This document shows, in pieces, positions 1 to 64,000 of a stretch of DNA of 64,000 bases. The notes beneath the pieces were generated by a model. That model was not told where the DNA came from, did no database searches, and worked only from the letters and a program-made list of their open reading frames with translations. The position numbers and the translations under genes were made by a program. The stretch covers positions 283,390,643 through 283,454,642 of the forward strand of contig NC_058134.1 of the NCBI RefSeq assembly GCF_016433145.1, in the 5' to 3' direction. This DNA comes from Gracilinanus agilis. Lineage: Eukaryota. Each line of letters begins with the position of its first letter. The first letter of the stretch is position 1.

Positions 1-492
1 GGGGGAGGGGGGGACAGGGAAATCCCTTGGATCAGAACCAATTGGGGAAGGTGACGGAGATGCCTGTGGGGGAGGGGAAGAAAGTGCCATGCAGAGTGCA
101 GATGAGGTGGCATCTATGGTGGGAGGTGGGGGTCTGGGGATGCGGGACGTGGAGTGCCAAGGTGTTGTGGGGAGGGGGGTCATTCAGGGCTCCGGAGAGA
201 GAAGATGGGAGAAGTTAACAGATTCGGAGCTAGGGGACCTTGGTAGTGTCCAGTGGAAGGGGTAAAGAAGAGAATCCTGGCGGGAGTGGTGGTGGATCCA
301 TGGAGATCGGGATCCCGCAGGAGTATTGGGCTGGAGTGAAGTCAGCGGAGCTGTCCTGGGGATGGCTATGCGCGAGAGTAGAGGGCTGGGGACGGGGGCG
401 GGGAGGGGTCTCCCCAGGACGGATCAGGGATGTTCCCGAGGGGACCTGCCGGCCAGGGGCTGTGGGAGGTGGGGGGCAGAGGGCTGTCTCAC

Positions 493-870
493 CCAAGCGG
501 GCAGCTCGCGATGGCTCAGGTAGAGGGTCTGCGAGGTGAGCTGCTCCTCATTGTCCAGCAGCTGCCGCGCTGCCCGCAGGCTCCGCTCTTTCTCTCCGCG
601 GACCCGGCGCCAGCCCAGGTAGAGGGCTAGGCCGAAGAGCACGAAGCCCACGCTGAGTCCCAGGGCCCCAGCCAGATACACCGGCACCAGCACGAGCAGC
701 CTCCGCCCGAAGGAGCTCAGAACTGCTAGCGCCTCGCCCGCTGCCCCGGGGTGCTGCTGCTTTGATGGTGGAGGCTTCGTGGGGCTGGGGTCCTCCTTAG
801 CCGGCGCCGCGGGAAGTTGGTCAACGGCGCTCTCCACGGGGCCGAGATCCTTTCCAACTGGCCGCTCCAT
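493..870 (-). CDS. ESYT1: Extended synaptotagmin-1, coding exon 1 (126 codons; gene continues beyond the window start)
   Basis: ATG at 870-868 in strong Kozak context (GGCACCATGG). Translates MERPVGK...GAAGEALAVLSSFGRRLLVLVPVYLAGALGLSVGFVLFGLALYLGWRRVR...SHRELPAW, the ESYT1 N-terminal hairpin membrane anchor. Donor TGG|GTGAGA at 492. Position downstream of ZC3H10 matches known synteny. Confidence 0.96.
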
Positions 871-899
871 GGTGCCAACGCCCGCACTGGAGGCCAGCT

Positions 900-1270
900 C
901 CTCGCTGCCCCGCCTGGCCACCCGGATCCCCTAAGCAAACCGAAAACCCCGGAGGCGGGGCGGCTACTTTAGACCACGCCCCCTTCGGGCACCGTCCATT
1001 GGTTCACGCCCCAAGACTTGGGCGGAGCCAGGGGGTCAAGACCCCGCCCCACTGGCAGGGAGGCATGGAATACAGAGGGGCAGAGCCCTCTCTGATTGGG
1101 CCATGCTACACTGGGGCGGGGGCGCTCCCGGAGATATGGGGAGAAGAGACTCTGATTGGCCTGAAGGAGAGGAGGAGGCGTGGAGGATGCTCTAAAGAGG
1201 GGAGGCCGGAGTAGGAGGGGTCCCCACGTGGGATGGGTGGGGCTGATGGGTGACTGCCGTACAGAGCTTC
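900..1270 (-). promoter_or_regulatory. ESYT1 CpG-island promoter with GC/KLF boxes and CCAAT boxes
   Basis: CpG-rich. GGGGCGGGGC near 955; CACGCCCC twice near 975 and 1005; ATTGG at 998-1002, 1095-1099 and 1155-1159 (the last two are CTCTGATTGG, exactly 60 bp apart). Confidence 0.75.
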
Positions 1271-1820
1271 CCCTCTCCCCAATTGCTCTGGTTTAGGCCG
1301 AGCAAGCTGGACTAAATTAAAGTTTTGTAGACGTCTAGAAGCGCCATTCCCCCCAAATATGGATGGGTTAGGAATTCCGCCTTTCCCCTCTCCGCAAGCC
1401 AAGAATGCCAAAACCCATTGCTTCCAGGGAGTCTTTCAGAGGTCAAGACTGGAATAAAAAGGTTCTGCCACCATCTTCATCTGCCGTGAACCTCAGCACG
1501 AGAAAGAGAGCATTGGGTTTGGAGCTCTTGGACCTCAGTTCAGCTCCTGGCATTGCCATTTGCTATCTCTGTGACTTCCACTGTCAGATTAGAGGGCTGG
1601 ACTAGATTATGTCTAATCCCAAGTATGGGAAAACTACAATTTCTGAACCATGAAGAAATGACCAGGGGCTGGGACAATGCAACCTGGAGAAGGTGGTTCA
1701 TGAAAAATGGTCTTTTTTAAATCTCTGAAGGGTTATATATAGAGAGATGATTTTTTTTTTTGTCTCTGCCATGGGCAGTTTGGGAAGAAATGGACCCGCA
1801 ATTGCTACAGGCGAGGATGA

Positions 1821-1990
1821 GGGACAATTAGATAACAGTAGTTAGAGCTAGATCGATGCAGTCTGGAAGATCCAGGTTCAAATCTGATTTCAGGCACTCT
1901 TAGCTGTGTGACCCTAGGCAAGACCCTTAATCCTGATTACTGTTTTTCTGGCTTAGATTTGATACTAAAATAGGAAAAAAGTTGGTTAAA
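1821..1990 (+). mobile_element. Old tRNA-derived CORE-SINE (SINE1/MAR-like), degenerate
   Basis: GGTTCAAATC B-box followed by TAGCTGTGTGACCCTAGGCAAG core. Confidence 0.65.
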
Positions 1991-2184
1991 TCTTTGTTGT
2001 TCAGAGTGAATAGGTAAGCAGAGATATCAGTGAATCAAATAAACCAACAAGCATTTATTAGGTTCCTACGATGTGCCAGGCACCCTGGTGAGGGGATGAG
2101 GCATGGTAGGAAACAACATTCAGGAAGGCAGGAAAGAAAAATCCAGCAAGAAAAAATTTTTAAATTAAAAAATAAATTTCTATA

Positions 2185-2775
2185 TTTCTAAAATCTCTTC
2201 CCCAATAGAGAATTGGTAAAAGTATGTGAACGAAGAATTCTCAAAAGAAGAATCACAAATTAGTAACAGCCATAAGAAAGAATGCTCCAAAGCAGTAATA
2301 GTGAAATACAAATCCAAGCAACCCTGAGGTTCACCTCACACCCAGCAAATTGGCAAAGAAGGCAAACATTCAAATAATCAAAGTTTGGAGGTGTTAGCAG
2401 AAAACAGACATACAAGGACATTGTTGGTGGAGCTGCGCATTGGTACAATGATTCTGGAAAATACCCTAAAAAAAACTGACTGACACTTTTCACAAAAAAT
2501 AAAGGCTCCAAAATATTTATAGCAGTACCTTTTCTGGTAGAAAGGGACTGGAAACAAAGTAGATGCCCAATAACTGAGGACTGGCTAAACAAATTGTAAG
2601 ATATAAATGTAATAGAATATTACTGTGCTGGAAGAAACACAGAACATGATGAATGAAGAGAAGCTTGGATAGACAAGTTAAGTGATAAAATGTAAGATAA
2701 ACAGAGACAAGAAAACAATACATAAAAGGGCTACAGCAATGTATATAAAAAGAACAATAACCACAAAATTATATT
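2185..2775 (+). mobile_element. L1 ORF2 C-terminal/3' fragment, degenerate
   Basis: A-rich strand with recognisable L1 3' segments (CAACCCTGAGGTTCACCTCACACC, TTGTTGGTGGAGCTG, GATGCCCAATAACTGAGGA); no open frame. Confidence 0.75.
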
Positions 2776-3386
2776 TAAAAAAAATTTAAACCCTTAAATT
2801 CTGTCTTAGAATTTCTAGCTAGGAAGTATCTGAGGTCAGATTTGAACCCAATATCTCCTGTCTGTAGGCCTGGCTTTTTATCCGCTGAGCCATCTACTAC
2901 CCCTAAAACATATATTTTAAAAAGAATAATGTGAATGTTGTGAAAAAACAAGCTTGGCCTCAAAGAAGAGATATGAAAAGATATTTCCTCCTACTTTTTG
3001 CAGAAGTATACTGTACCCCAATTTACAACATTTCTTATAATGTGTTTTTTTCTATTTTTCAATGTGTCAGAGAGATTCTTTTAAAAACCCTTATTTTCTG
3101 TCTTAGTAACAACTCTAAGACAGAAAAGCAAGAGCTAGGCAAATGGGGTTAAGTGACTTGCTCAGTGCCAATCAGCTAGGAAGTGTCTGAGGCTATCAGA
3201 TAGGCTTTGATGATTTTTTTTTCTCTTCCTCTTTAAAAAATTTTTTTTGCTTTAGCTCTGGGGCAGGGTAGCCTTTCATGGGGGAATCTAGGTGAAATAA
3301 AACAAAAAGATATCAATGAAAATCTATTGTTAACATAAATGTCTATAGTTCAATGCCATAAAGTTCCATTCTCCATAGTAAATATT

Positions 3387-3571
3387 TTTTTTTTTAAACC
3401 CTTGTACTTCAGTGTATTGTCTCATAGGTGGAAGGTTGGTAAGGGTGGGCAATAGGGGTCAAGTGACTTGCCCAGGGTCACACAGCTGGGAAGTGGCTGA
3501 GGCCGGGTTTGAACCTAGGACCTCCTGTCTCTAGGCCTGACTCTCACTCCACTGAGCTACCCAGCTGTCCC
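3387..3571 (-). mobile_element. Young full-length marsupial SINE1 copy with target-site duplication
   Basis: Near-identical to the copies at 4506-4695 and 57253-57445. Flanked by direct repeat AGTAAATATTTTT starting at 3377 and 3572. Confidence 0.92.
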
Positions 3572-3654
3572 AGTAAATATTTTTTTTTTAAGAGCACTGT
3601 ATCCAGTTAGGCTCTGGTTTGAATTGACTCTGCCATTTATAGCTTTTTTTTTTT

Positions 3655-3838
3655 TTTTTTTAATCCTTACCTTTTATCTTAGAATCAAGTATTGGTTCCA
3701 AAGCAGAAGAATGAAAAGGGTGGGCAGTTGATGTTAAGTGATTTGCCCAGGGTCATACAGCTAAGGAGTGTCTGAAAGCCCAGGATCTCCCATCTCTAGG
3801 TTTGACTTTTTATCCCTTGAGCCATCTAGCTGTCCCCT
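3655..3838 (-). mobile_element. Older SINE1-like copy
   Basis: Poly-T tail, AAGTGATTTGCCCAGGGTCATACAGCT core, head ending ...CATCTAGCTGTCCC. Confidence 0.75.
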
Positions 3839-4334
3839 TCCTTTTCTCCCACTTTCTGCCTTTTGATCTTGAGCAATTTACTTCTCCCCTCTCAGAACTC
3901 GGTTTCTTTATCTGTTAAATTGATGGTTTTGAAGATCTCTTCTTCCAGCTTCCAGACTAGGAGAGCAGCAACTTGAGTCTCCTAGGAACATAGGAACAAT
4001 TTTCAAATAAAGGGGGTAGATGTTTTCAAATCTTGCCTAAGATGCACAAATTGATAGATACCACATAGAGTGACCACACTGAGTAATGCTTCCTCTTAAG
4101 AGTTTCTAAGAACCTCAAAATTGCATGCTGAATCAGATGGGTAAGTTCGGTTATCACTCAAATAGGGCAAAGGAGCTGGCATGATGAAAATATTTCTCCT
4201 GATGCTGAAAGAGACGCTTTTCTGAGTCAAATCAAGCCAGGTTCAAGTTTCACTTCTGACACATACTAATTGAGTGACTCTGGACAAATCATTTGACCAC
4301 TCAATGCCTCCAGCAATTCTCTTAAGAATAATTT

Positions 4335-4505
4335 CAGGGCAGCCAGGTTGCTCAGTAGATAGAGAGCCAAGCCTGGAGACTGGAGGTCCTGGGTTCAAAT
4401 TTGACCTGACACTTCCTTAGCTGTGTGATCCTGGGCAAGTCACTTAACCTGGATTGCCTAGCTTCTGTCTTAGAGTTTCTGTCTTACTAAGACAGAAAGT
4501 AAGAG
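4335..4505 (+). mobile_element. Older SINE1-like copy (host of the nested young SINE)
   Basis: GGGCAGCCAGGTTGCTCAGTAGATAGAG head, GGTTCAAAT B-box and core. Its 3' end resumes at about 4707 after the inserted copy. Confidence 0.8.
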
Positions 4506-4695
4506 GGTTTTTTTTTTTTAAACCCTTGTACTTCGGTGTATTGTCTCATAGGTGGAAGATTGGTAAGGGTGGGCAATGGGGGTCAAGTGACTTGCCCAGG
4601 GTCACACAGCTGGGAAGTGGCTGAGGCCGGGTTTGAACCTAGGACCTCCTGTCTCTAGGCCTGACTCTCACTCCACTGAGCTACCCAGCTGCCCC
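4506..4695 (-). mobile_element. Young SINE1 inserted into the tail of the older SINE
   Basis: Full length. Target-site duplication CAGAAAGTAAGAG at 4493-4505 and 4695-4707. Confidence 0.92.
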
Positions 4696-7319
4696 AGAAA
4701 GTAAGAGTTTAAAAAAAAATGAAAAGAAAATGATTAGCTGGGTAACACTAGACAAATTGTGTAACCTAAGATGGTCCCACTTGTTTAACAGAAACCCTGT
4801 GGTTGTTAGGAGACTCAAGTGGGATAATGGAGATACTTTGTACAAGTCTACAAATGTCAGTTATTCAGCCCACCAGGTGGTATGGTTCACTAAAAGGAGG
4901 AAGGAGAAAGGAAATGAGCCGATTATGTAGGGAAAGTGAGGAATAACAGATGGCCAGGAAAAGCGTTGCCCAGTTACCCATAAAATGGAGTCATTAGGAT
5001 CCTTTATGGACAATCTATGGGACAACAAGGGCACCGGATGAAAACATGTGGATGGAGGGAATGCCCCATCTACTGAGCCATGAACCATTAAAGTCCTCAT
5101 TTCTGTGGCCTGAGGGCCAGTTTAGTTAAATTGGCTGAAGACTGATATGTTTGTTTTGGTTTTAGCAGGAACCTTTGAAAACCACCTATGGATGCAGAGC
5201 TGGTTTGGAAGATCTCAGTGGAGAGAGTCCCCACCCCACGGAAATCCCAACTCTTTGGAGCCCAAGTTTCATGATCAGGTGGTAATGCCAGGGAGCATCA
5301 TGACCAGCCCTTCTCCTCCTTTTCCTCCTCTTCACTCTGGGCGGGAGCAGAGTTGGGTGGCGGAGAGGACGCACCACCCTCGCAGAGGACTGATCTGGCT
5401 CTTCGAGGTGTGGATTTTCTCCACCATCTACTCAGAGCCCCCGGCAGTGTTTCATCAGAGCTGCTCAGAACCAGTCCCCGCCCAATAGCCTAACCTCAAT
5501 TCTCTAATCTGGGGTTCCCACTTCCCTTTTTTTCTGACTCCCCGGGGCTTCGCTCAGGCTGCAAAATCTGCTCAGGACCCAGCCTGGTTCCATCTTCCTA
5601 CCTCTTGTCCTCCATCCCTCCACGCCCCGAGGAGTGAGGTGGGAGTAGGAAGGAAGGAAGGGCAAGGCGGAGGGCCAGGGGGAGGCTGCGTGTGGCTGGT
5701 GGCTCCATTCCAAAAGGAAACAGCTTTGTTGCAGGGAGAGGAGAAGCTCTCAAGGTAAGGGATAAGCGGGGAGGCCAGGGATATACCATTCCTGGAAGAA
5801 CCCTCAACAAAGGGGCAATCGATCCCTGCGCCCGCGCTCCCTCTCTCTCAGAGCAGACGGGCTGTCTCTGCAGGGGAAGTTGTCTTCTGCTGCCGGGCAC
5901 AGCCGAGCCTCGGAACAATTAGGGAACAGGAGAGAGAGCCCGGATCCCCCCAGTCCCCTCCCCCAGCTGGAGCCAAGAAGTACCCAAGCCCAGAAGCTGC
6001 AATGCAGTCGTCTGGTACATAAACACCTCATCTTCCTGCCTCTCCTTGGCATCCCTACTGCCCAGGTGCCATCTGGTGGTAGTTGGAGGTAATGGCTAGT
6101 TTGGGGCGGTGGCGAAGAAGGGAGGGAGGGAGGCTCTTTGCTGGCTGCATCATTCCTAAAGAGTGGGCCACTGGAGCTCGGGAGACTTCCAAGGATCCCA
6201 GCTTTTCCCAGTGAGTCATTCTGTGAACCTTTGCTTTGTAATTACAGGTTCTACCATCATTTGCAAATTGATCTAAGTATGCCTGATGCTCACAACGGGG
6301 ATGAACTTGGACTTCAGTTGCCTGATCTATAAAAGGAAGGGGGGGGACCCCGGAGGGTCTCCAAAGCCCTGTCCAGCTTTAGGGTTATAGCCTTAAACAG
6401 CCCATGCTGGCAAACACATGGTACCCAGGCCATAGTTTACAGAGGCTTCTGGGACCTCCACTAAAATCATTTCCCAATGCCTCATTTTAGTTCAGAGGTT
6501 ATCCTGGGCTCTGGAGGCTCTGGCACCAAACCGGAGAACCTCTGAGTGTGGGTCTGGAGTTTGGATTCCCCCAACACATTCAGACACTCCTTAAAGCATT
6601 AGACAGAAGCTGATTGATTTTTCAGCCACAAGCAGTTCTCCAAGACCATTCACTAAGGCTGGAAGCTGCAGTCTGGTGCAAAGATACCGTGCCCAGGTTG
6701 ACAAGATGACAAATCCACAGAGTATTCTAAGGAGATGGTCTGCTGGTGGTGGATGGTGGTAGGAAATGGAGCAGGAACTGGGTGCCCACAGAGCCAAGGG
6801 ATCTCTGCTTTAACTCAAGTTGCTTTGATTGTCAGACAACAAATGTTCATTAAGTGCCTACTTAAATGAAACAAAATTGCAGGTCTTTGCCCTCAAGGAG
6901 TTTAGATTTGTTAAAGTCCCTCTTTAAATGGAGCACTCAGACTCCAACTGGATGCTAAATACAGATGTCATGTGACCAAGACAGAGGACAATTGGACTGT
7001 CACCTCCCACTAATAGGACTCTCCCTATCATCTCCCCATGCTGGTCTTGTCCAAGCTAACCATCCCCAGGTCTAGCAATCATTCCTAATGACATGATTTC
7101 AGACCCCTTCTATAAGCTACTGTAACATAATGGAAAGAGTTCTAGGTTTGAAGTCAGAAGACCTGAGTTCAAATACTTCCTGTGTGACCTGGGGGCAAGG
7201 TAGAACTTCTCACTTGTTCTAGAAGATGATTTCAAAGATTCCTTTTATTTCTAAGCCTTTAGGCTTACTTCTTACTTACTTCTAAGGGTTATCTTATAAC
7301 CCTTTACTTCTCCAAATGC

Positions 7320-7480
7320 TTGAGACAGGAGGTCCTGGGTTCAAATATGACCTCAGACATTTCCTAGCTGTGTGACCCTGGGTAAGTCGCTGAACCCCCA
7401 TTGCCTAGCCCTTACTGCTCATCTGTCTTGGAACCAATACTTCACTTCCAGTCTAAGAGAGAAGATAACGGTTAAAAACA
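7320..7480 (+). mobile_element. 5'-truncated SINE1 copy
   Basis: GGAGGTCCTGGGTTCAAAT...TAGCTGTGTGACCCTGGG...CCCCCATTGCCTAGCCCTTAC. Confidence 0.8.
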
Positions 7481-7741
7481 AAAAGAATAATGAATTAGCT
7501 TTTTTCATTATTAAAGAATAATGAATTTAGCTGTCTAATAATGAATTAGACAGACCATATTATTGACTAATATTGAGTTCGTCTTTTTTGTTCCTTGTCT
7601 TTTTTACAAGAACTGTTCTCAAGGCAAGGCTCTCCTCTTCCTTGCCTGCCCCTACCCAAACTTGTACTTGTGCTTTGTTAGATCTATTCGAAGGATTTTA
7701 TATATTTTTCTCACTGTGCCCTCTGGTCCTTTGACTCACTG

Positions 7742-7928
7742 AGCTGGGTAGCTCAGTGGATTGAGAGCCAGGCCTAGAGATGGGAGGTCCTAGGTTCAAA
7801 TCTGGACTCAGACACTTCCCAGCTGTGTGACCCTGGGCAAGTCACTTGACCCCCATTTCCTACCCTTACCACTCTTCCACCAAGGAGCTAATACACAGAA
7901 GTTAAGGGTTTAAAAATAATAAAAAAAA
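7742..7928 (+). mobile_element. SINE1 copy
   Basis: AGCTGGGTAGCTCAGTGGATTGAGAGCCAGGCCTAGAG head through AAGGGTTT plus A tail. Confidence 0.9.
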
Positions 7929-10093
7929 ATTTTACATCAGCTCAACTTGCTTCTATGCTGAGTCTTGACCTCATTTGATGACACCTTAATGAACCACTAA
8001 CTCCCCCAAGTCACATAGCTAAAATGGTCACACAGTCCTCTTCCATCTCTCACTGGCCTTTTTAATCTTCAGCCTGGATGAATTCTTGATGTGATTTTTC
8101 TACTATTGCTCCTAGGCTGTTGCATGTTACTGGAGAAAATTTTGTGTAACTTGTGCTAATCCAGATATGATCTGGGCCCAGAGTGAAGATCATTCATCTC
8201 AGAAGAGAGCCTGAGGAGCTCTCCTTTCCCCTTCCCAGAGAAATCAGGGATCTTGCACTTGAAAAAGACAAGAAGATAGAGCAGATAAGACCTGGGCTTT
8301 GGGGACCCGAACTGATTAACTGTTTCTGTTGCCTTTTGGGATTCTGGATTTCCTGCTTCTTGTGCAAAGAACCAGGTAGACTAGACCTGTATGTACCATG
8401 TGAGGAAGTTGCTGAGTGATGCCTACTTGCTAACGATTAGAACCAGGAGAAGAAATGATGATTAATCTTCCCTTGAATCTTCAGCCTCAGAAAACTGGAT
8501 TGGCAAGAGAAGGCACTACAGAACTGGGACCGGAGTGGGTAAGACTGGAAGATCTCCAGGATGGACACACGTGTGCCTTCCCATGATCAGTAAGTATGAG
8601 TGCTTTGAGAGTTTTCCCTCACCTCCCTAAAGAACTGAGAGGGCCAATTGGGAGGAAGCTTTGGGAGATGAGTGTGAAAGCGTTTTACTTTCGTTTTAGC
8701 CTACGTTGTTTAGCCACAGTAGCTTGAGTGTTTCCATCCTGTGTGTATTGGAGTGGGGGTGTTGATTGAGAGAAAATTCCAGATGTGAGATGGCAGATGT
8801 AGTCACAGATTTCAAATGTTGTCGTTTTGACTAGAATCTAAATGTCACCAGTGTTGGGTCTTGGGCTACTTGGTCTTGCTTAAAGGACTGCTTGGAGGAG
8901 CAGCCTAGACAGAGCATCATCTGGTGGCCAGTGAGGATAATACAGTCTCTGGGAAGATCATCAGCGTGCAGGAGAGGAACCGAAGGGGGTGCTGGGCTAG
9001 CTAGGGGCTCAAGGAGAGTGTCATTCCATGGGCAACTAGGTTTGAGTTCTACTGGATAATTAACATAGGGACCCATTGCCTTTCTGGGACATAAACTGAT
9101 TTGGATTGGCCCTGCTGGTCCCTGTAATAGACATATAAAGTATCACATGAACTCTCTCTATACAAAATGCTACATGTGAAATACATTGATTTCATTTCAT
9201 AGAAATTTATAGTGCAAAAGCCCCCATGGGCCATCACTATTGCTTGACAATAGTTTTATTCTATTCTTCTTGTCCTTCCATCTCAACTCCAAGACGGGTT
9301 GCTCCAAACTTTTCCCTTCCAATCACACACCCACATTTATAAGAGATGGACATAGTCTATTCCACTCTGAGAAGATTGAGGCTGTCAAAATTCCTTTGAC
9401 TTTCCTCTTTGAGTCTAAAAATTCCTCATTATTTTCATTCATTCTTTTTTTCCTGTATCAAAAGAAGAATTCTTGTTAAGAGCAATCACTCCAACCTTCA
9501 AAATGTCTCTTTCTCCCTTCGCTGTGACTTAGTTCTGGAATTCATTTCTTCCTTCTTGTAACAATAGCTCATATTTATACGGTACTTTATTATTATCCCA
9601 GTTTTGCAGATGAGGACATTGTGGTTCAGGGAGGTTGTGACTTGCCCAAGATCACACTATCAAACCAAGGTCTCTCCTAAGAGACAGTTTGATGGTGAAG
9701 GAGAGTGCCAGTCCTGAAGTCAGGAAGATGCATTTTTCTGAGGTCAAATCTGGCCTCAGACACCTACTGCCTATGTGGTTACTTAACCCTGTTTGCCTTT
9801 TAAAAAAATATTTCTCCTAACTCCAAGTCTAGTCTTTTAGCCTGCCTGCTGCCTTTTCATGAATTTTTAATCTCTCCTCTCTTTTGTGTACAAATGTCCT
9901 AAAATCTTCCCTCAAACCTCCTATTTCACCCATCTGCTATGATCTCTCCTTTCCATCCTGGTCAATTTGCTTTCCAGGGAGTTAATACTTGATCCTTCCA
10001 TTATCACTACCTCTTGTGATTTGGCTTCCATTTGCACCACTTCCCTGAAATGGCAATAATCAATGGCCAGAATCAATGGCCAGGAATGATGAC

Positions 10094-10345
10094 CTGAGGC
10101 TGGTGGATTGCTTGAGTTTAGGAATTCTGAGGTATAGGAGGGGAAAGGTCTTCTGGTGTCCACACTAACTCTTCTACCTATGTGGCAAGATTCCCTGGAG
10201 GTAAGGAGTGAGCCACTAGGTTGCCTAAGGAGAGGAGAATCAGTCTAAAGTGTTTACACTGAAAAAATAAACCAGAAAAAGTGTTTACACTGATCAGCAG
10301 TGGTCCAGCCGAATGGCCACTGGTAAGATAGGAAGACTTGGTCTC
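10094..10345 (+). pseudogene. Degenerate 7SL (SRP RNA) retropseudogene
   Basis: Collinear blocks match 7SL RNA: CTGAGGCTGGTGGATTGCTTGAGT, GGTGTCCACACTAA, CCACTAGGTTGCCTAAGGAG, CTGATCAGCAGTGG, GAATGGCCACTG, GGTCTC. The 5' end is missing and there are many substitutions. Confidence 0.8.
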
Positions 10346-11284
10346 AAGAAAAGTCAAGTGAAATCCAATGGTCTTTCTTCCATCTTCCTTTACATTGATG
10401 ATCCTCTCTACCTTCTGGATATCCTTTCCTTTTAGCTTCTTCATTCCACTACCTCTTTAGCCAGTCTGGGCTCTTTTTCCTTGTCCTGTCCTCTTAAGAA
10501 GAGTATTTCCCAAATTTTGATCATTGGTTCTGTTCTTTCTCTACATCTCATTTGGCAATCTAATTTCCCCAAAGCATTAGCCATCAAGGAATGAATGTGT
10601 AAAAATGCATTTTTGAAGCTATTGTTTTATGCATCATAATGCATATACAACTACTCCCCAATCTCTATCTCTGGTTTCTCTTTACAAACTTGCATCTCCA
10701 GCTGGCTAATGGTACCTTTCTACTTGCATGTTCTAGCCAAACCATTTTCCTTGCCACTTTCCTTATATGGGCTGTACTTTCCTAACAGTGTCTATGGAAG
10801 GTGTTCTCAGAACCTGGAATGCTGCTCTCCCCACCTCAATTAAAAACCTATCAGGAGCGGGGGACAAAGAAAAGATCTTGGATTCAAATCTGGTCTCAGA
10901 CATTTCCTAGCTGTGTGACCCTGAGTAATCACTTAACCTCCATTGCCTAGCCCTTACTACTCTTCTGCCTTGGAGCCAATACTTAATTTTGATTCTAAGA
11001 CAGAGGAAAAACAACAACAACAAAAAATCCTATCTGTTCTTTAGAGCTCAACTCAAATGCCTTCTTCTTCCTAATCACCTAATTGGTAATGATCTTCCCT
11101 CACTTCTCTCTCCTATATATTTATCTATCATTATAATTAGTGTGTCACATCCAAACTGTAACCCGAATGAGAGGGGAGCCCATGTTTTGTCCAAATCTTA
11201 TACTTCCTCAGGGGCCTAGCTACACACAGTAGAAATGCTCAGAAAATGTTTAATTTAATTGTCAAATTCCTATTCATCTTTTGG

Positions 11285-11570
11285 CTCAATCAATCAATAA
11301 GCATTTATTAAGCACCAACTCTGTGCCAAGCATTGTACTAAGTGTGGGGCATACAAAGACAAAAATAGGATTATCCCTATACTCAAGGAGAACTACAGTC
11401 AAAATATATACATAGAAGTATCTAAGAAGAAGCATTAGCAGCTGAGGAAACAGGAAAGATCTCAAGTAGGAAATGGCATTTGATTAGAGTTTTGGAGGAA
11501 AACTAGACATTCTAAGGATCAGAGAGAAGGGAATGAATTCTAGTCACCGGGAGATAGCAGAGGCAAAGAG
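11285..11570 (-). mobile_element. L2 3' fragment
   Basis: CAATCAATCAATAAGCATTTATTAAGCACC...TGTGCCAAGCATTGTACTAAG is the reverse complement of the L2 3' terminus. Confidence 0.7.
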
Positions 11571-11599
11571 AGCCCAGCATCCGAACTTGTTGGAAAATG

Positions 11600-11935
11600 T
11601 TGTTTTAATTTTGTCACTTAACAAATTAGTAATTCTGTCTCATGATGTCATTCACACATCTGCTAATTAATATTTTTATTATCCAACTCACCAAAAGATT
11701 GAGAAAGAGCAGAGTCCTGAGGAAAGCCTTCTTCCTGGGCAGCAATCAATACTTTGGATAGGCCTAAAGAAACATTTAGCATAGAGAACCGTATTTCTCC
11801 AGTTCATCCACAAGGCTGCTATGAATGTCAAATGCCTTGCTAAAATCATGCTCCTTTGGCTGCTCTATAAATCTGATTATCCTATCTAAAAAAGGAAAGC
11901 AAATGAAATAAGGCTAGTTTAATGTGACTTGTTTT
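11600..11935 (-). mobile_element. L3/CR1 LINE reverse-transcriptase remnant
   Basis: Minus strand 11847-11827 encodes DFSKAFD, followed by ...LVDEL, the CR1/L3 RT motif; no intact frame. Confidence 0.7.
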
Positions 11936-14587
11936 TAGCTCAATACAACAAACATTTATTAAGCACCTACTTGGTGCAAGGTATTTGCTTGCTAGGTGCT
12001 CAGAAAGAGAACTTACAAAGTCTCCACCCTCAAGGAGAGAGTGTTCTAGTATAATAACAAGGCTGAGTGAGACATGTACACAAATAAGTATATATGATAC
12101 AAGGAAGAAAATGATTGAGTTCATAGGAAAGGTAAGAGGGACATGGAAAAATCTAAGACCGGATGGTTTCTTAACCTGGGAGGTCCATGAACCTGTTTTG
12201 AAAACATTTTGACAGCTGTATTTCAACATAAATTGGTTTTCTTTGTGATCCTATGTACTTTAATGTTTTTTTTAAATCCCCTCTGAAACACACTGCCAAA
12301 GGTGTCCATTATTACCACGCCCACCCCCACCCCCACCAAAAAGTTTGGTCTAGGAAATAAAAGATTGCTTCTAGCTAAGGAAATTAGGGAAGAAGCATAC
12401 CAGAGATACAGGTCTGGAAGTCATCAACATAGACTCAAAAACTGGAAGACATGGAAAGTGAATCAAATTTGCCAACTGAGACCATGGAGAGAAAGGAGAT
12501 GAAAACAGTCTTGGGAGACATACACACACTTAAGAGGGGGAAGGGGTATGAAAAAGCAGTGAAGAAGGCACAAAGATAAGTTAGAAAGGTAGAGAACAGA
12601 GACACCGAAGTCAAAGGAATAGGGAACATAGAGGAGGGAGTGATCAATAATGTTGAAGGAGGGAGGATGAAGGCTTGAGAAGCAGCTACCAGACTATGGA
12701 ATTAGCTCACTGGTGACATGAGTTTCAGTATAGTTTCAGGACCAGGGTCCAGTTGAAAAGCAGATTGAGGGGGAGTGGGAATGGAGGAAGGAAAAAAGCA
12801 GGAACATGAAGACTTTTTTCTCTCCTGGGTCAGCATTGAACAGGAGTCAGAAAGGTAGTTCACAGCATAGCAGATGGTCAAAGGAGGGTTTTCACTAGGA
12901 TAAAGCATACCTGAGTATGTTTAGAGGGAGGAGAATGAAGATGAAACAGTGAGGGGATGGATTAGTGGAGCAAAGTCCTGAAGAGATCAGGGGGAATGTG
13001 GAAATGGGCATTCAGAGAGGGGATAGCTTTGGCAAGAAGGTGCACCTTATCCCCAGGAGGAATCAAGCATTTGACACACTGAGTATAATCCAGGTGTTGG
13101 GGACATGACACAAATACCAATCAACCCCCCCCCCCAACAAACAACAATCCCTGCTCCCAAGGGTCATACATTCTATCAAAGGATGAGAGGACAGAGAGAT
13201 CTTAAGGTGTGGAGATGAAGAAGAGGTCAAGGGAGATGGCTTCAGTCTTCTCGGGAACTCAGTAAGGAAGGTTCACACAAGAAAAAAGGAGATTTAGAAC
13301 AGCTGCTTGGGGAAACTTGATAGGGAAGAACAGAGATAAGGGAAAGGATCGAGAGTTTAAGGGTTCAAATTTGTGGGGGAAGACAGTCAGCTTGGTTTTG
13401 TGAGTTCCTGCAGAAACTCCACTGCTTGTGGGTGGGGGGCAGAAAAGGCAGCTGGTAGGGAGGAACCAGGGCTGGAGATTAACGGGACAAGAACATCACC
13501 CTGCCAATGAGCCCAAGCTGGCTCCTAGTGTACACCACATTCTTTTACAAGTGCTCATAAACGATTGTTTAATAATCCATTTTTAGAATTTGTACAGGGA
13601 TCGATGCCAAGATTACTGGTCTGGTTTCCAGAATGTATTATTTTTAAAAACTAGAATATCTGGCCATTTCCAATCTCAGTTTATATTTGGCTTCTGACCC
13701 CGAGTCGAAATGATAGGACACAGAGAAAGAAGGAATAAGGGGTTCTGGTCTATTTTAAAGGTCCTAAAAGACAGGGCAGGGAATTTCAACACAACCTTAT
13801 CCTTCCCTGCTAACAAACACAATACCCAGTAAAGGAGGACACTTCTTAATTTTTCCTCAGGTTATCCAACTATTGAGGCATCAACTTACCAAAGGAGCTG
13901 ATAGTGGCTAATGAAGCCCCACATTGGTACCCTTGGGGGATGCCAGAGGATCCCCTTAGATCTCCATGGAGAGAGCAGGAGTGGGGATCAGCTAAACAGT
14001 GGAGATTCTCCTTGTAAGAAATGGCCCTCCTACCCAAACATCATTCAAGGTTTTAAAGCTTAGAATTTGGCTTCTGGGGTTAGGAGGGGCAGGAGAGGCC
14101 TCGGTGACCATCAGATGCAGCTGGAGAGGGCATGAAATCTTGCTTGGCATACAGTACAACGACCATGGCTATCTTTCCCCTTCCCCCACCAAGTTCTCTA
14201 GCACCTGCTATTTCAAAATCAAGGAGGGAAGGGCAGAATCTGTCAGCTAGATGGACACCCCATCCTAGCTTCCCACTGCCCCTCCTCCATCAATGACCCT
14301 AGGAGCCCTGTTAGCAAGGCTGCCTGGGAATAACACTGCATTGAAGACACAGACAGGGTTATTTTTAAACCTTACCAAATGTGTCACCAGTCCCCTAACC
14401 CCCAACTTGAATCTTTATGGCCCCAGAGAGCCTTTCATCCTGGGATCCATGGCTCTTCTCATCGTCCCCTACAAAGTCATGTCCATATTGCCCAGGGGTG
14501 GGTTGTGTTCAGATTTTAAAGCAGGCCTCCCATCACACATAACTTCCCATTAAGTCTCCATTGCCTTCTTTCGTTAAAAATAATTAT

Positions 14588-14593
14588 TTTATT
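14588..14593 (-). terminator. Candidate ZC3H10 polyadenylation signal (AATAAA)
   Basis: First AATAAA seen on the minus strand, about 630 nt after the stop. A further ATTAAA lies at 13568-13573. Confidence 0.45.
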
Positions 14594-15223
14594 TCTTTGG
14601 AAAATGGCGGGGCCCTTGCTCTGTGGATTCCTAACCCTACCTGGGTTAACAATTCCCTAGCCCACCACCCTGAAACATTAGGGCCTCCTGGTATTCCTCT
14701 CCTTAACCCTAGGCCTAGAGGAGTTCTCACATTTGTGAATGGGCAAAAGTCTCCAGAGTCTGAAAGCTCAGTATTCTGGCCCTCCTTGCCCCCATTCCCC
14801 TCCCTTTACAGGGTTTAGGCTCATTTTCAAAAATCAGTGCTAGGGTCTATGCTGGGGATGGGGTGTGGGAAGGTGGAGGGGCAGTATTTGGGAGAGCTCA
14901 ATATCCCATCAGCCAAGTCTTTCTGAGAACCCCAAAGCCCTTCAGTCATCCCTGCCTCTCCTGGCAGCCTGCAGTCCTCATTCCCTTTGCAGGCCCCTCT
15001 GGTTGGCCTCAAGGGAAGCTGGAAAGAATGCTTCTTAGGAGGATGAGGCTTGGGAAAATCTATTCCCTCCGCTCCTCTAGGAGCCCAGCACCTAGCACTC
15101 GCCGTCTACTCTCCTCATTCCCTCATAAACTCCCTTCCATGCATATGAGAAGAGATGGATTCGCCCTCTTCTCCTACCCCCTTTGCCAGGGAGGCAATAT
15201 CAGAGAAGCGTCCAGTGAACTGG

Positions 15224-16531
15224 TCAGTGTGGCATGGCAGTGATACGCATGCTCTGTGAGGCAATGGGGTAAGTCACCATGGGTGTAGTGGCGTGGCTCA
15301 TTGTGATTCCTGCTAGTGGCTGGGCCATCGAAACAGCCACAGGGGCAACGGATACGGCCACAGGGGCCATGGAGACTGGAGGTGGGGCCATGCCTTGAGC
15401 AATTGTCTGGGCCAGAGCAGCTGAGAGAGGTGTGATCTCTGGGTTCAGGTGGGGGGGTGGGGGAGGTGGGGGCGGTGCCGTGGGAGGTGCTGCATTAGTT
15501 GGTGGGGCAGCCGGGGCACCCGTGGGGGCTACGAGCTCTTGTTGGGACACGGGTCTAGGCTGCAGGGCCTGGCTGCTGAGTGTGGTATGTGTCTGAGCAA
15601 TGCCATGGTTGTAGTTGGTGACGGTGCCCACGCTGGGCGCCAACGTTTGTTCTGTGGCTGGTGCGGTGGAGCTCAGGGTCATGACCTTGGCCTGGTTACG
15701 GAACTGGGCGTTCTGCTCCAACAGGACCTCGTTGGTAGCCAATAAGTTGCTGACCTGCTTCTTTAGCTCTTCCACTCGCTTCCTGAGCATAGCATTCTCC
15801 TCCTCTAGCAAGCGGCACTCCAACCCCCGAGGTGGGGCCAGACTGTACTCAAATGTCTCAAAATGGGAACCATCGGAGGGGCACCCGCCCCCTCCCCGAC
15901 GGCGTTTGGGGCATGGCTCATGGTCCTCAAAGCCCCGGTCTGGAAGATCATATGTGTCATATAGATCATGGCGACGACTGGTGGGTGCTGGCCCTGCAGG
16001 ACCCCCTCCACCAGCACCCCCGCCACCTCTTGCTTCAAACTCAAAATCCCGCTGCAGGTGGCGGAACTTGCACTTGGCTCCTCGCTGGCAATCCCCTTTG
16101 AGGAAGTCCCGGCAGATGGGGACTTCCTCTTTTCCATTGGGGAGGTCAGCCGGAGAAAGGCCCAGGCCGGCCGCCACTTTCTGCCTTAGCCGAGGGGGGA
16201 GTTCACCTGTCTTCTTGTAGCCATCCTCATCCTCCTTGGAGCCATGGATGAAGCGGCAGTTCAGACGACTGCACTCCTTGTTCTGGAAGTCATGGCAGAA
16301 GATAAACTCATTCTTACTCACACCTAGGTTGGAGACCTCGCTAATGTCTGGGTGTCGGTAGCGGCAGCGCTTGCCCCGCTTACACACATTCCTCAGAAAG
16401 TCCCGGCAGATTGCATCCGAGCTGCCTGCGTTGGCTCCTGACCCAACTCCGCTGATCTCCTCACTACCACCACCTCCGGAGCCTCCGTTGCTGTTCCCTG
16501 TGCCATTGGTATAGCTGTCTCGGTCAGGCAT
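15224..16531 (-). CDS. ZC3H10: Zinc finger CCCH domain-containing protein 10 (435 aa, single coding exon)
   Basis: MPDRDSY... start; three CCCH fingers (CRDFLRNVCKRGKRCRYRH, CHDFQNKECSRLNCRFIH, CRDFLKGDCQRGAKCKFRH); coiled coil LLEEENAMLRKRVEELKKQV; Pro/Ala-rich tail ending RITAMPH. The exon acceptor CCCTAG| precedes position 16586. Confidence 0.98.
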   Translation of the reverse strand: MPDRDSYTNGTGNSNGGSGGGGSEEISGVGSGANAGSSDAICRDFLRNVCKRGKRCRYRHPDISEVSNLGVSKNEFIFCHDFQNKECSRLNCRFIHGSKEDEDGYKKTGELPPRLRQKVAAGLGLSPADLPNGKEEVPICRDFLKGDCQRGAKCKFRHLQRDFEFEARGGGGAGGGGPAGPAPTSRRHDLYDTYDLPDRGFEDHEPCPKRRRGGGGCPSDGSHFETFEYSLAPPRGLECRLLEEENAMLRKRVEELKKQVSNLLATNEVLLEQNAQFRNQAKVMTLSSTAPATEQTLAPSVGTVTNYNHGIAQTHTTLSSQALQPRPVSQQELVAPTGAPAAPPTNAAPPTAPPPPPPPPHLNPEITPLSAALAQTIAQGMAPPPVSMAPVAVSVAPVAVSMAQPLAGITMSHATTPMVTYPIASQSMRITAMPH

Positions 16532-18299
16532 TCTGGTCCCACTCCAAATGAGTGGCTTCTTCCTTTGCCGCCACCCTTGGGTACAACTAGGGAAAAGGAA
16601 AGCAGGTGTCAGGTAAAGGGAGCCCTGGAAGAGGACCCTGCCTCTCCCTGTTGCTGGCAGTGAAACTGTGCCTACAGTTCTTAGACTGGAAATGCTGCTG
16701 TTGCTGCTGCTGGGATATGAAGGGCATTGGGAGAGGTGCTGCCCAACCCCTTATGCAACTGATCTTGCTGGGATTCACTAATTCCTTGCTTATTCTGGGC
16801 AAGGGAAGAGGAATAAAGGCTGGGGGGGGAGGAGGGGGGAGAAGGCGCAGGGGAGGAATGGTGTAGGGCTAAGCCACCCACCTGCTCATTAATGAGAGTG
16901 AGCTGAAGAGAAGGGTAGTGTGGAATTTTGCCTCACCCTCTCACTGACCTTATTAAAGACATGGGAACGAAATCAAAACTTTTCTTAAGTGTCTGAATAA
17001 GCTTGGGCAGTAGGGTGGGGAGGGAGAAGTTGGTGACAAGATGCTGAGGGCATAGGAAAAAGGACAAAAAGGCAACAACCATAATTTTTGTTCCCTGATC
17101 TACAGTGCTTCTAGATTCCAAATCTCCAGACTGTCTGGAGCCCTGGAGAAAGGGAGAAGTGTCACCAGCTTGGGAAGCCCCCAAACTTTTCTGGGTGTCT
17201 ATTACACAGGGAGGAGAGGGATTCAACAGCTGTTCTCTCCCCACCCTCAGGACAAAAAGCAGTTTGGGAAACAAGGCCAAAATGGGAGGAGGAAGTTGCT
17301 GTGACTCCACAGAAACCTCCTTTCTGTCCCTCCTCCAGCACCAATAGTCCTTTTCACCTCCCACTCCTCAAACCCCACCCTTGCTCAGATGCATTTCATG
17401 AGAGATTTGACTTAACACTAAGCCAGGCTACTACTCACTCTCATAAAGTTCCTACTTATTTATAGACTCTATAAAATCCTCTTCTTTCCTCAAGGGACAT
17501 CTGAGATATTAGGTCCACAGCCTGCCTCCCCCTGGGGCCCAGATTTGCCGCTCACCATGCCTTACCCCCAAGTCTTGCTCAGGCCCCCCCCTCTGCTGCC
17601 CAAGGAGGCATGACTCCTTCCCTTGAATCAGGGGAAGCCCCTCCTGTTTTTCCTCCCCTTGTCCCTGACTCCATCTTTAGCCTTCCTTCAAGTTGGCTAA
17701 TCAGAACGTAACTGGCCCCAAGATGCAGCATGAGGCACTGGGTGACAATAACTATATTTAGGTAGGATGGAAAGAATGGGGAAAAGAGATGGCAAGTTCC
17801 CTGGTTAAAATGAGCCATCTCCATGCTAAGCCTAAGCCTCCCCTCCCTCAGAGCCCTCTTAAAAAGCACTCTCCCAGCCAGGCAGATACCAAAGAAGTTA
17901 GCTCAGGGAAAATGTGGGGCCGCTGCCCGCCTCCGGGGCCACATCACTGATGGGATCACAGCACGGGGCAGAGCCTTAGTAGGGGCCTGAGGTCTCCATA
18001 GGGCCTCAGAGTCCAGAAGGGCAGGAGGATCTGAGGGGGCCAGTACGCTGAGGAGTCTTGTCTTGGGCTGCCAGGTCCCTCGGGTTTCCAGGCTGTTCTG
18101 CTTCCTTACCTGTCAAAGGGAGGCGATGGGAGTTAGGAACGGGTACAGGAAAAGGCACGCTCGGAGGCAGAACTTTGGACCGCCAGGAGGAGGCGGGGGA
18201 AAACTGCGAGGATGTGGCAGGCTGGCCAAGGCTAGGGAAAGCTGTGAGCAGGAGCCCAACAGCGCGCCCGGGATAAGCCGAACCCCCCAGTCCGAAGCC

Positions 18300-18760
18300 C
18301 AGGGCTGCGTGACGTCACGGAGCAGGAGAGGGGTGTGCTAGGGACAGGCGAGTACCTGCGCTCAAGAGCTGCCAAAAGGGGCCTGGGATCCCTTGGGGGC
18401 CCCGCCGGCCGGCCGGCCCGCCCGCGGCCCGGCCAGTCCAGCCCCGGCTCCTCCCCTTCGGGCACCGCCTCCCCCTCCTTCACCTGCAGCCCTAGCCGCC
18501 GCTGTCCCTGCTGCAGCCGCCAGAACCGCCTGCCGGTTCCTCCGACTTCGACAAAGAGCCGCCCACCTAGAGGCACTTCCGCTTCCTACGGAAGAGGCGA
18601 CGCTCTAGGAAGCGGCCCCGGAACCAAACATGATCGACTCGGTACCTGCGCGTTCGGCCCCAGGAAGCTCCCAGCAGGCTCTGCGCGTCACGATGGTAAC
18701 AGAACGCTCCGCGCGGCCGACCAGGAAGTAAACGACTCTAGGATCGGGCCTTCAGGTAAT
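18300..18760 (-). promoter_or_regulatory. ZC3H10 CpG-island promoter and non-coding first exon region
   Basis: Very CpG-rich. ETS sites (GCGGAAGTG near 18580, ACTTCCTG near 18725); palindrome CGTGACGTCACG (CRE core) at 18308-18319; X-box-like GTTACCATCGTGAC near 18690. Candidate donors CAG|GTACC (18645), CAG|GTGAAG (18483) and CAG|GTACT (18355); which is used cannot be decided. Confidence 0.7.
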
Positions 18761-19049
18761 CTCGGGTCTGGCCTATCCCCAATCCTCCTAAAACGACCCG
18801 GAGAAGGCTTTTCCTTCCCTCACCCACAGCCTCTTTCCACCACATTGACCTTAAATCACCCAACCTTTGCTGTCACTGCAGAGCCGCTCATACTCGGCCT
18901 GCCCTACTCCCAAGCATTCCATTCATGCCAACCCCCAGTCATTTTCATTTCCTCGATAGCCCCTCACGGCAATTGCAGTGACAACAGGAAAGAAACGGCC
19001 TTGAAATAACACACAAGCTCATTGTTTTCGACCAAGAAAGTACTGAGGA

Positions 19050-19055
19050 TTTATT
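19050..19055 (-). terminator. RPL41 polyadenylation signal
   Basis: AATAAA about 275 nt after the stop, in context TGTGGCTGAGTGTA...TATAATAAATC, which resembles the mammalian RPL41 3' UTR end as I recall it. Confidence 0.8.
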
Positions 19056-19327
19056 ATACAGGCGCTATACACTCAGCCACAAAACACATCAGTCCGGAAC
19101 GACAAGAGTCCCAAAAGGCACCCAATCAAGAGGCAGGCAAGGTGGAATTCGCAGGAAAAGTGGCTCGTCCTTCGGCTCTGGAGGGGGTCCTCGAGGATGG
19201 TGGTGAGGCCTCTATCAGATGGTACCGGCAGCCCTCCGTGGCGTGGCTGATGTCTCTCGAAGGTTCCTGCCTTGCTGAAAAGGGTCATTCCGATGTCTGC
19301 TGCTGTGGCAGGTGGTCAGCATTCTGG

Positions 19328-20164
19328 TTACTTGGACCTCTGCCTCATCTTTCTCCTCTTGCGTTTCAGCCTGTGAGGGGGAACCGGAGGGAATTAAATT
19401 AACATGGAAACTCCCATAAATTCCATATAATTCCAATAAAGTTGTGTCCCCCCCCCCCAAGAGCAGCCACGCACAGGGACAAAAGACTAGCGATCAAGAA
19501 ATGAATCCCAGCTTCGTTTCTTTTTCAATATTTATTCTTAAGAGTCGTGAACAATTTCAATCCAGCGACTAGTTTTTTTTTTTGCAAGCCACCCCCCACA
19601 CCTCCCGTTTTCTAGGGATTTCTACCTACCTACGCATTCGCTTCTTCCTCCACTGTAGTCCAAAACGAGCCGGGAATAGAATAAAGAGACAGTTAATACC
19701 AATAACGACATTATAATATCCAAAGCAGGCCACTGAATCCGCACCACTATTATGCTTTAGAACGCCTACATTTTCCACAACAAATCAGGGCGCATGCTCC
19801 TTCCTCTTCTCTGAAGCTTTACCAAAAAGGCAGCCTTTCTCCTCGAAATCGAGTCTCCCCCAGATAGATCAGTGCCTTCTCCAGTTGGAGGCCCGGCTTT
19901 TTGAGTTACTATGAACGCCATTCGAAGGTCCGACCAAGCCACTGTCTCCCCGACCACCCCCCCCACTAGCTCCCTTCTCCCCGCCTTCTTCCACTCGCAA
20001 ACAGGGACTTCCCATTTCTATTCTCCGGGAAACTCCCGGGGCCCTTGGGGTTTCGGCGGGGGAAGCCACCTCCCCGCTCCTGGTCCCCAGATCAAGCACA
20101 GGCCTCCCTCCCCGTCAGCTCGCCGGCCAGAGACCCAGGCCGCCCCGCTTACCTTGGCCCTCAT
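19328..20164 (-). CDS. RPL41: Ribosomal protein L41 (eL41/eS32), 25 aa; coding exons 20164-20153, 19652-19630, 19370-19328
   Basis: 12+23+43 = 78 nt giving [25 protein letters not shown]. All junctions are canonical GT-AG (AAG|GTAAGC, TAG|GTAGGT). Too small to appear in the ORF track. Confidence 0.98.
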
Positions 20165-20297
20165 GGCGCAGTGGAAGCTGTAAGGAGAGAGGAAAAGAAC
20201 AAGATTAGTCTGGAATGCGGGCGACAAATGCCGAGTTCGGATGGCAGAGGATTGTAAATCCCGGTTATAAAGGGAGGACTGAGTAAACGATACTCAC

Positions 20298-20760
20298 TCA
20301 ACAAGATGGCGTAAAGAACAAGAGAGAGAACGCTGCTCGCGCGTCTTATTTAACAATGCAATCGTGTCGTCACTTCCTGCCGAATCTCGCTGGCGTCCGG
20401 GCCCCCCAAGGGGCGGAGCTCCCTAGGACGGGAACAATGGCGGCTAGCTCTTTTTCCCTTAAGCGTCCTAGGTGCTCATTTACCCAATGTACCTACGGAA
20501 AATCCTTGGGAAACGCCTTGAGGAATGTCCACGAACACATCCACAAGGTTCTCCACCCCGCCAACTTTTTTCCACTTCATTGTCCTTATCCAGAGCTTCC
20601 CAGTATTTTGATAATTGAGCAGCTGCCCTTTTCCAACTCGGACTTTGGGGAAACAAAGTCTACTTCCGCCCTCACTCGAATTGCTTCGTGGGAGTTGTAG
20701 TTCACCTTGGCACCCGCCATTTTACCGTGGATGGTCCAACTTCACATGTTGTAGGTGAGA
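20298..20760 (-). promoter_or_regulatory. RPL41: RPL41 non-coding exon 1 (about 20298-20330, 5' TOP tract) and promoter
   Basis: Pyrimidine tract TTCTCTCTCTTGTTCTTT; YY1 motif GCCATCTTG; donor GA|GTGAGT at 20297; AT-rich TTAAATAA about 25 nt upstream; ETS CACTTCCTG near 20371; ZNF143-type ACTACAACTCCCA at 20689-20701. Confidence 0.85.
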
Positions 20761-21539
20761 CCCGGGGAGAGTATGTGAAATTGCCTCCTTCGTGTTTCAG
20801 TTTTCATCTCCAGGGCTTACCACTTTTAAGAAAATCACATTCTTAAAAAAGAATATGTACAAAACTAAACTGATCTTTTACAAAAATAAAGACATCTATA
20901 TTTTATATCAGCAACAATCTGCTTTCTGTCACCTCCTCCCCACCCCCACGCCAATCCTCTTCTCCAGAGTAAGAATGAAAGAAAACCAAAATCAATGTTA
21001 ATATACAGTGTTAATCTGTGAAAAATACAGAACTACTAAAGTAGTCAGAAAAAACAAGTCTTTAATCACGAAAGAGATGAGCCCAGCGCCCAAAACTACT
21101 CAGTCAAAACCCGGGGATTGAGGATGTCCCCCTGGGAGAATGCACCGCCCTAGAGGATTTCTCCAAAGAACGATAACATTTGGGGAATTTGTGTACCTTT
21201 TGGGGAAACTAAGGACAGGGAAATATGATTGGTTGGCCTTACCAAGGCTACAAGGAAAAGAGAAGTCCAAGACAGGATTAACGGGGAGAGTGGGATGCTT
21301 TACCATGAATACCAAAGGGCCAGGGCTACCTGGGAGAGGACTTTGAGGCCCGAGAAGAAACTGAGACAAAAGGGTACTTAACATTTGATTTAAGTCTACC
21401 TTTGGGGTCTATTGTTCTGTCTGAAATGGGCGAGTCTGGGACTTCCCTCAGGGTGAATTCGGGGGTCTCCAGATTTCAAGTTGACTAGTATAGTCAAGCC
21501 AAATCTACCTCTACATTGGCCCTGTCCAAAAAAACAATT

Positions 21540-22320
21540 TCTTGTTCTGTATTCTGAGTCCTTCACCTCTCTGTTAGGAGGATAGCATGTTTCTTCGTTA
21601 GTTCTCTTGAAATGTGATTGGTCATTATATTCATAACAATTCCTAATTCTAAAGGAACTTAGGAAATTCCTTTAAGAATTCTTTAGAACTTTAAGAAAAG
21701 TTATCATATTGCTATCATTGATTATCCTGGTTCTGTTCATTCTGTATCAGTTAATATAAGGCATCTTGGGTTTCTTTGAAATCATCTATGGCATTTTTTC
21801 CCTTACAGGACAATAATACTCCATTACATGTATGTACTATAATTTGTTCAATTATTCTCCAGATTTCTATTCTTTGCCACCTCAAGAAGAGATATATATT
21901 TGCACATTTTTAGAATCTTTTTATCTAATTTTCCCCTTCTACTACCCTTCCACTAATTCTCCCTTTTCCTTTGCTCTGGGTGAATTGTATTTTTGTACCA
22001 AATATATATATAATATATATAATATCATTATAGTCTCTCCTTTAGCTAGTAATGTTCAAATGTCAGCCATCTTTCCTATACCCCTGGGTCCTGTCTTTGT
22101 ATCTATCTACTTGCTTACCCTGATTATGTGAGATAATTTTCCTTAACTTTCCTTTCCCTTTTCCTCCTTCCCACCTTATTCCTCTCCCCTTCTCTTTCCA
22201 TCTTAAGTTAATTGAGAAATAGAGATCCATTCCCAGGCCCTTTGTCTAATTAGACTCCCTCTATGACCCCAGATGAGGACAGGCAAACTTTAATCTCTCA
22301 CCTCCCATGTTTCTCTTTTT
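21540..22320 (-). mobile_element. Old L1 3' fragments
   Basis: T-rich antisense L1-like segments (AATACTCCATTACATGTATGTACTATAATTTGTTCA, TTGCTCTGGGTGAATT); boundaries approximate. Confidence 0.6.
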
Positions 22321-22329
22321 CCTCTGATA

Positions 22330-22985
22330 TCCAGGGTATCAATATGCTTCCAAACACTCAGGTTCACAACCTAGCCTCACACTGGGCCTTTCCTCTACCT
22401 GTTCTGTCACTAAGCAGTTGATGGCCTTGTCTACCTTCTCAATATCTCTCCCATCCATCTTCATGCCTAGATTATTGCAATGGCCTCTCCCCTGCCTTCT
22501 GTCTCTCCCTTCTCCAATCCATCTTCCACAGGATTGCTAATATGATTTTCTTAAAGCCCAGTTCTGACATTTCTATCCAGAAAGCTTCTTGACTATTGCC
22601 TCTAGGATAAAACCCCAAATCCTAAATTTGGCATTTAAAATGTTTCACAATCTAGCTCCGCCATATCTTTCCAGTCTGGTTATATATCATTCCCCTCTAC
22701 TGAAAGACCTTTCTCCTTACTCTGTATACAACACACCATTTTCTGCCACCTTGCCTTTGTTCCAAATGTTTTCTTCTTGCCTCTCCTTCTGGGTACTACA
22801 GAATGGCTTTAAGGCTCCAGTCAATTGTCACCTCCTGAAAAAGAAATTTCTAGATTCCTCCAGTTGTTGATGCTTCCCTTCAATGGACTTCTATTTATTT
22901 TGTATATACAGCATATTTATTTTATTTGTGAACCCTGGTGTATTCCCCATTTTCCAGATAGATTGTTCACTCTTTGAGGGAGCTA
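22330..22985 (+). mobile_element. L2 3' region fragment
   Basis: TTGCCTCTAGGATAAAA...TTGGCATTTAAAATGTTTCACAATCT and CTCTTTGAGGG are typical L2 3' segments. Confidence 0.65.
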
Positions 22986-24867
22986 GTATGACGAAGTGCC
23001 TGGCTTTGTGCTAGATGTTGGGGTTATAAAGACAAAAGCTAAGTAGTCCCAATCCTCAAGAAATCTACATATGTGTATACTGCCATATATGCTCATCTGG
23101 GGGTGGGGGTGGTTTGGGGAAGGAACTATAAGCTGGGGAGACCAGGAGGTATTCCAAAAGGCTGAGGAAAGGGAGGAGAGAGCATTGCAGGCATGCTAGG
23201 TGTCTGTGAGGACCAGCAAAAAGATCAGTTGCGTAGGACTAGGGAGTAGATGGTGGGGAATAATGTGTAGTAAGACAGAAAAAGTAGCAGGGAACCAGGT
23301 GGTGAAGAGTTCTAAATGCCAAGCAGATGAGTTTCTACTTAATAGAGGGAATTGTTGTTATTAAAAATGAGGAAGGCAGATATTAAAAGGGAGAATAGTA
23401 TTTTAATAAAAGCTATGCTGATAGAGACAAAAATCATTAGACCACGCGCCTGTAAGTATTCAAACTGCCGCCTCAGCCATTTTACCTTTCCTATCTTCGT
23501 GTGCCCAGGTAGCTAAAGAGGAAGTTCAAAGTCACTTCCCAATATTTAAAGCTGTCCCTCACCTTGAAGACGTAATCCAAAACAGGAAACCCGTTGGGGA
23601 TCACGGGAAATGTAGTTCCAAGGTCCCCCAAGTGATTTTAATAACACAGAATGAAGAGCCACCAGAATTCATCAAATACTCACACCTCAAGTCCCTGGAA
23701 GGCCCCTCTGATTGGAGGAAGGAGTGGTGAATGCCTTCCAAAACCTTAATCCTTCATTGAATGAAGTCGTCCAGAGGAACCTTCTCCTTGTTTCCCACAG
23801 GGCTGCTCTCCTTTGGATTTCTCTGACATGGGCTGCCCCAATTGTTCCAAGTATTCCTTCCCCCCTCTTTAATCTTCTTTTTGTGGTCTTCCCCTCCTAA
23901 AATGGTAAGCAACATGAGGGCAAGGCCTGTTTCTATCCTTAGAACCTGCCAGGCCTTACTAAGTGTTTGCTGAATGCTCTTGAAGAAGAAAGGCCGGTAG
24001 TGTTGCTGTTGTTAAGTGAGGGGATAAAGTCCTGGATCAGAAGAGTGTGCAGATAGAAACAACAACATTCAACGACTGATTAGATGTAGGGAAAGTGAGA
24101 TGGGGACATTGAAGAGCCCAAAGTGTTGAACCTCAGAGACGAGGAGTATGATGCACTTGGTAGAAATGAGAGGTGATCTTGAGAAGGAAATGGCAAATCA
24201 CTCTGGTATCTTTGCCAAGAAAGCTCCAAATGGGTTCACAGAGTCAGACGTGACTGAGAAATGATTGAAAACAACAGGACATTTAGTTTGAAATGTCCCG
24301 CAGAGCTCTGGTGATACAGGGCTGGAGCTCAAGAAAGAGAAGAGGGATGAATATAAAGATTTAGGAATCACCCACATCAAGGCCATAATTGAACACCTGA
24401 GAACTGAAGAAATCTGCAAAAGTGAGAAAATGTAGAAAAAAGAGAAGAGGGACCACAACAGAATAATTGTCCCAAGCTTTTTCTGGGCAAGACATTTTCT
24501 GGACCTTAGTTTCCCCATCTATAAAATAGGGATACCTCCTATTTTATAGGTACATGACCTTTGGGAAGCAAAAAAGGGCACATGAGACAAAATGTGTAAA
24601 TGCTTTGTAAATTTTAAACCATTGTGTAAATAGAAATTCTTATTTGGAGCATTCTCAAAGTTTAACTGATAGAAGGAGGCAACTCGGAGATCAAGAAAAA
24701 CTGAATGGGATATCATCTTCCCCAAGGAAAAGAGTAGAGATAGCTCTATCTATCTGAAAAGGAATGGGTAACTTTAAAAATAATGATAATGCTTTTATTT
24801 ATATAGCACTTTCTATATGTTCTCATTTGGTCTTTCAGCTTTCAGAAACAAATGTTCCCCCATCTCA

Positions 24868-24893
24868 ACACACACACACACACACACACACAC
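24868..24893. repeat. (CA)n microsatellite, about 13 units
   Basis: Direct reading. Confidence 0.95.
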
Positions 24894-25831
24894 CCCACTC
24901 CAGAGTAGATCCAGGTAGCTGAGCAGCCTGTTTTTCAGCTTGATGGAGATGTGAGGTCACTTGGCTGAATTAGTATCTCTTATCACTCTCAGTGCTACTT
25001 CAGATATTTCTTCCTCTAAGTGCTTGAAGTTCAGGAGAAAAACAAAGGATCAAAAAAGATAAGCTGATCCTTAAGAGTTGTTAAATTCAGAATCAAAACG
25101 AAATACAGTTCTGCAAGGGAAAGGAAACTCCAGCTGGAAAAGCTAGAATTGTAATAATCTGTAATTCTGAAACATCAAAGTAGCAACAGATTATGACATC
25201 ATTATCCCTTGCTTCTAGTGAATAAACCCCCCAAATCCCAGCCCTTTTCAACTCTACCGCCACCTTTCTGTAGGAAATAAAGGAAACAAGAAGTCATCTA
25301 GTCTAACATTATGAGGCATGAATCTCATCTACAATGTCCCCACTAAATGGGCACCCATGGAGATCTCTACTGATTAGGAACTTAATAGTCCATTCTACCT
25401 TTGGAAAGCTTGGATCCTTAGGTAGAGGCGTTTTGACCCAGAATCAGTTTGGCATGCTAAAAGAGCATTGATTTTAGAACTGGGGAGGCCCAGGTTGGAA
25501 TCTTTGCTACTTGGAAGACTCAGAGCAAAATCATAGCCTCTTTCCATCCTGTTCCACTCACCTGGGGCTGCTAGTACAGCCCTTTAGTCAGGAAAAACAA
25601 ATCTAACATCTCCCAAAAGTACCCAAGAAACTTCATAGGGTTTCATAGAACTTAGGACTGGAAGAGACCTTAGAAATGATCCTTTATTTTAAAAAGGGAA
25701 ATGAATAATCTCGAAGGTCTCTTCCACTTCAAAATCCTGAGGCTCAGATGATGAGACTTTTAAGGTCATCTAAAATGTTAAAGAGAAATGATGCTAATTA
25801 GCATTTACATGTTAAGGTTGACAAAGCATTT

Positions 25832-26026
25832 ATATATATATATATTTAAACCCTTACCTTCCATCTTGGAGTCAATATTAGCTCCAAGGCAGAAGAGTGG
25901 TAAGGGTAGGCAATGGGGGTCAAGTGACTTGCCCAGGGTCACACAGCTGGGAAGTGTCAGAGGCCAGATTTCAACCTCCCGTCTCTAGGCCTGGCTTTCA
26001 ATCCACTGAGCTACCCAGCTGCCCCC
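25832..26026 (-). mobile_element. SINE1 copy with (TA)n tail and 12-bp target-site duplication
   Basis: GACAAAGCATTT at 25820-25831 and 26027-26038 flanks the element. Confidence 0.92.
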
Positions 26027-27221
26027 GACAAAGCATTTTTTAAGTACCATATCTTAGTTTATCCTTACAAACCCGGGAAGCAGTCTATTATCATCCCATC
26101 ACTGACATGAGGAAACTGAGGCAGACACAAATTATTTGCCCAGGGTCACCTAACTAGTGTGTGAGACCAATTTGAACCCAGGGCTTCCAGACTGTATATC
26201 CAACACCCTATTGGCCTGGGCCTCCAAGTTGCTGCCAAGATGAAAACCTCAGTTGATTCCAAATACCTTTCTTTTTACTATCCCAAGATAGTCACCCTGT
26301 CTTCTATGGATTAATTATCTTTAGTTGCCTCAACTGTTCACATGCCATGTTTCCTGGTTTCTCATCATTATGGTTGCAGTCCTTTGGATACAATTCAGTT
26401 CAATGCTTTTCCAAAAATGTTGCATCCAGAATTGAATCGGACTCCTTAGGTGTGTGACAGGGGTTAAGTTGGAAGTCTGTACACAAGACCCATTAATTTC
26501 TGATCATACTTAGGTAAAGAAATAAACTCCGAAGTGAAAAAATAGGGCTTGTTCTTCCCCTTAGAGTAAACCTCACCTGATTATGTTAGCTTGTCAGGAT
26601 CTTTTTGGATCTAGATTGTCATCCAACAATTAGCCATCCTTCTTGGCTTCTCAGAAACTTTTTATCCATGCTCATTGAGATCATAGCTATTTCTGTTGGT
26701 CTTACTCAGACTGGCATGTTAATGTGTTGGGACTTCCAGAGCCTTATCTACCTGCTGCCCTCCCTCCAACCAAATCCATCCACACACCGGAACACAAATA
26801 TTACTTATCAGTTTTATTTTTTTAAAAAATAACAACATTCCTCGGAAGGGGGTTTGGGGTAATCCTATTATTTGTGAACAAATGGACTCAGCAAGAGGTA
26901 CATTTCCACTCCAGAAAAATTAAACAACCATAAATCTCCCACTTCCTACAAATCTTAAAATTCTAATCCAGAAAAACGAGTGGGATTTTGATTACTCTCA
27001 TTGCTCCCAAAGAGAACAGAATATAACTTAAGATGGTATAAATGGTCCTCCTATTAAGACAGTGGGGAGCTATCATATCAGAGGGAACCTTGTTCCAATT
27101 CACTGGAATTTGCTTACCCAAGACACATCTTCTACCCAGACCACCCCCTCCCCACAACCCATCACCAAATGAGCAGCATTACAAATGGCACATCAGAAAA
27201 TCATCAGCAAATCCAATTTCT

Positions 27222-27227
27222 TTTATT
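27222..27227 (-). terminator. PA2G4 distal polyadenylation signal
   Basis: AATAAA about 1 kb after the stop codon. Confidence 0.6.
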
Positions 27228-27977
27228 GACGCAATCTCACTGCGTTTAAAAACCCCATGAGTTAGTGGGAGCCCCAGCTCCCCAAGACAAGACCCCACAT
27301 ACTAACCGCCCCTCCCACAATCCCAAGCCCCAAGAATCTGTACAATCCAAGTCAACAGCTTCTGAAAGGAGGAGCCCCCTCCTTAAGAGTCAATCAGCTC
27401 CCCTGACTCCTGCCCTCTCTCTCTCAGGAGAGGACTTTTAGAGCACCACACACAGGAACCACATTGGCAGATGGGGCTTTCACTTCTAGATTGAGAACTA
27501 TGAGCAATTCCAGGTACAAGGCTGAGTCAGGAAGGGTCATTTCCTTATAGTTCTGCGAGAAAACAAGTGGATCCTGTCCTTGCAAAAACTAAAAATTTAA
27601 ACAAGAGGATCCATCCAACAGAAGAGAATCCCAGGTGAATCCCAGGCTCCGGCTCCTACAAAATGGGAGGGGCCTGGCCAGACAGCCTGGATCTGAGTAA
27701 GATTCTGCTACATAAGAATTAAAATGAGTAATGGAGGAAGACACCTCCCCAACCCCATTTTGAGGCAAGACAAAGACTTGAAGAGGCAGAAAGGGGCTGG
27801 CACCCCAGACAAATGAGATACGGACAATAGGAAAGATGAGAGTAAAAAATTCCAGGGGAGGCAGTGGAGCTAGATGGGCCATCTGCCTCTCCCTGTAGAG
27901 CTGGGCGACCTTGCCCAAGCAGAGAGCAATACAAAAAGTTAGAAAGAGGGGCTTGAAGACAGGTTTTGACTCCTGAT

Positions 27978-27983
27978 TTTATT
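27978..27983 (-). terminator. PA2G4 proximal polyadenylation signal
   Basis: AATAAA about 250 nt after the stop codon. Confidence 0.6.
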
Positions 27984-28229
27984 ATTCAATTTCTTATTTC
28001 TGTTTAAAGTAGTCTGCGATGGCCAGGAGCCCTAGCCTCCCATGGCCAGAGTCAGTTGGAGCTGGTAGTCATTGGAAGGAGGGTTGGTTGTAGGGACTGG
28101 GATGGGGGGAGAGGCTCCCGCCTCTGCCAGCGGTCCTGGGTGGAAAAGATGAACCGCTCTTGGTGGAGCCCAGGGTGTAGTAGGAGGGGAAATAGGGAGG
28201 AGTATTGGGCTAGGGAGATGGAAACCATC

Positions 28230-34800
<6,571 letters not shown>

Positions 34801-35426
34801 CCATGAGAAAAACTGCCCCAAAGGGGACGGTCTAGACCGGGGTGGGGTGGGGTACTTCCCAGTCATCTTAATATAAAGCACCTACCCTGTGCCACGCACT
34901 GTCCTAACCCCTGTGATTACAAGGAAAGGCAGAAAGCCCCAAACATGTATGGTACCTACAAGCTACACATAGCTAAACTGGAGATAACTGGGGAGGCACC
35001 GGCTTCCCACTGCATGGGCCAAAATGGTCCACTGTTAGGGAATTCTTATTAGAAAAGTTTCAGATTTTGGTGCCAAACAGGGCTGGATCTGGAGTCTGGG
35101 GACCCAGCTCTGTCACACCCTTACCACGTGTCCCCACATGTTCATGGACAAGTCACCTAAACTTAAGGATCTTAACTTTCTTTTCTGAGAGTCGAACTAA
35201 ATCCCGTCTAGTCTAAATCTGTGAACTAAAGGATTAGATTAACAAACGCATATTGACTGACAATAGGACCTAAAAGGCCCCAGATTCTGATTCTCCCATT
35301 TCAGGAATTTGAGAGTTCTTATTGTGATGGGGTACACAGAGGTTAAAGAAGAGGGATTTCTTCATCAAATCCCATATGTAAATTCCTACTAGTCACATAT
35401 AGGAAGATGATAAAACTTTTGACATT

Positions 35427-35432
35427 TTTATT
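35427..35432 (-). terminator. Candidate ERBB3 polyadenylation signal
   Basis: AATAAA about 990 nt after the stop and ahead of the PA2G4 CpG island. Confidence 0.6.
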
Positions 35433-36422
35433 CCAACACGTATAAAAACAAAACAAAACAAAAATACAGCTCCTTCAGTGACACACCTGAGATTCTCCAC
35501 CCCACTCCCATTCCCCCAAAAAGAGATGGGTATTGGGGAATTTGGACCCTCCTACCATACCAACTGGAGGTCCCTCACTATCACTGGACTGGGCATGGTC
35601 CAGGAAAATTGCTTTTAGGGACTCTGGTGAATCTGCTTTGGGATAGTAGGAAGCCCTTGGATTATATGAAGGTAGTTTTTTTACATGCACAGAAGTGTGG
35701 TTAAGTATAAATGTGAATGGTAGGAGATTTTTTTTTTTTTTTCCCCCTCTCATCCAGTCTTCTCTGCTGCTCCAGCTTTATGTATGTGTGAGTACTTTGG
35801 TCAGTGATGGTAAACTTTAAAAAAAGAAATTACTTCCAAGGGCCCTGTCTTTATGGTTTTCTTTACCTCCTTCCTCTTTCCATCCTTTGAGCTCTGTTGA
35901 CTAGGGGAGGTAGTAAGCAGCTGGTCCAGCTCCAGCCTTTGTGTGGGTAGGTAGGAAATAAATTGTCCCATTCCCTACCAAATAGCTAGACTTTATATAG
36001 AGGTTTTCTTAAGAGCCAGAAATACTAACTGGAATACTTGAACAGCAAAAATGACACAGGAATTAATTCTTCATATCTCCAGGGATTCCCCCTAAGGTAT
36101 CTGGGTAGCATAGAGGTGGGGATGGCACATAGCATAAAGGAAACCCTCCCAACTCTCACCAGATCTTTTGGAGGAGCTAGAGAAGAAAGTGCAGAATTGA
36201 TAACACTACATACATTTTGTTGGGGGTGAGGTGGGGTGGTATTTAAAAGCACCCCCCCCACACCAAGTAGGAGTGAATCAAGATAACCTCCAGGGATTGA
36301 GAGGAGAGCCTAAGGATAGAGGGAACACTGGGAGATAGCACTGAAAGGGTAGTAAAAGAGGGGTGCCCTCTAGAGGTGCCAGCTGCCATAAAAAGCCCCC
36401 ACAATGTCCCAAGGAGGAAGTG

Positions 36423-42759
<6,337 letters not shown>

Positions 42760-43024
42760 CTGGAGAGGGGAAGGATGACATAAGGAAGATGGTCTCAGAG
42801 AATTCTCAGGGAGCCGTGACCACTGTCCCTTTGCCCAGTGACCCCAAATTCCTGAGACTGGTTCCAAAGAGGAATGTGACACCCACCTGGGCTCATCCCC
42901 AATCCACTGTCCTCCCACCCCTCCTAACCTGTTGCCTACCCTTCTCCCTAGTTAGCTCAAGCCATAGGGGAAGACTTGGGAAATGGAAGTTTAAGGGCTT
43001 GGGCATATTAAGAAGGGTACGCAC

Positions 43025-49461
<6,437 letters not shown>

Positions 49462-50420
49462 GGCTGCTGCTTGCCGGGGGCCCGGGCCCAGGCCGGGGCT
49501 CCGGGGCTAAGACATCAGGACTGAGCAAGCCACCTGAGCTCGGAGGGGAGGAGGTGGTGGCGGCGGCGGCAGCAGGCTGGCCAGGTAGCCAACACCAAGT
49601 GTTCCAGGATCTCGAGCTGGAGCCAGGACCAGGGGGGAGGGAGGGGAGAAGGAAGGGGGTGCGTACGTGTGTGGGGAGTGGGGTGAGTCACGGCCGCTCC
49701 CGGACTCGCTAGCGCTGGCAGCTCCTCTGACTTTCGCAGGGTTGAAGTTCGATTTCGCCTGAGTCTCAGTCGTCCCGCACCGCCCACCCCCCTTACGCGG
49801 GCCTCGAGCTCATTGGCCAGACTGTGGGAACCCCCTTGCTCCGGCCAATCAGAGCAACAGTAGGGCTCACCCTCGTTTTCTCGTAGGAGAGGGGGGCAGA
49901 AAATTCCAAAGACTGCCCCCACACCCACTCCAGTAGTTGAAGGAAGGGCTCTCTACCGGCTGGCTCCTCCCACTATGTAAATGTACCCTCCCCCACCCTC
50001 TTACTTCCCTGGCCGGTTGGTCCACTTTGGTGTTTTTTTATCCCTCTTTGGCTGGGGGCAGGGGGAGCCCCTGCCTCCCCCTCCACCCCCGCCTCCCTGG
50101 GGAATTGAGACCCCACTACCGAGCCTTCCCGCCGGCAAGAGCCAGAGCCTCTCCAAGGCCCCGTGAAATCGCACGGTCTCGGGATGCTTCCCCCTCTCCA
50201 AACCCGGCGCCTGCCCAGCCTCCTGGGGGAATTCGAGGAGGGGAGGGGGCTTTAGTCTGGGAACAGACCCCCAGGCCCCGCCTTTCCATTCCCACTCGGA
50301 GGAAGGGAGAGGCAGACCCAGTCGAGCTAGGGTGGGGCTAAGTCTCAGTGCACCTGTTGCAGCCCGCACCTCCCCTACCCCGCCTTTGCTACCCCCCACG
50401 GCCGATCGAAGGGACAGCTG
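49462..50420 (-). promoter_or_regulatory. ERBB3 5' UTR and CpG-island promoter
   Basis: CpG/GC-rich region directly upstream of the ATG; CCAAT boxes near 49812 and 49845; GC boxes. Confidence 0.75.
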
Positions 50421-51379
50421 TCTCTCCCCTACCCCCTTATGAATTTGTCCAACCGTCTCACAGTTTCTGTGCCGTCGTTCTTGGGGGGAGGGAACAGGGG
50501 GGAGGGGGCCTCAGATCAGGTACACACTGGTTGGTCCATACTTTCTATCACCACTGCCATAGTCCCAGTGCAGGACTTCGTTCCAACTCGTCTCTACTAT
50601 TGAAAGAGGCTTTGAACAGGACTTCCCGAATCCGCTCCTCCTCTGGCAGTCCTTCCTGGTAAACGATGTCACTCCTATTACTTATTAATCTTTAGTGTCT
50701 CCCCGTTGCTTGCCGATGGAAGTCCAAACTTCAGTCCATCAAGGAACATGTTAAAGCCCCTACTGTGTTAAACACTGTGCTAAATACTAGAGATAGGAAG
50801 GAGGACAGACGTGATAGGGTCCCTGCCCTCCACGAGGTTCACAGAGAAGTAAATACAACTCTGTAGTGATGCTAGTGGTGGGAGAAATCAGGAAAGGGCT
50901 CTTGAGGAAAGCAGCTAATAAATAATAGTAATAATAATAAAATGTTAACTAATAATAACTATGTGGTGCATAGTGTGTGCTTTACAGTGAGTATCTCACT
51001 TAATTCTAAATCTTATGGGGATTATCTCCATTTTATGGGTGAGGAAACTAAGGCAAACAGGTTCATTGACTTGCCCAGGGTCACACGACCAGGGAGGCCA
51101 GATTTGAACGTGACTCCCTCACTCTAAGCCCAGGGCTCTAGCTATCTGCTGTGCCACCTAGTTGTCCACTTTAGCTTTGAAGGGTCAGGAGGGGAAAGAA
51201 TTAAGCTAGAACAGCCCAAAGGATGGAGGTGGGTGGTAGACTATTGTATATAGGGAATAACAAAAACAGTTTTAGATGGATGAATGGAATAAGCATTGGG
51301 TGGCTGCTAGGTTCAGAAGCAAGTAACAGGTAGTGTGGTTTAGACATCAGGAGCAGATTGGAGTTTCAGTTCCAGCTTC

Positions 51380-51890
51380 TAACAATCTGAAGCTGCCAGA
51401 CTCAGGAATAATCATAGACATAAGAGAAGCTTGCAGTTTTCTCAGCAGAGCTTTCCAGCTGACTGATTGAGACTGTTTAGCAGTTGTCTGTTAGCAACAA
51501 ATCCAAATCCAGGTTAGGAATTTGCACAGCTCAGACCAGGGAAAAGGGATCAGACTGTGTCCTGCATCAGATCACTTTGGGAACACTGAACATTTGCAGT
51601 TCCCCATCCTAAGATGTCCTTGAGCTCCTGGAATAAGGCAGTGCTCAATACCCTAAGGAAGCAGCAACAGGAGCAGCCCAGACATTCCCTCCAGAAGTGA
51701 GCAGAGCCCAGCCCTAACATCAAGTCTAAAGTCAGGAGGTCATCTGGGAGAAAGAACAAACAAACATGCTATAGATGCAAATCCAGAAGAAGAGAATGAC
51801 ATTAACACATCTACAAAGTCTCAAAGCAAAACAGAGCTTGGACACAAATTCAATTAGAAAGGCTGCAGCAGCTGAAGCAACATTTTATTT
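51380..51890 (+). mobile_element. L1 5' UTR/ORF1 start remnant
   Basis: GCAGAGCCCAGCCCTAACATCAAGTCTAAAGTCA...CAGAAGAAGAGAATGAC resembles the marsupial L1 5' UTR-ORF1 junction as recalled. Confidence 0.6.
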
Positions 51891-51967
51891 ATTTATTTAT
51901 TTTTATTACATTTATTTTATTAAAACACCCAGTGTTTCCATGTGACCTACACTGGCTTGACTAATCT

Positions 51968-52066
51968 CCCTGTAGTAATTTCTCCCCAATATATTTTTCT
52001 CCCTGTAGTATTTATTACAATATATTTATTATTCCCTGTAGTAATTTCTTCCCATATATTTTTGCC
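51968..52066. repeat. 33-bp tandem repeat, 3 imperfect copies
   Basis: CCCTGTAGTA starts at 51968, 52001 and 52034. Confidence 0.85.
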
Positions 52067-54584
52067 CCTCTGGCATCCAGCCCCACTTTCTGCCCACAGA
52101 GGGACACAACTCTATAGAGGAGCAGGTTAACATCATGTTCATTAGATTTATTTTATTTTTTTTTAAGTTTTAATTTTTTTTTTAGAAAAATTTTCCATGG
52201 TTACATGATTCTTGTTTTTACTTTCCCCTTCACCAGCCTTTGCCCGCCCCCATATCCAACTTGCATTTCCACTGGTTTTAACATGTGTGATCAATCAAGA
52301 CTTATTTACATATTATTTATATTTGCATTTGTTTGGTCATTTAGTGTCACATCCCCAACCATGTCTGTATCAATCCATGTGTTCAGGACTCAGGATGTAA
52401 AAAGCTATCCACCTTCAAATAGAGAACTGATGGTTTCAGAGTGCAAATTGAAGCATTCTTTTCCCCTTTGTTTTCCTTCCTTTTGGGGATAGGGGTGGGG
52501 AGAAACATGGTGAATATAGAAACATGTTTTACATGACTTCATATATAATTTACAATGGAACTTCCTATATAATGTGTATTACATTTCTTTTTTTTCTCAA
52601 TGGGTAAGTGGAAGGAGGGAGAGAATTTGGGACAGAAGAAAAATTAAATTGAATCTAAATGAAAATTCTTATATAAGGTGAAAAAAAAGACTTAATGGAT
52701 GTGGTATCAAGATGACAGAGTTAGAAGTAGCGTTTTTTGCCTTGGCTCCTCCACAGCCTCCTCCACAATGACCTAGAAAGCATACCAAACTAAATTCTGA
52801 TTGGGAAAGCCAAGAAAATGTCACTGTGAGTCATTTTCTAAGCCCATAGCAGCTCAGGAACATAGTTCTATAGACATTGGGATGGGTGAGTGGAACAGCT
52901 CGGAGTCCTAGGGTAGTATAAAAGGACTGAACACCTAATGGAAAAGGGATCCCTCTACTAGCACTGTGAACAGGGATGGGTTTCATCTTCTAGTTTCTCC
53001 TGTCCATTATCTATTTCTAGGCAAGAGTTCTAGAGTAGAGAGGAGCCCTCACAGCTCTCACCTATGTAAGGAGCAAAGAATAAGTTCCAGAAACATAGCT
53101 GTGTGACTGAGCCCAAGAGTAGAGTGGGGAACTCAGTTCTAACTTTTAGAATGGAGGGGGAAAGGGGGAAAGTGCAATTCTCATCTGAGCTGGTTAGAGG
53201 AGCATTATATATAGAAATTCATCTTACTCAAAAGGAAGTAAGATGAAAAGGGGTAAACAGAAAAAGGGAGTTAAGAAGGAAAGTAGACAAAGGGAGGCAG
53301 TGGTCAGATACAAAACAGACTCTGGAGGAGGAAAAAGAGTGAAAAAGAGGACTATTATGAGAGTATAGAGTGGACAGAAATGTATAGTTAGCAATCATAA
53401 TTATGCATATGAATGGGGTTCAGGGCTACTTAAGAGAAGAGAAAATAGAATATTTAAATAATCCTATATTAGAAACAGAAATTAAACAAGCCATAAGTGA
53501 ATTCTCAAGTTCTCAAATTCTCAAAAAAAACAACAACCCAGGACCAGATGAATTTACAATTGAATTCTTCCAAACATTTAAAGAACAATTAATACCAAAA
53601 CTACATAAATATTTGAAAAAATAAGTATATGAGTCCTACCAAATTCCTTTTATTACATCAATATAGTCTTGAAACCTAAACCAGAGATAGCCAAAAATAA
53701 AGAAAACTATAGGAGAATTTCCTAAATGCATATTGATGCAAAAATTTAAAATAAATATTAGCAAGGAGATTCCAAAAATATATCACAGAGATCATATACT
53801 GTGATCAGGTTGTATTTATACCATGAATGCAGATCAGGTTCAATATTAGGAAAACTATAAGCATAATCAACCAAATTAATAATAAAACAATGAAAATCAT
53901 AGGATTATTTCAATAGATGCATAAAAAGCTCTTGACAAAATACATAATCCATTCTCACTAAAAAACACTATAAAGCTTAGGAATAGATCAAGGTTTTCTT
54001 AAAATGATAAGTATATATAAGTATATGATATTTAAAACTAAGACCAGGCATTATTAGTAATGGGGATAAACTAGCAGCCTTTCCAATAAAATCAGGAATA
54101 AAGAAAGAATATTTATTATCACCATTTTATTCAATTTTGTACTAGACATACTAGTTATGGGAATATGAAAAGAACGAGAAATCAAAGAAGTAAGCAGTGG
54201 CAATGAAGAAACCAAACCATCACTCTTTGCAGATGATATGATGGTTTATTTTGAAAACTGGAAAGTCAACTAAAAAACTAGTTGAAACAATTAACTTCAG
54301 CAAAGTTGCAGTATGTAAAATAAACCACACAAATCATCAGCATTTCTATATATTTCCAACAAAACCCAGCAAGAAAAAAATAAAAAAGAGAAATTCTATT
54401 TAAAATAACTGTATATAGTATTAAAAAAATACTTGGGAGTCTACTTGCTAAGACATATATAGAAACTATATGAACACAATTACAAAACACTTTTCACACG
54501 AATAAAAGACACATCTAAACTGTTGGAAAAAATATTAATTGCTCATGTGTAGGCTGAGCCAACCCAATTTTTAAAAAATCATTT

Positions 54585-55140
54585 TTATTGATTGTTGTCC
54601 TTTGTTCTTGAAGGCAACCAAGAATTTCATCAATGGGTGATATTTTTTGATTCCTGCATAAAGGGATTACTAGGAATGAAATACCTTGAGAAAAATGATG
54701 TTGCCACATGGGCCACAACACTACAGAATTTGGATTTAAGTGAGGCTGAGTTGCACAAAATCATCAGCCTTACTCTCTTCCAGAGTTATCAAAGTCCAGT
54801 GGCAAGACAAAAGTAAGACAACTGGGGATGAAGTGGAAGACCATGGCTTCTATAATGTCTAAGCAAGCTCTAAGTGCTCCAGACTACTTGCTTCAGCTGC
54901 CTTCATAACTCTTGGAACAATTTATTCTCAACACTCATTCCATGAGGGAAAGACTTTCATATCTAGAGTAGATTTCCCCTGACTCACTGAGGGATTTGAG
55001 GCCTGTCAGTTAGTTTTAACCTGGTTTAGGCTGTCTGCTGAGATTGTTTTACTAGGGTTGCTGTTCATGGTAGACACCAAAGGAAGAAAGTAGCCCTGAA
55101 AATGGCACAGCAAGCCCTTGAACCAGAGGTTCTAGTTTTC
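54585..55140 (-). mobile_element. RTE-related marsupial element (WALLSI/RTE-SINE-like) inside the L1
   Basis: Begins TTGTTGTCCTTTGTTCTTGAAG (reverse of an RTE-type 3' tail) and splits the L1. Family name is tentative. Confidence 0.55.
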
Positions 55141-55149
55141 CCTATATGC

Positions 55150-55415
55150 CCTGTACATCCCAAAAGGAGGCAGCAAGGTGGCTCAGTGGATAGAATGTTG
55201 GGCCTGGAGTCAGCCTGAGTTTAATTCCAGCCTCGGACATTTCTTAGCTATGTGACCCTGGGCAAGTCATTTAACCTCTGCCTGACAAAAGGATCCACTG
55301 GAATCATTGGAGAAGGAAGTGGCAAACTACTCCAGTATCCTTGCCAAGAAAACCCCATAATAGCTATGGTTCATGGGGTCACAAAGTTAGATGTGACTCA
55401 ACTACAACAATAATA
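55150..55415 (+). mobile_element. MAR1-type SINE
   Basis: GGAGGCAGCAAGGTGGCTCAGTGGATAGA head, GGAGAAGGAAGTGGCAAACTACTCCAGTATCCTTGCCAAGAAAACCCC, (AAC/AAT) tail. Confidence 0.85.
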
Positions 55416-57252
55416 AAAATGACAATACTACCTAAAATGATTTATTTACTCAGTGCCATACCAATCAAATGATCAAAGAGTTATTTTATAGAGCTAGAAA
55501 AAATATAATAACAAAGGTCATCTGGAAAAACAAAAAGGTCAAGAATATTATGAAAATCAATAAAAAAATGTGAAGGAAGATGACTTAGCAGGACCAGATT
55601 TCGAACTATATTACAGAGTAGTAATCATCAAAACAGTCTGGTTCTGGCTAAGTCTGGCTAAGAGTGGTGAATGAGTGGAATAGATTAGGTACACAATACA
55701 TAGTAACAAATGATCAGTGTAATCTAGTATTCGATAAACCAAGCTTTTGGAGTAAGAACTCACAATCTGACAAAAATTGTTGGGAAAACTAGAAAAGAGT
55801 TTGGCTGAAGCTAGCTAGGCATAGATCAAAATCTCATACTGTATATCAAAATAATTTATTTAGGCACAAAGAGTGGTATTAATAAATTAGGAGAGCAGGG
55901 AAAAATATACTTGTCAGATCTATGAATAATGGAAAAGTATATGACCAAATAAGAGACAGGATCACAGGAAGTAAAATGGATAATTTTTATTACCCAAAAT
56001 TAAAAAGGTTTTGCACAAACAAAACTAATTTAGTCAAAATAAAAAGAAAATCAGAAACTGAAAAAAAAAATTATAGCAATTTTCTCTGGTAAAGGATTCA
56101 TTTCTCAATTATATAGGGAACTTTGCCATATTTGTGAAAATAAGAATAATCCCCCAATTGATAAGTAGTCAAAGGATAATAACAGGTAGTTTTCAGAAAA
56201 AGAAAGCAAAGTAATCAATATTCACATAAAATGCTCCAAATTGAAACAACTCTGAGGTACCCCTTACGCCTATCAGATTAGTTGACATGACAGGAAAGGA
56301 AAATGATAAATGCTGGAGGGAATGTGGGAAATGCTAAGGCACTGTTGGTGGAGTTGTGAACTAGTCCAACAATTCTGGAGAACAATTTGGAACTATTTGG
56401 GCTATAAAACTGCATTCCCTTTGACCCAGGAATATCAATAGTAAGTCTGTATCTGAAAGGGACCTATATGAACAAAAATAATTATAGCGGTTCTTTTTGA
56501 GGTGGCAAAGAATTAGAAACTGAGGGGATGCCCATCAATTGGGGAATGGCTAAACAAGTTGTGGCATATAATTGTGATAGAATACTATTGTGACAAGCAG
56601 GATGGTTTTGGAAAAACCTGGAAAGACTTATATGAACTCATGCAATGTGAATTGAACAGAATCAGGAAAACATTGTACATAGTAACAACAATATTACAAT
56701 GATGATCAGCTGAAAGATAGCTACTTTGTTGAAAACAATGATCAAAGACAATTCTAAAGGACTCAAGCTGAAAAATGTTATCTACTTCCAGAGATAGAGA
56801 GAGAATTGATGAACTCTTAAAAAAAAAAATCTTTACCTTCTGTCTTAGTATCAGCTCTAAGACAGAAGAGCAGTAAAGGGTAGGTAATTGGGGTTAGGTG
56901 ACTTGTCTAGGGTCATACAACTGGGAACTGATGAACTCAAGTACAAATTGAAGCATACTTTTTTCATTTTATTTTTCTTGCCCTTTTTTGTAGCATGGTT
57001 AATACGGCAATATGTTTTGCATGACTTCACCTGTATAATGAATATTTTATTGCTTGCTTTTTCAGTGGGTTGGGGAGGGGCTAAAGGAGGTAGAAAATTT
57101 AGAACTCAATCGTTTTGTCAGCTATATGGAGGATTTTTTTTTTTGGATAGAGGAAAGACTTGAAGTAGGAGGACCTTTTAGGAGACTTTGGCAGTTGTTC
57201 AGGGAACTGGGACAAAGGAGAGGAATATGAAAGATGTTAAAAATTGGACTTT

Positions 57253-57445
57253 GGGGGGCAGCTGGGTAGCTCAGTGGAGTGAGAGTCAGGCCTAGAGACA
57301 GGAGGTCCTAGGTTCAAACCCGGCCTCAGCCACTTCCCAGCTGTGTGACCTTGGGCAAGTCACTTGACCCCCATTGCCCACCCTTACCAATCTTCCATCT
57401 ATGAGACAATACACCGAAGTACAAGGGTTTAAAAAAAAAAAAAAA
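57253..57445 (+). mobile_element. Young SINE1 copy
   Basis: Near-identical to 3387-3571 and 4506-4695. AAAAATTGGACTTTGG is duplicated at 57239 and 57472. Confidence 0.92.
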
Positions 57446-58989
57446 GAATTAAAAGGGACTTTCAAAAAAAAAAAAATTGGACTTTGGTTTAAGAAGGAGG
57501 TGTGGAGTCACCAAGGAGTCACCAAACCATGATGACTTACTGACCATAGGAGTTTCCAAATGGACTTGAGAGGAAACAAGGAAGGCTGAGTCCAGAGAAG
57601 CTCGGTGACATTATAGCCTTGTTGCACATTCTTGCTGTGTCAGGGCAAAGTATACTTTGCCAAATGTTCATTGACTTATGAGTGCCTCATTCCATGCCAA
57701 CATGGTGTTGTTGTGTGTGATAATGTTAGAGTAGATTGGGACAAATTATGATGACTTTGTAATAATATTGTGGTTGAGTTTGGGGAAGAGCCTTGGAAAT
57801 TCAGAAGAGAGTGACTCGATCAGATGTTGGGAAAACTTTGTAGTTCTAGGTCACAAAGTCCTTCTGATTGTCCTCTCTGGAAGATGGGGAAGAGAATGCC
57901 ATTCAGAAAGGATTTGTTCAGTGGATGCTAGAAAAGGCTTCCCAGGAGGGTAAAGTAAGGGCTAAGGGTAGTGTTGCCTAATATTCTTGATGGACTTCCA
58001 GAAACTGCATTATCAGATTGAAGGTAAACTAGGCTAGAACACTCAGCAGCAAGAGACAGAGACAGCACTCTCAACTTTCAGGGATCATACACGGAAAGCC
58101 TAGGGACTAGAGCCATGAAAATGGAGTGATTTCTCTTGATGGGGCCCAGACAGGAAGTCATCCAATGGTTTATGACCTTGAGGTTCTGGTTCCTGCTAAT
58201 ATAGGAGACAGGAGACAAAAATAAGCCTTGGAGCACTGGTGACTAAAGGGTAGAATTGTGAGTTTCTGATTGCATTGGGAAGGTTGCTATATAACTGTGG
58301 TGTAAGAAAAGGGATCCCTTAGTTGAAGCCTTGGTAATTCTGAGGTGTAAATCTAGTAAATAACTAGATGAAAAAAAAGGAGACAGACCCTTCAAAAGCC
58401 TCTAGGGAGGCAGAGATTGTGTGACATCTTTCTGATGTGACTCCTGAGGAACAGGAAGGTTTTGGCAGGTGAGCCAGGGAATGCTGAGTGGGTACCACAT
58501 AGGGAGAACCTTTGTATCAAATTAGATATCAGGAAAAGTTGCATGGAAGAGGTGTCTGATGCATGGTGAAGAATTGTTGATTGTTCCAGAAGTGGCCCTA
58601 ATGTTCTAAGAGTTGTTCTCCTGCTCTTAGTTACTACATCACAAAAGGAGAAGAAATCTGTGACTGTGCTATATTTCTGATGTTCTTTGATGCTGTTCCG
58701 GTTGTTACCACTTTGCATTAGGACCCACACCATCAACTTCAAAGATCATCTACTACATGGACCAGATTGGGCCACTTGAAAATTGATCTTTCCAAAGGGG
58801 GAAAGAAAGGCTCGAGATGCCTGACCTTTGCCTTGTTGGTAGTTTTCCTCCTTTTGCCACCTTTTTCTTTCTTCTCCCTTAGAACTACATATTACAGCGG
58901 AACTGTTTAATCAAAGCCTTATAAGAATTTAAATGGTGGAAGGTCCTCTAGAAGAACATGAGACTTGGGGGCTGCATGCAGACTACAAC

Positions 58990-59200
58990 ATATATTTTTT
59001 TTAATTAAACCCTTACCTTCTGTCTTGGAGACAATACTGTGTATTGGCTCCAAGGCAGAAGAGTGGTAAGAGCTAGGCATTGGGGGTCAAGTGACTTGCC
59101 CAGGGTCACACAGCTGGGAAGTGTCTGAGGCCAGTTTTGAACCTAGGACCTCCCATCTCTAGGCCTGGCTCTCAATCCACTGAGCTACCCAGCTGCCCCC
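58990..59200 (-). mobile_element. SINE1 copy
   Basis: Full length, ends ...GAGCTACCCAGCTGCCCCC. Confidence 0.9.
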
Positions 59201-59639
59201 TACAATACTTTTGAATAACAAGAAAACACTTAGTAGAACAATGTAACTGAAAATATGAATTGCCTTTATGCATCACTGAAGTTAAGCTTTTTTTTTTGGC
59301 ACCCAACTATTTTTAATTTTTTTTTTTTACCAATTACATGTAATAACAAATTTCTACACAGGTTTCCCTAAGTCATATGATCAAACTTATCTCCCTCCCT
59401 TCCCTTCCCCATCCTCATGTAGGCAGGTGATTTGATTTGAGTATACATGTATTATCATGCAAAACATATTTCTATATTATTTATTTTTGAATAATCTTAT
59501 AAGTGAATAATCTTATAAATCCAACCCCCCCAAATATAAATCCAAATTTCTGACTCCAGAAGTTCTTTCTCTGGAGGCGAAGAGCATTCTTTGTCATAAA
59601 TCCCACATTGCCAACATAGCTAAAGACTAAAATACTTTT

Positions 59640-59838
59640 TTTTTTTTTTTAAATTTTAAACCCTTAACTTCTGTGTATTGACTCATAGGTGGAAGAGTGG
59701 TAAGGGTGGGCAATGGGGGGGTGGTCAAGTGACTTGCCCAGGGTCACACAGCTGGGAAATGTCTGAGGCCAGATTTGAACCCAGGACCTCCCGTCTCTAG
59801 GCCTGGCTCTCAATCCACTGAGCTACCCAGCTGCCCCC
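59640..59838 (-). mobile_element. SINE1 copy
   Basis: Full length. Target-site duplication GACTA(A/C)AATACTTTT at 59625 and 59839. Confidence 0.9.
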
Positions 59839-60194
59839 GACTACAATACTTTTGATTGTGGCTCAAATCAGATTAACATATGATTGGGAAATATTTACTG
59901 AACAAATTTAAAAAATAAAACATAGGTGCTATTCCTTAAAAATACTAAGTCAATATGCATCCTTCAGGGATCTTGATATATGACTTAGTGGTTCCCATTT
60001 TTATTTGAGTTCCCATTTTTATTAGAAGATTCTTAGGACCTTGCCATCAAGGGGTGGTATGTGATACGATTAGTGTTGCCCTGACACAACTTCTTTCCTT
60101 TCATCTACATCATAGAGAGATTTTTCCTAAGAGAAGACAAATCCGCTCCCAGAACCTAAATGCCTTCATCTCCTCTGATGCAGCTCTCTGGTCA

Positions 60195-60435
60195 TCTTGT
60201 TATTCAGTTGTTCAGTCAAATGACCCCATTTGAGGTTTTCTTGGCAAAGACCCTTGGAGTAGTTTGCTGATTCCTTCTCCAGTTCATTTTAAAGATGAGA
60301 AAACTGAGGCAAACAGTTAAGTAGCTTGCCCAGGATCACATAGCTAGTAATTATCTAAGGTCAGATTTGAACTTAGGAAGAGGAGTCTTCTTGACTCGAG
60401 GTGGGGCACTCTATCCACTGTGACATCTAGCTGCA
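60195..60435 (-). mobile_element. MAR1-type SINE
   Basis: GTTGTTCAGTC tail, GGTTTTCTTGGCAAAG, CORE segment, CATCTAGCTGC head. Confidence 0.8.
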
Positions 60436-62433
60436 TCCTCCTTGATCAACCAGAGGGATAAAAAAGTTGTAGCCACATGGAATCAGGGCCTCTCAGACTT
60501 AAAAGGTGCCTAAGATCCCTCAAGATGCCAAAATCTTGATGATCTACTGACCTGGTGAGTTTCCAGAAGGAGCCAAGAGAGGATGTATCTAGAGAAGTAC
60601 AATTCTATCCCTATTTCATGTTTGCTCTTTTAAGGGCAAAGTAAATTTGCTTATATATATATATATAAAATAACTTACAAGTTGATAAATGCTTTATTTC
60701 ATCCCACCATTGAACCTAAAATCAGATATAGGTTGGCGTAGAGTTATGTCTTCAACAGAAGGAAAAAATTGGAAGGAGAATCAGGCACCTAGAAGAGAAC
60801 CTTGCCCAAGAGGCTGATCTCTGAATAAATCCAATAGAGATAATAACAAATTGTGAGCAAAGTATGAGTGAGGTTTGGAGAAGGAAACCAAGTACTCAGA
60901 GGATTGTCATAAGCACACACAAATGTGTAGCTCCACAACTCTTTAGTCTTATGGGCAAGAATAAGGTGGGTGCATGGTATGGCTGTGTATCACAATTGAG
61001 AGTCCAGAGGTCTGGTCTCTGCCCTTTTATTTGATTGTTGTTTTGCACAGATTCACAGTGATCAAGTGAACTTTTGGATGAGTTGAATACCCCTTATTTA
61101 CCATTAGGTGAATTGGCGACCCTGGAATACCTGGATTAGATGGAGTTACAAACCATTTTTAATCAGGAGAGCTTTGCATTCTTTGCCTGAATGGGGCTGA
61201 CTAAAGCAGTAGTAGGTATAGAGAACCTTCCCGGTACAAAGCTGGACAAAGCTTCTGTCAGCTAGGGCCTCCCAAGGGACTGATCTTCACAATTCATCCT
61301 CCTCGCTTTCCTATTCAGATTTTAGGGAATTCCTTGGATCATGTCTTTTACAGTCACATTATTGTCATAGATACTAAAAGTTGATCATTTGGGTAACTAG
61401 GGTTGGCTTAGCACTCTCAGCCGGATGCCTTAGCAATAGCCTTGCTGTATTTCTGTAGACTGTTGACTTTGTGATGGTAGAGCTGAAAGCAGGAGCAGAA
61501 GAATTGATGGTAACAAATTGGTAGATGTTATGGTGACAGGGGAGCCAGGAGACTGTGGCCATCATGACTGAGGCTATATTATTAGCAAGATCTATCACCA
61601 CAGGGTCTCAGAGTCACCTAGGAGTATAGTGGATACATTAGAGTCTTACCCCATTTCCTTCCCACCTTTTCTTGGTCTTGAGTGTTCATCCCCCATTAAA
61701 TGATAATCCATCTTCCCTTTTGCAATTAAAGTCATATTTCTGTTTCTGCTATGATGTCTGTGGATGCCCTGTGGAGCCAAACCAAACCTTCCCACCTGAT
61801 TCTAATTGTGGGAGCTCCAGACCGGAGGAGGAGGAATCAACTAGAACCATCCTATGACTTTGCTAGGGACCTGGGTGGACCTGAGAAAAATAAAGGGGGA
61901 TTCAGAACTTAAAATTGTCTCCTTCCCTCTCTGAGAAGTAAAAACAGGAGCTGTTGGGGATGGGAGGAGGAAGGAGAATGGTGTTCTAGGAAGCTGGTGT
62001 CCACATCTTCCTAACCAGCTGAGAAAAGAACCATTCTGCCCTTGGGCTCAGTTTGGGGGCTGGGGGAACAGAGGATCAGTGGTGAGTCTAGCACAGGGGT
62101 CAGCAAACTATGGCACCTGCTGCCTATTTTTGTAAGGCTCAAGTTTGTGCCTTTAAAAATACATTTTTCTTATATTTAAAACTCTAAAACCCATGGCTAG
62201 CACAAGGGTCATATAGAAACATGAGTTGGGGAGGGTTGAGGCCAAGCTATGGACTCCTGGTTTGGTATATCAGTTGCTGTCAAAGGCAGTTGCAGTTCCT
62301 TGTCTCCATTCCCTGAAAAAGGTGTGTTTGGCAGTTGGGCCAGGGGAAAAGCCCTCTCTGGGGCTATGGTGAAGGTTGCCCATGGAAGTTGATCTACTCA
62401 TCCATTCCATGGGTCATTGGAAATGGCAACTAC

Positions 62434-63490
62434 GAGCTGGGCTTTTAATGGCTCCTTCCATGGTTCTATTATCCCAGCTGCCTGAGGGCAATACAAAGCA
62501 GGAAGATACTGTATGGGCCTTGATCTCAGGGCCATTGCTGGGTAAAGGAAAAGCAAAATAAGGTCTCATAATGAGTAGAATTGTAATCTGGTTAACCAAA
62601 CTTCTGAGAGCTGTGAATCTCGAGGGCTTGGGCAGGGGCCTTGGCAGGGGGATATGCCATTACAATGGCTATTCCATATCCAACCTGAGTGCCAGTCGCT
62701 GTAGGAGTATATTGTAGTGGCTGCAAAAGGTCAATGAAGAGTAACTGCCAAGATTGTGCTGGCCAAGTGCCCCAGGGATGCTCCCTTCCATGGGTACAAA
62801 AACACATTTCTTCTGTTGACATGTTGGGTACTGCTCTAGCACTAACTGGGCTTGTGTTTGGGTCAGGTGAATTCCTCTCTCAGGCAGCCAGGCAGCTAAG
62901 GGTCAGTGGCTTACCATGCATAGTTTCAGCATATTCTTAGGAGACCACTGAGGCATTGGAGCAGGTTGCATTGGCCTTCAGTCTTTTCAGTTGAGTCCAA
63001 CACGTCATGATCCCATTTGAGGTTTTCTTGGCAAAGATACTGGAATGGTTTGTCATTTCCTTCTCCAGCTCATTTTACAAATGACAAAACTCAGGTAAAC
63101 AGTGACTTGTTCAGGGTCACACAGTAATGTGACTAGTGTCAGAGGCCAGATTTGAACTCAGGCCTTCCTGACTCCAGGTCCAGCATTCTATCCTCTGTAC
63201 CTCCTGGCTGCCCTTTTCAGGATTAGTAGGCCTGTAATCTTTACACACTGCTTTTCTTTTTCCATTTGAGTGACCAAAACAATGTGAACTATGGAATGGA
63301 AGATTGTAATGCCATGGGAGCAGGGGAGCCTTAGACACTGGCCACCTTACCTAGTGGGGACAAATTGCAGGGCTGTTCAAAAACCCTTGAGACTGGTGTA
63401 TTGCCTTCCATGCCAAGTAAAAGCCAACTGGGGGTCCTGGTCCAGCAGTCTGAGAGGCATTGAAAAGAATGTATTTTCAATCAATCACAT
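62434..63490 (-). mobile_element. Degenerate ERV-L-like (class III) endogenous retrovirus pol: RT remnant 63490-63360, integrase remnant about 62920-62434
   Basis: RT: ENTFFSMPL..DQ..QLAFTWHGRQYT..KGF/LNSPAIC. Integrase: AWLPERGIHLTQTQAQLVLEQYPTCQQKK (zinc finger), GTWPAQSWQL, PQAAGIIEPWKEPLKAQL. These parallel ERV-L pol motifs; the region is frameshifted. Confidence 0.78.
62977..63213 (-). mobile_element. MAR1-type SINE inserted in the ERV pol remnant
   Basis: GGTTTTCTTGGCAAAGATACTGGAATGGTTTG, CORE segment, head ...CTGGCTGCCC. Confidence 0.85.
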
Positions 63491-63774
63491 CACAGAGAGA
63501 ATCCTTCATCCAGGCCCTTGGATTTTAACAGGGGAGGAGACCCTAGAGCTGACCTCTAGCCTCATATTGAAGGTCAAGTCTTTGAAGCGAGTCAAGTCCC
63601 AGGAAGGCATTCACTTTTGGCAACTTCTGGTAAAAATCCTCTGATGGACTGATCGCTTCCCTCCCGGGTTTGAAAGGATGAGAGATCTAATGACAGTCCT
63701 CTGCCAAGCCATGAACTCCTGTGTTATTAAGGAATGGTGCTGCTCCCCACCCTGCGCCCAACTGCCCAGAGGCC

Positions 63775-63810
63775 CCATCCATCCATCCATCCATCCATCC
63801 ATCCATCCAT
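63775..63810. repeat. (CCAT)9 microsatellite
   Basis: Direct reading. Confidence 0.95.
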
Positions 63811-64000
63811 CTGTTCTCCATCTTCTTTTCATAGACCTCTGCCTTATGCTATTTAACTCTTTGACTAGAATAACCCAGTTGCCTTCTTGTCGCTCCCACT
63901 TCAAAATGAGTTTCAGTCATTATGAGTTAAAGGGTGAGGACAAATCTTTCTTGCTGTTGAGGGGCACGGGAAGGAACATTTCCTTTCCTTCGAATTCATT

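What the first reader, a model, noticed from the sequence alone, without database searches (positions are those of the whole stretch)
42740..43025. ERBB3 exons 6-11 are absent: exon 5 lies 265 nt from exon 12
Seen: exon 5 (43090-43025, ...EDCQT, donor GTGCGT) is followed by a 265-nt intron (43024-42760) and then exon 12 (acceptor CTCTCCAG|, [10 protein letters not shown]...). The intervening exons (TKTICAPQC..., ACRHFNDSG..., HNFVVDQ..., ACEGTGSG..., DPWHKIPAL..., YLNIQSWP...) were not found here, in neighbouring introns or elsewhere in the window by eye. Known: vertebrate ERBB3 has 28 exons; exons 6-11 total about 661 nt in human (from memory) and encode most of domain II and much of domain III. 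Joining exon 5 (phase 1) to exon 12 (phase 2) reads L-G-A-S-H-C-stop (TGA 42742-42740), a 210-aa secreted fragment and likely NMD target. All 22 remaining exons are intact, with no decay, and synteny is canonical. That argues against an old pseudogene and for a very recent deletion, a misassembly or an artificial edit. A true homozygous loss would be remarkable because ERBB3 is essential in mouse development.
Basis: partly seen in the sequence, partly recalled or inferred. Interest (0 to 1): 0.9.

Follow-up and report, generated by a model that had tools for sequence, protein, structure and literature searches.

The report
ERBB3 exons 6–11 missing: likely misassembly

Summary
ERBB3 lies on the minus strand. 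Exon 5 (43090-43025) is followed by a 265-nt intron and then exon 12 (42759-42554). Residues 205-425 (661 nt, exons 6-11) have no match anywhere in the window.

The window comes from Gracilinanus agilis assembly GCA_016433145.1. This is a 100-bp-read stLFR/Supernova assembly whose gaps were closed with SOAPdenovo2 GapCloser.

Monodelphis and Tasmanian devil ERBB3 loci are collinear with the window except for one block of 2.09 kb and 2.27 kb respectively. The block runs from mid intron 5 to mid intron 11. It is 55 times larger than any other indel at the locus. About 13 nt at the junction cannot be assigned to either intron.

The 22 remaining exons have GT-AG introns, open frames and dN/dS 0.07 against Monodelphis, so there is no decay. 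An unplaced 8.2-kb contig duplicates exons 15-28 at 99.95%, which shows local assembly trouble.

My estimates: assembly dropout or false gap closure about 0.7; real recent deletion allele, probably heterozygous, about 0.2; fixed loss about 0.03. I could not reach the species' reads, so this is not settled.

Another first-stage note in this scan (s1-192322) covers this same stretch.

The parts
35413..49632 (-). ERBB3 gene as present in the window: exons 1-5 and 12-28, 22 exons in all
   Evidence: Exon map from Monodelphis ERBB3 mRNA (L002) against the window, with all 21 introns GT-AG. Frames are open: 204 codons plus 1 nt, then 918 codons to the stop.
43025..43090 (-). Exon 5 (66 nt, residues 184-204, ends in phase 1), donor GTGCGT
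   Evidence: 21/21 residues identical to Monodelphis.
42873..43024 (-). Retained 5' part of intron 5, homologous to Monodelphis L001 9413-9543
   Evidence: Local alignment and blastn. The last ~40 nt before 42879 are identical to Monodelphis.
42866..42878 (-). Junction: 13 nt (CACATTCCTCTTT) not clearly assignable to intron 5 or intron 11. The breakpoint lies within it.
   Evidence: Alignments A1 and A2 and k-mer mapping. No match in the missing Monodelphis block, and no second copy in the window.
42760..42865 (-). Retained 3' part of intron 11, homologous to Monodelphis L001 11634 onward, acceptor CTCTCCAG
42554..42759 (-). Exon 12 (206 nt, residues 426-493, starts in phase 2, ends in phase 1)
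42740..42742 (-). Premature TGA reached if exon 5 is spliced to exon 12
   Evidence: product of 210 aa ending LGASHC*.
33681..41928 (-). Stretch (ERBB3 exons 15-28 plus downstream) that also exists as unplaced contig JADWME010045769.1 of the same assembly
   Evidence: L003 aligns over all 8,248 bp at 99.95%, with 4 scattered mismatches and no gaps.

Best explanation
The missing block is an assembly dropout. The animal most likely has a normal 28-exon ERBB3. The roughly 2.1 kb from mid intron 5 to mid intron 11 failed to be threaded into this scaffold by the 100-bp-read Supernova assembly. The two flanks were then joined without Ns, most plausibly by the greedy gap-closing step (SOAPdenovo2 GapCloser). 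That join left about 13 nt of unassignable sequence at the junction. A possible contributing cause, inferred and not shown for this species, is a nearby tandem ERBB3-like paralogue. In other marsupials this paralogue carries a 98-100% identical copy of intron 4 through exon 16, which would tangle a short-read graph over this region. Shown: the block is absent, the junction is clean, the rest of the gene is under strong constraint, the assembly is short-read and gap-closed, and the locus has a redundant unplaced contig. Inferred: that the join is artificial.
For: (1) Source. The window is G. agilis GCA_016433145.1. The assembly used stLFR 2x100 bp reads, Supernova v2.1.1 and GapCloser v1.10. 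Contig N50 is 57 kb, 8.25% of bases are N, and 808 of 9,226 BUSCOs are missing and 290 fragmented. So missing gene pieces are common in this assembly. [quoted passage not shown] (2) The gene shows no decay. There are 1,122 open codons, no indels against Monodelphis, dN/dS 0.071, zero non-synonymous changes in exons 3-5, and all introns are GT-AG. (3) The gap is singular. It measures 2,090 bp, against a maximum of 38 bp among 174 other indels in 17.4 kb. The same block is missing relative to the devil. (4) The locus was not assembled cleanly. An unplaced contig duplicates exons 15-28 at 99.95%, starting about 940 bp from the junction. (5) All other marsupials retrieved have full-length ERBB3, including the didelphid Monodelphis. 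(6) The devil's tandem ERBB3-like gene shares a 4.4-kb, 98%-identical tract with ERBB3, with perfect runs of up to 775 bp inside the missing block. The window ends about 0.9 kb short of where that paralogue would lie. (7) From general knowledge: ERBB3 null is embryonic-lethal in mouse, and homozygous loss causes a lethal contractural syndrome in humans.
Against: The junction carries no N and no obvious assembly scar. No repeat or long microhomology is visible at the breakpoints in the Monodelphis proxy. The GC content of the missing block (50-60% in Monodelphis) is no higher than that of the retained flanks. A clean two-intron breakpoint with a few filler bases is also what a genuine end-joining deletion looks like. 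I found no contig, protein model or read assembly from this species that carries exons 6-11. The presence of the paralogue in didelphids is unproven.
Confidence: 0.7

Rival explanations
1. A real, very recent 2.1-kb deletion allele carried heterozygously by the sequenced wild male (LMUSP501). Supernova's pseudohaplotype output happened to keep the deleted haplotype. The allele would be a null: exon 5 to 12 splicing frameshifts to a 210-aa fragment that is probably removed by nonsense-mediated decay. The intact allele would mask it.
For: The junction is clean, has no Ns and holds about 13 nt of filler, as in end-joining deletions. No repeats flank the breakpoints in Monodelphis. The absence of decay fits a young allele. 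The assembly does retain haplotype-level differences at this locus (L003, 0.05% divergence). From general knowledge: heterozygous Erbb3 loss is tolerated in mice, and Supernova outputs one arm of a heterozygous bubble.
Against: The prior is low. A few exon-removing heterozygous deletions are expected per genome, whereas about 12% of conserved genes are missing or fragmented in this assembly. No alternative contig carrying the intact arm was found.
Confidence: 0.2
2. A real deletion that is fixed or homozygous in G. agilis. ERBB3 would then be either null or expressed as an exon-12-skipped, in-frame 1,054-aa receptor. That receptor would lack most of domain II, including the dimerisation arm, and all of domain III.
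For: The exon 5 to exon 13 join is in frame and gives 1,054 aa (also noted by s1-192322). Nothing in the window contradicts the assembled sequence.
Against: Exon 12 and all other exons are under strong purifying selection (dN/dS 0.07-0.09). That is not expected if exon 12 were skipped or the gene were dead for any length of time. The gene is essential in mouse and human (general knowledge). All other marsupials keep the block.
Confidence: 0.03
3. The block is displaced rather than lost, sitting elsewhere in the window or the assembly, or it was removed deliberately when the window was prepared.
For: 3D-DNA and Juicebox curation can move fragments.
Against: There is no trace on either strand of the 64-kb window at protein or DNA level. 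3D-DNA joins insert Ns, and there are none. The operators state that they mask with N rather than delete. Where it can be checked, the window matches the public assembly. No G. agilis partial protein with these exons is on record.
Confidence: 0.05

Closest known systems
False gap closure or sequence dropout in short-read assemblies (Supernova scaffolds finished with SOAPdenovo2 GapCloser)
   Same: A unique, conserved, kilobase-sized block is absent with no N. The flanks are correct up to the join. The assembly has low contig N50, many missing or fragmented BUSCOs, and a redundant unplaced contig at the same locus.
   Different: Not demonstrated here. No read-level evidence could be obtained, and no repeat that would explain a spurious overlap is visible in the proxy species.
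Erbb3 null alleles (mouse knockouts; human lethal congenital contractural syndrome 2), from general knowledge
   Same: The exon 5 to 12 transcript would be a frameshift null that leaves only domain I and the start of domain II.
   Different: Those alleles are lethal when homozygous. Here the zygosity is unknown, and so is whether the allele exists in the animal at all.
EGFRvIII (tumour-specific genomic deletion of EGFR exons 2-7), from general knowledge
   Same: An intron-to-intron genomic deletion removes a block of ectodomain exons from an ErbB-family receptor.
   Different: EGFRvIII is in frame (801 nt) and yields a constitutively active receptor. This block is 661 nt and out of frame unless exon 12 is also skipped. 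It removes the dimerisation arm and domain III, not domains I-II.
Natural secreted ERBB3 ectodomain forms: alternative-transcript sErbB3 isoforms in human (general knowledge) and the marsupial tandem erbB-3-like gene (P0169, P0283-P0285)
   Same: Both are truncated, kinase-less ERBB3 products. The marsupial paralogue is an ectodomain-only protein of 487-634 aa.
   Different: Those products retain domains I-IV or I-III and are likely ligand-binding. The 210-aa product here has only domain I plus a fragment of domain II.

Membership tests
ERBB3 orthologue | Sequence closer to ERBB3 than to EGFR, ERBB2 or ERBB4 | tested here: met
   Exon 12 scores E 1e-42 against ERBB3 structures, 1e-23 against ERBB4 and 1e-15 against EGFR. 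The retained exons are 97.9% identical to Monodelphis ERBB3 at the amino-acid level.
ERBB3 orthologue | Conserved synteny: PA2G4 immediately downstream and ZC3H10 beyond | tested here: met
   The window is collinear with the Monodelphis and devil ERBB3-PA2G4 loci. A 435-aa CCCH zinc-finger ORF lies at 15224-16531.
ERBB3 orthologue | Complete 28-exon structure encoding domains I-IV, transmembrane segment, kinase and tail | tested here: not met
   Exons 6-11 (residues 205-425: most of the Furin-like domain II and most of receptor-L domain III) are absent from the assembled sequence.
Unitary pseudogene or lineage-specific gene loss | Relaxed constraint and accumulated disabling mutations in the remaining exons | tested here: not met
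   dN/dS is 0.071, with no stops, no frameshifts and intact splice sites in 22 exons.
Unitary pseudogene or lineage-specific gene loss | The lesion is present in the organism's DNA (reads or PCR) and homozygous or fixed | not testable with these tools
   Exact look-ups of ORFs flanking the junction found no read assemblies of this species. The chromosome record's DNA was not retrievable.
Assembly artefact (false gap closure or dropout) | The assembly method is prone to it and there is local evidence of assembly trouble | tested here: met
   The assembly used short reads, Supernova and GapCloser. GapCloser is reported as greedy. A redundant unplaced contig sits at the locus.
Assembly artefact (false gap closure or dropout) | The missing sequence is present in raw reads and the junction lacks read support | not testable with these tools
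EGFRvIII-type in-frame ectodomain deletion | Deleted exons sum to a multiple of 3, so a shortened receptor is made | tested here: not met
   The block is 661 nt and the exon 5 to 12 join frameshifts to a stop after 6 codons. Only additional skipping of exon 12 restores the frame.

The most novel reading that the evidence does not exclude
The deletion is real and homozygous or fixed in Gracilinanus agilis. This opossum would then live without a canonical ERBB3. It would be either a natural null of a gene that is lethal to lose in mouse and human, or it would express an exon-12-skipped 1,054-aa receptor with no dimerisation arm and no domain III. Neuregulin signalling would have to be rerouted, for example through ERBB4 or an ERBB3-like paralogue.
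Probability: 0.03. Interest if true: 0.85.

Novelty: not a real feature. Interest (0 to 1): 0.2.

Why it matters
If taken at face value, this locus would be scored as loss of an essential receptor gene in a marsupial. It would then propagate into gene-loss screens, BUSCO-style completeness statistics and comparative studies that use this assembly.

Three points put the finding in context. The lesion is a single clean 2.1-kb dropout in an otherwise perfectly constrained gene. The assembly is short-read and gap-closed. And the decisive read sets are public. It should therefore be flagged as a probable assembly error and checked before any biological claim is made.

If reads showed instead that it is real, even as a heterozygous allele, it would be a rare natural ERBB3 null in a wild mammal.

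Tried and rejected
(1) Exons 6-11 elsewhere in the window. I ran tblastn with whale, pigeon, EGFR-family and 12 marsupial proteins at E up to 1000, plus blastn at word size 7. Only paralogous domain I/III and II/IV cross-matches and noise came back.

(2) A G. agilis partial protein or unplaced-contig model carrying exons 6-11. None appeared among 120-381-aa or 494-1571-aa candidates.

(3) A chromosome-level G. agilis ERBB3 protein model. No separate cluster was seen. It may be hidden among six unlisted members of the P0171 cluster, or it may not exist as a protein. This is unresolved.

(4) Read-level contigs of this species. Exact look-up of two ORFs lying wholly in the retained flanks found nothing on record.

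(5) Repeats or inverted repeats at the breakpoints in Monodelphis. None were found.

(6) GC-bias explanation. The block is 50-60% GC, like its flanks.

(7) Templated origin of the 13-nt junction filler. No match was found.

(8) Whether the missing block is the most perfectly homogenised part of the devil ERBB3/ERBB3-like tract. It contains the longest perfect run (775 bp), but exons 12-15 are equally similar, so the result is not specific.

(9) Dating the ERBB3-like duplication relative to didelphids with a tree on exons 2-3. The paralogues form one clade, but its placement is unresolved with 113 residues.

(10) Logan fragment P0327/L007. It is sauropsid and irrelevant.

(11) DNA for the wombat loci and for this assembly's chromosome. 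Not retrievable.

Full report
OBSERVATION. On the minus strand, exon 5 occupies 43090-43025. It ends ...EDCQT plus one base and has donor GTGCGT. A 265-nt intron (43024-42760) follows and ends CTCTCCAG. Exon 12 then runs from 42759 to 42554. Against solved structures, the exon 5 peptide matches ERBB3 residues 184-204. The exon 12 peptide matches ERBB3 residues 426-493 at E about 1e-42, far better than ERBB4 (1e-23) or EGFR and ERBB2 (1e-15 or weaker). The window contains no N.

IS THE BLOCK ANYWHERE IN THE WINDOW? I fetched full-length relatives, starting with a representative search using exon 12. I then used a region-restricted search with the grey-whale model P0001, whose Pfam hits cover the Furin-like and second receptor-L domains. 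tblastn of whale, pigeon, EGFR-family and twelve marsupial ERBB3 proteins against both strands leaves exactly residues 205-422 of every marsupial ERBB3 unmatched. A word-size-7 blastn of the corresponding Monodelphis DNA finds only noise, with best E 0.056. In the Monodelphis mRNA, exons 6-11 are positions 791-1451, which is 661 nt.

WHERE THE WINDOW COMES FROM. Exons 15-28 are essentially identical to P0282, a partial 'erbB-3-like' model from Gracilinanus agilis. The 8,248-bp unplaced contig that carries it (L003, JADWME010045769.1) aligns to window 41928-33681 at 99.95%, with four scattered single-base differences and no gaps. An exact look-up of the single-exon CCCH zinc-finger ORF at 15224-16531 returns assembly GCA_016433145.1, on a 313-Mb record. 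The assembly paper (PMC8390783) gives the method: stLFR 2x100-bp reads, Supernova v2.1.1, gap closing with SOAPdenovo2 GapCloser v1.10 on 50x short-insert reads, then 3D-DNA and Juicebox. Contig N50 is 56.9 kb and 8.25% of bases are N. BUSCO completeness is 88.1%, with 808 genes missing and 290 fragmented out of 9,226. RNA-seq from kidney, muscle and liver and the WGS reads are under PRJNA565840, and the stLFR reads are under CNP0001147.

ANATOMY OF THE LESION. The Monodelphis ERBB3 locus (L001) is collinear with the window at about 88% identity. L001 1493-9543 matches window 50994-42873, and L001 11634-21008 matches window 42865-33356. L001 9544-11633 (2,090 bp) has no counterpart. That block contains Monodelphis exons 6-11 (about 9597-11545). 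The left break is in intron 5, 131 nt after exon 5 and about 54 nt before exon 6. The right break is in intron 11, about 90 nt after exon 11.

The Tasmanian devil ERBB3 locus (L005) gives the same picture independently. It is collinear except for 16639-18908, a 2.27-kb stretch holding exons 6-11.

At base level, identity to Monodelphis intron 5 runs to window 42879, and homology to intron 11 resumes at 42865. The 13 nt between them (42878-42866) cannot be confidently assigned to either side. They match nothing in the missing block and nothing else in the window. Monodelphis has no direct or inverted repeats at the two breakpoints, and its block is 50-60% GC, like its flanks. Among 174 other indels in 17.4 kb of G. 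agilis-Monodelphis alignment, the largest is 38 bp and the median is 3 bp. The 2.09-kb gap is therefore a singular event.

STATE OF THE REST OF THE GENE. All 22 remaining exons are present and all 21 retained introns are GT-AG. Exons 1-5 give 204 codons plus one base. Exons 12-28 give 918 codons up to the normal stop. There are no stops and no codon indels relative to Monodelphis. Amino-acid identity is 97.9%, and dN/dS is 0.071 at dS 0.14. Exons 3-5, right next to the junction, have zero non-synonymous changes, and exons 12-15 give 0.09. This excludes an old pseudogene. If the lesion is real, it is very young relative to the split from Monodelphis.

CONSEQUENCES IF TRANSCRIBED AS ASSEMBLED. 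Splicing exon 5 to exon 12 frameshifts and gives ...QT-LGASHC-stop, a 210-aa product with TGA at 42742-42740. Splicing exon 5 to exon 13 is in frame and gives 1,054 aa lacking most of domain II and all of domain III. The latter agrees with the other first-stage note on this stretch.

REAL OR ARTEFACT? I could not reach this species' reads. Exact look-ups of two ORFs lying wholly in the retained flanks are not on record. No G. agilis protein carrying exons 6-11 was found, and no separate chromosome-level ERBB3 model either. The chromosome's DNA was not retrievable. The judgement is therefore probabilistic.

Several points favour an artefact.
- The assembly type and its roughly 12% missing or fragmented conserved genes.
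- The documented greediness of GapCloser (PMC9575681).
- The redundant unplaced contig that begins about 940 bp from the junction, which shows this locus was not assembled cleanly.
- The pristine state of the gene.
- Intact ERBB3 in every other marsupial retrieved, including a fellow didelphid.
- From general knowledge, the lethality of ERBB3 loss in mouse and human.

A candidate mechanism emerged from other marsupials. The devil, antechinus, dunnart and wombat have a separate 'erbB-3-like' gene encoding only an ectodomain. Its exons 5/6 through 13/15 are 100% identical in protein to the same species' ERBB3, while its exons 1-4 are 68-93% identical. In the devil it lies in tandem 15.8 kb upstream of ERBB3. 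It shares a 4.4-kb tract, from intron 4 to exon 16, that is 98% identical including introns. Perfect runs of 268, 305 and 775 bp fall inside the block missing here. Such a tract is a trap for a 100-bp-read graph.

Whether G. agilis has this paralogue is unknown. The window's upstream end is orthologous to the devil's intergenic region and stops about 0.9 kb short of where the paralogue would end. A tree of exons 2-3 does not resolve whether the duplication predates didelphids.

Other points favour a real deletion. The join is clean and N-free, it has a few filler bases, and no flanking repeats are visible. That is equally what an end-joining deletion looks like. From general knowledge, Supernova can also output the deleted arm of a heterozygous bubble.

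VERDICT. I put an assembly dropout or false gap closure at about 0.7, a real and probably heterozygous recent deletion allele at about 0.2, a fixed or homozygous loss at about 0.03, and displacement or editing at about 0.05. As a biological feature it is most likely not real. The decisive test is simple and uses public data: read support for the junction versus reads carrying exons 6-11.

Noticed in passing
L004:10001-26194 and L005:10001-25281 (Sarcophilus harrisii GCA_048593225.1, CM109178.1); proteins P0169, P0283, P0284, P0285: Australidelphian marsupials have a tandem 'erbB-3-like' gene about 16 kb upstream of ERBB3. It encodes an ectodomain-only protein (487-634 aa, no transmembrane segment or kinase). 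Its exons 1-4 are diverged (68-93% aa identity), but exons 5-15 are 100% identical in protein to the same species' ERBB3 in four species. In the devil, a 4.4-kb tract including introns is 98% identical, which suggests ongoing gene conversion. The paralogues form one clade (99/97). A three-term search of the paper library (ERBB3, marsupial, duplication) returned nothing relevant.
   Followed up: partly
window 33681-41928; L003: The assembly keeps an unplaced 8,248-bp contig that duplicates ERBB3 exons 15-28 and the ERBB3-PA2G4 spacer at 99.95%. The four SNP-like differences are at window 37276, 35727, 35277 and 34752. It is probably an unmerged haplotig, and NCBI annotated it as a separate partial 'erbB-3-like' gene (P0282).
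   Followed up: yes
window 59885-63921 versus L004:27094-33378: The 14 kb upstream of ERBB3 exon 1 is orthologous to the devil's spacer between the ERBB3-like gene and ERBB3. The window ends about 0.9 kb before the point where the paralogue's last exon lies in the devil, so the next window upstream should show whether G. agilis has the paralogue.
   Followed up: partly
P0001 (Eschrichtius robustus KAJ8786744.1), residues about 186-210: This grey-whale ERBB3 model reads exon 5 in the wrong frame and lacks exon 6. Its residues match the +1-frame translation of the opossum exon 5 (window 43099-42983). It is a mispredicted model, and it is the 50%-cluster representative in the protein library.
   Followed up: no
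window about 3448-3572, 4572-4696, 7742-7861, 25908-26025, 44641-44745, 59075-59199, 59723-59837, 63101-63213: A SINE-like element of about 120-130 nt is present in many copies in both orientations. It is shared with the devil loci at 72-80% identity, and one copy lies in ERBB3 intron 3.
   Followed up: no
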